A stretch of 64,000 bases of DNA, taken from assembly GCA_965237905.1 (NCBI GenBank), contig OZ250172.1:800001-864000 (forward strand). Direction: 5' to 3'. The position numbers and the translations under genes are program-made. Positions 1 through 64,000 of this stretch are shown one piece after another. Source of the stretch: Nitrospinaceae bacterium (lineage in GTDB: Bacteria; Nitrospinota; Nitrospinia; Nitrospinales; Nitrospinaceae). How positions within the stretch are numbered: the first letter of the stretch is position 1; each line of letters starts with the position of its first letter. The notes beneath the pieces are model-generated. The model was not told the DNA's origin and did not search any database. It saw only the letters and a list, made by a program, of their open reading frames with translations.

Positions 1-71
1 AACCCGGCCACAAGATCAATCTCGACAGTTTCGAGCGGCCGGATCGCGCCATGCACGCCATCGGCGGTTAA
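1..71 (+). CDS. 3' end of an upstream gene truncated by the window edge (...PGHKINLDSFERPDRAMHAIGG*)
   Basis: Open frame with genome-typical codons ending TAA at 69-71, followed directly by a hairpin; product not identifiable. Confidence 0.5.
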   Translation, partial: PGHKINLDSFERPDRAMHAIGG

Positions 72-175
72 CCCGTCTAACGACGGGGGGGAATCTGGCT
101 GACCGTTAAGGGCAACCGATGAGTCTCTGGGCGCAATACGGAGTTTAAAATTTGTTCCGGGCCTTGTCCGGCCCT
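72..175 (-). repeat. Copy A of a dispersed ~100-nt hairpin-bounded repeat
   Basis: Reverse complement aligns by eye with 25045-25157 and 55231-55331 (GCCGG.CAAGGCCCGG.RCAAATT...TGYGCCCA...GTCARCC...CCCCC..TAGR.GG). Confidence 0.6.
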
Positions 176-437
176 ACCGGGGAAGGGAGCTTGCTGACGG
201 TTAACAGCCAGAGAAACTCCCCGGGCGCAATTCAATGAACACTGGATCTTGCCCTTTCCTGCCCTCTTTTCTGCATTTTCTGCACCTTGATGACTTGACC
301 ATTCCTTGGGAATATCCTGTTAACTAATTGATTTTAAAAGTCTTATTCGAATTCGCCTTGAAAGACATGAGAACCCGGTTTGAGGTAAATCTAACGAACC
401 GCAGATTTACAGAAAATCTGGTTTTTTGGAAAAGTAG

Positions 438-446
438 TGGTATACT
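438..446 (+). promoter_or_regulatory. Extended -10 promoter (TGn-TATACT)
   Basis: TGG TATACT at 438-446, about 50 nt upstream of a strong terminator. Confidence 0.45.
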
Positions 447-451
447 GGTTT

Positions 452-534
452 CAATAAATCGGTAGTTGTTATACCTTTTTACCTCCTCTTAAAGTGTCTG
501 GGAGCAGACCCTCCTGCTCCCGGATATTTTTTTT
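452..534 (+). ncRNA. Candidate ~80-nt sRNA (or attenuated leader) with anti-Shine-Dalgarno motif
   Basis: Extended -10 upstream, ACCTCCT at 481-487, 13-bp terminator stem plus T8. Confidence 0.4.
495..534 (+). terminator. Intrinsic terminator
   Basis: TGTCTGGGAGCAG / CTGCTCCCGGATA stem followed by TTTTTTTT. Confidence 0.8.
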
Positions 535-592
535 GCTTCCCGGTTGTGTTAATTTGTTACCACTTTCAAAACGCTTGATCCCGAATTCCCTC

Positions 593-1417
593 ATGACGCT
601 TCAAGAAAAATACGAAAAACTGAAGTCACTGTTCCGTGAGATGGGCAGTGTGGCCGTCGCCTATTCCGGAGGAGTCGACAGCGCCCTGGTACTGGCGGTG
701 GCGCATTCAATTTTGAACGGAAACACGCTGGCGGTGACGGGAAACTCAGCCAGCCTGGCGCAACGGGAACGGATAGCGGCCACTGAGTTTGCGGCGACAC
801 TCGGAGTCGAACATTGCGTTATCGATACGGGAGAAGTCTCCTCCCCCGACTACGCCGCGAACCCGATCAACCGATGTTATTACTGCAAATCGGAATTGTA
901 TTCCAAACTGCGTGAAGTCGCCGATCAACACCACCTGAAACATATCGTCAACGGCACCAACGTGAACGACCTGGGGGATCATCGTCCCGGGCTGGTATCG
1001 GCACGCGAGGCGGGGGTCCGGAGTCCTTTATGCGAAGCGGGAATGACCAAACAGGATGTGCGCGACCTGGCCCGGCAATTGGGTTTACCCGTCTGGGACA
1101 AACCGGCCATGCCCTGCCTGTCCTCGCGCATTCCATACGAACAAGCCGTTACTCCAGAAAAACTGGCGATGATCGAGCAGGCGGAGGATTTTCTGATTGC
1201 TCTCGGCTTCAAACAATTACGGGTGCGGCATTATGGAGAGTCGGCCCGCATCGAACTGCCTCAAGAGGACCTGCCGCACTTTTATAAGGAAAACCTGTTC
1301 GAGCCGGTCCATAAGCGGTTTTTGGAAATCGGTTTCAAACAAGTGACGGTGGATCCCGAAGGCTTCCGTTCCGGCAGATTGAACGAAGCGGTGTCCTCCG
1401 AAATCGAAGGAAAATAA
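593..1417 (+). CDS. larE: ATP-dependent sulfur transferase LarE family (PP-loop)
   Basis: SGGVDS PP-loop, RCYYCK, RPG, PCLSSRIPY, LRVRH motifs; ATG at 593 preferred over the ORF-track start at 494. Confidence 0.9.
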   Translation: MTLQEKYEKLKSLFREMGSVAVAYSGGVDSALVLAVAHSILNGNTLAVTGNSASLAQRERIAATEFAATLGVEHCVIDTGEVSSPDYAANPINRCYYCKSELYSKLREVADQHHLKHIVNGTNVNDLGDHRPGLVSAREAGVRSPLCEAGMTKQDVRDLARQLGLPVWDKPAMPCLSSRIPYEQAVTPEKLAMIEQAEDFLIALGFKQLRVRHYGESARIELPQEDLPHFYKENLFEPVHKRFLEIGFKQVTVDPEGFRSGRLNEAVSSEIEGK

Positions 1418-1418
1418 A

Positions 1419-1661
1419 ATGTTTCAATATAAACTGAAACCCGAATTCCGCAAGGAGTTGAAAAACCCGGACCTGTTCGTTAAGGGAATGGAAAAAGTGT
1501 ACTGGGGGTTGATCATCGCCATGGCCGGTGTGGGGCTGATGCTGATCCTGTATTTCAACGACCCGGAAAAGGTACTGCATCCCACCTGGATTCTGTTCAT
1601 TGGGCTGGGCCTGGCCGGATGGGGGGAATGGCAGAAATACAAGGGCAAGGGGAGTTTGTGA
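1419..1661 (+). CDS. Small two-TM membrane protein, unknown function
   Basis: 80 aa with two hydrophobic segments; starts 1 nt after the larE stop. Confidence 0.75.
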   Translation: MFQYKLKPEFRKELKNPDLFVKGMEKVYWGLIIAMAGVGLMLILYFNDPEKVLHPTWILFIGLGLAGWGEWQKYKGKGSL

Positions 1662-1776
1662 GACAGGATAAAAACTCCCCCTTCTTGAAGGGGGCTGGGG
1701 GGATTTGGAACCACAGATGAACACAAATAAACACTGATAAATCTGGAACAGGGAACACGGAGCATGGAGCATGGAG
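1662..1776. repeat. Mosaic of short palindromic/tandem repeats
   Basis: GACAGGAT, CTCCCCCTT...AAGGGGG hairpin, ACCACAGATGAACAC unit (also at 24836, 45183, 46008), GGAGCAT tandem. Confidence 0.7.
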
Positions 1777-1804
1777 AAAAAATTACCAGCGGAGGTACTC
1801 CGCC

Positions 1805-1983
1805 AAAAAAAGGACCCTTTCTTTTCGCGCACGCGATTCAGAAAAGATCCCCGGGGTTGCCCCCAACCCGTTGCCGCACATTTCGGAGGCAACCCCAACA
1901 ACCTTATAGCCGAATACACTTACTTTACTTCGATTCCACTACCCATCGGCTATAACAGGAGCCGGCTCCATTGCCTGCTCCCA
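1805..1983 (-). ncRNA. Candidate ~180-nt structured sRNA
   Basis: TTGACA-17-CATATT promoter upstream; four consecutive hairpins whose G-U pairs form only on the minus strand; ends in hairpin + T7. Confidence 0.55.
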
Positions 1984-1988
1984 CAATA

Positions 1989-2017
1989 AATATGGGCCGA
2001 CCCGCCACTCCTGTCAA
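1989..2017 (-). promoter_or_regulatory. Sigma70 promoter
   Basis: -35 TTGACA (2012-2017), 17-nt spacer, -10 CATATT (1989-1994). Confidence 0.6.
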
Positions 2018-2047
2018 TATTTGAACCTATAAAATCGAACCGGGTGG

Positions 2048-2908
2048 TTATTTCCCTTTTTTAGGGAGATGGTTGTTTTCGGAGTTTTGGCCGAGCCACT
2101 GGGATCGCTTGGTGGCTTCCTCGACGGCGTTCATGAGGGTGGTGCGGAGTCCTCCCTTTTCCAGCATATGCAGGCCGGAGATGGTGGTGCCGCCGGGCGA
2201 GGTGACCTGATCCTTCAATTCGCCGGGATGCTTGCCGCTTTCCAGCGCCAGTTTGGCGGAGCCGAGGACGGTTTGCAGGGTGAGGATATTCGCCACGTCG
2301 CGCGACAGTCCCATCTTCACCCCTGCGTCGGACAACGCTTCGATGATCATGAATATGTAGGCCGGTCCACTGCCGCTCAACCCGGTCACCGCGTCGAGAT
2401 GCGATTCACTCACGTCGACAGTTTTTCCAACCGCTTCAAAAATCCGGTGCGCCACTTTGAGATCGGTGGCGGACACTTTGTGACTGGCTGCCAGCGCAGT
2501 TACGCTTTCATGCACCAGGGCCGGAGTATTGGGCATGGTGCGCACCACGCCCAGTTTTTTCTTGCCGTCCGGACTCAAATATTCCGCAATGGTTTTGATG
2601 GGAATGCCGGCGGCGATGGAGATCACCAGTTTTTTATCGTCGACCCACTCGGCGATGCCTTCCAACACGTCTTTCATGGACTGCGGTTTCACCGCCAGCA
2701 GGAGGATGTCGCTTTTCTTCGCCAGCTCGCAGTTGTCGTCGGTGGTTTTGACATGATATTCCTGATGCAACCATTCCCGGCGTACCGGACAGACATCGGC
2801 GACCATCAGGTTTTTGGCCTCGATGAATCCAGCAGACAAGAGACCCTTGATCATGGCCTCGGCCATATTGCCGCCTCCGATGAATCCTATTTTTTTACTC
2901 TTCAGCAC
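2048..2908 (-). CDS. proC: Pyrroline-5-carboxylate reductase
   Basis: IGFIGGGNMA, LLAVKPQ, RTMPNTP, GLSGSGPAY, VTSPGGTT. Confidence 0.97.
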   Translation of the reverse strand: MLKSKKIGFIGGGNMAEAMIKGLLSAGFIEAKNLMVADVCPVRREWLHQEYHVKTTDDNCELAKKSDILLLAVKPQSMKDVLEGIAEWVDDKKLVISIAAGIPIKTIAEYLSPDGKKKLGVVRTMPNTPALVHESVTALAASHKVSATDLKVAHRIFEAVGKTVDVSESHLDAVTGLSGSGPAYIFMIIEALSDAGVKMGLSRDVANILTLQTVLGSAKLALESGKHPGELKDQVTSPGGTTISGLHMLEKGGLRTTLMNAVEEATKRSQWLGQNSENNHLPKKGK

Positions 2909-2935
2909 AACGTTATCTCCTGCATTAATATTATT

Positions 2936-3634
2936 TCAGTGGGCATCTCGCCCCCCGAAAATGGCCGTGCCCACCCGCACCCAGGTGGCGCCTTCTTCGA
3001 TGGCCACTTCAAAATCGTTCGACATGCCCATGGACAATTCGTCCATGGATATATTTTCGATATTCACCTTCTGCATCCGGTCCCGCAACCGCCGCAACGC
3101 GGCAAAATGCTTGCGTGACTTTTCAGGATCGGGATCGAAAGGCGGAATCGTCATCAACCCCCGGACCGAAATCCCATTCAGAGAAACCACCATGTCCAGT
3201 AATTCTTCCAAATCGTCGGGATTCACCCCGGACTTGCTGGTTTCTCCCGACACGTTGACCTGAATCAACACCGGTGTAACCAAATCATACTTCATACTGT
3301 GCCGATGAATTTCCTCGGCCAGCTCCGAATTATCGACCGAATGAATCAACTCGAACAGTCCGGGAATATACTTTACTTTATTCCTCTGCAAATGCCCAAT
3401 GAAATGCCAGTGAACCGATTCTGTCCCCAGGGTTTCAATTTTATCCTGGGCTTCCTGAACCTTGTTCTCCCCAAACACGCATCCGCCAATCTCACCCGCT
3501 TCGGCAATGCGTTCGACGGGAACGGTTTTGGTGACTGCAACCAGGCGAACCGCATTCGGCTCGCGTCCGGATTTACGGGCGGCCTCCGCCATGCGTTCTT
3601 TAACGGTAGCCAGGTTATCGGCAATCAAGGACAT
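2936..3634 (-). CDS. yggS: PLP homeostasis protein YggS
   Basis: LVAVTK, FGENKVQE, WHFIGHLQRNK, LSMGMSNDFEVAIEEGATWVRVGTAIFG; next to proC. Confidence 0.95.
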   Translation of the reverse strand: MSLIADNLATVKERMAEAARKSGREPNAVRLVAVTKTVPVERIAEAGEIGGCVFGENKVQEAQDKIETLGTESVHWHFIGHLQRNKVKYIPGLFELIHSVDNSELAEEIHRHSMKYDLVTPVLIQVNVSGETSKSGVNPDDLEELLDMVVSLNGISVRGLMTIPPFDPDPEKSRKHFAALRRLRDRMQKVNIENISMDELSMGMSNDFEVAIEEGATWVRVGTAIFGGRDAH

Positions 3635-3704
3635 GAATAGGGACCGGTGTCGGGAATGGAAAGTTTGCAGGATTAAAACCAATAACTCCGATTCAGAATG
3701 AAGC

Positions 3705-4052
3705 TCAATATAAGGCCTGTGTGCCCTTCTCCCCGGTACGCACCCGGATGGCTTCCTCAACCGGCTGGACGAAAATTTTTCCGTCCCCCAGGTTGCCGGT
3801 GCGCAGGGTGGACACCATCGCCTCGACCACCTCATCGACACTTTCATCCTCCAGGACAATGGTAATTTCGATCCGGTGGTGAAATTGAGGAACCTTGCTC
3901 TTTTCGGGATCGGGATCGGATTGCATCTGGCTCAGGGGTTTGCCGATTCCTTTGACCTCGGACACGGACATACCGGGAACCCCCAGGGCAAACAGCTTTT
4001 CCCTGATCTCATCCAGCTTCTCGAACCGCATGTAACATCTGATCATTTTCAT
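3705..4052 (-). CDS. P-II family signal transduction protein with atypical T-loop
   Basis: GMSVSEVKG, RTGNLGDGKIFV B-loop, RVRTGE C-loop. Confidence 0.9.
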   Translation of the reverse strand: MKMIRCYMRFEKLDEIREKLFALGVPGMSVSEVKGIGKPLSQMQSDPDPEKSKVPQFHHRIEITIVLEDESVDEVVEAMVSTLRTGNLGDGKIFVQPVEEAIRVRTGEKGTQALY

Positions 4053-4073
4053 AAGGAAAGACCAATTTAGACG

Positions 4074-4113
4074 AAAAAAAAAGGCTTTGCAACCGTACAG
4101 ATTGCAAAGCCTT
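4074..4113 (-). terminator. Intrinsic terminator after the response regulator
   Basis: AAGGCTTTGCAA/TTGCAAAGCCTT stem with a T-tract on the minus strand. Confidence 0.8.
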
Positions 4114-4142
4114 ATGTGACTCAACCCGGAGGTCGTTATCGA

Positions 4143-4538
4143 TTAAAAGTTAATTTCCTTCCCGGCGGCGATCAGGTCCCCCACCACCGCTAATAATTTT
4201 TCTTTTTCGACGGGTTTGACCAGGTAATCCTTGACCCCCTTTTTCAGCAAATCGGACGCTAGTTCCGTATCTGGATAACCGGTAATGACAACGATAGGAA
4301 TCCCCGGTGCTTGTTCTCTAATAAATTGAATGCACTCCACCCCGTTGACCTTGGGCATTCGAATATCACACAGAATCACCCCGCAATTCACCATATTATC
4401 CCCTGATTTGAGAATGTCGATGGCGTTCTGCCCGTCCACCGCTTCCAATACGTTGAGACCTTTCTGTTCTAATTGTAGTTTAATTACATCCCGAACGTCA
4501 TTTTCATCATCCACAACCAGAATTTTCCCCTTTGCCAT
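4143..4538 (-). CDS. Single-domain response regulator (receiver only)
   Basis: ILVVDDE, CDIRMP, VITG, YLVKP. Confidence 0.93.
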   Translation of the reverse strand: MAKGKILVVDDENDVRDVIKLQLEQKGLNVLEAVDGQNAIDILKSGDNMVNCGVILCDIRMPKVNGVECIQFIREQAPGIPIVVITGYPDTELASDLLKKGVKDYLVKPVEKEKLLAVVGDLIAAGKEINF

Positions 4539-4791
4539 AGCAACCCCCTTCATAAAGGTTTCTAAAAGTATTAGAATTAGTGTAATAAGGTTGTTCACGC
4601 ATCAATCATGCCCGATGCCTATATTCGACCTTCCCGCTCCATGGAGGACTTGCTAATCTTATCATAAAAATAGGCCCTGGGCCGGAACCGGGCCACTTTT
4701 TTTGTAAAAAGCATGAAATTTAAAGGCCTTGGGCCTATATTGGCTGTGATGGGTATCGGAAAAATTCCAGCTCACTCTAAAAGGGTGGTCC

Positions 4792-7218
4792 GTGACCGTG
4801 AAACCAAAACCTGCGCGCAATTCTTTTTCTTTTTTGCGTATGGGATTAAAAAACAAATTGATTGCCATCGTGATCGGGGTCGGAACAGTGCCCTTGATCC
4901 TGGCCATGATCTTCTCCTACCTGCAGGGCAACAAATCACTGACCCAGGTGATCGGCGCCAGTTTCCAGGCCCTGGCCTACGAAACCTCCACTAAAATTGA
5001 CATCCTGCTGAAGGAGGAAATTCATAAAATCACCCACCTGGCCAGTCATCCCACGCTGGTGCTTTGGGTCACGCAACAAAACAAATATCTGAAACAGATC
5101 TCTTCTTCTAAAATCGACCAGGAAATCCGTCAACAATCCCAGGCGTGGAGCGATCGGAACCCTCAATCCCTCTCGCCCACCACCAATAGGGCCAGCAATG
5201 TATTGAAGGGTTTTTTGAAGACCGACCCCTATGCCTCCGAAAATACGTTGGCCTTGTTCATCACCGACGCCAAAGGATTGCTGGTTTCCAGTATCAATTT
5301 TCATCCCGGCTATGTGAATACCCATTTTCCTTCCTGGAAAAAAATCATGGCCGGGCAACTGGAAACCTTTTTCGGTGCCCTGGCACGGGACACTCAGACA
5401 GAGCGCTACACATTCGAGTTGGCGGTACCCATCAAAAACCATGAAGGCCAGGTCGCTGGCGTGCTGCACCGGGTGTATATTGCCAAAGATTTTTTTATCA
5501 ATGCCCTCGAAACCATCACCTTCGGTGAAACCGGCCACGTGATGGTGATCGATTCCAATGGAGTGGTACTGAATTGCCCGATTTTACCGACGGGACACCA
5601 ACTGGCCGACCCCGAACTGGTTAAAGCCGTCACCGGCCCGTCGAACGCCTGGGTTCAAACCCAGGGAGACGGGCATGGAAGCGAGGATACGTCCATCATC
5701 GGCTACTCTCCCCTTGAAAAAACGAGCCAATACACTTTAGCCTCCAGCGATCAGCGGTGGTTCACTTTTGCCTGGCAGGCTTCTGACGAACTGTTCGCTC
5801 CGACCGAAAGCCTACTGACCTGGGTCTCGGGCGCCGGATTGTTTTCCATTCTCTTGATCGTCATCATGGGTTCCCTGGCGGCCAACAAGATCGTGCGTCC
5901 CATCCGGCAGGTACAGCACGCGGCCGTGTCCATCGGACGTGGGGAAACGGTGGAACCGCTCGACATCAAAACCGGAGACGAAATCGAGTCCCTGGCGGAA
6001 GAAATCAATACCATGAGTGGACTGTTACAAAAAACGTTTTCCGGCCTGGAACACCAGGTGGAGGCCAAAACCCAGGAAGTGATTCATCTTAAAAAATATA
6101 CCGACAGTATCTTGATGAGCGTCCCAGAAATTATTTCGATTCTGGACCCCGATTTGAAAATTGAATACGCCAATGCGGCTTTTGAACAATTGACCGGCTG
6201 TCAACCCGACAGGTATCTGGAACATACGTTGTCTGAGATTTCTTTGGAACCTTCGAAAGAGTGGAACTTATTGAGTAAGGAGGTGGAGAAATATCAATGG
6301 GGAATCAAAAAGGATCGCCGCCCTCCTTCTCAGTCCGACGCTTCCTATAAAGCCAAAGATCCCCTGGCTCCTTGCGACGAAAGCCCGGACAAGGATTCGC
6401 GAAACACCGTCACTCTGGGTAACTGCATTTTTGCCTATAAGTTTTTCGATGTGGTGCTGGAAGAGGAAAAGGCACAGCGGATCGGCCTCATCATGAAAGA
6501 CATTACCGAAGAAAAAAGACTGCTGGATCAGTTGACCCAGGCCGACAAGCTTTCGGGGCTGGGAACCCTCGCGGCGGGGATCGCCCATGAAATGAACAAC
6601 CCGCTGTATTCCATCATGGGTTTCACCGAAGCCATCCTGGAGGAAAAACAGATTTCTAAAATCCAGCCTCTCGCCCAAAAAGTGCTCGCCCGGTCCAAAC
6701 ACATGGCGTCGGTTATCCTAAACCTGTCGGGCTACGCCCGGACCAATGAGCAGGATGCCTTAAAAGATGTTGATATCAACGACGCGCTCAAGGCGGCCAC
6801 GGAAATGGCCTTGATGGCTTCTTATACCGATGACATTGACTTGGAAAAAAATTTCGGTTCGGTTCCGAGCATACAAGCCAAGCCGGAGGAAATCCAACAG
6901 GTGTTCCTCAATATTATAAGCAATGCAGTCCAGGCGATGGAGGGCAAAGGCAAGCTGACTCTTTCCTCCCAACACGACCAGGAATTCATCGTCGTTCAAA
7001 TCCGGGATACCGGTCCAGGCATTTCTCCTGAATACATTTCCAAAGTGTTCGATCCATTCTTCACCACCAAGGAACAAGGCGAAGGCACGGGACTGGGACT
7101 CAACATCGTTCACCGGGTGGTGAACCAATATGGCGGAAATATAAAAATCGAATCTGAACCAGGGGAGGGAACGACGTTTGTGATCTCGTTTCCCGTCAAT
7201 GGGAAAGAAAATAAATGA
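4792..7218 (+). CDS. Membrane sensor histidine kinase (Cache-HAMP-PAS-HisKA-HATPase)
   Basis: Two TM segments, HAMP ([12 protein letters not shown]), [33 protein letters not shown]; true start may be 4840. Confidence 0.93.
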
Positions 7219-7225
7219 ATGCGAA

Positions 7226-8017
7226 TTAAGAGGGTTGCTCGGGAGCGGGGGCCATCAATTTGATCCAGTGTTTTTTCTCCCACTGTATGGCTTCCCGGTA
7301 ATGGAGGTATTCTTTTTCCTTGGCCTTGAAATCCTTGTGGTGCATCTGCCATTGACCGTTGCGCCGTACTGGCGGCACTGCCTGGTGGCACATTTCATGG
7401 TAGACCGTCAACTCCAGTACGCTCACGGGAACAAAATCCTGCTTCAGCCGCTGGTGAATGCGAATCAATTTGTTTTTGGCGTCATAGTTTCCAAAACTAA
7501 AGGAACGGCGATTGGGGACTTTGACATTTTTTCCCCACTCCACCTGAGCCTCCACCTTGCCGTTAAAATATTCTTCATTCAAGCGGTCGAAAATCGCCTG
7601 CAGGTCCCGTTCACCGGCCGGTGGTGCTTCCACCCATTCCAATTCCTCCTGACGGGCCTGGGCCCGGCATTCCTTGAGAAAACTGCGCACCAGCGTGCGG
7701 TGCGACTCCGGCAAGTGCTCCAACTGCGCCACCTGGCCAAGCAGTCGGCTTTGGAGGGACTCCTGAACATCCGACGTCTCGCACGGAAACAAATCGTAAT
7801 ACCCTTCGTTGAACATCTCCCATTTCACCCGTTGAGCGCTGGAATCGACACTCACCTGCCCCAAAAACTCCAAACCTTTTTTGCGGCACCGGAATATGTT
7901 CTTGAATACATTTCCAGCCGTGGCGAAGGCACTGGGAACTCCCAAGGTAATCGTACCGGGGTTAACCGTTTGCTTTTTTAAAGCTGGCATGGAAGAACTC
8001 GCTTTCAGGAGGGCCAC
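7226..8017 (-). CDS. SprT-like zinc metalloprotease domain protein
   Basis: FDRLNEEYF, YHEMCH (HExxH), downstream HHKDF; start uncertain. Confidence 0.8.
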   Translation of the reverse strand: MALLKASSSMPALKKQTVNPGTITLGVPSAFATAGNVFKNIFRCRKKGLEFLGQVSVDSSAQRVKWEMFNEGYYDLFPCETSDVQESLQSRLLGQVAQLEHLPESHRTLVRSFLKECRAQARQEELEWVEAPPAGERDLQAIFDRLNEEYFNGKVEAQVEWGKNVKVPNRRSFSFGNYDAKNKLIRIHQRLKQDFVPVSVLELTVYHEMCHQAVPPVRRNGQWQMHHKDFKAKEKEYLHYREAIQWEKKHWIKLMAPAPEQPS

Positions 8018-8152
8018 TGAGAAGATATCAAGAGGCGTTTAAACCTAACCCAATGAGTTTACACTCTGGCCCGGTGTAAATTCAATTCCTTTTTTCTTGC
8101 GCGGTTTCCCGGCTGTCTTTACTTGCCTGGCGATTCGTGTAATGATTAATCT

Positions 8153-9493
8153 ATGCAAAATTTAATATCCGCCTTTTTAATACTTTTACTGGCAAGCGCG
8201 TGCGCAGGGCCTCCTGCTACGGAAAATGCCTCGACCACCTACGATCCCGCCCCGGATATCGACCGGTTTTTGGCCACCCAAGATCCCGCCGAAGAATCCG
8301 AAATCCTGAAAAGGTTGAAAGAATCCGGGATTCCCCATGACGCGATCAAAACCCATTTACGCGCCAGTGCCGTCATTTATCGCGGACCAACTGGCTTGTA
8401 CTACGGCGTACCCGTCAAACACATGGGCAAGGAATTGACTTATTCCTTATATATCCCCGAATCGGCACAGGAGGGACAACCGTTGCCGATGGTCGTTATC
8501 CTGCACGGCATGGGTGGAACAGGCGATTTGACTCTCCAGAGTTGGCGGAAGCGGTTGAACGATGAATTCATCATCCTCTGCCCTTCGTATCCCATCGGCG
8601 CCTGGTGGACCCAGTCGGCGGAGGAGTTGGTTCTGCAACTGATCCGCGAAACCAAAATGCGGGTCCCGGTCGATCCCAACCGGATTTTTCTGGCGGGACT
8701 TTCCAATGGCGCGTTGGGGACTTACATGATAGGAGCGTTTCATCCCGATTATTTTGCAGGCATCATCCCCATTGCCGGTGCGATTTCGGAACCGCATTAT
8801 TTGCATTTCCTGATCAACCTCACCCACACTCCGGTCTACAGCATCCAGGGGCAATATGATCCCATCTTTCCCATCCAGTTCAGTCACCGTATCAATAAAA
8901 TCCTGACCGATATGAAATATCCTCTGACGTATCGCGAACACACCGAGAAAGGCACAGCGCATGGCGGACATTTTCTGCCCGCATCGGAAGTGCCCGTACT
9001 CTTGGAATGGTTGAAGGAACAACAACGGGAACCATATTCCACCATCATACGCATGGTACGGGAGGGCAATCATCTGGACCGTATTCAATGGGCTCGCGTG
9101 ACTCGCGGATTGAATATGGCCGCCTTGCAGATACCCGGTCCCCTGCCGGAATCCATGAACATCAAAGACGGCAAAGCCGCCACCTTGATCGCCGTTCACA
9201 AGGAATCCAACCTGTTCGAAACCATGGGGAAAAATCTGCTGGAAATGGAACTCTATTTAGATGCCAACCGGGTGGACTTTGAACAACCGGTCATGGTGAC
9301 GTTCCAGGAAATGAAAGAGTTGGAGGGCAAAATTATCGTCGGGCAGAAGCTGGTCAAGTACCAGGGAAAAGTAACCCGGGATACCGCCCTCCTGCTCCGG
9401 GAATTCAAATTGCGCCGGGACCCGGAACAACTGTACGATGCGAAAATCACCGTGGTTCTAGAAGAGGGTTCCCAATTTGCCATGAAACCATGA
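8153..9493 (+). CDS. Alpha/beta-hydrolase (esterase/peptidase) lipoprotein
   Basis: Lipobox LASAC, LHGMGG, GLSNG nucleophile elbow, GQYD, GGH. Confidence 0.8.
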   Translation: MQNLISAFLILLLASACAGPPATENASTTYDPAPDIDRFLATQDPAEESEILKRLKESGIPHDAIKTHLRASAVIYRGPTGLYYGVPVKHMGKELTYSLYIPESAQEGQPLPMVVILHGMGGTGDLTLQSWRKRLNDEFIILCPSYPIGAWWTQSAEELVLQLIRETKMRVPVDPNRIFLAGLSNGALGTYMIGAFHPDYFAGIIPIAGAISEPHYLHFLINLTHTPVYSIQGQYDPIFPIQFSHRINKILTDMKYPLTYREHTEKGTAHGGHFLPASEVPVLLEWLKEQQREPYSTIIRMVREGNHLDRIQWARVTRGLNMAALQIPGPLPESMNIKDGKAATLIAVHKESNLFETMGKNLLEMELYLDANRVDFEQPVMVTFQEMKELEGKIIVGQKLVKYQGKVTRDTALLLREFKLRRDPEQLYDAKITVVLEEGSQFAMKP

Positions 9494-11871
9494 ACCGCTC
9501 CGATCCTCCTTCCCCACAAAAAACGCAACAGAGCGGTATGGCGCATATCGGATGGCCCGCCATCCAAAACGCGCTGGCTGGGCTGGCCGAATCTGCTATC
9601 ACGCGTGAACTCTGCGTCACTTTGCATCCCGAATCCGGCTTTGAATCGGCCCAACGTCTATTGGAAGAAACCTCCGAGATGGTTCTCTCACTGGCAGGAG
9701 TCGAGCCCTGCCCTCTCCGGTCTTTTGACGATCTGACTCCGATCCTCCAAGAGGTAGTAGAAAATCTTTTTGTGGAACCCATTTCCTGTCTGCAGGCCGC
9801 GCATCACCTGCGACTGGCGCGCGATCTCAAAAAGTATTTTAAAAAGCAGAACGACGCACCACTCCTCAAGCAAATCAGCGAAACCCTGGACCCCATACCA
9901 CCATTGCTGAAAGAGATCGAACGGTGCCTGGATGCCGACGGTGAAATCAAAGAAAATGCATCGCCGGAACTGAAGCAGGCCATGCGTAATGCCGCCACGG
10001 CCCGGCAAAATCTGGAAACGGCTCTCAAGAAAATCATGGCTAAGACCGGATCGAAAGAAGCACTCCAGGATAGTTACTTCACCGAGCGGGAAGGCCGCTT
10101 GGTTCTGCCGGTCAAGGCAGAAGCTAAATCCCAACTGGGGGGCATCGTGCACGACAGTTCCGGCAGTGGTCAAACCTTATTCGTAGAACCCACCTCCATT
10201 ATTCCGCTGAACAATAAAGTCAAAATCGCGCGGATGGATGTCGAGCAGGAAAAAATAAAAATCCTGCAGGCGCTGGCACGCGGCCTGCGGGAACACCGGG
10301 AAATATTGCAAGCCAATCAGGATATTTTGACGACTCTGGACGCAATTTATGCCCGAGCCCGGCTGGCCGGAAAAATGGAAGCACGCCGGTTTCTGTTAAG
10401 GAACGACGGACTGGTGAACCTGCGCCGCGCACGCAATCCCGAACTGGTTTTGAACGGACAGGAAGTGATTCCCAACGATATTCAATGGGACGCGGCGACA
10501 CGGGTCATCATCATCTCCGGTCCCAATACCGGCGGCAAAACGGTGACGTTGAAAACCGTAGGGTTGATGTCCATGATGGCGCGGGCTGGATTGCTCCTGC
10601 CGGTCGCGGACAATTCGGAGATGGGGTTTTTCCCGGAAGTGTACGCCGACATCGGTGACGAGCAGAATATTCAACTGCAGTTGTCCACCTTCTCCGCGCA
10701 TCTCGCAAAAATTATTCATATATTCAATAACGCTTCCGAAGGCGCGTTGATTCTGCTGGACGAGCTGGGTATCGCCACCGACCCGCATGAGGGGGCGGCC
10801 CTGGCGGAATCGATCCTGATCGAAATGAAGCGGCGCGGTTTGATGGTGCTGGTCTCCACCCACTACCTGGCTCTCAAAACTCTGGCGCAAACCGAAGAAG
10901 GATTTTTAAACGCCTGCACCGAATTCGACGATCAGACACACCGGCCCACTTACCGCCTGATCTTCGGCGCACCAGGAGACAGCGCCGCGCTGGAAACGGC
11001 GGAACGTCTCGGGCTCGACGTCGTCACCCTCGACCGCGCCCGCGCTATCTATGAACAAAAAGACCACCGTGCCGAACAACTCCTGCAATCTCTGAGCCGT
11101 CAAAAACGGGAACTGGTTAAGGACCAGGAAGCACTCCAGCAAAAGATGGAAGAGACCAACCGATTGTTGGAAGAGCAGAAAACCATCACCGGAAATTTAA
11201 AGGAAGAGGAACGGGATTTTATCCAAACCAAAGCAAAAAAAGTGCAGGCCTTCGTCCGCGACGCCAAGCGGGAAATCAAAAAACTCATGGACAGTCTGCG
11301 CGAGACCCGCGACGTATCGCACTTGCGCAAGGCCGAGAAACAGATTCACCAACTGGGACAAGTCCCTTTATCCGCTCTGTCCCCGCAGGAAGCGGGTTGG
11401 GAAGTGCCCGCGGACCAACTGAAGTCCGGGGACCGGGTGCGGGTGGAAAATTACAATGCCTTCGGCACTCTTTTGGAGAATCCGGCGGGAAAAACCAAGG
11501 TGCGTATTCAATTGGGGAATCTCGAGACCACTGTGGACATCCAAACACTGAAAGGGAGCCGTGACCCTGCGCCACCGAAAAATACCAAGTCGGAACCGGA
11601 AATACGAATCCAGACGGAAGCCCAAACGTCTTCCCAAACCACATGCGACCTTCGGGGGAAAAGCGTGGACGAAGCGAAAGAGGAAATGGAGGTGTTTCTC
11701 AGTCGCGCCATCGTCAACAAACTGGGGAGAGTGCTTATCATTCACGGTCACGGCATGGGCAAACTGAAACAGATGGTGCGGGACACGCTGGATACCTCCG
11801 GCATCGGTAAAAACCATCATCCCGGCGAACGGCACGAAGGCGGCGACGGAGTGACGGTGGTAGAGCTCTGA
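9490..11871 (+). CDS. mutS2: MutS2 (Smr-domain ATPase)
   Basis: ISGPNTGGKT, ADIGDEQ, STFSAH, LLDELG, C-terminal Smr domain IIHGHGMG...GGDGVT. Confidence 0.96.
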   Translation: MNRSDPPSPQKTQQSGMAHIGWPAIQNALAGLAESAITRELCVTLHPESGFESAQRLLEETSEMVLSLAGVEPCPLRSFDDLTPILQEVVENLFVEPISCLQAAHHLRLARDLKKYFKKQNDAPLLKQISETLDPIPPLLKEIERCLDADGEIKENASPELKQAMRNAATARQNLETALKKIMAKTGSKEALQDSYFTEREGRLVLPVKAEAKSQLGGIVHDSSGSGQTLFVEPTSIIPLNNKVKIARMDVEQEKIKILQALARGLREHREILQANQDILTTLDAIYARARLAGKMEARRFLLRNDGLVNLRRARNPELVLNGQEVIPNDIQWDAATRVIIISGPNTGGKTVTLKTVGLMSMMARAGLLLPVADNSEMGFFPEVYADIGDEQNIQLQLSTFSAHLAKIIHIFNNASEGALILLDELGIATDPHEGAALAESILIEMKRRGLMVLVSTHYLALKTLAQTEEGFLNACTEFDDQTHRPTYRLIFGAPGDSAALETAERLGLDVVTLDRARAIYEQKDHRAEQLLQSLSRQKRELVKDQEALQQKMEETNRLLEEQKTITGNLKEEERDFIQTKAKKVQAFVRDAKREIKKLMDSLRETRDVSHLRKAEKQIHQLGQVPLSALSPQEAGWEVPADQLKSGDRVRVENYNAFGTLLENPAGKTKVRIQLGNLETTVDIQTLKGSRDPAPPKNTKSEPEIRIQTEAQTSSQTTCDLRGKSVDEAKEEMEVFLSRAIVNKLGRVLIIHGHGMGKLKQMVRDTLDTSGIGKNHHPGERHEGGDGVTVVEL

Positions 11872-11924
11872 TGCGTCATTTCAATAACAATACTCTCAAA
11901 CCCTATTTATGTGAGGACTTTATA

Positions 11925-12512
11925 ATGAAACGCATGATTCCGATAGGCTACATCAGCCTGGCAATACTTTTTATGTTTATCAGTCTTTCCCATGCAGGTG
12001 GCGGGAGCGGGAGGGTGCAGGTTACACTTCACGGCAAACGATTGACTCTGATCGGTAATCCTTTGCAGAAAGGACAACTGTTCCCTGCGGTCACGATTCC
12101 CGACAGTGGATTGAAAATGACCGACCTGCAATCCTTCAAGGGCAAGGTGACGATCATCAGTATCGTGCCTTCCATTGACACCAAAGTGTGCGAGAAACAA
12201 ACGCATATTTTAAGCGAAGAGAACGGCGGACTGGACAAAACCGTGCGCCTGGTGACCGTCAGCCGGGACCTGCCGTTCGCGCAAAAGCGGTTCGCTGAAG
12301 AGGCGAAAATCCACAACGTGCTGTTTTTGTCCGATTACCAGCATGGCCAGTTCGGAACATCCACCGGACTCATGATTCAGGAGAACCGTCTGCTGGCCCG
12401 GGCGGTGGTCGTCGTGGATAAAAAAGGCGTGATCCGTTATCTGGAAATAGTGCCGGACCTCGGACAACTGCCGAACATGAAAAAAGCGTTTCAACTGGCG
12501 GAATCTTTATAA
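11925..12512 (+). CDS. tpx: Thiol peroxidase with N-terminal signal peptide
   Basis: VPSIDTKVC, SRDLPFAQKRF, LLARAVVVVD. Confidence 0.9.
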   Translation: MKRMIPIGYISLAILFMFISLSHAGGGSGRVQVTLHGKRLTLIGNPLQKGQLFPAVTIPDSGLKMTDLQSFKGKVTIISIVPSIDTKVCEKQTHILSEENGGLDKTVRLVTVSRDLPFAQKRFAEEAKIHNVLFLSDYQHGQFGTSTGLMIQENRLLARAVVVVDKKGVIRYLEIVPDLGQLPNMKKAFQLAESL

Positions 12513-12541
12513 GGACAAGGATCGGTTTTGGGGGAAATGTT

Positions 12542-13246
12542 TTATACCGCTTCGGCTTCTTTGTGAGATTGCAGGTCTTCCGGTTTGATTACGGGACGAG
12601 CGATGCACAACGTCCCAATAAAGTTTTTTTCCACACCGATCGTTTGCACGTGTTCGTCGCTCTCCTCCCACAGGCCGCAGGCATCCACCGCAAACTCGAG
12701 CGCTGGAATTTCACTGGATATCACGGAATTCGGGCTGGTCCTCAATTGAATCGAGAGGTGGTAGGTCGCCCGGTGCCCGACCCATTTGGTCATGATTTGG
12801 GGAAGCACTTCGTCCTTGTTATCCATGAACAAAAGATCGCCGACAAACTCCCCCACCATTTCCCCGTCTTCATATCCCAGCAATCGCACGGCAGGATTGG
12901 CGAAAACAACAATGCCATGGCTGTCCAGCTGAAATATCAGATCATTGGTGGATTCGACAATGGATCTGTACCTTCGTGCCGTTTTGCCTAATTCGGTGAC
13001 CGTTTTCTTGCCGGTTTCCTGAAGCCCTCCCATCAAACCGGGAAGGGTGAAGAGCATCGCCAGCAAAACAATGCTGATATGTACCCCGGTATCGAACCAG
13101 GGCATTTCACCTTGGGAAGACACTTGAAAGACCGGCTTGATCATGCCTTCCAACACGAACTCCCACACCAGGGACAACGCCAGGACCAAAAACAGAGTTG
13201 TTCCGAAGTGCTTCCAGATCTTTTTTTTAAAGTTTTCCGGACTCAT
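12542..13246 (-). CDS. Two-TM protein with a PAS domain and no output domain
   Basis: RYRSIVESTNDLIFQLD..G.VVFANPA..LLGY PAS signature. Confidence 0.8.
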   Translation of the reverse strand: MSPENFKKKIWKHFGTTLFLVLALSLVWEFVLEGMIKPVFQVSSQGEMPWFDTGVHISIVLLAMLFTLPGLMGGLQETGKKTVTELGKTARRYRSIVESTNDLIFQLDSHGIVVFANPAVRLLGYEDGEMVGEFVGDLLFMDNKDEVLPQIMTKWVGHRATYHLSIQLRTSPNSVISSEIPALEFAVDACGLWEESDEHVQTIGVEKNFIGTLCIARPVIKPEDLQSHKEAEAV

Positions 13247-13386
13247 AGGGCGCGTCTAGGAAAAAGCCTCAAAAGTATTGCAAATTTGAACATGACTAGA
13301 TAGTCATCAGATTACCATTTATCAGGTAAACATTCCAGTCTTTCTTGGGTGGAAAATGATGAAATCAGCCGTATTGCCTATAGGGA

Positions 13387-16314
13387 TTAATGGAACACCT
13401 TGACCAGGTTTTCGAAATGGGAGGAGGATTTTTTGATCTTGCCCTCGTTGCCCAAAGCACACACCGTTCCCTGATCGCGGACTATTTCAAACAGCCCGGC
13501 ATATTCCCGGATATCGCTCATCCGGGTGGACAACAATTCCTCCAGGCGCCGTTGCTTGAATTCATGGGTCAGGCCGGTCAAATGTTCAGTTTTAGCGATA
13601 TATCCTTTGCGATCCGGAGTCAGGGGAGGATTGATCTTACCGGCACAACCGATGACGATCTTCTCGAACTCCTCGTCAGGAATTTCCAGCTGGCTTAGAA
13701 ATTCGGGGATGTCATCGTACGCCTGCAGGGTTTCCACCAGATTGGGGTCGCGGTAGGAGACCAACGTAAGATCTCCTGTATACGGGTCAAAGCTCAAGCT
13801 GCTTCCATACGCACCTCCCTTGACGCGCACCCGGTCCCACAGGTAAACCGTGCTCAACAGAGCCCTGAGAACGTCGAACTTCCCGGAAAACTTAAATCCA
13901 TGATCGTAAAGGTTGGCGGCCTTCCCGACATATTGAACAGTGCTCGCCGTCATGAATGCTTCGTTGGAATCCACCGATCCAAACTCCAGCCCGGCGGTAG
14001 GGTGGGACACATCAGGCAACACGTCCGTAATCCCTTGCAGGCGTTTTTCCACCTTTTTATAATCCTTGCCCGTGCAGGTGATGTTGGCCAGCAGGTTGTC
14101 CCGGGTGAACATATACTTCGCCACCTCCTGAAAACGGTCCGCCACTTCCCGTGGATTGTTTTCCACACGCGTCAGCAGGTCTTCGAGAAAACGGAAATAA
14201 GTGATCCCTCCCAGCAATTCGTCATAACGACCGATGCGGGAGTTATAGGACTGGAGCCGCGACGCGACATAATGGTTGCCGTGCGGAACAATGGAAGCTT
14301 CCATGTTTGCCTTGGCGCTCCGGATAATTTCCGCAAGCCGCTTGTGATTATCGAAGTTGCGTTCGCCGAGCAATTCCTCGAACAGGTCGAACAGGTCGTC
14401 AACCTTTTCCACAAGTGCTGTGCCGTTGAAGTTGAGATAGGAAATGATCTGGTTCCGGTCCCGTAATAGGACGGTGGAAAAGTCGGACGAGGAAATTCCG
14501 CCGGTGCGAATACCGATCTGCTGGCCCATTTCCACATAGTCGCGTTTGTTGGTTCCCATGCCCAACACCAACCGGCCCAGCAATGGCAGGTATTGAATTT
14601 GATCCTGCGGTACTTTCTCCGCGGTGAAACACATTTGGGTGTAGGCGATCTTGTTGGTAAACAGATCGTGGAACAACGTCTTGGGCGCATGCTCCTTTTT
14701 AATCTCGCAAGGGTATTGCGGCGCTTCTTTGCCCACATCCCCCAGCGTCAGCCGGGGCAAGGTGGCCAGAGCTTCCGGCGAGTCCGGCTCCATCTGCCGT
14801 TCTTGAAGCGTTTGGGTGGTTTGTACCAGCTTCTCAATTTCCGGCTCGGCCAGGGAGGCTTTCATTTGCCGCAATTGTTTTCGGACTTTGGCTTCCTGCT
14901 TCTCTCCCAATCCCGGTTTGGGGACCAGCACCACCACACTGCGGTGTTTGTTCTCCAGTAAATATTTGCGGATAAGTTTTTCGAAATGGCCTTCTTTCGA
15001 CTTCTTTTTGACCTTTTTAATCAGCCGGTCGTATTTCAGATGGTTCAGCGGATTGGCGTCGTACAGCCAGGAACCGAGGGCCTGAATGTTGTAGACGATG
15101 CCTTTCGGGAACCCGCCGAAATTGGCCTCGCGCAGTTTGAAGTCAATGGTATTGACCGAAGCCAGCACTTGGTTTTCATCGATGCCGTTTTCAGCTAAAC
15201 CTTCCAGAGTGCTGAAAATGAGATCAACGATCTTCTGCGCATCTTTTTCTTCCGCGCCTTTCAGGCCCACGGCGAACATAGTCTCAATGCGGTTGTCGTC
15301 GAACCCGCCGCCGATGACTTCGGACCCCAGATTGGATTGCAACAGCGCCTTGCGCAGAGGCGAGCCGGAGGTGCCCAGCAGAATATGACTCAGAATATCC
15401 ATGAACAGGCAATGTTCGTAATCGGTCGACTTGCCGAGCTTGAGTCCTACGACGACAAATGTTTTTTTCTCCGGCGATTCGTCTTTGGAAATCGAGTAAG
15501 GAACTTCTTTCCATTTGGGTTTGCTGAACCGCCGCTGAAGCCCAACTTCAGAATCCACCTCCACGCGATCAAACCCGTTGAGATATTCCTCGTGCAGAAA
15601 CTTGAGCTGGTCCGCCGTGTTGCCGTCGCCGTACAAAAAGATGCGACTGTTGGAGGGATGGTAGTAGCGCCGGTGAAAGTCCTTGAACTCCTCATAAGTC
15701 AACTCGGGGATGACCAGCGGATCGCCGCCGGACTCGTAACCGTACGTGGTTTTCGGGAACAAGGAATGCGCCAGGTAACGATCGAGCACGCTTTCGGGAC
15801 TGGAGAAAACCCCCTTCATTTCATTGAACACAACGCCCTTGTAGGACACCGGACCGTCCGGGTCTTCCAGTTCGTAATGCCAGCCCTCCTGCATGAACGT
15901 CTCCTTGGTGATGCGCGGATGAAACACAGCATCGAGGTACACGTTCATGAGGTTGTACAAATCCTTCTGGTTTCTGCTGGCCACCGGGTACATGGTTTTG
16001 TCGGGAAACGTCATTGCATTGAGAAACGTCTGCAGACTGCCCTTCATGAGTTCCACAAACGGTTCCTTGACGGGAAATTTCCGGGAACCGCACAGTACGC
16101 TGTGCTCCAGAATGTGGGCCACACCGCGATCATTGGCGGGCGGGGTACGGAAGGTGACGCTGAACACCTTGTTGTCATCGTCGTTTTCCATCACCAACAG
16201 CTCGGCTCCTGTTTTCTCATGCTCAAACTGGAGCGCGACGGAGTTGAGCTCCTTGATGTTTTCCTGATGGATGCATTTAAAACCGTGATAGGTCTGGTGA
16301 GTTTCAAAACTCAT
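13387..16314 (-). CDS. M16C metallopeptidase (presequence protease/insulinase family)
   Basis: HILEHSVLCGSRKFP (HxxEH), FLNAMT, GVVFNEMKG, VRVKGGAYG, SYRDPN. Confidence 0.93.
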   Translation of the reverse strand: MSFETHQTYHGFKCIHQENIKELNSVALQFEHEKTGAELLVMENDDDNKVFSVTFRTPPANDRGVAHILEHSVLCGSRKFPVKEPFVELMKGSLQTFLNAMTFPDKTMYPVASRNQKDLYNLMNVYLDAVFHPRITKETFMQEGWHYELEDPDGPVSYKGVVFNEMKGVFSSPESVLDRYLAHSLFPKTTYGYESGGDPLVIPELTYEEFKDFHRRYYHPSNSRIFLYGDGNTADQLKFLHEEYLNGFDRVEVDSEVGLQRRFSKPKWKEVPYSISKDESPEKKTFVVVGLKLGKSTDYEHCLFMDILSHILLGTSGSPLRKALLQSNLGSEVIGGGFDDNRIETMFAVGLKGAEEKDAQKIVDLIFSTLEGLAENGIDENQVLASVNTIDFKLREANFGGFPKGIVYNIQALGSWLYDANPLNHLKYDRLIKKVKKKSKEGHFEKLIRKYLLENKHRSVVVLVPKPGLGEKQEAKVRKQLRQMKASLAEPEIEKLVQTTQTLQERQMEPDSPEALATLPRLTLGDVGKEAPQYPCEIKKEHAPKTLFHDLFTNKIAYTQMCFTAEKVPQDQIQYLPLLGRLVLGMGTNKRDYVEMGQQIGIRTGGISSSDFSTVLLRDRNQIISYLNFNGTALVEKVDDLFDLFEELLGERNFDNHKRLAEIIRSAKANMEASIVPHGNHYVASRLQSYNSRIGRYDELLGGITYFRFLEDLLTRVENNPREVADRFQEVAKYMFTRDNLLANITCTGKDYKKVEKRLQGITDVLPDVSHPTAGLEFGSVDSNEAFMTASTVQYVGKAANLYDHGFKFSGKFDVLRALLSTVYLWDRVRVKGGAYGSSLSFDPYTGDLTLVSYRDPNLVETLQAYDDIPEFLSQLEIPDEEFEKIVIGCAGKINPPLTPDRKGYIAKTEHLTGLTHEFKQRRLEELLSTRMSDIREYAGLFEIVRDQGTVCALGNEGKIKKSSSHFENLVKVFH

Positions 16315-16412
16315 GGACGTTCCTTTCCGGATATCGAAACCCACTAAGAGATACTTTGCGGGATGGGGGTTGAATTGAAGGGGGAAGAATACCACAGCAT
16401 GGGGGAAAATCC

Positions 16413-17177
16413 CTATCCCGTAATCTCGAGGCCCACGGGACAATGGTCGGAGCCCATCACCTCCGGCGTAATATACGAATTTTTAACGCGTTTCATGAGG
16501 CTCTCGGTGACGAAAAAGTAGTCTATCCGCCACCCGATGTTGCGTTCACGCGCATTGGCGCGATAGGTCCACCAGGAATATTGATCGGGCTTCTGGTTGA
16601 ATTGGCGGAAGGTGTCGACATAACCGTGGGCGACGAATTGGTCCATCCACTCACGTTCGATCGGCAGGAACCCGGAGTTTTTTTCATTGGGCTTGGGATT
16701 TTTCAGATCGATGGCCTTGTGTGCCGTATTGACATCCCCGCAGATAACCAGTTCTTTCCCTTCCGCCCGCAACGCTTCACAATGCTCGAGAAACGCGTCG
16801 TAAAAATCGAGCTTGTACTGAAGGCGCTCCTCCCCGCTGGTGCCATTGGGGAAATAAATATTGAGCAGATCAAATTTGGGGAACTCGAGGCGGATGTAAC
16901 GGCCCTCCACATCGAACCGGTCAATCCCCACTCCCAGGTGAACGCTCTTCGGTTTCTTTTTGGTGAACGTGACCACGCCGCTGTAGCCCTTGCGCTGGGC
17001 CGGGTTCCATGTCGCGTGGTAACCGTCCAGTTTCGCCACATGCGGCGGCACCTGGTCGGGATACGCCTTGGCCTCCTGCAGGCACAGCACGTCCGGCGAT
17101 ACCCGGTCCACCCATTCCAGAAATCCCTTTTTCACCGCGGCACGGATGCCATTGACGTTCCAGCTGACAATGTTCAT
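16413..17177 (-). CDS. xth: Exodeoxyribonuclease III / AP endonuclease
   Basis: SWNVNGIRA, LCLQE, YFPNG, GDVN, GWRIDY, SDHCP. Confidence 0.96.
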   Translation of the reverse strand: MNIVSWNVNGIRAAVKKGFLEWVDRVSPDVLCLQEAKAYPDQVPPHVAKLDGYHATWNPAQRKGYSGVVTFTKKKPKSVHLGVGIDRFDVEGRYIRLEFPKFDLLNIYFPNGTSGEERLQYKLDFYDAFLEHCEALRAEGKELVICGDVNTAHKAIDLKNPKPNEKNSGFLPIEREWMDQFVAHGYVDTFRQFNQKPDQYSWWTYRANARERNIGWRIDYFFVTESLMKRVKNSYITPEVMGSDHCPVGLEITG

Positions 17178-17362
17178 GAAACCTCGTTATTACGGGAACC
17201 CGTCTCACGAAGACTCCCCTTTTAAAAGAGCGCAAAGCATAAGGGAAATGTCATATCAGTGCAAGCACCTTTGCGTTTTTCGGTTAAACTATAGGGAGGT
17301 TTTCATAGGAATCTATTTTCCTCTCCATCTATTCACCCGGATCAACACCCAAGGAGACATCT

Positions 17363-17899
17363 ATGTTGGATTTCACCCATATCCGCTATGGTATCGCCAT
17401 CGCTCTGGTGGCAATTTTATTCGGCGGTTTGCTCGGCCTGTCTTTCGGGTGTTGCGAAGACGACATCAAGGGCAACCTGAGGGCGAGTGCAGATGCCGTA
17501 CTTGATAAACATTATGGCGGCGATGCCAACAAGGCGGTCTCAACCGTGAGCAAGTCCTGGGTCTATTTCAAGCGTGCGCATCTGCATTCCCAGACCATGG
17601 GCGTCATGGCCATCGTGTTCGCCCTGCTGGCCGCCTGGCTCAACTTTCAACCGAAATTTCAACTGGGAATTTCTCTATTGAGCGGCCTGGGAAGCCTCGG
17701 GTATGGCCTGTTCTGGTTGCTGGCGGCAATTCTGGCGCCGGGGATGGGGTCGACCCATGCCTCCAAAGAATCGGTGGCACTGATCGCTCAACTATCGGGC
17801 GGAGCTTTTTTTGTATCCGGTGTCACGGTATTCGGCTTGATACTCTGGAAACTGTTTATACAGGGCAGGAAGACTTCCAGCCTTCCCGGCTCATCGTAG
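17363..17899 (+). CDS. Four-TM membrane protein with HxH motif, unknown function
   Basis: GGAG RBS, four hydrophobic helices, RAHLHSQTMG. Confidence 0.8.
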   Translation: MLDFTHIRYGIAIALVAILFGGLLGLSFGCCEDDIKGNLRASADAVLDKHYGGDANKAVSTVSKSWVYFKRAHLHSQTMGVMAIVFALLAAWLNFQPKFQLGISLLSGLGSLGYGLFWLLAAILAPGMGSTHASKESVALIAQLSGGAFFVSGVTVFGLILWKLFIQGRKTSSLPGSS

Positions 17900-17902
17900 C
17901 TA

Positions 17903-18310
17903 TCAGGAAGTCTCTTCCGGGGTCACGGTGGGTAGCGCGGCGGCATGATGGAGAATCATTTCCCAGTCGCCTCCCACTTTCTGAAACAGGTTGGTGGCGT
18001 GCACCTTGGAGCTTTGGACACCGGTCATTTTGATGGAAAACAGGTTTTCCTGGCAACTCACCCAGGCAAAATCATCCTGGATCACCACATCCGCGTCGGA
18101 CACTTTGATTTCCATGTGCTGGTTGTGGTGAAAAATATCCTCCCAGCTTTGGATGATCTCTTCATATCCCTTGAGCACCGGCCAACCGGGATGAATACAA
18201 CGGGCGCAAGCATCGTCCTGCCACACGTCTTTCATCATGGCTAAATCCTGCTTGTTGAACGCGTCGTAAAACGATTGGTTGGAGGATAAAATTTGCTGGT
18301 CAGTTTGCAT
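17903..18310 (-). CDS. NTF2/SnoaL-like protein
   Basis: FYDAF, CIHPGW, ATNLF, WEMILHH. Confidence 0.88.
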   Translation of the reverse strand: MQTDQQILSSNQSFYDAFNKQDLAMMKDVWQDDACARCIHPGWPVLKGYEEIIQSWEDIFHHNQHMEIKVSDADVVIQDDFAWVSCQENLFSIKMTGVQSSKVHATNLFQKVGGDWEMILHHAAALPTVTPEETS

Positions 18311-18381
18311 TATAGGTTTCGTTTCCGTCTGAGGTTTGAGAATAAGTGCGTGAGCGGGGTCTACATTCCTATTAGAAGGCT

Positions 18382-18987
18382 TTACCCCGGAGCTTTCAAC
18401 AAATATTCGAGAGCCTTGAATGTTTCTTCCGATTCCCAGTTTTTAGCGCCATCGACTTCAGCCACCACCATACCCTTTTTATCGATCACGAAAGTGGTGG
18501 GAATGGTGAGGGTATGGTACCGGCTTTCCACCTCTCCGTCCGAGTCGAGCAATACCGGGAAGGACAATCGGTACTCGTCGGCAAATGTCTGAACCTTGTC
18601 GGAAGACCCCTTATCGAGACTGACCGCCAGTATTTCCAGGCCCTCGGACCGGTACCGGCGGTAAAGGTTTTCCATTCCGGGCATTTCCACCCGGCAGGGC
18701 CCGCACCAGGTGGCCCACAAATTGAGAATAACCACCTTCCCCTTATGGTCCGCCAGTTGCACGCGGTGGCCTTTCAGGTTGCGCACGGTAAAGGCCGGCG
18801 CCTTGAACCCCACCTCTGATTTTTCAATATCGACACCGGGCGGCAATTGGACATCCGCCAGGGTCATCGGCGTCTCATAGTAATGATCCACCATGATCAG
18901 AATCGCGGCGACAAACAACACCGCATAAATAGCCGCGTACTTTTTAGTGAGAGTAGAGCCGCTCTTTTTTGATACGGTCGATTTCAT
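18382..18987 (-). CDS. TlpA/CcmG-like thiol-disulfide oxidoreductase
   Basis: N-terminal TM, NLWATWCGPCRVEMP, IPTTFVID; last gene of the ccm operon. Confidence 0.9.
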   Translation of the reverse strand: MKSTVSKKSGSTLTKKYAAIYAVLFVAAILIMVDHYYETPMTLADVQLPPGVDIEKSEVGFKAPAFTVRNLKGHRVQLADHKGKVVILNLWATWCGPCRVEMPGMENLYRRYRSEGLEILAVSLDKGSSDKVQTFADEYRLSFPVLLDSDGEVESRYHTLTIPTTFVIDKKGMVVAEVDGAKNWESEETFKALEYLLKAPG

Positions 18988-19654
18988 CTTTCATCCGTTC
19001 GAGCCGCACCCGCAGGCTCATCAAAAGAAAATAAAGCAGGGTGAACGCCGCCAGGGAAATCATCAAGGTTATAAACATTGGAGTTTCCAGACCCGTGCCG
19101 AGACCTTCGCCTGTCAAAACTTTAGGATCCGGGTGGAGGGTGTTCCACCATAATACGGAGAAATGGATCAAGGGTATGTCGAGAAACCCGACAATTCCTA
19201 TCACGGCGGCGTACTTGGCGCGGGTGGAACCGGGTTCGCTCTGCGCCCGGAGCATCAGGTAAGCGACATAGATCAGCCACAAAACAAGGGTGGAAGTCAA
19301 ACGTGCGTCCCACACCCACCAGACACCCCAGATCGGTTTACCCCACAGCGGACCGGTGATCAACACCAGGGAACAGAAGACAATACCGATTTCCGCCGAG
19401 GCATGGGCGTATATATCCCATTCCCGCTCTTTCTTCCAGAGATACAGAATACTGCACAGGAAGACTATGAAAAACGCGAAGAACGCGATCCACGCCGAAG
19501 GCACATGAAAATACATGACGCGTTGAACCGCCTGTTCCGTTTTTTCCGTCGGGACATAGATAAAAATTGCCCACAAGGCCGCCAGAATACTCACGCCCGT
19601 CAGACCCATCAGGCCGTAACCGGGGCTTTCATTTTCTTCAGAAGCGTCACTCAT
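18944..19654 (-). CDS. ccmC: Heme exporter protein C
   Basis: YFHVP, WGKPIWGVWWVWDARLT (WWD domain), WWNTLHP. Confidence 0.96.
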   Translation of the reverse strand: MSDASEENESPGYGLMGLTGVSILAALWAIFIYVPTEKTEQAVQRVMYFHVPSAWIAFFAFFIVFLCSILYLWKKEREWDIYAHASAEIGIVFCSLVLITGPLWGKPIWGVWWVWDARLTSTLVLWLIYVAYLMLRAQSEPGSTRAKYAAVIGIVGFLDIPLIHFSVLWWNTLHPDPKVLTGEGLGTGLETPMFITLMISLAAFTLLYFLLMSLRVRLERMKDEIDRIKKERLYSH

Positions 19655-19799
19655 GGTCCGAATCCTTTTTCAGAGTTTCCTTGAGCAGGTCCAGATCCTT
19701 TTTGAGGGAATGATTCCGCCGGACGAGGGAGAACACGTACACAAAAATCCCGCCCCAGACAAACACGTTGGCCGCAAACAAATACTCCATGTATTTCAT
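19647..19799 (-). CDS. ccmD: Heme exporter protein D-like small protein (absent from ORF track)
   Basis: MKYMEYLFAANVFVWGGIFVYVFSLVRRNHSLKKDLDLLKETLKKDSDHE*, 50 aa; TM plus charged coiled coil; overlaps the ccmC start. Confidence 0.75.
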   Translation of the reverse strand: MKYMEYLFAANVFVWGGIFVYVFSLVRRNHSLKKDLDLLKETLKKDSDHE

Positions 19800-19803
19800 G
19801 CAA

Positions 19804-20484
19804 TCACTCCTCTAAAATATGATCGATCGTCATAATGGATGCGCTGATAAAGATAATGTCGAAACAGAGGATCAATCCCACCCAGTTCATCATATCCGCG
19901 AGGGATTTACCATCCAAAATCTGCCCGGTCAATTGGACCGATCCGATGGCTATCGGCACCATCAGCGGATACAGCAAAATCGGAAGCATGATCTCCCGCG
20001 TTTTCAAATTGGAAGACAGGGAGGACAACAGCGTCCCCAGAGCGCTGAAACCCAGCGTACCCATAAAAACAACCGCCAGCAAGGGTGCCAGATGAGACCC
20101 AATATCCACATTAAAAAATATCATGAACACCGGCAGAAGGAACGCTTCCATGATCAGTAGAAACGCCAGATTGCTCAGCATTTTTCCGAAGAAGATAGCC
20201 GAGCGGTCGACCGGTGCCAGCATCAAACCCTGCAGACAACCGTTTTCCTTTTCCAGCGTAAACGAACGGTTGAGCCCAAGCGTGCCCGCAAACAGGATAG
20301 CCACCCACAAAACTCCCGGCCCGACTTTGCTAGTTTTCACAAGACTCAGGTCAATGGAAAAAATAAAGATCAACATCACCAATACCGCGAACACAAACAT
20401 GGAACTGAACAGCTCGCGGGTTTTCAGCTCGGTGACGAAATCTTTCCAGATGATCGCCTTCACCTGTGACAGATAAGCGCTCAT
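19804..20484 (-). CDS. ccmB: Heme exporter protein B
   Basis: IWKD...ELK, PGVLW, EKENG, LLYPLMVP. Confidence 0.93.
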   Translation of the reverse strand: MSAYLSQVKAIIWKDFVTELKTRELFSSMFVFAVLVMLIFIFSIDLSLVKTSKVGPGVLWVAILFAGTLGLNRSFTLEKENGCLQGLMLAPVDRSAIFFGKMLSNLAFLLIMEAFLLPVFMIFFNVDIGSHLAPLLAVVFMGTLGFSALGTLLSSLSSNLKTREIMLPILLYPLMVPIAIGSVQLTGQILDGKSLADMMNWVGLILCFDIIFISASIMTIDHILEE

Positions 20485-21230
20485 CTCAACTCCTTTGTCT
20501 GTCCCACTTTTTCGAGATACAACCGTTCAAAGCCGGCGGGGTCGACCTGGTCCGCCGATTCCCACAGGGCCAGTTTTCCGCGGACCATGATCGCCACCCG
20601 GTCGCACATTTCCAGTCCGCGCGAAAAGTCGTGGGTGGTCATCAGAATCGTCCGTTGATCCGTGTGCAGGGCCTGCAACTGCTCCTTGAGAATTCCCGAC
20701 GCGTGCTGGTCCAGTCCCGTATACGGTTCATCCAGAAACAGGATCGATGGATTGTGCACAATCGCCCGCGCGATGGATAACCGTTGCAACATGCCCCGGC
20801 TGAACGTCCGCACACGGTCGTGCATTCTCGGCTTCAGCCCCACCTCGTCAATCACCTCGATGGCCCGTTCCTCCGCCCGTTCCACGCCGTACATCGTGGC
20901 GTAAAAACGAATATTCTCGAGCGGCGACAAATCGGCGTATAAAAAACTGGCGTGGGAAATCACCCCGATTGCACGCCGCATTTCCGGGTCCGCCTCCTCC
21001 ACATCATATCCCGCCACGGTGGCGGTGCCGGACGAGGGCCGGGTCAACGCCGACAGAATGCCGATCAACGTCGTTTTACCGGCACCGTTGGGACCGAACA
21101 AACTCAGGAATTCGCCTTTCTTCAACTCGAAGTCAACACCGCGCAATGCTTCCAAATGCCCAAAATGTTTTCGGATGCCTTGCACCTGAATGGCTTGGCT
21201 GGGATTCGGCGAAGGTTTGGATTCAGTCAT
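20481..21230 (-). CDS. ccmA: Heme ABC exporter ATP-binding protein
   Basis: GPNGAGKT, FSRGMLQR, LFLDEP; ccm context. Confidence 0.92.
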   Translation of the reverse strand: MTESKPSPNPSQAIQVQGIRKHFGHLEALRGVDFELKKGEFLSLFGPNGAGKTTLIGILSALTRPSSGTATVAGYDVEEADPEMRRAIGVISHASFLYADLSPLENIRFYATMYGVERAEERAIEVIDEVGLKPRMHDRVRTFSRGMLQRLSIARAIVHNPSILFLDEPYTGLDQHASGILKEQLQALHTDQRTILMTTHDFSRGLEMCDRVAIMVRGKLALWESADQVDPAGFERLYLEKVGQTKELR

Positions 21231-21266
21231 GAGGGATAGGGAGGTTGGGGACGACTCATCGGCGAA

Positions 21267-21596
21267 TCAAGCCGCACCCGCGGTCTTTTTTTTCTGCTTC
21301 AACTGCTTTTCCAATGTGTCTATTTTTTCCAGGAGGTCCACCGCCTCCTCCTCCAGCTTGTGGTGGAGCGCTTCGAAATCCGGTTTGGATATTTTATCGG
21401 TCTTGAAATCGAATTCCAGTTCTTTAATGGCCAGCAGCACTTCCTCTTTGCGGACCAGAAGATGTTTGTACTCTTCCTCGGCAGGGTCCAGAGGCGCGAA
21501 CAACCGTCTGGGAGGGAGCTTCGAAAACAGGGGAATGCCGACGGCCACCAGAATCAAGACAACAAGAATCAACTGTAGGAAGTTCGCACCGGTCAT
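21267..21596 (-). CDS. Small membrane protein, CcmI N-terminal-like
   Basis: TM followed by IKELEFDFKTDKISKPDF, typical of the CcmI/CycH N-terminus. Confidence 0.65.
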   Translation of the reverse strand: MTGANFLQLILVVLILVAVGIPLFSKLPPRRLFAPLDPAEEEYKHLLVRKEEVLLAIKELEFDFKTDKISKPDFEALHHKLEEEAVDLLEKIDTLEKQLKQKKKTAGAA

Positions 21597-21600
21597 AGTG

Positions 21601-22095
21601 TCAGGATTCTAACCGGTCGAGTTCGTCTTTCAGCCTCTTGGAATACTTTCCGGAGGGAGCATCTGCCTCGGACGCCGATTCCTCTCCGCTTGCGTCGGCA
21701 TCCTTTTCGGTTTGGACCGGGCGTACCCAGGATTGGATCACCTTACGCACCCCGAAACCGCCGATCGCCAACGCCGCAAACGGCATGATCCAGGCCGAAA
21801 GGTTGAAGCCCGACTTGGTCGGGGCCGACAGCACCGTTTCGCCGTACTTGTCGACATACTGTTTAACGATCTGATCCACCGTCAATCCGGAATCCAGTTT
21901 CGCCGTCAGGGCTTTGCGCGTTTCCTTGGAGGTGTCGCAGGTGCAGTTGATCAGTACCTTGCCGCATTTGTCGTCGCATTTGCACATCAGCGCATTTTCC
22001 AGATCGGCCAATTGCGACGCGGCCCAAACGGTCGCCGGCCCTGCAAGCAGAACCAGTGCAGCTACCATCAACATATAGATTCGAATCGTTTTCAT
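21601..22095 (-). CDS. ccmH: CcmH-like cytochrome c biogenesis protein (CxC variant)
   Basis: Signal peptide, LMCKCDDKC...CTC, YGETVLSAP, AWIMP. Confidence 0.8.
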   Translation of the reverse strand: MKTIRIYMLMVAALVLLAGPATVWAASQLADLENALMCKCDDKCGKVLINCTCDTSKETRKALTAKLDSGLTVDQIVKQYVDKYGETVLSAPTKSGFNLSAWIMPFAALAIGGFGVRKVIQSWVRPVQTEKDADASGEESASEADAPSGKYSKRLKDELDRLES

Positions 22096-22100
22096 AGGTC

Positions 22101-24116
22101 TCACTCCTGCGCCGGCATGAAGATGGCTTCCTGACGTTTCAAACGTTCCGTCCTGCGGCGGATTTCCAATCGATCCGGCCACACGGCGATCATGGTCCCA
22201 AACGCGATGACCCAGCCGCCCAGCCATATCCATTTGACCATCGGTTTGACGTACACCTTGATGGTGGCGGAACTGTTATCTGGATTAAAATCCGCCAGGA
22301 CCATGTACACGTCTTCTTTTAATGTGGAGATCAAATCCACTTCCGTGACCGGCTGGTTCTGTCCCTTGTAAAACTCCTTCTCTGGCAAACCGGTCCATAT
22401 TCTTTTGCCATCTCGCTCGATTCCCAACTGGGCGATGACCCGGGTCTTGGTGCTATTCTGCTCCTTCACTAACAGCTTCTCGTAGATGAAATCATAACCG
22501 CGCAGTTGAAACCGGTCGCCGATGTTGAGCTGTTTCTCCACGTCAGTGCTGTACGACTGAGACCCGGCGATACCCGCAAATATCAGGACCACTCCCAGGT
22601 GAACGATATAACCTCCGTACCGGCCTTTATTTTTCCAGACCATGCCGGACAGCGCATTGACCGGGGACTCCCCATGCGCTTCCATGCGGGCGCCGGTACC
22701 TTTCCTGAATTCGATGAGCATGGACGTCATCACAAAGATGCACAGAATGAAGGTGATGTAGGTGAAGATTTCTGATTTGTCGGTGAGCGGAACGAACGGG
22801 AACAAAATAGCGGCACCCACCGCCGCCGTCAGGACCGGTTTCGTGAAATTCTTTTTCAGGTTCGACCAGCTTGACCGGCGCCACGCGATGACGGGTCCGA
22901 TACCGATCAACGCCAGCAGGACCATCCCGATAGGCACGTTCACCTGGTTGTAAAACGGCGGACCGACAGTGATCTTCACCCCGCGGAACGCTTCGGATAC
23001 GATCGGGAAAATGGTGCCCCAGAACGTAGCGAACGCGATTCCCAGAAGCACCAGGTTGTTGAGCAGAAAACTGCTCTCGCGGGATAAGAACGAGTCGAGT
23101 TCATTTTTACTTTGCAACAGTGGCAGACGCAGTAAAATCATCGTTACCGCAAACGCGATGATCACCCCGAGGAATCCCAGGAAGTAATAACCGAGTGTTG
23201 CTTCGTCAAACGTATGCACCGACTGGATCAACCCGCTCCGGGTGATAAAGGTGCCGAAGATGGTCATCACGAACGTCAACAGAACCAGCGACATGTTCCA
23301 GACCTTCATCATGTCCTTCTTCTCCTGGATCTGCACCGAATGCAGATAAGCGGTAGCGACGATCAACGGCATAAACGCCGCGTTCTCCACCGGGTCCCAC
23401 GCCCAGTAACCGCCCCAACCCAGTTCGACATACGCCCATTGCGCGCCGAACAGATTTCCCATACACAGGAAGAACCACGACACCAGCGTCCATTTCCGGG
23501 TCAGGCGAATCCAGCCGTCGTCCAGATTTTTGGTGAGCAGTGCGGCGGTAGCAAAAGCAAAGGGTACGGTAAACCCGACATACCCGAGGTATAAGGTCGG
23601 CGGGTGAATCACCATCCAGTAATTCTGAAGGAGCGGGTTCAGGCCCCGTCCATCGGCCGGTGGTATGGGAAGACGCTCAAACGGATTGGTCGAAAAGTTG
23701 AGGAGCACCAGGAAAAACAGGGTGATGACCATCATCACCGCCAGCGCAATGGGCACCAGCCGGACGTTCTGTTTCCGGTTCTGGACGTGGACCACCATCA
23801 TGTAGGTGGTGAGAATCAGAGTCCAGAAAAGTAGCGACCCCTTCTGCCCGCCCCAGAACGAGGAAAATTTGTAGAAGAAATCGAGGTCGATGTTGGAATA
23901 GGCGGCGACGTATTGCAGGCTGAAATCGTTGGTCAGAAAAGCCTTCCACAGCGCGACGGAGGAGACCATGATACAGGCCCAGACAATGATGGGGGTTTTG
24001 TCGGCGCTCATGTAGACGTCGACCCGGTTACTCCGGAAGGCCATCACATAGGAAACAACCCCGTAAAGGGCTGTCGCCAAGGCCAGCAATAATGCAAATT
24101 CTCCGATATCATTCAT
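22101..24116 (-). CDS. ccmF: Cytochrome c synthetase CcmF
   Basis: WGGQKGSLLFW, LNPLLQ, IHPP, WAYVELGWGGYWAWDPVEN, SVHTF. Confidence 0.97.
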   Translation of the reverse strand: MNDIGEFALLLALATALYGVVSYVMAFRSNRVDVYMSADKTPIIVWACIMVSSVALWKAFLTNDFSLQYVAAYSNIDLDFFYKFSSFWGGQKGSLLFWTLILTTYMMVVHVQNRKQNVRLVPIALAVMMVITLFFLVLLNFSTNPFERLPIPPADGRGLNPLLQNYWMVIHPPTLYLGYVGFTVPFAFATAALLTKNLDDGWIRLTRKWTLVSWFFLCMGNLFGAQWAYVELGWGGYWAWDPVENAAFMPLIVATAYLHSVQIQEKKDMMKVWNMSLVLLTFVMTIFGTFITRSGLIQSVHTFDEATLGYYFLGFLGVIIAFAVTMILLRLPLLQSKNELDSFLSRESSFLLNNLVLLGIAFATFWGTIFPIVSEAFRGVKITVGPPFYNQVNVPIGMVLLALIGIGPVIAWRRSSWSNLKKNFTKPVLTAAVGAAILFPFVPLTDKSEIFTYITFILCIFVMTSMLIEFRKGTGARMEAHGESPVNALSGMVWKNKGRYGGYIVHLGVVLIFAGIAGSQSYSTDVEKQLNIGDRFQLRGYDFIYEKLLVKEQNSTKTRVIAQLGIERDGKRIWTGLPEKEFYKGQNQPVTEVDLISTLKEDVYMVLADFNPDNSSATIKVYVKPMVKWIWLGGWVIAFGTMIAVWPDRLEIRRRTERLKRQEAIFMPAQE

Positions 24117-24203
24117 ATGATAATGATCCTGTTGCCTCCGGCTCGGTGGAATCCACTCGGGGTGAAGTCAGCACCGCATGGCCTCAATGACTCGATTTGG
24201 GAA

Positions 24204-24698
24204 TTAGATCGTAGTTTTTCCGGGCTGGATTTTGGGCGATTCCAAAGCGGGTTGTTTGTCCTTGCCATAAGGGATGTTTCCCGGATGGGTTTTTCCCGCT
24301 TCCTTTTCCGCTTCATATTTGGAAGGACAACTGGTCATCAACGTATTTGCATGGAAAACCCCGTCCCTTCCCAAAGTGCCTTCCACTACCACTTCCCGGC
24401 CATCTTCAAACATGTCGGGAGTAATCCCTTTATAGGTAACGGGTAACGTCGACTTGTTCTCTTCAATCCGGAACGAAACATCGAGCGTGTCGTTCGGGTT
24501 CCGGTTGATCGACCCGTTGACCACGGTGCCCTTCACCTTGAGTCCGGCCCCATGATACTGGGTGGTCCCGGCGGCCTGCAACTCGTCCACCGTAAAGAAA
24601 AACTTGGAGGTGGTGCTGATGCTGGTGGTAATCAGGTAACCCACCGCCAGAACAATCAAAACGCTGCCAATCACAAATTTGATCTGCTTGTGTTTCAT
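24204..24698 (-). CDS. ccmE: Heme chaperone CcmE, CxxxY variant
   Basis: YKGITPDMFEDGREVVVEG...LMTSCPSKY. Confidence 0.93.
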   Translation of the reverse strand: MKHKQIKFVIGSVLIVLAVGYLITTSISTTSKFFFTVDELQAAGTTQYHGAGLKVKGTVVNGSINRNPNDTLDVSFRIEENKSTLPVTYKGITPDMFEDGREVVVEGTLGRDGVFHANTLMTSCPSKYEAEKEAGKTHPGNIPYGKDKQPALESPKIQPGKTTI

Positions 24699-24825
24699 CT
24701 TATATACGCTCTGCCCCGAAACCGGGTTAAAGGGTTTAAAAACATGCTATTTCCCCGCTTTTAGCCTCATAGTATCACTCACAAAATGCCCCTGTCAAAG
24801 CAAATCCCCACGGGATGCACAGAGA

Positions 24826-25007
24826 AAACCAATGGACCACAGATGAACACAGATAAACACGGATGGGGAGAACAATATCGAAGGGGTAATGGAAAGCCTG
24901 GAGCCATTTTTTGAAGGAAAAGTATAAGGTAGAAGCCCCCCAACCCCCTTCTCCGAAGGGGGTTGGGGGGCTTCTACCTTAATTTGTTCATCCCGTTATC
25001 CTGTCTA
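24826..25007. repeat. Repeat mosaic (ACCACAGATGAACAC unit, C/G-run hairpin, ATCCTGTC unit)
   Basis: AGAAGCCCCCCAACCCC...GGGGTTGGGGGGCTTCT long palindrome; units shared with 1662-1776, 45159-45320 and 45997-46450. Confidence 0.75.
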
Positions 25008-25044
25008 TTTTTTGGCTTTCTCTGCGATTCCCGCGTTCTCCGCA

Positions 25045-25157
25045 GCCGGGCCTTGCCCGGGTGGCGAACCGCCACGAGTAAATTGATATCCGTGAATTGC
25101 GCCCAAGGATCATCGCTTTCCGTGAACTGTCAGCCCACTCCCCCTCCGGGTAGGAGG
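25045..25157 (+). repeat. Copy B of the dispersed ~100-nt repeat, with an inserted GTGGCGAACCGCCAC hairpin
   Basis: Aligns by eye with the reverse complement of 72-175 and with 55231-55331. Confidence 0.55.
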
Positions 25158-25179
25158 TGTATATTTTTCACTTTTTTTG

Positions 25180-25238
25180 TTGACAGAATGTCGCACTGTG
25201 TTAGCATAGTGTCTTAATGTGTTACAAAGTGTTACAAA
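25180..25238 (+). promoter_or_regulatory. dcw promoter with MraZ-type direct repeats
   Basis: TTGACA at 25180, TGn-TAGCAT at 25202; GTGT(T/C) at 25198, 25209, 25219, 25229 (10-11 nt period). Confidence 0.65.
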
Positions 25239-25272
25239 CCGATTATACAGACACCATCTCCTGGCAGAGAAA

Positions 25273-25656
25273 ATGAACGGTTTTTTAGGGACTTACAGCG
25301 TAAATATGGACGAAAAGGGCCGCCTCAATGTGCCCTCCAAGTTCAAGGCCATTATGGAGAAGTTTTACGATCCTAATTTGGTGGTGGCTGTCATGGATAA
25401 TTTTCTGATCGCCTTTCCCCAGAAGGAATGGCAGATCAACGAGGAAAGATTAAATAGTTTGTCCGGGCTGGAACGGGAAGATCGGCAAAAGATGAGGGAG
25501 TTTTATTCCCAGGCCAGCGAGTGTGAGTTGAAATCCGGAAAGCTTTTGGTTCCCCAGTTTCAGCGGGAAATCGCCGGATTGAGCAAGGAGGTCGTACTAG
25601 TCGGGATGTCTAAAACGTTTGAAATTTGGGCGGGGGACCGGTGGAACAAATCCTGA
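25273..25656 (+). CDS. mraZ: Transcriptional regulator MraZ
   Basis: MDEKGRLNVP, VVLVGM...FEIW; first gene of dcw. Confidence 0.93.
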   Translation: MNGFLGTYSVNMDEKGRLNVPSKFKAIMEKFYDPNLVVAVMDNFLIAFPQKEWQINEERLNSLSGLEREDRQKMREFYSQASECELKSGKLLVPQFQREIAGLSKEVVLVGMSKTFEIWAGDRWNKS

Positions 25657-25684
25657 CCGCTCAAACCATGGGAGGGCAACCGCC

Positions 25685-26623
25685 ATGGTGGACTATCACA
25701 TACCCGTACTGAGAGAGGAGGTCCTCCATTATTTAAACGCCGGGGACAAACATCTCATCGTCGATGGAACATTAGGCGATGGGGGGCATGCCGAAGCGAT
25801 ATTGCAGAATTCCGGGCCACAATGCCGGGTTCTGGGAATCGACCGGGATGCCGAGGCCCTGGCCCGAGCCCGCAAGCGTTTGGCTCCTTTTGGAGAGAGG
25901 ATCATTTTGGTGCACGGGAATTACAGTGAAATCCAAAGCATCCTGGCTCAAAGGAACATCCAGGAAATCGACGGCTTGCTTTTGGACCTCGGGGTTTCGT
26001 CCCGACAGTTGGACACCCCGGAGCGCGGGTTCAGCTTCACACACGACGGACCTCTCGACATGCGAATGGATCGGGAGGATACAGCGACAGCGGCGGATTT
26101 ACTTGAAACGCTGTCCGATAAAGAATTAGAAGACATTATTAAAAATTACGGAGAAGAACGGCACTACAAAAAGATCGTACGGTTTATCCGCAAAGCGCAG
26201 GGCAAAGGCCCCCTAAGTACAACTGCCTCACTTTCTAAAATCCTCTCCAGCGCGGCTAGAACTCCGCGTCCTACAAGGATTCATCCCTCCACACGAACCT
26301 TCCAAGCCCTGCGCATTGCGGTCAACCGTGAACTCGATCATCTCCGAACCTCTCTTACCGACTCCCTGCAAATTTTGAACGCCACCGCCCGAATGGTGGT
26401 GATCTCCTTTCACTCCCTGGAAGACCGTATTGTGAAGCAGTTCTTCCGCGATGAAGAGCAAGCATGCGTCTGCCCTCCGAAAATGCCGATCTGCATTTGC
26501 GGCAAAAAGAGCAGGCTGAAGGTCATCACCCGCCGCGTGGTCACACCGTCTGTGGACGAGGTGCGTGCCAATCCCCGCGCTTCCAGCTCCAAGCTGAGAG
26601 CGGCTGAAAGAATTTATGCTTAA
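25685..26623 (+). CDS. rsmH: 16S rRNA m4C1402 methyltransferase
   Basis: HIPVL, DGTLGDGGH, DLGVSS, PLDMRMD, FQALRIAVN, SFHSLEDR. Confidence 0.97.
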   Translation: MVDYHIPVLREEVLHYLNAGDKHLIVDGTLGDGGHAEAILQNSGPQCRVLGIDRDAEALARARKRLAPFGERIILVHGNYSEIQSILAQRNIQEIDGLLLDLGVSSRQLDTPERGFSFTHDGPLDMRMDREDTATAADLLETLSDKELEDIIKNYGEERHYKKIVRFIRKAQGKGPLSTTASLSKILSSAARTPRPTRIHPSTRTFQALRIAVNRELDHLRTSLTDSLQILNATARMVVISFHSLEDRIVKQFFRDEEQACVCPPKMPICICGKKSRLKVITRRVVTPSVDEVRANPRASSSKLRAAERIYA

Positions 26624-26933
26624 GATCGCCCGCAAACTGGTGGCCGAATGGTTTCACGTCTCGCCCCGGGAGTTTGGGGTGGTGGTTCTGGTGGGCTTTT
26701 TGTTTCTCGTGTGTGCCCTGGTTTATGTCTGGCCCAACGTCAAGATGGTGAACCTGGCTTATGAATTCCAGGAACAGAAACGCCTGCACCAGGAGCTGAT
26801 TCAGGAAAACAGCCTGCTGAAACTTGAGCGGGATAGTTTGATGTCGCTGGACCGCATCCAGTATCTGGCGGAAACCCAGATCGGTATGAAAGAGCCGCAA
26901 CCCGGGCAAGTGGTCACTATTCTGTTGAAATAA
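26616..26933 (+). CDS. ftsL: Cell division protein FtsL
   Basis: TM plus coiled coil; lies between rsmH and ftsI. Confidence 0.85.
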   Translation: MLKIARKLVAEWFHVSPREFGVVVLVGFLFLVCALVYVWPNVKMVNLAYEFQEQKRLHQELIQENSLLKLERDSLMSLDRIQYLAETQIGMKEPQPGQVVTILLK

Positions 26934-26937
26934 CATC

Positions 26938-28683
26938 ATGCGAAATCACAAATCAAAATCCAATCACACCTCCGCGTCGGCCGTCAAGGGCAGGCTGGCG
27001 ATGGTTTCCCTTGTCCTGTCGGTTTTTGGTCTCGTATTGGTAGGGCGGCTGGTTCAACTCCAAATCATCCAGCACGATCGCCTCGCGGCCCAATCGGATA
27101 AGCAGTATCTGCGAACCGTGGAAATCACTTCCGGCCGGGGCAATATCTATGACCGCAACCGCAACCAACTGGCCACCAACATCCAGGTCGAATCAGTTTA
27201 CGCCGACCCCATAAGCGTCATCGACAAAGACAACACCGCCCGCATACTCGCCAGCGCACTGGCGCTGAACCCGAGGGAGGTTCTGAAGAAATTGAAGTCC
27301 AACCGGCATTTTGTTTGGATCAAACGCAAAAGCGAAATGAATGCCGTCGAAAAACTCAAACAGTTGGATCTCGCCGGCATTGGATTCATCGCCGAAGCCA
27401 AGCGGTATTACCCGAAACGCAAACTCGCCGCCAGCACCCTCGGTTTCGTAGGATTGGACAATCAGGGCCTGGCCGGAGTCGAACATTTTCATCACGCCGT
27501 CTTAAAAGGAAATCCGCAACGATCCGTACTGGAAAAAGATGCGCGCGGGCGCTTTTTGTGGACTACCGCCTATGCTCAAGAAATCAATAAGGGAAAACGG
27601 GATGTCGTGCTGGCCTTGGACGAAGTCATTCAGTTTATCGCCGAGCGTGAACTCAAAAAACAGGTCCAGGAATACCAGGCCAAAAGCGGGCTGGCGATTG
27701 TCATGGACCCCTATACCGGCGCCATCTACGCCCTCGCCTCCGCTCCCGAGTTCAACCCGAACAACTATTCGGCCTACCCCAGGCACTTCTGGCGGAACGA
27801 CTCCGTGGCCAGCGCCTACGAGCCGGGGTCGATTTTCAAGCCGATTGTAGCCGCGGCCACTCTGGAAGAAGGCCTGGCGGGACCGGACGATATTTTTTTC
27901 TGTGAAAACGGATCGTTCAAGGTGGGCAAGTCGCGCATCGGCGAAGCGTCCAACCACCAGTTCGGATGGCTGACCCTGCGCAACATCATCGCCAAATCGA
28001 GCAATATCGGCGCTATCAAAATCGCTCAGGAACTGGGTAAAACCCGTTTCTTTGACTACATGCAAAAGTTCGGGTTCGGCGGCAAGTTGGGGGTCGATCT
28101 CCCCGGAGAAGCTTCGGGATCTTTGCAAAGCCTCTCCCAGTGGTCGGGGTTGTCTTTGGCTTCCATGTCCTTCGGCCATGAAATTGCCGTGACCCCCATC
28201 CAGATGGTTTCCGCCGTTGCCGCCATCGCCAATGGCGGGGTGCTTATCCGCCCGCGAATGACCCAAGCCATTCTCAAAAACGGAACCATTGAAAAAACAT
28301 TCGAGCCCGAGGTCATCCAGACGGTGCTCTCGGAAGAAACCAGCCGCCAGATGATCAACATTCTCAAATCGGTGGTGAAAACCGGGACCGGGGCCAAGGC
28401 CGCAATTCCAGGTTTTGAGGTGGCCGGCAAAACCGGCACCGCCCAGAAGATCGATCCGGCGACTCAAAGTTATTCGAAAACCAAATTTCTCGCGTCGTTC
28501 ATCGGATTCGTTCCGGCGGACGCGCCCCGGCTGGTCATCCTGGTGATGATCGACGAGCCGCAAAAATCGTATTGGGGAGGCGACGTGGCCGCCCCGGTGT
28601 TTCAAAAAATCGCCCGGAAAACGTTGCGGTACCTGCACATCCCTTCCAGTTTGGATCGGGTGTTTGTGCTCGACCGGGTGTAA
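26938..28683 (+). CDS. ftsI: Penicillin-binding protein 3
   Basis: RGNIYDRN, EPGSIFK, SSN, KTGT. Confidence 0.95.
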   Translation: MRNHKSKSNHTSASAVKGRLAMVSLVLSVFGLVLVGRLVQLQIIQHDRLAAQSDKQYLRTVEITSGRGNIYDRNRNQLATNIQVESVYADPISVIDKDNTARILASALALNPREVLKKLKSNRHFVWIKRKSEMNAVEKLKQLDLAGIGFIAEAKRYYPKRKLAASTLGFVGLDNQGLAGVEHFHHAVLKGNPQRSVLEKDARGRFLWTTAYAQEINKGKRDVVLALDEVIQFIAERELKKQVQEYQAKSGLAIVMDPYTGAIYALASAPEFNPNNYSAYPRHFWRNDSVASAYEPGSIFKPIVAAATLEEGLAGPDDIFFCENGSFKVGKSRIGEASNHQFGWLTLRNIIAKSSNIGAIKIAQELGKTRFFDYMQKFGFGGKLGVDLPGEASGSLQSLSQWSGLSLASMSFGHEIAVTPIQMVSAVAAIANGGVLIRPRMTQAILKNGTIEKTFEPEVIQTVLSEETSRQMINILKSVVKTGTGAKAAIPGFEVAGKTGTAQKIDPATQSYSKTKFLASFIGFVPADAPRLVILVMIDEPQKSYWGGDVAAPVFQKIARKTLRYLHIPSSLDRVFVLDRV

Positions 28684-28747
28684 CGCAAGTCCCGAAGGTG
28701 AAGCCGGTGGTTTTCGAACCGCCCGTCGCGCCTTCATTCGAGTGTTT

Positions 28748-30250
28748 ATGGGTCAAAAACTTTTAGACCTGATCGATGGTTATCCCATGGCTGACGTAAC
28801 AGGAACACTGGACCGCGATATTTCATCCATCGCCTACGACTCCCGCAAGGTGGAGCCTGAGGGGTTGTTCGTCGCCATGTCCGGCCACCATCACGACGGC
28901 GGCCGATTTATCGGGCAGGCCATCGAAAAACAGGCCGGGGCATTCGTCACGGAAATGCCTCAAAAACAGATTGCGGAAGCGGGTTTTCAGAACCCCGGCG
29001 TCACTGCCATTCACGTGGATGACTCACGTCATGCGCTGGCCTGGGTGTCGGACCGGTTTTACGGGCGCCCCTCGGACCAACTGGATTTGATCGGCATCAC
29101 GGGAACCAATGGCAAAACCACGTTGACCTATCTGCTGGAACGGATTTTTGAAACCGCGGGGCACTCCTGCGGCGTCATCGGTTCCATCAATTACCGCTAC
29201 GGCGGGACGGAATATCCCGCTCCCATGACCACGCCGGAGGCGCTGGAGATCAACCGCATGCTTTCGGAAATGACCGGCCAGGGAATCGAGAAATGTTGCA
29301 TCGAGGTGTCTTCCCATTCGCTGGCACTTAAGCGGGCGCGGGAGTTGCGGTTTGCGGTTGGAGTGTTCACCAACCTCACGCGGGACCATCTCGATTATCA
29401 CAAAACGTTCGAACACTATAAGGACAGCAAGAAGATTTTGTTCCGGGATTGCAAAATTCAAAAACAGGTCATCAATGTCGATGATCCAGTGGGACGGGAA
29501 ATTGTGCAGGAAAGCTCCCTTGAAACCCTGACCACCGGGTTGGACTCGCATGCAGACGTGACGGCGGAGGATTGTGTTTTGTCCGAAAGCGGCATCCGGT
29601 TCACACTCAAAACCCCTTCAGGCACCCAGGCCATTCGGTCCCCTTTGCTTGGGCGACACAATGTCTACAACCTGCTCTCTGCCTCTGCCGTCGCGTTGGC
29701 GCAGGGAGTTTCCCTGGCCCACATCGGACAGGGGATTCAATCGCTGGAGCGTGTTCCGGGGCGATTCGAAAAAGTACAGCAGGGTCAGGATTTCATTGTC
29801 GCGGTCGATTACGCGCATACCGACGACGCGTTGGCCAACGCCCTGAAAGCCGCCCGGACCCTCTCCGAAAAGCGCGTGATTGTCGTGTTCGGATGCGGTG
29901 GCGACCGGGACCCGGGCAAGCGCAAGGAAATGGGGCGCGTTGCGTTGGAGATGAGCGATTTCACCGTCATCACCTCCGACAACCCCCGCACGGAAGACCC
30001 GGAACAGATCATCCGTAATATTTGCGAAGGTATTCCCGCGAACCGGAAACAGAATGAACATTACACGATCCTTCCCAATCGCAGGGAAGCCATCGATTTT
30101 GCCATTCACCGGGCGCAAACAGGCGACCTTGTGTTGATCGCCGGCAAAGGCCATGAGGACTACCAGATTCTCAATACCGGGAAAATTCATTTTGACGACC
30201 GTGAAGAAGCGGAACGAGCCCTTAAAGAAAGACGCAGTGTTAATGGATAG
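28748..30250 (+). CDS. murE: UDP-MurNAc-tripeptide synthetase (meso-DAP)
   Basis: GITGTNGKTT, EVSSH, DYAHT, FGCGGDRD, DNPR, AGKGHE. Confidence 0.97.
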   Translation: MGQKLLDLIDGYPMADVTGTLDRDISSIAYDSRKVEPEGLFVAMSGHHHDGGRFIGQAIEKQAGAFVTEMPQKQIAEAGFQNPGVTAIHVDDSRHALAWVSDRFYGRPSDQLDLIGITGTNGKTTLTYLLERIFETAGHSCGVIGSINYRYGGTEYPAPMTTPEALEINRMLSEMTGQGIEKCCIEVSSHSLALKRARELRFAVGVFTNLTRDHLDYHKTFEHYKDSKKILFRDCKIQKQVINVDDPVGREIVQESSLETLTTGLDSHADVTAEDCVLSESGIRFTLKTPSGTQAIRSPLLGRHNVYNLLSASAVALAQGVSLAHIGQGIQSLERVPGRFEKVQQGQDFIVAVDYAHTDDALANALKAARTLSEKRVIVVFGCGGDRDPGKRKEMGRVALEMSDFTVITSDNPRTEDPEQIIRNICEGIPANRKQNEHYTILPNRREAIDFAIHRAQTGDLVLIAGKGHEDYQILNTGKIHFDDREEAERALKERRSVNG

Positions 30251-31637
30251 CGACTTGAAGACTTTGGTAGCCGCCGTTCAAGGAGAACGTTTGATGGGAG
30301 AACCTTCCCAAAAATTTCAAGGAGTTTCAATCAACACACGAACCCTGAAGCCCGGCGAGTTGTTCTTTTGCATCCAGGGAGACCAGTTCGACGGTCATGA
30401 ATTTTTAAACGATGCGGTCGAAAAAAAGGCGGCAGGCGTGGTGATCTCCGACCGCGCAAAGCTTAAAGAGTCTTTGGTTCAACAAGCAGGCCTCTTTGCG
30501 GTGGCGGTGCCAGACACCATTCATGGTCTCCAGGAACTGGCGGGCTACCACAGAGACCGGTTTTCGGTCCACATGATCGGCATCACCGGCACCAATGGTA
30601 AATCGACCACCAAGGAAATGATCGCGAGTGTATTGAAAATGCGATACCCGACTCTCAAAACAGAAGGCAACTTGAACAACCACATCGGTTTGCCGCTCAC
30701 TTTGCTGGAGCTGAAACCCTCCCATGAAGCGGCGGTGGTGGAAATGGGCATGAGCGGCGCGGGAGAAATCGCACGCCTGGCGGAAATCGCCAAACCCAAG
30801 ATCGGTGTCATCACCAATATTTCCCAGGCCCACATGATCCAATTGAAAACCTTGAAAGACATCCAGGCCGCGAAGAACGAATTGTTTCAGTCCTTGAGTG
30901 AAGAAAGCACTGCCATCGTCAATGCCGACGATCCGCTGGTCTATGAACTGACCAAAAAATTGCGGGCTGGGGTCATTACCTTTGGAATCGACAACCCGGC
31001 TGACGTGCGCGCCACCGATATCCGCCCCAGTGAGGATTCCGGGTATGACTTTACCTTAAACGTTTTGGACAAAGCGATTGCCGTCCACCTGCCCTTTCTC
31101 GGCCGATTCAATATTTATAACGCGCTCGCTGCCGCCGCTGTCGGTCATGCTCTGGACATATCTCCGGGACTGATCAAAACCGGGTTGGGCGTTAAGCACA
31201 AGCTCTCCCAGCGGGGCGAAGCGATCCATTATGGGGACATAGAAGTTCTCAACGACACCTACAACGCCAACCCACAATCCATGCGAGAGGCCATGCAAAC
31301 CCTGAAAGAGCACACCACCGAGGGCAGGAAGTTCCTGGTGATCGGCGACATGCTGGAGTTGGGCGAGAACGAACAGTCCGCCCATCAGCAATTGGGCAAC
31401 GAGGCCGCCGGACATGGGTTCGACTTTTTGGTCACGGTCGGGGAACTGGCAGGGCTGGCTGGAGATGCCGCCGTTGAATCGGGTATGGCGAAAGACCGGG
31501 TGCATAGTTTTAACACCCATCGGGCGGCAGCAGAATTCTTGAAGGCGACCACCCAACCCGGCGATTGCCTGTTGTTCAAGGGATCGCGCGGGTCGCATAT
31601 GGAAACCGTATTAGAAGGTTTAATGCAACAGGAATAG
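30243..31637 (+). CDS. murF: D-Ala-D-Ala adding enzyme
   Basis: GNLNNHIGLP, EMGM, DTYNANP, GDMLELG, KGSRG. Confidence 0.96.
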   Translation: MDSDLKTLVAAVQGERLMGEPSQKFQGVSINTRTLKPGELFFCIQGDQFDGHEFLNDAVEKKAAGVVISDRAKLKESLVQQAGLFAVAVPDTIHGLQELAGYHRDRFSVHMIGITGTNGKSTTKEMIASVLKMRYPTLKTEGNLNNHIGLPLTLLELKPSHEAAVVEMGMSGAGEIARLAEIAKPKIGVITNISQAHMIQLKTLKDIQAAKNELFQSLSEESTAIVNADDPLVYELTKKLRAGVITFGIDNPADVRATDIRPSEDSGYDFTLNVLDKAIAVHLPFLGRFNIYNALAAAAVGHALDISPGLIKTGLGVKHKLSQRGEAIHYGDIEVLNDTYNANPQSMREAMQTLKEHTTEGRKFLVIGDMLELGENEQSAHQQLGNEAAGHGFDFLVTVGELAGLAGDAAVESGMAKDRVHSFNTHRAAAEFLKATTQPGDCLLFKGSRGSHMETVLEGLMQQE

Positions 31638-31645
31638 AGGAAACG

Positions 31646-32731
31646 ATGTTTTATCACTTTTTTTATCCACTCAGCTCGGAATACTCGTTCTTGAACGTGT
31701 TCCGTTACATCACGTTCCGCTCGGCGTGGGCCGGGATTACCGCGCTGGTGCTGTGCCTGCTGCTCGCTCCACACCTGATCCGCTTTTTGCAAAAACTGGA
31801 GATTGGAGAAAAAATCCGGGATGACGGACCGGAACGCCACTTGAGCAAAGCGGGAACACCGACCATGGGCGGGCTGCTGATTCTGTTTGCATTCGTCGTG
31901 TCCACCCTGTTGTGGGCGAACCTCAGCAATATCTATATTTGGGTGGTGGTGTTTGTCGCCGTCGGGTTCGGATTGATCGGGCTGTACGACGATACTTTGA
32001 AATTCCGCAAAGGCGACGGACTCCGGGCGCGGAGTAAAATCATTCTCCAGATGCTGTTGAGTGTGGTCGTTGCCGTGTTCCTGATTTATTACGATCCGGT
32101 AAGAAGCGATTACGCAAGCCAACTGTTTGTTCCCTTCTTCAAGGATTTCACCCCCGACCTCGGCTGGGGGTATCTGGTGTTCATCGTGTTCATCGTCGTC
32201 GGCACCTCCAACGCAGTGAACCTGACCGACGGGCTGGACGGGTTGGCCATCGGCCCCATCATCATCGCCACCGTCACGTTTACGGGCATCGTTTATCTGA
32301 CCGGGCATTTCAAATTTGCGGGTTACCTGAACATCCAGCACATCCGGGAAGCGGGAGAACTCGCCGTGCTCACCTCCGCCATCATCGGAGCCAGCCTGGG
32401 GTTTCTCTGGTACAACAGCTACCCCGCGCAAATATTCATGGGCGATGTTGGCTCCCTTTCTTTAGGCGGTGTCCTCGGCACCATTGCCTGTATCTCCAAA
32501 CAGGAACTGTTATTGATTCCCGTCGGTGGAATTTTCGTTATTGAAGCGTTGTCCGTCATCATTCAGGTCGGATATTTCAAATACACCGGAGGCAAGCGTT
32601 TTTTCAAAATGGCGCCTCTGCATCACCATTTCGAGCAACTCGGCTGGCCGGAACCGAAAGTGATCGTCCGGTTTTGGATCGTCGCGGCGATTCTGGCCAT
32701 CGCCAGCTTGAGTACGCTCAAACTGAGGTAA
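31646..32731 (+). CDS. mraY: Phospho-MurNAc-pentapeptide translocase
   Basis: KAGTPTMGG, NAVNLTDGLDGLA, FMGDVGS, MAPLHHHFE. Confidence 0.98.
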   Translation: MFYHFFYPLSSEYSFLNVFRYITFRSAWAGITALVLCLLLAPHLIRFLQKLEIGEKIRDDGPERHLSKAGTPTMGGLLILFAFVVSTLLWANLSNIYIWVVVFVAVGFGLIGLYDDTLKFRKGDGLRARSKIILQMLLSVVVAVFLIYYDPVRSDYASQLFVPFFKDFTPDLGWGYLVFIVFIVVGTSNAVNLTDGLDGLAIGPIIIATVTFTGIVYLTGHFKFAGYLNIQHIREAGELAVLTSAIIGASLGFLWYNSYPAQIFMGDVGSLSLGGVLGTIACISKQELLLIPVGGIFVIEALSVIIQVGYFKYTGGKRFFKMAPLHHHFEQLGWPEPKVIVRFWIVAAILAIASLSTLKLR

Positions 32732-32734
32732 CAC

Positions 32735-34069
32735 GTGAAGTTTAAGGACAAAAATATTTCCATCATCGGCATGGCGCGCACCGGCATCGCCGCCGCCAAT
32801 TTCCTGGCGGAACAGGGCGCACGCGTGACCGTGCTGGACGGCAAACCCAAAGAAGTGTTGGGCGATGTGCTAAAGCAACTCGCTTCCGGAGTGAACACTG
32901 TTTTCCAATCATCCAAGCCCCTGCCCGATGCGGATCTGGTGATCCTGAGCCCGGGAGTGGACATCGATTCACCGGATTTGGATTCCGCCCGCGAAAGCGG
33001 AACCGAAATTATCAGCGAACTGGAACTGGCGTACCGGGTCAGTGAAACACCGATCATCGCAATCACAGGAACCAACGGTAAGTCCACCACCACTTCCTTG
33101 ATCGGTCACCTGCTGGAACAAGGCGGCAAGGATGTGCGGGTCGGGGGCAACATCGGTGTCCCCTTTGTCTCCCTCGTCAAAGATCCGCCTGAGGATTACA
33201 TGGTTCTGGAAATCAGCAGTTTTCAATTAGAGGGCGCAGTGGAGTTCCATCCCAAAATCAGCGTCATTCTGAACATCACGCCGGACCATCTCGACCGGCA
33301 TAAAACGATCGAGCGCTACGCCGCATTGAAAGAAAGAATCGCCGCCAACCAAACGCACGACGATGTTCTGGTCCTCAACCACGACGATCCCTGGGTGCAT
33401 CGCGTCGCGGTAGGGAAACTGTCGCAGAAATGGACCTTCAGCATGAGCGGGCCGGTGGAGCGGGGTTGTTATTTAAACGGAGACCTCGTCCTGTTTAAAG
33501 ACGGCGGAAAAGAAGAGACGATCTGCCGCATCGGCGAATTGCATCAGGCTCTGCAGTGGCAAGTAGAAAATATTCTGCCTTCGGCACTGGTCGCCCGGCT
33601 GGCGGGAATCGATGCCACTTCCATCGCAAAGACCCTGCGCGAATTTAAAGGACTGGAGCACCGCCTGGAATGGGTACGCTCCCTCAACGGTGTCGATTTT
33701 ATCAATGACTCCAAGGGCACCAACATCGGCGCACTGGAAAAATCGCTCAACAGTTTCGATCGGCCCGTTGTATTGATCGCGGGTGGACAGGATAAAGGCG
33801 GAGATTTTCAATCATTGAAACCGCTGTTCAAAAAGAAGGTCAAGCACATGGTGCTGATCGGGGAAGCCCGTCCCAAGATTCAGGCGGTCCTGAACGGATC
33901 GTTCGGGTACGAGAGTGCGGACGACATGGAAACCGCGGTGCGCCGGGCCTACGCCCAGGCTCAACCGGGAGACGTGGTTCTGCTTTCTCCGGCATGTGCC
34001 AGTTTCGATATGTTCCGGGACTACGCGGACCGGGGCCAACAATTTAAAGGATACGTGCAATCTCTTTGA
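32735..34069 (+). CDS. murD: UDP-MurNAc-L-Ala:D-Glu ligase
   Basis: SPGV, EISSFQL, DHLDRH, NDSKGTN, LSPACASFD. Confidence 0.97.
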   Translation: MKFKDKNISIIGMARTGIAAANFLAEQGARVTVLDGKPKEVLGDVLKQLASGVNTVFQSSKPLPDADLVILSPGVDIDSPDLDSARESGTEIISELELAYRVSETPIIAITGTNGKSTTTSLIGHLLEQGGKDVRVGGNIGVPFVSLVKDPPEDYMVLEISSFQLEGAVEFHPKISVILNITPDHLDRHKTIERYAALKERIAANQTHDDVLVLNHDDPWVHRVAVGKLSQKWTFSMSGPVERGCYLNGDLVLFKDGGKEETICRIGELHQALQWQVENILPSALVARLAGIDATSIAKTLREFKGLEHRLEWVRSLNGVDFINDSKGTNIGALEKSLNSFDRPVVLIAGGQDKGGDFQSLKPLFKKKVKHMVLIGEARPKIQAVLNGSFGYESADDMETAVRRAYAQAQPGDVVLLSPACASFDMFRDYADRGQQFKGYVQSL

Positions 34070-34124
34070 GGTTCGTAAACCTTGAGTATCAGAGAAACAC
34101 ATTTGAAGTCATTAGAGGAAATGC

Positions 34125-35237
34125 GTGAGTACTCATCGAAAAAAACAATACGGATGCGATTCCACGTTGGCGTGGACCCTCGCCGCGCTCATTCTGGGGG
34201 GGATCGTCATGGTCTTCAGCTCCAGCGCCGTGCACGCCCAGGAAACGTATCAGGATTCGTTTTACCTGCTGAAGCGCCACATCACGTGGGTCCTGTTGGG
34301 AACCGGACTGCTCATCTTCGCGCGCAAGTTCGATTATCACCGGTGGGAAAAACTGACGCTCCCCATCATGGCGGTAACCTTTCTTTTATTACTGGCGGTC
34401 ATGGTGCCCGCGCTCAGCAAGGAAGTGGGCGGCGCACGGCGGTGGCTGACGCTCGGCGGGTTTTCCCTGCAACCGTCGGAGATTGCCAAGTTCACCGTCA
34501 TCCTGTTCATCGCCAAGTCGATGGTAAAACGCGCCGAGAAACTGAAGAGTTTCGCCTACGGCTATCTGCCCAACCTGATCGTGCTGGGAATTTTTTTCCT
34601 GTTGATCCTTCTGCAACCGGACTTCGGCACCGCCATGATCATTTCCATCGTGGCGTTCGTCATGTTGTATGTCGCCGGGATTCAAAAGAAGTTCCTGTTC
34701 TATTCCGTGCTGGCAGTCATTCCGTTTCTGGTTACCGCGGTGATGGGCGCGCAATACCGCACACGGCGCATCCTTTCATTTCTCGATCCCTGGGCCGACC
34801 CTTCGGATACGGGCTTTCAGGCCATCCAGTCGTTTCTGGCGTTCGGGCGCGGCGGCATCTGGGGACTCGGATTGGGAGACAGCCGGCAAAAACTATTTTA
34901 CCTGCCGGAAGCGCATACCGATTTCATCTTCTCCGTGATCGGGGAAGAGCTGGGAATTATGGGCACGCTGGGAATCATCCTGCTGTTCGGCATATTGATC
35001 TGGCGGGGATTCACCATCGCGTCGCAAGCCAAGGATTTATACGGCACGCATCTGGCCATCGGATTGACTCTGCTGGTCGGCGTGCAGGCCTTCACCAATA
35101 TGGGTGTGGCGGTCGGTGTTCTGCCGACCAAAGGGTTGACGCTTCCATTCATCAGTCTGGGCGGATCGTCCCTGCTGATCACGCTGTTGTGCATGGGAGT
35201 TCTGTTGAACATATCGGACCATTCGGTCCGGCGTTGA
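34125..35237 (+). CDS. ftsW: SEDS peptidoglycan polymerase FtsW
   Basis: GARRW, QPSEIAK, QPDFG, LPEAHTDF, LPFISLGGSS. Confidence 0.96.
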   Translation: MSTHRKKQYGCDSTLAWTLAALILGGIVMVFSSSAVHAQETYQDSFYLLKRHITWVLLGTGLLIFARKFDYHRWEKLTLPIMAVTFLLLLAVMVPALSKEVGGARRWLTLGGFSLQPSEIAKFTVILFIAKSMVKRAEKLKSFAYGYLPNLIVLGIFFLLILLQPDFGTAMIISIVAFVMLYVAGIQKKFLFYSVLAVIPFLVTAVMGAQYRTRRILSFLDPWADPSDTGFQAIQSFLAFGRGGIWGLGLGDSRQKLFYLPEAHTDFIFSVIGEELGIMGTLGIILLFGILIWRGFTIASQAKDLYGTHLAIGLTLLVGVQAFTNMGVAVGVLPTKGLTLPFISLGGSSLLITLLCMGVLLNISDHSVRR

Positions 35238-35247
35238 ATTATTAGTA

Positions 35248-36339
35248 ATGGCGAACTCAGTCGTTATAGCGGGCGGCGGGACCGGAGGACATCTCTATCC
35301 CGGCATTGCCCTGGCGAAAGCGCTTATGAAGCACGATGCAGACATTCAAATCACGTTCATCGGTACCCGGCAGGGAATCGAGTCCCACGTCCTGCCGCGC
35401 GAAGGGCTCCCGTTGAAAACAATATTGTCCGGAGGCCTGCTGGGTAAAAAAGGAATCGGACGGCTGGTCAACTGGCTCAAACTGCCGGTCAGCATTCTGC
35501 AATCGACGGGGTATTTGTTAATGAACCGTCCGCGACTTGTGGTGGGAGTCGGCGGTTATGTCTCCGGTCCTGCGGCGCTATCGGCATGGGTGCTCCGCAT
35601 CCCGGTGTTGATTCACGAACAAAACACAGTGCCCGGCGCAACCAACCGCTGGCTGGGCAAAATCGCCGACAAAGTGGCTATCACCTTTGAGATGTCCAAA
35701 AAATACTTTCCCGCCCACAAGGTGGTGGAAACCGGAAACATGATCCGCGAAGAATTCACCGAAGCGAAAGCGGCCAACATCCCCACCTCCGATCATTTCA
35801 CGGTGCTGGTGCTGGGCGGAAGCCAGGGAGCGCAGTCCATCAATCGCGCTCTGCTGGACGCGCTGGATAGGCTGGCGCCGGTGAAGGATCGTCTACACAT
35901 CATCCACCAGACGGGACAAACCGACGAAGCCGAAGTACGGGCGGGTTACGAACGCAAAGGGTTTTCCGCCGACGCACGGGCATTCATCTACGACATGGCG
36001 GAGCAATACCGCAAGGCATCGCTGATCATCTGCCGGTCCGGCGCGACGACCCTGGCAGAAGTGACGGCATTGGGGATCCCCTCGGTGCTGGTGCCCTACC
36101 CTTTCGCGGCACACAACCATCAGGAACACAACGCGCGCGCTTTGGAATCCAACGGCGCGGCGCGGGTCATTCTCGATAAAGACGTCAACGGCGAACAGTT
36201 GGCAGGAATTATTCTGGACGGCATCGAACATCCCGAAGCATTACGGGAGATAGGGAACAAGAGTTTTCAAATGGGACGGCGCGACGCCACCGAACGTGTC
36301 CGCCAATTGTGCATGGAACTGATGCGCAGTCCCAATTGA
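35248..36339 (+). CDS. murG: Lipid II GlcNAc transferase
   Basis: GGGTGGH, HEQN, GGSQGA, RSGATT. Confidence 0.97.
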   Translation: MANSVVIAGGGTGGHLYPGIALAKALMKHDADIQITFIGTRQGIESHVLPREGLPLKTILSGGLLGKKGIGRLVNWLKLPVSILQSTGYLLMNRPRLVVGVGGYVSGPAALSAWVLRIPVLIHEQNTVPGATNRWLGKIADKVAITFEMSKKYFPAHKVVETGNMIREEFTEAKAANIPTSDHFTVLVLGGSQGAQSINRALLDALDRLAPVKDRLHIIHQTGQTDEAEVRAGYERKGFSADARAFIYDMAEQYRKASLIICRSGATTLAEVTALGIPSVLVPYPFAAHNHQEHNARALESNGAARVILDKDVNGEQLAGIILDGIEHPEALREIGNKSFQMGRRDATERVRQLCMELMRSPN

Positions 36340-36382
36340 GTCATTGAAGCAACACGCAGGACCCAGGAAATTATGAGGCTAT

Positions 36383-37792
36383 ATGTTTTTAGGCAAAACC
36401 AAACGGATTCACTTTATCGGTATCGGAGGTTCCGGCATGAGCGGCATTGCTGAAGTACTGATCAACGAGGGTTACGAAGTCACCGGGTCGGACAAGTCCC
36501 GGTCGAATGTGACCGAGTACCTGGAAAAAATCGGTGCCCGCATCGCCTACGAGCACCACGCAAAGAACGTGGACGGATGCCAGGTAGTGGTGACCTCCAC
36601 AGCCGTCAAACCGGACAACGTGGAAGTGCAATCGGCCCGCAAGCAGACCATCCCCGTAATCCGGCGCGCCGAGATGCTGGCCGAACTGATGCGGATGAAG
36701 CAGGGCATCGCCATCGCCGGCACCCACGGCAAAACCACGACCACCTCGTTGGTCGCGACCGTTCTGGCGGGTGGCAACCTCGATCCCACCGTCATTATCG
36801 GCGGCAAACTTAAAAGTGCGGGAAGCCACGCCAAAATGGGGCAGAGCGAGTTTCTGGTGGCGGAAGCGGATGAAAGCGACGGTTCCTTTTTGAAACTGAC
36901 GCCGACCTTCGCCGTGGTCACCACACTGGATGAAGAACACATGGACTTTTACAAGACGCTCGACAACATGAAGGAAGCGTTTCTGACGTTCCTCAATAAA
37001 ATACCGTTCTACGGCACATCGGTGCTGTGTCTGGACGAACCCAATATCCAGTCTCTTATTCCCAAACTGGAGAAACGGTTTATCACTTATGGACTGGTGA
37101 GCCAGGGGGATTATACGGCACGAAACATCCGGGTGAAGGGATTGGACGCACAGTTCGACGTGTTTTATCTCGGTGATGAGTTGGGAACGATTCACTCCGT
37201 CGCTCCCGGCAAACATAACGTGCTGAACACGCTGGCGGCGGTCGCAGTGGGCATGGAACTCAACCTGACGTTTGACACCATCGCCCAGTCACTCAAACAA
37301 TTTACGGGTGTTCAACGGCGCTTCGAAGTCCACCACAACACCGATTCTCTGGTGGTGGTCGACGATTACGGTCATCACCCGGTTGAAATCGAAGCCACGT
37401 TGAAAACGGCCAAGGAAGTGTGGCCGGACCGGAGACTGGTGGTGGTGTTTCAACCGCACCGCTATTCCCGAACCCAGACCCAGATGGAACACTTCTGGTC
37501 CGCGTTCAACGATTCAGACCATTTGATCATCAACGACATTTTCCCCGCCGGAGAGGAGCCCATTGAGGGCATTCACTCCAAGGGAATCGTGGACGGCATC
37601 CGGAAATTCGGACACAAAAACGCTGAACATGTTGCAACACCTAAGGAAACTTTGAAACGCTTGTCCCAGATTCTGCAACCCGGCGATGTCTTCATGACAC
37701 TCGGCGCGGGTAATGTGTGGGAACTGGGGCGCGATCTGCTTGCCAACCTTCCCGAGCGGCTCCGCGAGGGAAAACCTGGAAAGGATAGTTAA
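36383..37792 (+). CDS. murC: UDP-MurNAc:L-Ala ligase
   Basis: GIGGSGMS, GTHGKTTT, EADESD, DDYGHHP, FQPHRYSR. Confidence 0.98.
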   Translation: MFLGKTKRIHFIGIGGSGMSGIAEVLINEGYEVTGSDKSRSNVTEYLEKIGARIAYEHHAKNVDGCQVVVTSTAVKPDNVEVQSARKQTIPVIRRAEMLAELMRMKQGIAIAGTHGKTTTTSLVATVLAGGNLDPTVIIGGKLKSAGSHAKMGQSEFLVAEADESDGSFLKLTPTFAVVTTLDEEHMDFYKTLDNMKEAFLTFLNKIPFYGTSVLCLDEPNIQSLIPKLEKRFITYGLVSQGDYTARNIRVKGLDAQFDVFYLGDELGTIHSVAPGKHNVLNTLAAVAVGMELNLTFDTIAQSLKQFTGVQRRFEVHHNTDSLVVVDDYGHHPVEIEATLKTAKEVWPDRRLVVVFQPHRYSRTQTQMEHFWSAFNDSDHLIINDIFPAGEEPIEGIHSKGIVDGIRKFGHKNAEHVATPKETLKRLSQILQPGDVFMTLGAGNVWELGRDLLANLPERLREGKPGKDS

Positions 37793-37927
37793 TTCATGCT
37801 GAACAATCCTTGGAAAACCCGACTCATACGCTTTGCTCACCTGCATCAGGGACAAAGCGTACCGATGGCAACTTTGACCGGATCGTCTCGCACGATCATG
37901 GGAAGAACAATTCACAAGAGAACCTTT

Positions 37928-38854
37928 ATGAGCCCTTCCACAAACTGGTTGAACCGAATTAAAGGAGAAATCCGGTACGATGAACCTATCTCCAATCATA
38001 CCTCTCTGCGTGTCGGAGGTCCGGCGGATATCTTCATCATCCCCAAGGACGTGTCGGACCTGCAACTCATTTTCAAAAACCACGGGGACATGCCGTTATT
38101 CATCCTGGGAGAAGGCACGAACCTCATCATGAACGACAAAGGTTTCCGGGGCATCGTCATCTCCACCAAAAACCGCTTCAAGTCGATCGAGCCTCCCTTG
38201 TTTTTCAAAAAAACCACAGGGGAAGAAGGCGCCGTGATCACTGCGGGCGCCGCCGCCAAGATGTCTTATCTGGTCAAGAATCTTGCGAAATACTCCCTGA
38301 CCGGAATGGAAAATCTGGTGGGCATTCCTGGTTCTCTCGGCGGCGCGCTGATCATGAACGCGGGCGCGGACGGCACGGAAATCTGCGATGTGATTCGGAG
38401 CGTCACCCGCGTCAATACGGAAGGCGATCTGGAAACTCTGAAAAAATCGGAACTGCAATTCGAGTACCGCAAGACCACCTTCCCCACGAAAGGCGGCATC
38501 ATCGTATCCGCGGAACTGGAATTGAAAAAAGGCGACCACACGAAAATCCAAAACACCATCGACAGTCATCTGGTCCGCCGCAAAAATAAACAACCGCTGT
38601 CTCTGCCCAACTCGGGCTCGGTATTCAAGAATCCAGAAGGCGACGCAGCGGGACGCCTTATCGAGGAAGCGGGATTGAAAGGATTCAGTATCGGTGACGC
38701 CGGCGTATCGATCAAGCACGCCAACTTCATCGTCAATAAAGGGGACGCCCAGGCTTCGGAGGTGATCGAAATCATCGAACATGTCCGGGCCACGGTTCTG
38801 GAAAAAACCGGTGTGGAACTGGAAACCGAAGTGATTATCGTCGGCGAACGGTAA
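37928..38854 (+). CDS. murB: UDP-N-acetylenolpyruvoylglucosamine reductase
   Basis: VGGPAD, GIPGSLGGA.IMNAG, SGSVFKNP, KHANFIVN. Confidence 0.96.
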   Translation: MSPSTNWLNRIKGEIRYDEPISNHTSLRVGGPADIFIIPKDVSDLQLIFKNHGDMPLFILGEGTNLIMNDKGFRGIVISTKNRFKSIEPPLFFKKTTGEEGAVITAGAAAKMSYLVKNLAKYSLTGMENLVGIPGSLGGALIMNAGADGTEICDVIRSVTRVNTEGDLETLKKSELQFEYRKTTFPTKGGIIVSAELELKKGDHTKIQNTIDSHLVRRKNKQPLSLPNSGSVFKNPEGDAAGRLIEEAGLKGFSIGDAGVSIKHANFIVNKGDAQASEVIEIIEHVRATVLEKTGVELETEVIIVGER

Positions 38855-38971
38855 AGGGCGCATTGGAGAGCGCCTGATTGGAAATTTTGATGAACATGGT
38901 CCGTTAACAAAGGTACCCCTCCTTCCTTTGTCCCCGGTCCTTGGCCAAGGACCGGGGGCGGACCGTTAAAT

Positions 38972-39913
38972 TTGAGGGTAAGGAAAAGTTTGTTGGAGCA
39001 ATTGAAACAAAAAACAATCGGTGTGTTGATGGGGGGACTTTCCCCGGAGCGGGAGGTTTCATTAACTTCGGGGCAGGAGATCTTCAACGCCATCCAGAGG
39101 AAAGGATTGAATGCTGAGATGATCGACGTGGACCACAACATCGGCGCCACCCTGGCGGAGCGAAAGATCGACCTGGCCTGCATCGCACTGCACGGCACCT
39201 GGGGTGAGGACGGCACGATTCAGGGGATTCTGGAATATCTCAAAATCCCTTACAGCGGCTCGGACGTTCTGGGGAGTGCCATCGCGTACAACAAGGTGGT
39301 GTCCAAGGAGATATTCATGGAACGCGGCATCCCCACGGCACCGTACCAAGTGGTCACCGCCGAAGACCGAGGCCAAGTGAAGAGAACGCTGGATTTGCCG
39401 GTGGTGGTGAAACCTGCCGACCAGGGATCGAGCATCGGCGTCAGTATTGTCCGCATGGAATCCCAATGGAAAGCGGCACTCGACGAGGCATTCGAGGTTT
39501 CGGAGGAAATTCTTATCGAACAATTCATCGAAGGCAAACTGCTGGCAATAGGGATGAACGGACCATTACCCATGCCGATCGTGGAGATCGTTCCCAAATC
39601 GGGTTTCTATGATTACGAAGCGAAATACACCGAGGGCAAAACGGATTATGTGTGCCCGGCACAATTGACCTCGAAGGAAGCACAACAGTGCCGTGACGCA
39701 TCGGTCCGGGTGTTCAAGGCCCTCAAGGGCCGGGGGTTCCCGCGCGTGGATGTGATTCTGGACAAGGGCACTCCTTACGTTCTCGAAATGAACACCATAC
39801 CGGGTATGACGCCCACCAGCCTGCTTCCCATGGCGGCGCGCCAGGCGGGTCTGGAATTCGATGACCTGGTGATCGAAATTTTAAAAAGCGCACAACTGGA
39901 TTACAAAAACTAG
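38972..39913 (+). CDS. ddl: D-alanine-D-alanine ligase
   Basis: GGLSPEREVS, LHGTWGEDG, GSSIG, YDYEAKY, EMNTIPGMT. Confidence 0.97.
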   Translation: MRVRKSLLEQLKQKTIGVLMGGLSPEREVSLTSGQEIFNAIQRKGLNAEMIDVDHNIGATLAERKIDLACIALHGTWGEDGTIQGILEYLKIPYSGSDVLGSAIAYNKVVSKEIFMERGIPTAPYQVVTAEDRGQVKRTLDLPVVVKPADQGSSIGVSIVRMESQWKAALDEAFEVSEEILIEQFIEGKLLAIGMNGPLPMPIVEIVPKSGFYDYEAKYTEGKTDYVCPAQLTSKEAQQCRDASVRVFKALKGRGFPRVDVILDKGTPYVLEMNTIPGMTPTSLLPMAARQAGLEFDDLVIEILKSAQLDYKN

Positions 39914-39919
39914 AACACG

Positions 39920-40831
39920 ATGATGAATTATACCTTGAACAAACCCAAAGGATCCCGCCTGAACTGGGGAGAAGTCCATTCGCGCCAGCGGAAAAACCAT
40001 AAACGTCCGAGCAAAGTTCTTAAAGGACGCAAAATCAAAAACCGCCAGACCGGGTTCCGGGATATGGCTAAAACCTGGCTGGATGTGACCGCCAAAGCGG
40101 TCCTGGTCATGATCATGGGTTATGGGGCGTTTCATGGATACCGGTTTGTCACCACCGCACCGCAGTTCGCTGTGGCACAAATCAATTTCTCCGGGAACGA
40201 GAAGGTCAGCCTGTCCACCCTGGAAAACATGGTCCAGCCGCTGATGGGTCAAAACATTTTCCAGCTCAATCTGCAGTCCATCACCGAACGGTTCAAGGCC
40301 AATCCATGGATTGAAAATGTTTCCACAGTTCGGCGATTGCCCAGTGAAATCCGCATTCAGGTTCAGGAACGAACACCGTTCGCACGGATCCAGTTGGATA
40401 AAACTTATTTGATGGATCATTACGGAGTATTGATCGTTCCCGATAATAAAAAATACGATGCCCTGCCCCTGATCACGGGAGTGAAAGTACGCCGGGTAGA
40501 GCTGGGCAACGAAATCCCGGTGGCGGGAATCGTGCCGGGATTACAGGCCATGCATTTCATGAATCAACTGGGCGCGTTCAAGAACGATCCCATACAGAAA
40601 TTTCATATGTCCAGTCCACGCAAGCTGGTATTCACCACCGAGAGCCGGGGAATCGATATCTATCTGGCAGTGGACCGGATTCAGGAAGGTTTTGAAAATT
40701 TGAAAATAATACTCGACGCCATGGATTCCAACCTCTCCGGAATTCATTACATCGACCTGTCCTTCAAGGACAAGGTGGTGGTCAAGCGAAACCGGATGGA
40801 ACCACGGCGCGGGATCGTACACAAGATTTAA
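39920..40831 (+). CDS. ftsQ: Cell division protein FtsQ
   Basis: TM, POTRA (NPWIENVSTVRRLP), YIDLSF; dcw position. Confidence 0.92.
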   Translation: MMNYTLNKPKGSRLNWGEVHSRQRKNHKRPSKVLKGRKIKNRQTGFRDMAKTWLDVTAKAVLVMIMGYGAFHGYRFVTTAPQFAVAQINFSGNEKVSLSTLENMVQPLMGQNIFQLNLQSITERFKANPWIENVSTVRRLPSEIRIQVQERTPFARIQLDKTYLMDHYGVLIVPDNKKYDALPLITGVKVRRVELGNEIPVAGIVPGLQAMHFMNQLGAFKNDPIQKFHMSSPRKLVFTTESRGIDIYLAVDRIQEGFENLKIILDAMDSNLSGIHYIDLSFKDKVVVKRNRMEPRRGIVHKI

Positions 40832-40855
40832 CCGTTTTTTGAAAAGGGGACACAC

Positions 40856-42088
40856 ATGTCCAAAAAACAAAACTACATTGTCGGCCTGGACATCGGCACA
40901 ACCAAAATCTGTTGCATCATCGCGGAGGTGACGCCTCAGGGCGAGATTGAAATCATCGGTCTCGGCCAGTCGCCCTCCCGCGGCCTGCGCAAGGGAGTCG
41001 TGGTCAATATCGACGGCACGGTCGAATCGATCCGGAGCGCGGTCGAGGAAGCAGAGTTGATGGCGGGAACGGAAATCGATTCCGTCTTCGTGGGCATCGC
41101 CGGCGGCCACATCAAAAGCATGAACAGCCACGGCATCATCGCGGCGAAGCACAAGGAGATCAACCACCACGATGTGGACCGTGTCATCGAAGCGGCCAAG
41201 GCCATCGCCATTCCCCTGGATCGTGAGGTGATCCACGTCCTGCCGCAGGAATATATCGTGGACAACCAGGACGGCATCAAAACGCCTCTCGGCATGGCGG
41301 GGATACGGCTGGAAGCTAAAGTGCACATCGTCACCGCCGCCGTCACCTCGGCGCAGAACATCGTCAAGTGCGTCAACAAGGCGGGGCTGGGCGTGCAGGA
41401 CATCGTACTGGAACAACTCGCTTCCAGTGAAGCGGTGCTCTCCGCCGACGAAAAGGAACTGGGTGTGGCGTTGATCGATATCGGCGGCGGCACTTCCGAC
41501 CTGGCGATCTTCTACCAGGGCGCGATCAAGCACACGTCCGTGCTGGCCATCGCGGGAGCGCAGGTGACCAACGACATTGCCATCGGACTCCGCACTCCCA
41601 ATGCCGAAGCGGAGAAAATCAAACATGCGCACGGATGCGCTTACTCCAACTTGATCAAACACGATGACAACATCGAGGTCTCCACCGTGGGTGGACGGAG
41701 TACGCTCAAGGTGTCCCGGCAAATCCTCAGCGAAATCATCGAAGCGCGCATCCGGGAAATGTTTGAAATGCTCAATCACGAAATTCAGACGTCCGGATTC
41801 CAGGACAGCATTTCCTCCGGCATCGTCATCACCGGAGGATCGGCTTGCGTGGAAGGCATGGCAGATCTGGCAGAGGAAGTCTTCCAGGTGCCCGTCCGCA
41901 TCGGCACGCCCATGGGTCTGGGCGGCCTGGTGGATGTGGTGACCAGCCCGATCTACGCCACCAGCACGGGCCTCATTCATTACGGAGAAAAAAGTTACAA
42001 AGCAGGCCGCAACATGGACCTGCAAGGTAGAAATCTATTTGAAAAAATCTTCAGCCGCATGAAAGGCTGGACGGAAGAATTCTTTTAG
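40856..42088 (+). CDS. ftsA: Cell division protein FtsA
   Basis: [20 protein letters not shown]-terminal amphipathic helix. Confidence 0.98.
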
Positions 42089-42105
42089 TCACCAAGGAGG
42101 AAACA

Positions 42106-43290
42106 ATGAGCATGATCGAATTTGAACCAACCAATGATTATTCGGCGAACATCAAGGTCGTCGGCATCGGCGGAGGCGGCGGCAACGCGGTCAACGCCAT
42201 GGTACGTTCCAACATCCAGGGCGTGGAGTTCATCCAGGCCAACACCGATATCCAGACGCTGGACGCTTCTCCCTGCCAGCACAAAATCCGGGTCGGAACG
42301 GAATTGACCCGCGGCCTCGGCGCCGGGTCCAATCCCGAGATTGGGAAGATGGCGGCGGAAGAAAGCCGCGAACATTTGTACGACGTGCTGGAGGGCTCGG
42401 ACATGGTCTTCCTCACCGCCGGCATGGGCGGAGGCACCGGTACCGGCGCCACGCCCGTCATCGCGGAGATCGCCCGGGAAGTGGGTGCGCTCACCGTCGG
42501 CGTGGTCACCAAGCCGTTTATGTTTGAAGGAAGCCGGCGGCAAAAGCAGGCCGAAGACGGGATCGAGGAATTGAAGGAAGCGGTCGATACCCTCATCGTT
42601 ATTCCCAACCAGAAACTGCTGAGCTTCATCGGCAAGCAAACCTCGCTGAGCACCGCGTTCTCACAGGTCGACGACGTCCTGCGTCAGGCGGTGTGCAGTA
42701 TTTCCGATTTGATTGTGATTCCGGGATTGATCAATCTCGACTTCGCGGACGTCAAAACCATCATGTGCGGCATGGGCAAAGCGTTGATGGGCGGCGGCAT
42801 CGCCTCCGGTGAAAACCGGGCCATCGAGGCGGCCCAACGTGCCATCTCCAGCCCTCTGCTGGACGAAGCATCGGTCGAAGGCGCCCGCGGTATTCTCATC
42901 AACATCACCGGAGGTGAAGACCTCACCCTGCACGACGTCAACGAGGCGGCCATGCTGATCCAGAAAAGCGCTCATGAAGATGCGCATATCATCTTCGGTG
43001 CCGTGGTGGATAAAACCATGAAAGAGGACATGCGCGTGACGGTGATTGCCACCGGGTTCGAAAAACAGGAACGCCAACGGCTCTTTCTTGCGCCGCAGGA
43101 GCCCAGTGCCATGCCCATGAAAAAAGTGGTGAACGGGCCAGATGTGGAAGCGGATCTGGAAAATCATCCCGCGTACCAACAGGAAAGTTTGAAGCAACTG
43201 GCGGATATCATCCGGAAAGAGTCTCCGGAAACGATATCCAACAGTTCAAATTTTGATATCCCGACGTTCCTGCGGAAACATGCCGATTGA
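42106..43290 (+). CDS. ftsZ: Cell division protein FtsZ
   Basis: [23 protein letters not shown]. Confidence 0.99.
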
Positions 43291-43352
43291 TCCGCAGGTT
43301 CGCCCAGAGAGGAGATGCGGGGCTGTTGAGGCGGCTCCCTCTCCTCCCTCCT

Positions 43353-44126
43353 TTAATTCCTCTTGTTCAAATCCCAGTTGTAATCCAGATAGGAAACATC
43401 GAGGTTCCCCTTTTTCAAGAAAGACCGGTCTTTCTCCGGTACGTAGCGGGAGAGAAACGGCAGGACGCCGCCCTTTGGTTCAAAGTCTTCCTCGAACCAG
43501 TCGAAAATTTTTGAGAGAGTCACCCGCCCTTTGCCACGGTCGACCTGGAGTCCTTTGCTTCTGTTTTCCAGAAACCGTTTGAACTGATCGTCGAGTTGCG
43601 CGTCCAGACGGTCCGCCGTATACGCTTCGGTGCGCAGGTCGGGACAACTCACCGAAGCGCAAACGATGGCGACATGGATGCGTGGGTCTCCCATCTTCCG
43701 TAAAATTTCGTGCTCGATGTCGTTGAGGGTGACCTCCTTACCGCCGACCACGCCCACCTTTTTCTTCCAGACCGATTCAAATACGCCCCCGGCATCCTTG
43801 ATGCTGTCCACCGGGTAATGGTCTACCACCATTTTGACTGCCATGATGTTGTAGACGTTGATCCAGAAGGTCATTTTCTCTTTGGGAGTCTTCAGCGTGG
43901 CGGGAGAAAACGATTTCAGGTCCGCGATCAGTTTCGAATACGCCGGGTCTTTCTTGATACCGGGATAATTGACCCCGGCGAGCCGAACGCCTGCAATCGT
44001 TGTCGGTCCCACGTGTTTTTTCACCAATCCGTCCCATGCTTTGAAATCGAAGGCCCAAGCCGAGGACGGGGCCAGCATGATACAGACGATCAACACCCAG
44101 AACTTTTCAAAGAAAATACGCTTCAT
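43353..44126 (-). CDS. Exported DUF547-family protein
   Basis: FWINVYN, LNDIEHEILR, DPRIH.AIVCASVSCP, LSKIFDW, YNWDLN. Confidence 0.88.
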   Translation of the reverse strand: MKRIFFEKFWVLIVCIMLAPSSAWAFDFKAWDGLVKKHVGPTTIAGVRLAGVNYPGIKKDPAYSKLIADLKSFSPATLKTPKEKMTFWINVYNIMAVKMVVDHYPVDSIKDAGGVFESVWKKKVGVVGGKEVTLNDIEHEILRKMGDPRIHVAIVCASVSCPDLRTEAYTADRLDAQLDDQFKRFLENRSKGLQVDRGKGRVTLSKIFDWFEEDFEPKGGVLPFLSRYVPEKDRSFLKKGNLDVSYLDYNWDLNKRN

Positions 44127-44277
44127 GGATATCCTCAAATCCTTTAACTGCATTTTAATATTTAAACGGTATAATGACATGAATGAGTCTCCCAGGGCGA
44201 ACGGTAATTTAATTCATAGAAATGGTTCCCTGTTTAGTCCCTTCCGGAAGAGTTCCCTTACACTTTTTTGATCACGC

Positions 44278-45123
44278 ATGAATCCCGACCCCAAAGAATT
44301 ACTGTACGTTTCCGATCTGGACGGCACCCTGCTGGATATGCACGGCGATTTCCCCCGTCCCTGGGTGGACCGCCTGAACCGCCTGATCGACCGAGGCCTG
44401 AAGTTCACCATCGCCACGGCCCGCAACTACGATTCGGCCCACCCCATTTTACACGAGGTGAACCTGCAACTGCCGGTCATCCTGTTCAACGGGGCGTACC
44501 TGACCCATTTCCGGACCGGGGAGAATCTGGAGCAGTCCAATTATATCGAGCGCGACGTGGTCTATGAACTGCTGGAGTTGACCGCCCCGCTGGAGCAGGA
44601 CCCGTTCGTCTATACCTTCGATGAGCGGCACCGCCTGTATTACCGGAACGCCACCAATGAGGGCTCGCAAGCCTATTTGAAAAGCCTGGAGGGCGACGGC
44701 CGCCTGCACTATGTCGATGAATATCAATTCACCGACGGCGAACAAATTGCCGGCCTTCTGCTGATCGATACCCCGGCGGTGCTGGACCCCGTTCACCGGC
44801 AACTGCGGAAACGGTTCCCGGATAATCTCAACCTGTACTTCGCGAAAGATATCGCCCGACCCAAATTTCACTGGCTGCAAATGTTCCACCACCACGCCGA
44901 CAAGGGCAAAATGCTGCGCACCCTGTCCCAGCATCTGGATACCCCTCTATCCCAAATCGTGGTGTTCGGCGATTACCTCAACGACCTTGAAATGTTTGAG
45001 ATTGCCGGGAAATCGATCGCCGTCGGCAACGCCCTGCCGGAGGTGCAAGCCGTGGCCCATCAGGTGATCGGCACCAACGCCAGGGGCGCGGTGCTGGACT
45101 ATCTGGAATCCCTCGGATTCTGA
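44278..45123 (+). CDS. Cof-type HAD hydrolase
   Basis: DLDGTLL, ATAR, FNGA, DKG, FGDYLND. Confidence 0.93.
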   Translation: MNPDPKELLYVSDLDGTLLDMHGDFPRPWVDRLNRLIDRGLKFTIATARNYDSAHPILHEVNLQLPVILFNGAYLTHFRTGENLEQSNYIERDVVYELLELTAPLEQDPFVYTFDERHRLYYRNATNEGSQAYLKSLEGDGRLHYVDEYQFTDGEQIAGLLLIDTPAVLDPVHRQLRKRFPDNLNLYFAKDIARPKFHWLQMFHHHADKGKMLRTLSQHLDTPLSQIVVFGDYLNDLEMFEIAGKSIAVGNALPEVQAVAHQVIGTNARGAVLDYLESLGF

Positions 45124-45158
45124 TAATAACTGGACCCTGCGAAGCGTATTGGGGTAGA

Positions 45159-45320
45159 ATTGACAGGAATACAAAATAATTAACCACAGATGAACACAGA
45201 TCAACACAGATAAAAACTCAATACTCCCTCCCTTACCAAGGGGAGGGCTGTTTTGGTCTTCCCTGATCCTTGTTCTCTGTTCAAGGTTTTTCTGATTTTA
45301 TCCTGTTATCCTGTCAAATT
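45159..45320. repeat. Nested repeat cassette bounded by TTGACAGGA...TCCTGTCAA
   Basis: Inverted 9-bp ends enclosing an ACCACAGATGAACACAGAT unit and a CTCCCTTACCAAGGGGAG hairpin. Confidence 0.65.
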
Positions 45321-45334
45321 TTCAGGTGTTTAAA

Positions 45335-45985
45335 ATGACTGATAAAGACCAACCGCAAGAACCCGAAAAGACCGTCTACGAACGCGACAAAACGGCGAAG
45401 GAACCGAAGGTCGCCGACCGCCCGGAAGGCGAAGCACCGAAGCGTCCCGTCGTCAAGCCGCGCAAAGTGTTCCAGGCGAAGAAGGTCAAAATTCAGTCGA
45501 AGAAACCGCTGGAGCATCGCGTCCGCCATATCCGGGTGTCCAGCGAGGAGGCGGCCAACCTGATCCGGCAAATTCTGGTGGATTTTCAAAATGATCTGGC
45601 CGCGGAACCGACGGACGATCCGGATAAGGAATATCAGGACTACGATAAGATCGAAAAGTTTTTCGCACGCCTGGCGAGAAAATACAGCGTGTGCACCTCC
45701 AAAGCCGTGGGCGGCGATCTGGAATGGATCTACCCCAAGATGCCGAAAATTGAAGGCATGTTGACCACGGACCTGCGCGACGAAATCCTGAAATGCGAAA
45801 AGTTTGTGTTCCTCGAACCCATCAAATCCAAACTCGGCTACCACATCGTGTTGGTGTGTGAAACGCAGATTTGCAAAAAGATCGTGGAAGAACAGGAAAA
45901 ACTCGACCCGCGCTACGAAGCCCTCGCCGCCAAAGACGCCCCCCGTGTCCAGGCCCCTCCATCAAGCATGGATATTCCTTCCTGA
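45335..45985 (+). CDS. Parvulin (PpiC-type) peptidyl-prolyl isomerase-like protein
   Basis: RVRHIRV, FARLARKYSVCTSKAVGGDL, PIKSKLGYHIV. Confidence 0.8.
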   Translation: MTDKDQPQEPEKTVYERDKTAKEPKVADRPEGEAPKRPVVKPRKVFQAKKVKIQSKKPLEHRVRHIRVSSEEAANLIRQILVDFQNDLAAEPTDDPDKEYQDYDKIEKFFARLARKYSVCTSKAVGGDLEWIYPKMPKIEGMLTTDLRDEILKCEKFVFLEPIKSKLGYHIVLVCETQICKKIVEEQEKLDPRYEALAAKDAPRVQAPPSSMDIPS

Positions 45986-46233
45986 CGTAGCAAGACAAAA
46001 CCAATTGACCACAGATGAACACAGATAAACACAGATAAAAACCTGTCACCCTGAGCCTGTCGAAGGGCGGCAGGTTTTGTCATTCTGAGCGTTAGCGAAG
46101 AATCTATGTTTAGGTATGTTTTAAATAGGAAAGGTTATCAACCACCCCTGGCCCCTCCTTGAAAAGGAGGGGAGGAGCATAAAGCATTCATCGATGTTTA
46201 TCTGTGGTTAATTTGGGTCCAGCGTCACGCTGG

Positions 46234-46323
46234 TCAAGTTTTAAACAGGAAAAGAAGACCGGCGAGGACGATGACCGCCAGCGTTCCGTATCCCATGATC
46301 TTCAGCATCTTGTCGCTTTCCAC
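46234..46323 (-). CDS. 29-aa single-TM peptide (absent from ORF track)
   Basis: GAGGAG RBS, GTG start, MESDKMLKIMGYGTLAVIVLAGLLFLFKT*; genome-typical codons. Confidence 0.6.
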   Translation of the reverse strand: MESDKMLKIMGYGTLAVIVLAGLLFLFKT

Positions 46324-46537
46324 CTGTCCGCTCCTCTAAAGTTGTTTGCTCCCCCTTCTCCGAAAGCCTGTCCTGAGCTTGCCGAAGGAGGGGCAGGGGG
46401 GCTTCTTTAGTTGCTCCCCTCCTTTTCAAGGAGGGGCTGGGGGTGGTTTTCCCTCATCTTTTCTAATTAAATTCTTTTGTAGTTGCTCGATTCATCGAGC
46501 GACTTAAAAACCAACCTCTCATCCGAGTAAAAATAAC

Positions 46538-46720
46538 CATCCCCTCTCCCCTCACGGGAAGCACCCACGGGGTGACGGGCAGGGTGAGGGGTGGTTTGGT
46601 CCATGCCCTTGATAAGGTTTATTTTTTAAAGCCCCCTCACCTTAATCCTCTCCCCCTGGGGAGAGGAGACATCAAGCACGTCACCCTGCCGCCGGAAACG
46701 GCGTCTTATGCAAAGCTCCC
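46538..46720 (+). mobile_element. Partial MITE-like element, inverted copy of 54982-55222
   Basis: About 180 bp alignable with the reverse complement of 54985-55180; ends in TTATGCAAAG. Confidence 0.6.
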
Positions 46721-46777
46721 CTTACCAAGGGGAGGCCAGGCTAGGCCTGGAGCAAAATTCATCCGGGCGTGGCCCGG

Positions 46778-47107
46778 TTAGAAATTGATCTTCGAATTCA
46801 TCTGGTTTTTGAGGATGAGTTCCGCCGCCGTATAATATTTCTTGTCACTGTTGCATGGCTCGCACGCAACGACCAAATTACCCTTGGTACTCTTGCCGCC
46901 GCGCGACAGGGGCACGATGTGGTCCATCGTGAGATCCTTCTTCGCAAAAGTCTTCGCGCAATAATGACACTCGCCCTTTTCGAGCAGGTTCTGCCACCAC
47001 ACCGACGCCTTGAGCGTCTTCCCCTTTTCCTTTTCCCGCTTGATGCTCTCCGGGCTCGGCGCTGCGGGCTCTCCGCCCTTCTTACTGCGTTGTCGTTTCG
47101 CCATCAT
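46778..47107 (-). CDS. Small HNH endonuclease
   Basis: CHYC...TMDHIVPLSRGG...NLVVACEPCN. Confidence 0.9.
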   Translation of the reverse strand: MMAKRQRSKKGGEPAAPSPESIKREKEKGKTLKASVWWQNLLEKGECHYCAKTFAKKDLTMDHIVPLSRGGKSTKGNLVVACEPCNSDKKYYTAAELILKNQMNSKINF

Positions 47108-47263
47108 AAAACCGTTTCAGATCAAAAGGATTCATATTCAGCCAAACCTCATGCACCGTCGCGGAGCGACCGCCCTTCTTACTGCGCTGTTTTCTCGTGG
47201 CCATAAGTCCGTATCAGTTTAAAAGGGTTCATATTCAACCGCACCGCCCGCACCGTAGCCGAC
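47073..47263 (-). repeat. Diverged 97-bp tandem duplication of the DUF1566 3' end / HNH 5' end junction
   Basis: CCGCCCTTCTTACTGCG at 47073 and 47170; SATVRAVRLNMNPF vs SATVHEVWLNMNPF. Confidence 0.8.
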
Positions 47264-47655
47264 AAACTGCCCTGCGGAAACCAGAAATTCTCGCCCACGT
47301 CGAAGCCGAAACCCATCGCGCCGGAAAGCCGCGTCTGCCAGGTCCAGAAACAACTGCCGTACCCGATCTCGAAGATGGGATCGATGTGCAAGACATACGT
47401 GCGGCCGCGCGACTCGAACTCATGCTTGAGCTCGTACACGCTTTGCAGTTCCAGCTTGTTGGGCAAACGCCAGTCGGTATGCCCGCCCAGTTGTTTGCGG
47501 TTGAGTTCCTCGACATATTTCCCGGCGTCGTACCAGTTGACGTAGTTCCCCGTCTCGGAGTAGCCGTAGCTCTCCTGCCACATCAACCCGGTCACAGAAT
47601 CGGTCAGCGTGCCGTCGCCGTTGTCGGTATAACGCTCAATGCTGCGCTCGGTCAT
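47179..47655 (-). CDS. DUF1566 (Lcl C-terminal-like) domain protein
   Basis: DNGDGTLTDSVTGLMWQ, GGHTDWRLPNKLEL, FWT, VRAVR. Confidence 0.85.
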   Translation of the reverse strand: MTERSIERYTDNGDGTLTDSVTGLMWQESYGYSETGNYVNWYDAGKYVEELNRKQLGGHTDWRLPNKLELQSVYELKHEFESRGRTYVLHIDPIFEIGYGSCFWTWQTRLSGAMGFGFDVGENFWFPQGSLSATVRAVRLNMNPFKLIRTYGHEKTAQ

Positions 47656-47996
47656 GCCAGGCGTTCCAGCGGGGATTGACGCTCGAAGGTGTAGCCGCAG
47701 GTGTCGATATCGCTCGGCGCATCCGGGTACTTGAGGCACAGCAGGGGTTTTTCGGGCGAGTTGTGGACCTTGCATTGATTATCTTCCGTCAATTGACTGC
47801 ACGGGATATCGACCGCGTAAAACAGCGCGTTGCCCGCCACGTCCTCCCCCACCACCCGGATGCCCCGGTAGCCGAGGTAACGCTCCAGTTCCTCCCGATT
47901 GCCATGCTGGCGCAGAGTCACATCCCGCACCACCGTTAGATTCACCGTCCTGCAACACTCGCCGCATTGATGACATTCACCTGTTCGATTGAGCAT
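47652..47996 (-). CDS. YkgJ-like CxxCxxCC cysteine-cluster protein
   Basis: CHQCGECC ... CSQL...CKVH...KPLLCLKYP. Confidence 0.85.
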   Translation of the reverse strand: MLNRTGECHQCGECCRTVNLTVVRDVTLRQHGNREELERYLGYRGIRVVGEDVAGNALFYAVDIPCSQLTEDNQCKVHNSPEKPLLCLKYPDAPSDIDTCGYTFERQSPLERLA

Positions 47997-48184
47997 ACTA
48001 TTGTTCCTGTTAGGGTTTCCCGAGATCATATCCTAGCATAACTTACAGGAGAAACAGCGGGAGACCAGGCGCTAGTAGTGTCTCAGCTTGAAATCGAATG
48101 TCCCCGAACGGCCAAAAGCGGATATTCTGCTCGGGTTGAAATACTTTCCTGCTCATATCCGACTTCCATGTATCAAGTTTTAGG

Positions 48185-48231
48185 CCCAAATCCTAACACA
48201 ACACCTGGACCGGTTTTTGGGGGGCGGGTCA
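48185..48231 (+). mobile_element. Orphan IS3-family right end (remnant)
   Basis: CTAACACAACACCTGGACCGGTTTTTGGGGGGCGGGTCA resembles IS3-family IRR (ending GGGGCRGGTCA); no transposase present. Confidence 0.5.
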
Positions 48232-48235
48232 GTCA

Positions 48236-49186
48236 TCAGATAAATGTACCGCCAGCGGAATGAAACAGAGCGCTCGCCTTGTTGAGTCGGTCCAGCTGAT
48301 CGGAAGTAAGCGTAATTTCCCCGGCAGCACAAAATTCCTTCACCTGATCCACTTTGCGTGACCCTACCACAGCGGTGGTGATATTCTTTTGCTGGATCAC
48401 CCATGCGAGTGCAACGTTGATGGGGGCCGTATTGATTTCTTGTGCAATTTCCTGAACAGTGTGGCGCACGGTTTGCGAATCACCTAAATGAGGCTGCCAA
48501 TACAGGTAATATTCCTTGCGGGAGGGTGCCTTTAGGGCCTCTTCATCGAGTCGACCGGCTAGTAGACCACGGGCACTGGGCGAACACGCCATGTAACCGA
48601 TACCGGCTCTTTCACATTTTTTTAAATGCTCTCCTTCGTACTCGCGCTGAAGCAGGTTATAAGGAACCTGATTGACGGTGAACAACGAGGCGGCGCCTGC
48701 CATCAGGCCAATGTCTATCGCCCGGAAATTCGAGATACCTACGGTACGGGCCTTGCCACTTTCTTTGAGGGCAGCCATGATGTCGCACATCTTCCCGGTC
48801 TTTAGCATGGTGTCTAAATACATGCCCGGCCAGTGGACCAGATACACATCGACATAATCCCGCCCAAGCGCTTTCAACGTACCCTCAAGACGCGACTGGT
48901 AAGCCTCGAGTGTCAATCCGGCATCGGGCCAGATTTTGGAAACGATGAGGACATCGTTTTTGCGGGAGCCCAGGGCTTTGCCGAGGCGGCGCTCGGATTC
49001 CCCGTCGCCAAAACCCTCGGCGGTATCAAACGCCATGATGCCGCCCTCCAGGGCGGTCTTCACCACCCGGTCGGCCTCTTCTACCGAACACACGTCCCCC
49101 CAACCTTCGCTGGGGGCAATCTGCCAGCAGCCAAAGGTGAGGGCCGTCCAGGGGATATCAAGTCCTTCGACTTTTATTGAACGCAT
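48236..49186 (-). CDS. Aldo/keto reductase family protein (catalytic Tyr apparently replaced by Phe)
   Basis: FGCWQI, FDTAEGFG, IVSK, YLVHWP, VGISNF, NQVPYNLL, ALAWV. Confidence 0.85.
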   Translation of the reverse strand: MRSIKVEGLDIPWTALTFGCWQIAPSEGWGDVCSVEEADRVVKTALEGGIMAFDTAEGFGDGESERRLGKALGSRKNDVLIVSKIWPDAGLTLEAYQSRLEGTLKALGRDYVDVYLVHWPGMYLDTMLKTGKMCDIMAALKESGKARTVGISNFRAIDIGLMAGAASLFTVNQVPYNLLQREYEGEHLKKCERAGIGYMACSPSARGLLAGRLDEEALKAPSRKEYYLYWQPHLGDSQTVRHTVQEIAQEINTAPINVALAWVIQQKNITTAVVGSRKVDQVKEFCAAGEITLTSDQLDRLNKASALFHSAGGTFI

Positions 49187-49341
49187 TATTTCACAATCAG
49201 CGTAAAACGCCGGTAGCTGAGGTAACGTTCCAACTCCTCCCGATTGCCGTGCTGACGCAGAGTCACATCCCGCACCACCGTCATATTTACCGTCCTGCAG
49301 CACTCGCCACACCCGTGGCACTCACCTGTTCTATTTAACAT
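49186..49341 (-). pseudogene. Truncated second copy of the YkgJ-like gene (5' 45 codons)
   Basis: MLNRTGECHGCGECCRTVNMTVVRDVTLRQHGNREELERYLSYRRFTLIVK*; near identical in protein to the N-terminus of 47652-47996; has GAGG RBS; TAA overlaps the AKR ATG. Confidence 0.75.
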
Positions 49342-49405
49342 CATATCCTCGAATAGTTTAAAAAATAGATAAATTTAAAAGACCGCCAAGGTTTAATAGA
49401 AACCC

Positions 49406-52400
49406 CTATATAGACCACCAAGCCTCTTGTTCTTCATCTTCATCGCGGGCAGCAGCTTTTTCAAGGCCCAGTTGATGAAGGATTTGTTGCGCCCATATAC
49501 GTACACGTTTAACCGGATGGTTTTCTAATTCTTTGAAAGGAAGTTCATAAAGCTCAAAGTATTTTGTGCGCGAACCAGACCAACCGTATGAGTATATATT
49601 TCTATTTATTCCATTTAATACATTTTCCCTATCACCAAATTCATCTAACAGGCGGCGAGTAACAGGATGAATCGTTCGATCAGGAGCATCGGGATCCCTT
49701 GAAGAGAGAACCGGGGCTACAACAGAAACAAAAGCCGGGGCTTTTTCAGGGTTGGCATGGCACCAGGCAAATAGAGTGTCTTCCGGTAAGTTCAAAATTG
49801 CGGGATTAGGTTGTTTACTGAACGAATGCTTGTCTCCAAGGAGATACTCAAACTTCCATATAAATTTTTTGTTGGAAATTATAGCTTGGCCTATGAGCGG
49901 CCATGAAATTTCAGGAAAGTCGGCTAGCAATTGTGGAATAAGAGGTTTAATCAATTCTTCTCCGCCAGAATCAACTGAATGAATGAGTTGACGTGTTAGA
50001 GATAGGGCTATTTTTCGAGCTGTTGAATTTCCCCGCCCTTTATCCAAAACCCATTTCATTATTTCTTCGAAATGGTGACCATCCATGTGTGACCGACCAC
50101 CATTTTCAGCCTTAGTACTTGCTTTTTCCGCAGCAAGAAAAATTTGAGGTGTAAGGTCCTCCAACACATGTTTTCGTGAAAAAGCATACATCCCCATAAG
50201 ATTTATGCCTACTAAATAAGCGTCCTTTCCCATTTCAAATAAAATTTCAAAAAGTGGAGCAACATGTGGTGCTGGGAGCTCAGCAAGCTTTCCACCGCCA
50301 CTCCATACCATAAGGTGCCAAGGATTTATTAGCCTTGAAATTAGCGCCTTTAAAACTAGAGGAATATCGCTTGGTTTTATATCAATTTGCCAACAAATGG
50401 AAGGAAGGGCAACCGCGAGGTCAGATGACACGGAAGCTTTTTGTTTAAAATCTTCTACAACATCAGGGTTTGTTTTAACAAGGCTTGATAAATAACCTGA
50501 TAAAAATTCAAAATTTCTTTCTTCTTTATTAATGGATGTTAGGGCAGCGATTATAGAATCAAGAAAAGATACAGGATCATCAATTTTTTCTGAAATAGCA
50601 TACCCAAATACCGCTGCCATACGTTGTTGGCCTTTGATCACCTGGGGGAGGCATGTTCTTAAATCTTCAATATTTTTCGAAAGTTCTCCGGCTAGAACTT
50701 CCACATCCTCTTTTTGCCGTTTGTTTTGTTCTTCATAAGAAAGCTTTTTGTCACATGGATAGTCCCACGGCATTTCTGTGACAAGGGAGCGCACACGATC
50801 AATCAATGCTTCCGGTTGTAGCCTGCTGATTAACTCCTGTACTTTCTGAATAATTTCCTTTTCTAATCCCTCTTTATCATAAACTAAAACATGACCCAGA
50901 CTTTCATAAGCCTCTGGCCAATATGTACCATGAATGGAACTAACATCTTTGATAGCTTTCTCGACAATATGCATCAAATTCCGTGTTGCTAGCGACCTGA
51001 ACTTATGGCCCAAGCCTTTTCCTGCTAATCTCCCCACTTCATCTTTTCTTTGGGCAAGTGTGATTAGTCGATTGCAACATTCTTCAATATAATTCCAAAC
51101 TTCGCCCCAAGTTTCAGGTTGCCATGGCTCCAGCGCAGGACGGCTGCCGTGTGTTTCAGAACCTACGGATCGGGAGAAATGATCCATTTGTGCGCCTTGG
51201 AGTAAAGCTTCGACAATAATCAATAGCCGTCCTTCTTCCTCTGTGTTCAATGCATCTCCAATAAACCTTAGGCGTCTTTCACCATCAGCAGCAGTATCAC
51301 CTAAATATACAGGAAAAAGTGATTTGAATTGTCCCGTTGCATTATTAGAATAATTTTCGTTTTCCGCAACGGCAAGGTCCAGCATCAACTTGGCTCCTCG
51401 TTCAAACGTATCAGGATCAAAACATACTTTATCTAAAGCCCAGACGATGTGACGCCTAGTATCATTGTCAATACTGATTAATTTTTCGCAAGAAAGATTT
51501 CCAATAATCCTCTCAAGCAATGTTACAGCTGCTTCAGTATCTATTTCTGCCAAATTGGAAAAAAATTCTGAATGCCCCGGCTTGGCTAGACTTTCAAGAG
51601 AATCAAAGGGACCACCTCTTCTTAATAAATGCCTACCAATCGTACTACCAAGGTCAGTGGTGTTTAGCAGTTTAAGTTGTGACGCGGCTCTCTTTTTAAG
51701 CCCTTCTGGCAAAGATCCTTCAATGATATTATCCCAATCATCCTTCCCCCACTCACCCCAAAGTTTTTCAGCTAAGTTCAAAGCTACAGGACGGGGCTGA
51801 ATCATAAAGCTCTTTCCTTTGGTTTGCACGATCCCACGATCTACCAACCTTCTTATTGCTGAACGCATTGCTTCAGGGCTCAAATTACGACCAAGTTTTG
51901 AGACCGTTCCGATTTCGCTATCATAGATAATTCCAAAAATACTTAAGATCTGGGCACCCCGAAAAAGAATATCCGCTTCCACTTGATCACGTCCTATGAT
52001 AATTGCTTTTGCAATGTCTTCAGGAGCGTAAGCAACTGGAATATTCTGAACCCCAACCTGCCCCAATAAAACCGCGATTTTTGGAAAACCTTGGGAGAAT
52101 CGTACAAGCCGCCTAAAATCCTCATCAGGTTGACCGCTATTGATGGCTTTTAAGATTCCCTCGATTACGGCTTGGTCAGCTAGCCCTACAATAACTCTGC
52201 CTTCACCCTCTAAAAAAGGAGGCTCATTATCAATAGTAACAAGCGACAGAAGACTTTCCTGCCTTTGGACAACATTGGATAGATCTAAATGGGTTTGTGC
52301 ATCACAATGATCGACAACAATGATAACCTCTGTAGGAGAGTCGGCAAGATTCTGAACCGCGAGTTTTACCGCAATGCTCCCGGCCATCTGTTCATCAATA

Positions 52401-53455
52401 TAAAGTGCCCGTTCACTTAACTGGAATGAAGAATCACTGCTGGATTCTTTAGTGTCCAAGGTCTCTAAGACAAGACGTGATTTACCTACTCCTGGAGGGC
52501 CAAGAACACGTGCAACACCTTTTGGGTGGTCAATAATAGGAAGCAATTTTTGGCGCAGATCTATACGGCGAGGATCTTCAACCCAGGGAGTGCTGTGCTC
52601 AGGACTGGTTTTCCAGTAGGACCAAGTTTTAAATTTACCAATAGCGCCATGCTCGGTTTGTTCCAAGAGCCAAACTGCAACAGAAGTATGAGTATTGACC
52701 CACTCAGCAATTTGGCTTGAATCCCAAAAAGCCACTTGCCAATCGTCAATCTTTAGCCCAGCTTCCTTTAGGGAAGCACGAATGGACTTCTCCTTTTTTA
52801 TAATTTCTTCCTTAGTGTAAGAGTGGGCGCAAAGCAGAGTGTAACTTCCTCCAGCCTCTAGCATGGAGAGCACCATGGGTTTTATTTTCCCATCAGGTTT
52901 CAGAATTTCCTTGCCAACTTTTTTATTGTCAACTTTACCTGATTTCAGTTGAAACTGATTTAAGCGATGACGCAAATAACGAGTTTTTTCCGGGCCCCCT
53001 GTCCATACAATTCTCCCATCTTCTCCACCATCAGGCGCTGTTATATTTTCAGCCACGTGAATACCATCTCCTGGAATAGAGTGGGCATAGGCTTCTGCCG
53101 CTAATAGTCGTCTCATGAGCAGAGGAAACTTGTCTGCAGATAGCTCAGCAACATGTTTTCCGCTGACTTCAAAAGGTGACCTCCCTCCTTTTGTTGTAGA
53201 TTCCCTTGTTTTTCCAGTTAGGATTTTAAGTGACGCTGGGTTTGTTTCCAGAATTTTTAAAAGGTTTATTACGGCAGCAGCCGGCTTAATAGCCCCAGAC
53301 TCATATTTTGTGAATGCCCGCGGACCACCGCCAATCAATTCTCCAGCCTCAACTTGGGAAAGGCCAAGGCCTTCCCGAATTGTTTTAATACGTTTCGGAG
53401 ACAAATTTTCCTTTTTATTGTTTTCTAAATCACTTTTTCCGTTTTTCATAACCAT
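49406..53455 (-). CDS. HTH + PD-(D/E)XK nuclease + STAND-like P-loop ATPase + helical-repeat protein; candidate Avs-like defence protein
   Basis: MqsA-like HTH (LGLSQVEAGELIGGGPRAFTKYESG), PDGGEDG...FQLK, Walker A GPPGVGKS, Walker B IIVVD, long alpha-helical C-terminus; AT-rich. Confidence 0.8.
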   Translation of the reverse strand: MVMKNGKSDLENNKKENLSPKRIKTIREGLGLSQVEAGELIGGGPRAFTKYESGAIKPAAAVINLLKILETNPASLKILTGKTRESTTKGGRSPFEVSGKHVAELSADKFPLLMRRLLAAEAYAHSIPGDGIHVAENITAPDGGEDGRIVWTGGPEKTRYLRHRLNQFQLKSGKVDNKKVGKEILKPDGKIKPMVLSMLEAGGSYTLLCAHSYTKEEIIKKEKSIRASLKEAGLKIDDWQVAFWDSSQIAEWVNTHTSVAVWLLEQTEHGAIGKFKTWSYWKTSPEHSTPWVEDPRRIDLRQKLLPIIDHPKGVARVLGPPGVGKSRLVLETLDTKESSSDSSFQLSERALYIDEQMAGSIAVKLAVQNLADSPTEVIIVVDHCDAQTHLDLSNVVQRQESLLSLVTIDNEPPFLEGEGRVIVGLADQAVIEGILKAINSGQPDEDFRRLVRFSQGFPKIAVLLGQVGVQNIPVAYAPEDIAKAIIIGRDQVEADILFRGAQILSIFGIIYDSEIGTVSKLGRNLSPEAMRSAIRRLVDRGIVQTKGKSFMIQPRPVALNLAEKLWGEWGKDDWDNIIEGSLPEGLKKRAASQLKLLNTTDLGSTIGRHLLRRGGPFDSLESLAKPGHSEFFSNLAEIDTEAAVTLLERIIGNLSCEKLISIDNDTRRHIVWALDKVCFDPDTFERGAKLMLDLAVAENENYSNNATGQFKSLFPVYLGDTAADGERRLRFIGDALNTEEEGRLLIIVEALLQGAQMDHFSRSVGSETHGSRPALEPWQPETWGEVWNYIEECCNRLITLAQRKDEVGRLAGKGLGHKFRSLATRNLMHIVEKAIKDVSSIHGTYWPEAYESLGHVLVYDKEGLEKEIIQKVQELISRLQPEALIDRVRSLVTEMPWDYPCDKKLSYEEQNKRQKEDVEVLAGELSKNIEDLRTCLPQVIKGQQRMAAVFGYAISEKIDDPVSFLDSIIAALTSINKEERNFEFLSGYLSSLVKTNPDVVEDFKQKASVSSDLAVALPSICWQIDIKPSDIPLVLKALISRLINPWHLMVWSGGGKLAELPAPHVAPLFEILFEMGKDAYLVGINLMGMYAFSRKHVLEDLTPQIFLAAEKASTKAENGGRSHMDGHHFEEIMKWVLDKGRGNSTARKIALSLTRQLIHSVDSGGEELIKPLIPQLLADFPEISWPLIGQAIISNKKFIWKFEYLLGDKHSFSKQPNPAILNLPEDTLFAWCHANPEKAPAFVSVVAPVLSSRDPDAPDRTIHPVTRRLLDEFGDRENVLNGINRNIYSYGWSGSRTKYFELYELPFKELENHPVKRVRIWAQQILHQLGLEKAAARDEDEEQEAWWSI

Positions 53456-53494
53456 AGTGACCCTATTTTGAATTTCTTTCTCACGTCAGTATTT

Positions 53495-53692
53495 CTAGTG
53501 TCGCAGTGCTGTTTCCAGAATCATTAACCGGCGTTTTAAGGCAGAGTCCGGCTTGGTGACCCCGGATTCATATTCTTCGAACGCTCGAGGAGCACAGTTA
53601 AATAATTCCTCAGCTTTAACTTGGGAAAGACCAAGGCTTTCCCGAATTATGCGGATTCGTTGTGGTGAAAATTTATCTTTATAAATAACCAT
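53495..53692 (-). CDS. Stand-alone MqsA/Xre-like HTH protein, paralog of the downstream gene's N-terminus
   Basis: SPQRIRIIRESLGLSQVKAEELFNCAPRAFEEYESGVTKP. Confidence 0.75.
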   Translation of the reverse strand: MVIYKDKFSPQRIRIIRESLGLSQVKAEELFNCAPRAFEEYESGVTKPDSALKRRLMILETALRH

Positions 53693-53748
53693 AGTGGTCC
53701 TTAGTCTAAATCTATACCATTATGGTCACAAGTCGACTGAGATGTCAA
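53688..53748 (-). promoter_or_regulatory. Promoter with two ACCA-N3-TGGT palindromic operators
   Basis: TTGACA (53743-48), 18-nt spacer, CATAAT (53719-24); ACCATTATGGT at 53716-26 and ACCATAGTGGT at 53688-98. Confidence 0.6.
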
Positions 53749-53832
53749 CGGTGGGATATAATTTTTTTGGTTTGGGGGGTTTAAGCCCTCTCGCAGGCTA
53801 TATTTCCGTTTTCCTGAAGATGCAATCGGACG

Positions 53833-54852
53833 TTACACACAATAGGGCGGGATACCCTCTTCGACGGGTGTGCCGGGTTTGCCGTTCTTGATGTTCTGGA
53901 TGTTTTTGGCGGTGCCGGTGATCATTTTCTGGCGGGAGATTTCGATCTGCCGCATGATCTCGTCGGGTGAATCGGTGAGCAGGTTGCCGAACTTGGGCTG
54001 GCATTTCAAATTGCCGACGTCACAGCACGGGGTCATCTCCCCGGTTTGCTGGACGGTCATGATCTCGATGGTACCGCGCGGGATGGTGCACTCCAGCGTG
54101 TTGACGTCTTTCGGGAACGGTTGCGACACCATGGCCCGCTCTCCCCGCTCGTCGACATAAAACCCCAGGATCATATTGACCCCAAAGGTGAAGCCGCCGA
54201 CGGTGGTGTAGCTCTCGATATCTGCCATCGCGTTGTTGAATTCCGCTTCCGTGCATCCCGGCTTTTCTTTCACCAGTTGTTCGATCCGCTCGCGGTGGGC
54301 CTCCAGCAGGGTGAGGGTGGGATGAAACTTCGCCCCCTGCTCGCCAAAAAATTGCTTCATCGTTTCCAACTGAGTCAGCAGGTCCGGCACCTTTTCGAAA
54401 ATCATGTTCACGATCAATTCGTTCTGCAGTCCCAGGATTTCTTTCAGCAGAGGTTTTTGCCGTGATTCCCACACGGTGGGGTACAGGGTGAAATCGACCC
54501 GCCCGTGCAGTTTCATGATTTCCACCAGCCGCAACCAGCGTGAGTGCGTGTTCGATTGGATGTCGAGGTTGGTGTGCAGGCGGACGTTGGGCGAAATCCT
54601 GCGGAAGATGTTGAAAATTTCGACGAGGTGCGGATTCTGCGAAGGCTCGCCGCCGGTGAAGTTGATTTCCTGTTGGGCCAGCTGGTTGAACAGGTCGATC
54701 TGCTTGATCTTGTCCACCATCACCTGCGCCTGCTCCGGCAGGAGATGCCAGTCGCTCCGGTCGATCTTCGACAACGGCTCGTAGACGTGGCAGTACGTGC
54801 ACTCATCGCGCACGTAGCGGTTGCAATTGGCTTCGACAAATATATTCAGCAT
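53833..54852 (-). CDS. Radical SAM protein with CX7CX2C motif and twitch/SPASM-like C-terminus
   Basis: CNRYVRDECTYC, FTGGEP, LHTN, C...GEMTPCC...FGNL. Confidence 0.85.
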   Translation of the reverse strand: MLNIFVEANCNRYVRDECTYCHVYEPLSKIDRSDWHLLPEQAQVMVDKIKQIDLFNQLAQQEINFTGGEPSQNPHLVEIFNIFRRISPNVRLHTNLDIQSNTHSRWLRLVEIMKLHGRVDFTLYPTVWESRQKPLLKEILGLQNELIVNMIFEKVPDLLTQLETMKQFFGEQGAKFHPTLTLLEAHRERIEQLVKEKPGCTEAEFNNAMADIESYTTVGGFTFGVNMILGFYVDERGERAMVSQPFPKDVNTLECTIPRGTIEIMTVQQTGEMTPCCDVGNLKCQPKFGNLLTDSPDEIMRQIEISRQKMITGTAKNIQNIKNGKPGTPVEEGIPPYCV

Positions 54853-54981
54853 GGCCTGAACCCGGCAAAACGGGGATTAACGATATCCCATTCTATAATC
54901 CGCTGTGCCGGTTCTTAAAGCAAAATCCACCTGAACGGGAGCGATTCCCAAAATACGCACCGGCTTGAGGCCCGTTCCGGG

Positions 54982-55222
54982 GAGGGCTTTGCATAAGTCG
55001 CTGGTTCAAACGTCAGGATAACGTGCTTGATATCTCCTCTCCCCAAGGGAGCACCCGCGGGGTGACGGATTAAGGTGAGGGGGCTTTAAAAACCAAACAA
55101 TTTCAAGGGCATGAAGCAGACCACCCCTCACCCTGCCTGTCACCCTGTGGGTGCTCCCCATGAGGGGAGAGGGGATGGGGGTTTTCATCGAGCTGGGGAA
55201 AACCGGATTATGCAAATGTCTC
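54982..55222. mobile_element. MITE-like element with imperfect 15-bp terminal inverted repeats
   Basis: GAGGGCTTTGCATAA ... TTATGCAAATGTCTC (IS5/IS1182-like end motif); TTCCGGGGAG repeated at both flanks; internal hairpins. Confidence 0.6.
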
Positions 55223-55230
55223 ATTCCGGG

Positions 55231-55331
55231 GAGCCGGGCAAGGCCCGGAGCAAATTTAAAACCTTTCAGGTGTGCCCAATGACTGTCGTCCGCAGGCATC
55301 GGTCAACCCGTTGCCCCCCTCGCTAGAGGGG
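55231..55331 (+). repeat. Copy C of the dispersed ~100-nt repeat
   Basis: Aligns by eye with the reverse complement of 72-175 and with 25045-25157. Confidence 0.6.
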
Positions 55332-55346
55332 CCAGCGTCACGCTGG

Positions 55347-55733
55347 TTACTTCTTGCGTTTGGCCTTGGCCTTCCGGGGTTTGCCGTGGTGTTCGGCGCT
55401 GACGGTGGTGTAGATGCCGCCGCGCACGAAGAACTCACCCTCCACCTGCATCCATCGTGGCTGGCAGGCGGCCACCAGGTCGTCCAGAATCTTGTTGACC
55501 ACCGCCTCGTGGAACGCGCCCTCGTTGCGATACGACCAAAGATACAGCTTGAGCGACTTCAACTCGATGCATTCGTGGTCGGGCACATAATGGATATCGA
55601 TATGGGCGAAATCCGGCTGGCCGGTGCGCGGGCACAGGCAGGTGAACTCCGGGCACTCCATATGGATCTCATAATCCCGGTCCGGATAGGGGTTCAGGAA
55701 CACTTCCAGCTCTTGAGCGGCTTGTTTTTTCAT
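55347..55733 (-). CDS. queF: PreQ0 reductase (type I, short)
   Basis: [33 protein letters not shown]. Confidence 0.96.
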
Positions 55734-55820
55734 AATTTTCAGTTTTTTCAGGTTTTTTGAGTTTTTTTTCGGTCCCGGCCTTGCTTTTTGGTTCTGGGAT
55801 TTTATTTATGATAGTATCTA

Positions 55821-55847
55821 TTAGCACTTGCGGCCGAGGAGTGCTAA
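55821..55847. promoter_or_regulatory. CIRCE element (HrcA operator)
   Basis: TTAGCACTT-N9-GAGTGCTAA upstream of groES; one mismatch to consensus. Confidence 0.9.
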
Positions 55848-56000
55848 TTTCCGGTACCCCCAACTGGCCAAAACCACATAACTTGTTATTTTAAAAGGAT
55901 TTGCAAATCCATCGCCGTCATTATCGTTTTGATTCAAAACGTTTATTGAATAGGTTTTAACTCAGAATTTGAATTCTATCACTATTTATAAGGAGTTGTT

Positions 56001-57987
<1,987 letters not shown>

Positions 57988-58016
57988 TTCCGTTTTACCT
58001 TAAGTATGAAACACCG

Positions 58017-58047
58017 ACCCCCGGTCCTCGGACCGGGGGTTTTTTTT
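58017..58047 (+). terminator. groEL intrinsic terminator
   Basis: ACCCCCGGTCC-TC-GGACCGGGGGT followed by a T-tract. Confidence 0.9.
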
Positions 58048-58368
58048 ATAAATTTGACTTTTCGGCGATAACCATATAATATCTTATAAATCAATTAGTT
58101 GGATGGTATCCGAATTCGGTTTTCGGATGAATGAATCGCACTGGAGAGGAGCTTCACCCGACCCGGTAAGGGACACCCCCGCCTTTTTCATCCCCTCTAA
58201 ACTTTTTTCTCCAGTTGTGTTAAATTCAGGGGCTCGATGTGGCCAAGCATTACTGTTTGCTCTTCATCTGATAACCATTTTTTAAACATCAACCTCCCCT
58301 GCTGGGTTCTATTGAACTGTCTGCCCCCCACTCACCGATACCGCAATCCCCGACGCCGACTGTTTGCA

Positions 58369-59499
58369 GTGAGGTTTTTGATTCTGCTTCTTGGGTCCGT
58401 ATTCCCGGCAAGTCCCGCTGGAGCGGAATCTCCGCTGTCGCTGGTGATCGAAAACCAGACCTACGTTTACAACCAGGAACGCGCCAGGGAAGTGGATTTG
58501 AGTTTGCAGACCGAAGGGTTCACTTTGATCGGAAACCTGTCCAGGGCATTCTTCCGGTACGAGATCAAAAAGGGATTGCGGGTCGAGGCGGGGGTTCTGT
58601 GGAATTTCGAGTTTGGCGAGGACAATGTCCCCGACGAGGTGGACCCAATTATTTCCCTGCACTATGCCTTTGCCCAGGATTGGTTGTTCACCGCCGGAAC
58701 CATTGACCGGAACCATCCCCTGCACGACGCGTTTTTCAACGATAACCTGCGCTATATCGAACCCATCGAGCAGGGGTTTCAAATCAAGGCCGATTCCCGG
58801 CATATCCGGCAGGACCTGTGGCTGAGCTGGGAGGAACGGGAAACCGACACTCAGCGCGAAAAATTTTCTATCGGCAATGTCACTCAATTGAAGGCGGAAG
58901 GTTTCATGCTGGAGGGGCAGCTCTACTGGGTACATCTGGGTGGCCAGAGAAACTCCGGTCCCGGAGTGTTCAACAATTTAAGTGTGGGCGTGGGCGGCGG
59001 CTACACTTATCGTCCGGAAAAACCCGGCGGCAGTCTCGATTGGCTCGATGAAATCGGGTTCACCGTTCATTACCTGCAAAATACCGACAGTCCGCCGGCA
59101 TTACCAGAGGTGGACGATGAGGGCATGGCCTACCGCGGTTTTTTGACCGTCTGGGATACGTATGTTTATTATCAGCATTGGCGGGGGGGCAGTCTCAATT
59201 TCAATTCGCCCCGCGGAGATATCACCCTACCGGGCATAGCGCTGGCCAAGGGCGATCCCCTGTACCGTGCGCGGATTTATGATGAGGTGGGCATCATCAA
59301 AACCTGGGAACTGGCGGATGAAGTGATCGCGACTCTGGATGTCCGGGGACAGTTTACGTTGGGACGGTTTCAACCCATCGTGGCGGTTAACATCACCTGG
59401 AGGCCGAAGTTTCCACTGTTTGAGGAATATTTTAAAACCCGCACGCCGCCCCAATCCGAAACGATCGAGCCTCCCATCGGTCGGCCTTACGGTTTTTGA
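58369..59499 (+). CDS. Probable outer-membrane beta-barrel protein
   Basis: Signal peptide (ASPAGA); alternating aromatic amphipathic strands; start uncertain. Confidence 0.65.
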   Translation: MRFLILLLGSVFPASPAGAESPLSLVIENQTYVYNQERAREVDLSLQTEGFTLIGNLSRAFFRYEIKKGLRVEAGVLWNFEFGEDNVPDEVDPIISLHYAFAQDWLFTAGTIDRNHPLHDAFFNDNLRYIEPIEQGFQIKADSRHIRQDLWLSWEERETDTQREKFSIGNVTQLKAEGFMLEGQLYWVHLGGQRNSGPGVFNNLSVGVGGGYTYRPEKPGGSLDWLDEIGFTVHYLQNTDSPPALPEVDDEGMAYRGFLTVWDTYVYYQHWRGGSLNFNSPRGDITLPGIALAKGDPLYRARIYDEVGIIKTWELADEVIATLDVRGQFTLGRFQPIVAVNITWRPKFPLFEEYFKTRTPPQSETIEPPIGRPYGF

Positions 59500-59538
59500 A
59501 TGGGGCCCGATTTGCCGTCGGAGCTCCTGCCCTCCAAG

Positions 59539-60318
59539 TCATTCATACTTTTCCGGCGAGGAGGTTCCCCGAATCTGATCATATATCCCGCGCAGGTGGC
59601 CCCGGGCGCTTTTTAAAGTCTCATAAACCCACCCACGGTCGTAATAATAAATAATCATCAACGTGTTCCGGGGTTTGTCATCCGGCCGCATTAGACGAAC
59701 GCTGTGCCAACTGTCGGGTGTCACGCCAAAGGCATAGCCGGAATTGGGCGCAAACGACATCACCTTCCCTTCGTCGAACGAACCATCCGGCTGTTTCTCA
59801 TGAAAAAGTGTGCCGAGATGAACCTGAGATTCATCGGCAGGAAAATAGAACTGAGTCGTGATCGCCTTGCGGTGGGAGTCGGGGTGTATCGTGATTTTGT
59901 AACCGGGAGTATCCCGGAACAAGACCGGGAAAGAATTGATTTTTATTTTTTCAATAGGTCGTCCCGTGGCCCTTTGAAGAACTTCTGCGAATTTTTGTTT
60001 GTACGCGAAGTTAACGGGTGAGGACTTCATTTGATGGGCGATTTCATGCCAGAAGGTCCTCTGGCTCCCCGGCAACCGGTTGATATTGGCGGGCAACAGA
60101 TCAAACTTCAAGCGGGCGCTTCGGCCATCCGGAAGCAGGGCGTCATGGTGCCGCAATTCACGATATAATTCTGAGCCAGGGAGATTCTCCAGTATTTCGG
60201 GATAGAGTGCCGGGTCGAACGGGGAAACCAGCTCCAGATGTCCAAAAGGACACCTGCTGAGAGGGGTGTCGTGAACTCGCTCACTCAGGTATTGGCCAGC
60301 CTGCTCGAGAGTACCCAT
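59539..60318 (-). CDS. 2OG-Fe(II) oxygenase-like protein
   Basis: IHPD...SWHSV...RNT facial triad plus Arg pattern. Confidence 0.75.
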   Translation of the reverse strand: MGTLEQAGQYLSERVHDTPLSRCPFGHLELVSPFDPALYPEILENLPGSELYRELRHHDALLPDGRSARLKFDLLPANINRLPGSQRTFWHEIAHQMKSSPVNFAYKQKFAEVLQRATGRPIEKIKINSFPVLFRDTPGYKITIHPDSHRKAITTQFYFPADESQVHLGTLFHEKQPDGSFDEGKVMSFAPNSGYAFGVTPDSWHSVRLMRPDDKPRNTLMIIYYYDRGWVYETLKSARGHLRGIYDQIRGTSSPEKYE

Positions 60319-60462
60319 GGGTAAATTGGAGGGTCTGGTAAAAAATAGTTATTAACATCCAAGCGGATCATCCGCTCAAACCAAGCCTGTGGAATTCATG
60401 TTGAACGTCGTGGTTTTGAACCCCATACGTCTTCGATGGGAAGCATCGTATGCCATTCAATT

Positions 60463-61482
60463 TTACGACAGAGAATTCCGATCTATTTTTTCCATCAGAT
60501 GATCCAGAATTTCCTTGCCACTGGCAAATCGGTTCGAGGCTCCTTTTTCTCTGAACCATCGGCGCATTTTGTTCAGAATCTGGTAATAGGGGTAGCGGGA
60601 AAAATAATGCTTTAAAGTGGTTCTTCGGGCCACTATATTTTTGATCCGCTCAAAATTCCCATCTATTTCAGCCTGGACTTCCCGGGGTGCCGCGCCATTT
60701 TTTTTGAAAATCTGACGGATATTGCCCCCGTCTCCGGGTATTGCTTTCTCGACCACTGTAAATCCCGCCCGCTCAGCCATTCGGCTCAATGTGGATTGAT
60801 TGAAATTATACAAATGCGCCGTATGGAAAGTATTGTTGGGCGATTGGCAGGTGGCCTCAACGTTCGGCACCTCAATGACCAGTAACCCATCGGTGGCCAG
60901 AAAAGAATGAATTCTTTTCAGGATGTCCGCCGGGTTGTCCATGTGCTCAAAAACATGCCACAGAGTGACCATCTCGAATGAGTTCTCTTCGAATTGAGTA
61001 TTTTGAAGAAAGCCGACTTTAATATTCAGCTGATATTCACTCTTCGCGTATTCCGCGTAACCTTCATTGGGCTCGATGCCGAAGGCGTTATAACCCAATT
61101 TATTCAGCAGATATAAAAACTCGCCTCCTCCCGAACCCACCTCCAGAACCCTCCAGCGGGGCTTTAACAAATGCTTGAGCAGATTGAAACGGCCCAAGGC
61201 CGCATGGGCGGATCTGAAAATATGTTTTTTCTTTGGGGTATACGTCCCTTTATATCGAATGCGATAGTGCTTTTGATAATAATTATAGGGATCAATGAGA
61301 AAAGGATGGCTCCAAACTAACCCGCATTTTTTGCAAATGACGGTATTGAGGGGTTGGTTTCCTCTTCCAATAGCGCACAAAACATCGTATTCCGTTGAAC
61401 CGCACAGGTTGCATTGACTGGAGAGACTTATGGTTGGGGGGGGTTCCAGGGAATCCGGCTTTGAGTGATCGAGAGCGGGCAT
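60463..61482 (-). CDS. Class I SAM-dependent methyltransferase with N-terminal Zn-finger
   Basis: CNLC...CKKC, LEVGSGGG, GIEP, WHVFEH, IEVPN. Confidence 0.88.
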   Translation of the reverse strand: MPALDHSKPDSLEPPPTISLSSQCNLCGSTEYDVLCAIGRGNQPLNTVICKKCGLVWSHPFLIDPYNYYQKHYRIRYKGTYTPKKKHIFRSAHAALGRFNLLKHLLKPRWRVLEVGSGGGEFLYLLNKLGYNAFGIEPNEGYAEYAKSEYQLNIKVGFLQNTQFEENSFEMVTLWHVFEHMDNPADILKRIHSFLATDGLLVIEVPNVEATCQSPNNTFHTAHLYNFNQSTLSRMAERAGFTVVEKAIPGDGGNIRQIFKKNGAAPREVQAEIDGNFERIKNIVARRTTLKHYFSRYPYYQILNKMRRWFREKGASNRFASGKEILDHLMEKIDRNSLS

Positions 61483-61659
61483 AAGGGCATCGGGAACGAA
61501 ACTTCTATTTATGAAATGACGTTTTTATTCTCAGGGTGTCCAAAATCCAATCTAAAACAGGGAATTCACTTTATCGACAGCTCCAAGATTTTCCATAGAC
61601 ACCAGTATTATATTATAACACGATGATAGCCGCGGCAACCACGAATCCGCTGGATCGCC

Positions 61660-62427
61660 CTACGGTTTTTGAGTGAGGTCCGGTTTGCCGTCGAAGTTCC
61701 GGTCCTTTTCCACGCGAGTGGTTTTTCCGTTTTTATCCAGAAATTCCCAATAGTCAGCTTTGTCATCGTGGTTGGTGTCATAGGCCACGCGCTCCAATTT
61801 TTCCGAAGCATTGAAATACTGCCACTGATCGGGTTTTTGGTCGCCGTTGGTATCGAACGCGGCCTCCGCTATTGTTTTCTGACGAAACCGGTCCCAACGA
61901 TCCACCTTCCCATTATGGTCAACGTCATACTCCGCCCTTTCCAAGACACCCTGATCGTTATAAAACTTCCAGGCATTGATCTTGCCGTCGTGGTTGTCGT
62001 CGATTTCCCCGCGCACTAATTTTCCTGCCGGGTTGTAAAATTCCTTCCAATCGATTTCACCATCGTTGTCGGAATCTTTTTCGATGCGGTCCACCTGATT
62101 CTTCCCGGAATAATACTGGATCTGATCGAACGTCCCATTGTGATCCGTATCAAATTCGATGCGGTCCAGTTTCTTGTCCGACTTGAAGAACTGCACCTGG
62201 TCGACTGCGCCGTTGTAGTTCAGATCATACTCCACCTTAAGAATCTGACCGGAGGCGGAGACATGATGCCATTGATCGACCTTACCGTCGAAATTGGAGT
62301 CCACCTCCATCCTGCCGGCGAACAGGAGAGTGGGACAGACCAGGCACCACCCCACAATTGCGAATATCCAAAACAATTTTTTGCGCACGGTCACTCCCGA
62401 AAGGAAACAATGCGCAAATTGTAGCAT
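61660..62427 (-). CDS. Exported protein with nine ~25-aa Dx(N/D)x(D/N)GxxD repeats
   Basis: Signal peptide followed by a repeated calcium-loop-like motif; true start probably GTG near 62390. Confidence 0.8.
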   Translation of the reverse strand: MLQFAHCFLSGVTVRKKLFWIFAIVGWCLVCPTLLFAGRMEVDSNFDGKVDQWHHVSASGQILKVEYDLNYNGAVDQVQFFKSDKKLDRIEFDTDHNGTFDQIQYYSGKNQVDRIEKDSDNDGEIDWKEFYNPAGKLVRGEIDDNHDGKINAWKFYNDQGVLERAEYDVDHNGKVDRWDRFRQKTIAEAAFDTNGDQKPDQWQYFNASEKLERVAYDTNHDDKADYWEFLDKNGKTTRVEKDRNFDGKPDLTQKP

Positions 62428-62478
62428 GACCCACCGGAGGACAAATGACTTTTATCGAAAGGAGATGAGGATGGTTTT

Positions 62479-62979
62479 TTAACTCAACTGATTGATTTTG
62501 GCCTCAATCATTTTTTGAGTGATACCGCCGCCGAATATTTTTTCCCGTATAACACCATCGGGTGTAATGAAATAGGTAACCGGCAGGTGGAGCACCTCAT
62601 ATTCCTGGGAGACATCTCCATAGCCGTCCAGCAAAATAGGAAAACTCAAACGATTGATCTGCACAAATTCACCAATCTTTTCCTTGGATTCGGCAAGGTT
62701 GATTCCAATGATTTTAACTTTGGGATTTAAAGACTCATGGGCCTTTTGGAATTCAGGCAATTCTTTGATACATGGAACGCACCAGGTAGACCAAAAATTA
62801 AGGACAACGAATTGTCCTTTCAAATCGGACATTTTTACAATTTGACCATCCACGGCTTCCAACTTGAAAGTCGGGGCCGGCCCGCCCACCAGGGGCGGGG
62901 ACGCAGCCATTCCGACTAAAAAGAGACTTAAAAACACCACCCGAGCGCATCGGGATTTTGCAAACGATTTAGAAGCCAT
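62479..62979 (-). CDS. TlpA/ResA-like thiol-disulfide oxidoreductase
   Basis: NFWSTWCVPCIKELP, LPVTYFI. Confidence 0.9.
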   Translation of the reverse strand: MASKSFAKSRCARVVFLSLFLVGMAASPPLVGGPAPTFKLEAVDGQIVKMSDLKGQFVVLNFWSTWCVPCIKELPEFQKAHESLNPKVKIIGINLAESKEKIGEFVQINRLSFPILLDGYGDVSQEYEVLHLPVTYFITPDGVIREKIFGGGITQKMIEAKINQLS

Positions 62980-63967
62980 AAGAAATCCCCGCCATTAATC
63001 CAAAATTCGGAACCAGATTCACCTCGTTGACTCTCTGGTAGATCGGAATTTGGACATGAGTGTATAAAGAAACATTTTCCGAGGCGGTTAACACCACGCC
63101 CGGCGTAACATTTATAAAGGTGACCCCGGTATTCGGCACGTCCATACCCAAAAACTCGTCGCGCCGGGAAATCCTCGTATTGATTTGGGTGATCAGATTA
63201 ATTTTCTCGTTTAACTGGTAACTGACCCCTCCATCAATAAAGGTGCTGTCCCCAAATTCATAATCCAGGGAATTTTCAGTGGTGAACCGGTGGGACGCCG
63301 ATGCAAAAAAGCCCAACTTATTGGGAATGAGGGAAAAATTATAAAGCGCCGAGATGATCGGGTCGGTCGAGCCCGTGCCCGGCATGATGGTCGGCTCGTT
63401 GATTTCCCCTTCCGAGTTTAATAATTTGAAATCCCCGGTGGCAAATTTGACCCCGGCACCCGCGATCACCAAGTGCTTGGTCGTCTGCAACACGGCATAT
63501 TTTGCCATTAACGTAATGTCGCCAAAACCACTGGTCCCGTCCTGATTGGTGAATTCTGGTGGGGGCACAGGACCAGGCAAACCATCAATATGCTCATGCT
63601 TCCGGTCATTCAAAAAGGGCACGTTCACAGAAATAGTGAAACGCTCTGTCACGCCATAGCTGATATCGAGTTGGGCGAGTTCATTAATCGTTCTAAACTC
63701 CCTGTGGTGCTCCGGCTCAATCGCCCCGTCTTCAAATTCCACTTTGGCCACGTCCACATTCCCGTCAAAATCACTAGAGCCTTTTTTTCTGTCATCCTGA
63801 CGGATATAGCGATACGACAAATCCACCACGAACCGTCCTTCGTTGGCCAGGCCCGACTGGGATCCTCTGATCAAAGTACAATTGGAGGACCCACAACTGG
63901 CTTCAGCCAGTGAAATCAAATTCATCGTAAGAAAAATAGAAGTAATAACCATGCACAGCTTTTTCAT
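62969..63967 (-). CDS. Outer-membrane beta-barrel transporter-like protein with Cys/His motifs
   Basis: Signal peptide, SCGSSNC, EHHRE, HEHID, GFGDI, PGTGSTD, C-terminal SYGF. Confidence 0.75.
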   Translation of the reverse strand: MKKLCMVITSIFLTMNLISLAEASCGSSNCTLIRGSQSGLANEGRFVVDLSYRYIRQDDRKKGSSDFDGNVDVAKVEFEDGAIEPEHHREFRTINELAQLDISYGVTERFTISVNVPFLNDRKHEHIDGLPGPVPPPEFTNQDGTSGFGDITLMAKYAVLQTTKHLVIAGAGVKFATGDFKLLNSEGEINEPTIMPGTGSTDPIISALYNFSLIPNKLGFFASASHRFTTENSLDYEFGDSTFIDGGVSYQLNEKINLITQINTRISRRDEFLGMDVPNTGVTFINVTPGVVLTASENVSLYTHVQIPIYQRVNEVNLVPNFGLMAGISYGF

Positions 63968-64000
63968 TATTGCGTTTCCTTTCTAAAAATAGAGCGGGGC

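Follow-up and report, generated by a model that had tools for sequence, protein, structure and literature searches.

A divergent Avs8-like nuclease with an N-terminal MqsA-type HTH and a candidate operator pair in a Nitrospinaceae genome

Organization of the locus

The window analysed here is a 64,000-nucleotide stretch of a Nitrospinaceae genome (contig OZ250172.1, positions 800,001 to 864,000). Its minus strand carries a gene for a 1349-aa protein (49406–53455) in which the ORF list, profile matches and an AF2 model distinguish an MqsA-type HTH, an Mrr-like QxK nuclease, a STAND NTPase and a helical sensor (the HTH-Avs8 gene). Upstream, after a gap of 39 nt and on the same strand, lies a 65-aa ORF (53495–53692), a truncated duplicate of the 5' end of the long gene that contains the HTH only, with an altered recognition helix, and is likely decaying. 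The downstream edge of the island is a partial copy (84%; 49210–49346, minus strand) of the 5' end of a CxxCxxCC (YkgJ-like) gene located at 47652–48029. The ORFs and sequence motifs were as described in an earlier note made from the sequence of this DNA.

The GC content of the island is 0.42, compared with 0.505 for the genome, which ranks it among the lowest 1% of 4-kb windows. The earlier note had placed an AT-rich island within a GC-richer operon: the island was found, but its flanks form a variable cargo site and no intact operon. The same cargo site holds 10–23 kb of other genes in three genomes of the same genus. One contig covers 47500–53932 with zero differences, and the possibility that the duplication is an assembly artefact was rejected; because this contig may derive from the window's own source run, it argues only against assembly error.

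Only 85 nt separate the upstream radical-SAM gene from the promoter, therefore no toxin gene fits, in agreement with the lack of an MqsR/RelE toxin seen initially. A search of the whole genome for MqsR gave no match, and its control was equally without a match. An MqsRA-type toxin–antitoxin system was rejected, since there is no space for a toxin gene and the TIGR03830 match covers the HTH half alone. Scanning of neighbouring genes in the window turned up no known defence gene. No downstream B gene of PD-lambda-4 type follows the long gene in the window, only the YkgJ-like gene fragment; Avs8B is dispensable in E. coli (PD-lambda-4/Avs8 literature). Terminator-like matches occurred at chance frequency.

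Domains of the 1349-aa protein

The MqsA-type HTH (aa 15–76; 53228–53413, minus strand) scored 49.1 bits against MqsA_antitoxin PF15731 (cut-off 30), and the 65-aa ORF scored 33.6 bits. The TIGR03830 match is limited to profile positions 55–126 of 127, the zinc finger being absent. Residues R46 and K50 align with the DNA-binding residues N97 and R101 of E. coli MqsA (PMC5422877). The Mrr-like nuclease follows (aa ~94–270; 52646–53176, minus strand): D142, G144 and D146 of the PDGGEDG motif and Q169-x-K171 were invariant in 73/73 aligned homologues. In the STAND NTPase module (aa ~290–570, boundaries approximate; 51746–52588, minus strand), G319, K325 and R327, in and around Walker A (aa 319–326), were likewise kept in all 73. 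Walker B, previously considered atypical, does read D-x-C (D382-x-C384), but this is a family trait, canonical Avs8 carrying DNC, and a special meaning for it was rejected.

The remainder (aa ~571–1349; 49409–51745, minus strand) is an alpha-helical homologue of the Avs8 sensor and a predicted capsid-protein binder. The AF2 model of residues 93–1292 (mean pLDDT 90.9) is nearly all helix beyond about residue 555; a single-sequence model of residues 1–652 was set aside (pLDDT 34.6). The top Foldseek matches of the AF2 model were SAMD9, Avs3 and Avs4 (E about 1e-8), with low whole-chain TM-scores (0.13–0.23), and a PDB sequence search matched the HTH only. These results bear out the predicted architecture of the Avs type, nuclease, STAND and helical sensor, joined to an MqsA-type HTH.

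The core is a divergent Avs8

The PADLOC search that the earlier note had proposed matched residues 95–1344 to PD-Lambda-4_A (Avs8A; E 1e-70, profile positions 4–1279 of 1283); the other PADLOC matches were HTH-only (RmrA). In comparisons, L089 (1777 bits on the PD-Lambda-4_A profile) stood in for the tested E. coli Avs8 protein; identity to L089 was 21% (E 1e-28). With hhalign against an 11-sequence canonical Avs8 clade, 7/7 segments aligned in order with probabilities of 96.7–99.8%, compared with 0.1–0.6% for reversed controls; the STAND NTPase segments reached 99.7% and 98.1%. The catalytic residues Q169/K171 align with Q78/K80 of L089, the site of the EcAvs8 Q78A-K80A mutant. Compared at the sequence level, the core of the 1349-aa protein is homologous to Avs8/PD-lambda-4A from end to end, with catalytic and P-loop residues intact.

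Avs8A is a published capsid-sensing DNase (bioRxiv 10.1101/2025.07.02.662641; Lee et al., Nature 2026, PMC13581612), and the claim of an undescribed system is not sustained for the core. The earlier note would have denied novelty to a described Avs type bearing the same HTH; the Avs type is described, but without the HTH. A literature search that stopped short of the large supplementary tables of Lee et al. gave no description of an HTH–Avs8 fusion.

The N-terminal MqsA-type HTH marks one widespread Avs8-like clade (FastTree and a smaller IQ-TREE run), separated from canonical Avs8 by long branches; the trees do not settle the deep branching order. Other, unrelated DNA-binding domains occur on Avs8-like genes, HTH_37 on L122 and a LexA-type domain on L135. 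In databases, these 1340-aa proteins are labelled MqsA antitoxins or YiaG/XRE regulators. A PADLOC neighbour (E<=1e-30, within 3 kb) was present at 28/62 related loci, by hand count and without background control. Neighbour gene calls were filtered by composition and genes under 150 aa left out; among the remaining genes no neighbour family recurred in more than 6/64 loci. Viral and genome contigs searched with the single 1349-aa protein gave no match, viral contigs searched with an alignment query gave stand-alone HTHs only, and phage records gave no match.

The 65-aa HTH ORF

The 65-aa paralog differs from the fused HTH in its recognition region, as first noticed (NCAPRAFEEY compared with GGGPRAFTKY); at the DNA level the two HTH genes share 72% identity over 171 nt. 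In the nearest relative, the fused gene has its 5' end at the position that the 65-aa ORF occupies here. Five of 15 invariant columns are changed, as under neutral decay. These comparisons indicate that it likely arose by local duplication, has a recognition helix that is damaged, and is now decaying.

The earlier note proposed that the free HTH acts as a repressor or dominant-negative partner. On this view it would be a working second component, either a repressor or a DNA-blind dominant-negative protein whose pairing with the fused HTH increases expression. Its 65-codon frame is open behind an intact promoter, it retains 10/15 invariant columns, its dN/dS against the fused copy is about 0.44, and T49E and K50E lower the charge of the helix region from +1 to −2, a change that would be required in a DNA-blind partner. 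However, no separate HTH copy was found beside homologues in 64 genome or 52 metagenome loci, and no short homologue of the ORF was found, so that it is not a conserved partner. A new two-gene system was rejected. Since the fused HTH shows strong conservation (dN/dS about 0.06 compared with that of genome G012), the small copy accounts for most of the amino-acid change. In neutral simulations the frame stayed open in 29–41% of runs, and five or fewer invariant columns were changed in 24–64%. We consider a working small HTH improbable and retain decay as the preferred reading.

The trigger

By analogy with Avs8, the sensor likely binds the HK97-fold capsid protein of a phage, upon which DNA would be degraded. 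All four sensor segments were collinear with canonical Avs8 (96.7–99.4%; reversed controls <=0.6%), and each Avs family is reported to recognize one fold across distant homologues (Lee et al., PMC13581612). The genome has an HK97 capsid gene of its own (G000:C1:1731828-1733018), and the predicted complex of the sensor with this capsid protein scored weakly (0.47; best of three controls 0.00), with at least 65% of contacts shared between runs and a partner pLDDT of at least 64. The score mark used was met by 116/157 solved pairs and 2/215 mismatched pairs; at scores of 0.60 or below it was met by only 18/157 solved pairs, and by both mismatches.

The ligand may differ from that of Avs8, because identity is low and the branches are long, with the deep order unsettled. 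In such a case the receptor would still repress itself and work in the manner of Avs8, but the sensor of the clade would have come to recognize a different phage protein or signal and the trigger would not be shared. The 21% identity fits this, as do the last third of the sensor, unmatched by short PADLOC profiles, and the one segment at only 96.7%; moreover, the genome's own HK97 capsid gene is one that any sensor of capsids would need to tolerate. The four segments in order, the one-fold rule and the predicted capsid complex, weak as it is, argue against such a shift, which we regard as unlikely.

Candidate operators and promoter

A −35 box, TTGACA, is predicted at 53743–53748 on the minus strand (11/12 match, best of seven sites; also present in G012); the promoter scan alone is weak, since 8.0 sites are expected from shuffles and seven were seen. 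Two candidate operators, ACCA-N3-TGGT, lie 28 nt apart: O1 (53716–53726) includes the predicted −10 box (53719–53724) and O2 (53688–53698) covers the start codon of the 65-aa ORF. They are the sole close pair among the 71 ACCA-N3-TGGT sites of this genome. A degenerate copy of O2 with two mismatches (53451–53461) covers the start codon of the long gene; as this gene's own site is thus altered, control here depends on read-through from the small ORF.

The exact palindrome was found upstream of 41/62 HTH-fusion genes (0.15 expected), ranking first among all palindromes with 4-bp arms and spacers of 0–8, and at 26/31 non-redundant metagenome loci, a set that partly overlaps the 62. It was found at 0/31 relatives without the MqsA-type HTH; since the HTH was gained once, the HTH-plus versus HTH-minus comparison represents one evolutionary event, and the majority of HTH loci had been collected using an HTH pattern. 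Left out before the latter count were L029 (HTH split off by a break; operator present) and L104, L110, L112 and L126, which were fragmentary or wrongly anchored; a nuclease match was lacking at six loci. A second palindrome lay 27–32 nt away in 56/71 loci, with 57 matches in 12 offsets compared with 15 in the remaining 86. The −35 box (at least 4/6) was present at only 16/41 palindrome loci (controls 13%). An mqsRA-like operon carried by a phage shares the FTKYE helix and has the same palindrome over the start codon of its first gene; two further operon types carry the palindrome with one mismatch.

Each half-site of the palindrome departs in a single base from that of the MqsA operator, ACCT-N3-AGGT (PMC5422877), which makes autorepression likely: in sequence terms, the fused HTH probably represses its own promoter through the candidate operators, and the autoregulation supposed in the earlier note is backed by their conservation. 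Part of the palindrome's conservation could stem from the −10-like hexamer and the ATG that lie within it. That it is only a promoter or start-site feature of a captured toxin–antitoxin operon, the HTH serving another purpose such as dimerizing the receptor or tethering the nuclease to DNA, would fit this overlap, the single origin and the 10/62 HTH loci in which no site was found with up to one mismatch allowed (the helix being intact in several), but we judge it very unlikely. A −10 box leaves the outer ACC/GGT bases unaccounted for, and likewise the second copy with its fixed spacing; the palindrome is kept across many phyla at 34–55% protein identity; the recognition helix is nearly invariant; and in L037, where the HTH was lost by in-frame deletion, O1 has two changes compared with its close sister L019 (one case).

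A proposed self-repressing receptor

We propose, with fair confidence, that the 1349-aa protein is a divergent Avs8 capsid receptor and DNase whose fused HTH represses its own promoter at paired palindromes, the 65-aa HTH being a decaying duplicate. As extrapolated from published Avs8 work, capsid monomers would bind the sensor, ATP would drive oligomerization, and the QxK nuclease would cut phage and host DNA, so that the infected cell dies. Conservation of the palindrome pair tracks the HTH, and the sites cover the −10 box and a start codon. On the model of MqsA, two HTHs would occupy each palindrome and block transcription, and repression would cap the dose of a lethal nuclease in whatever host the gene enters. 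Promoter, operator and HTH may have been captured once from an mqsRA-like operon, minus toxin and zinc finger. In this genome a duplication of about 240–270 nt would then have left a truncated HTH ORF between promoter and gene, likely co-transcribed with the latter.

It is conceivable, if doubtful, that the receptor acts as a transcription factor on its own gene under the control of its ligand: the resting protein would shut the operators, capsid-driven oligomerization would free the HTHs, and newly made receptor would amplify suicide. If so, conditional control in the style of toxin–antitoxin systems would have been transplanted into an NLR-like sensor, and the HTH_37 (L122) and LexA-type (L135) fusions would make built-in self-control recurrent in the Avs8-like family.

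How bacteria hold lethal NLR-like receptors at a safe dose, notably after transfer to a new host, is little studied. Regulator, likely binding site and residues to mutate are all specified here, which makes the question of dose control directly testable. The annotation is also corrected: the proteins labelled as antitoxins or regulators are Avs8-type defence nucleases in many phyla.

Comparison with known systems

The STAND receptors Avs3, Avs4, Avs7 and SAMD9-like proteins share the plan of nuclease, STAND and helical sensor; they differ in their sensors or triggers, and whole-chain TM-scores are low. Avs8/PD-lambda-4A shares the Mrr-like QxK nuclease, the STAND NTPase with its Walker motifs and, by homology, the helical sensor; the two are collinear for about 1250 aa. 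In contrast to it, the protein described here belongs to a separate clade at 21% identity, lacks a conserved downstream gene and has an extra N-terminal MqsA-type HTH with an operator pair. As read from the sequence, the Avs8 core is known, and what differs is the N-terminal MqsA-type HTH with its candidate operators.

With MqsA and mqsRA (PMC5422877; PDB 3fmy, 3gn5) it shares the HTH family and a palindrome at the promoter (4-bp arms, 3-nt spacer), present as two sites as in E. coli. The helix reads PRAFTKY here and VNAFSRY in MqsA, the operator ACCA-N3-TGGT here and ACCT-N3-AGGT in mqsRA. Unlike in mqsRA, there is neither zinc finger nor toxin, and the putative repressor is built into the lethal effector.

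An Avs8 relative carrying an MqsA-type HTH

The window contains both ORFs and the motifs described in the earlier note, and shows the low GC content reported there. The long gene (49406..53455, minus strand) encodes 1349 aa, in which an MqsA-type HTH precedes an Mrr-like QxK nuclease, a STAND NTPase and a helical sensor. In PADLOC this protein matched PD-Lambda-4_A with an E value of 1e-70 over nearly the whole profile. Judged by sequence, it is a relative of Avs8, the current name of PD-lambda-4 (bioRxiv 10.1101/2025.07.02.662641). The canonical reference, L089 (1777 bits on the same profile), was a stand-in for the tested E. coli protein. The long protein is 21% identical to L089, and profile comparison with canonical Avs8 matched all seven of seven segments collinearly, including four sensor segments; reversed-sequence controls gave no match. 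An alignment-based structure model (pLDDT 90.9, pTM 0.74) had SAMD9, Avs3 and Avs4 as its best structural matches, with low whole-chain TM-scores.

The HTH aligns only with the C-terminal half of MqsA. PF15731 was found in 120 of the 120 homologues among the matches listed (query counted; 747 found), and when the PADLOC profile, which is independent of the HTH, was searched against 1103 genomes, both HTH-bearing and HTH-less forms were recovered. In trees of the HTH-free core (85 and 42 rows, neither of which settles the deep branching order), the proteins with an HTH fall into a single cluster (support 100) that is distinct from the canonical Avs8 group and includes one HTH loss, in L037. Near position 8000 of L037, comparison with its near-identical sister L019 shows that the HTH was removed by a clean in-frame deletion; O1, one of the two palindromes described below, carries two changes there. 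Other Avs8-like genes carry unrelated N-terminal domains in frame, HTH_37 in L122 (565-930, plus strand) and a LexA DNA-binding domain in L135 (2240-2554, plus strand).

A conserved palindrome pair, the probable operator, precedes the HTH

The 215 nt ahead of the HTH at 62 loci were surveyed without bias for every palindrome having 4-bp arms and a spacer of 0-8. ACCA-N3-TGGT ranked first, at 41 of 62 loci vs 0.15 expected; with one mismatch allowed it occurred at 52 of 62 loci vs 7% of control windows. It was also present in 26 of 31 metagenome loci, some shared with the first set, and in none of 31 relatives lacking this HTH (longer windows; five rows dropped beforehand). A second palindrome lies 27-32 nt from the first in 56 of 71 loci. 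In the window, the -10 box of the best-matching promoter lies within O1 (53716-53726), and O2 (53688-53698) covers the start codon of the small ORF; they are the sole close pair among the 71 ACCA-N3-TGGT sites of the genome.

Several points count against an operator: the HTH has one origin, the loci were fetched with an HTH bias, the palindrome overlaps the -10 and the ATG, a -35 box is found in only 16 of 41 loci, and 10 of 62 loci lack the site.

Phage-borne mqsRA-like operons with upstream sequence comprised three types: in one the ACCA site is exact and covers the start codon of the first gene, and in the remaining two it has one mismatch. Because these operons share the site, the promoter, operator and HTH appear to have been captured from an mqsRA-like operon. 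Exact or one-mismatch sites at the first gene's start were seen in L145 (4960-5000), L147, L142 and L143, whose antitoxins have an F-[TA]-K-Y-E helix; from their sequences, operons of this kind represent a putative second operator specificity inside the MqsA family. The partner gene of the L145 operon has no Pfam match.

The small HTH is a diverged local copy

The 65-aa small ORF (53495..53692, minus strand) is 72% identical in DNA to the fused gene and has the same start-codon context; in the related genome G012, the promoter seen here ahead of the small ORF stands immediately before the fused gene. The earlier note had proposed that the free HTH is a repressor or dominant-negative partner. 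It may be a dominant-negative in this one genome; its open frame and substitution pattern were both reproduced by neutral simulation. It differs from the fused HTH at 26 of 58 residues (dS 0.76, dN 0.33), and the invariant positions G38, G43, G44, K50 and A60 are changed. No separate HTH copy was found next to the gene at any of 64 genome loci, where two weak HTH matches (L040, L045) were unrelated and elsewhere in the locus, or in 52 HTH-bearing metagenome loci. In L029, L169, L212 and L213 the HTH is severed by a break within its own gene.

The long gene is a recent arrival in a cargo hotspot

The island is bounded by a radical-SAM gene on one side and a partial CxxCxxCC gene copy on the other. 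Three same-genus genomes have 10-23 kb of different genes at the corresponding site. Of the 60 relatives, G012 alone carries the gene in full length (57%), at a different site, and G022 has only a C-terminal piece; the gene was absent from all ten same-genus genomes searched, several of which are incomplete. Since the site is variable in congeners and copies are sparse among relatives, the long gene is a recent, mobile arrival.

The gap between the radical-SAM and YkgJ-like CxxCxxCC genes (48030-53830) is a cargo hotspot, as seen by comparison with L091, L092, L093 and L094. Cargo in same-genus genomes consists of unrelated genes; in one such genome the place upstream of the YkgJ-like gene is taken by a NERD + UvrD helicase gene (L092:10506-12344). 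Short partial copies (50-270 nt) of the flanking genes' ends separate the cargo, which suggests repeated insertion through homologous recombination. A 45-55 nt element at 48074-48131 has three further genomic copies (82-89% identity) and occurs in relatives. A copy 92% identical to the radical-SAM gene's 3' end (53828-53985) is present at another genomic position (G000:C1:1360154-1360311), and a full paralogue (67%) lies at C1:1081820-1082840.

Neighbours were scanned at 62 of 64 related loci (177 ORFs of at least 150 aa within 3 kb). By a hand count, taken without a background rate, 28 of 62 loci had a PADLOC match at E<=1e-30, the types including restriction-modification, CBASS, Gabija, DarTG, AbiE and IetAS genes.

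A capsid gene in the same genome

A compact phage-like head gene cluster that includes an HK97 capsid gene (G000:C1:1726241-1740328) adjoins dnaA/gyrB-like genes and resembles a domesticated element. A search of 61 genomes recovered PF05065 in 28, among them the present genome, mostly as a single copy with similar scores. The naming of the capsid protein's homologues suggests that the host is Nitrospinota-like. The predicted complex of the sensor with this capsid protein scored 0.47, in the weak range, vs 0.00 for the best control, with a contact agreement of at least 65% and a partner pLDDT of at least 64; in a benchmark, 116 of 157 solved pairs came up to this mark, as did 2 of 215 mismatched pairs, both of the latter in the weak range. 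A capsid sensor could be self-triggered by the product of this capsid gene.

Comparison with Avs8 and MqsA

The Avs8 A protein binds HK97-fold capsid monomers, requires ATP and Mg, degrades dsDNA and is active without the B gene (bioRxiv 10.1101/2025.07.02.662641); the capsid trigger was confirmed by Lee et al. (bioRxiv 10.64898/2026.01.04.697583; journal version PMC13581612). For the long protein, the sequences establish homology to Avs8 and conservation of the operator, from which we infer operator binding, repression, a capsid trigger and defence. At rest, the receptor is likely bound through its HTH to its own operator pair, holding its own level low; upon infection, capsid monomers would likely trigger oligomerisation and then DNA destruction, as shown for Avs8.

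No paper on an HTH-fused or self-repressing Avs8 was found in a literature search, although large supplements may list such fusions. 'HTH' and 'MqsA' are absent from the main text and seven supplements of Lee et al., whose three larger files may list them, and 'HTH' is absent from the main text of bioRxiv 10.1101/2025.07.02.662641, whose supplements may do so. The QxK motif of the long protein is the same site as that mutated in EcAvs8 (PMC13581612). MqsA is reported to contact ACCT-N3-AGGT via N97 and R101 (PMC5422877), and these residues align with R46 and K50 of the fused HTH.
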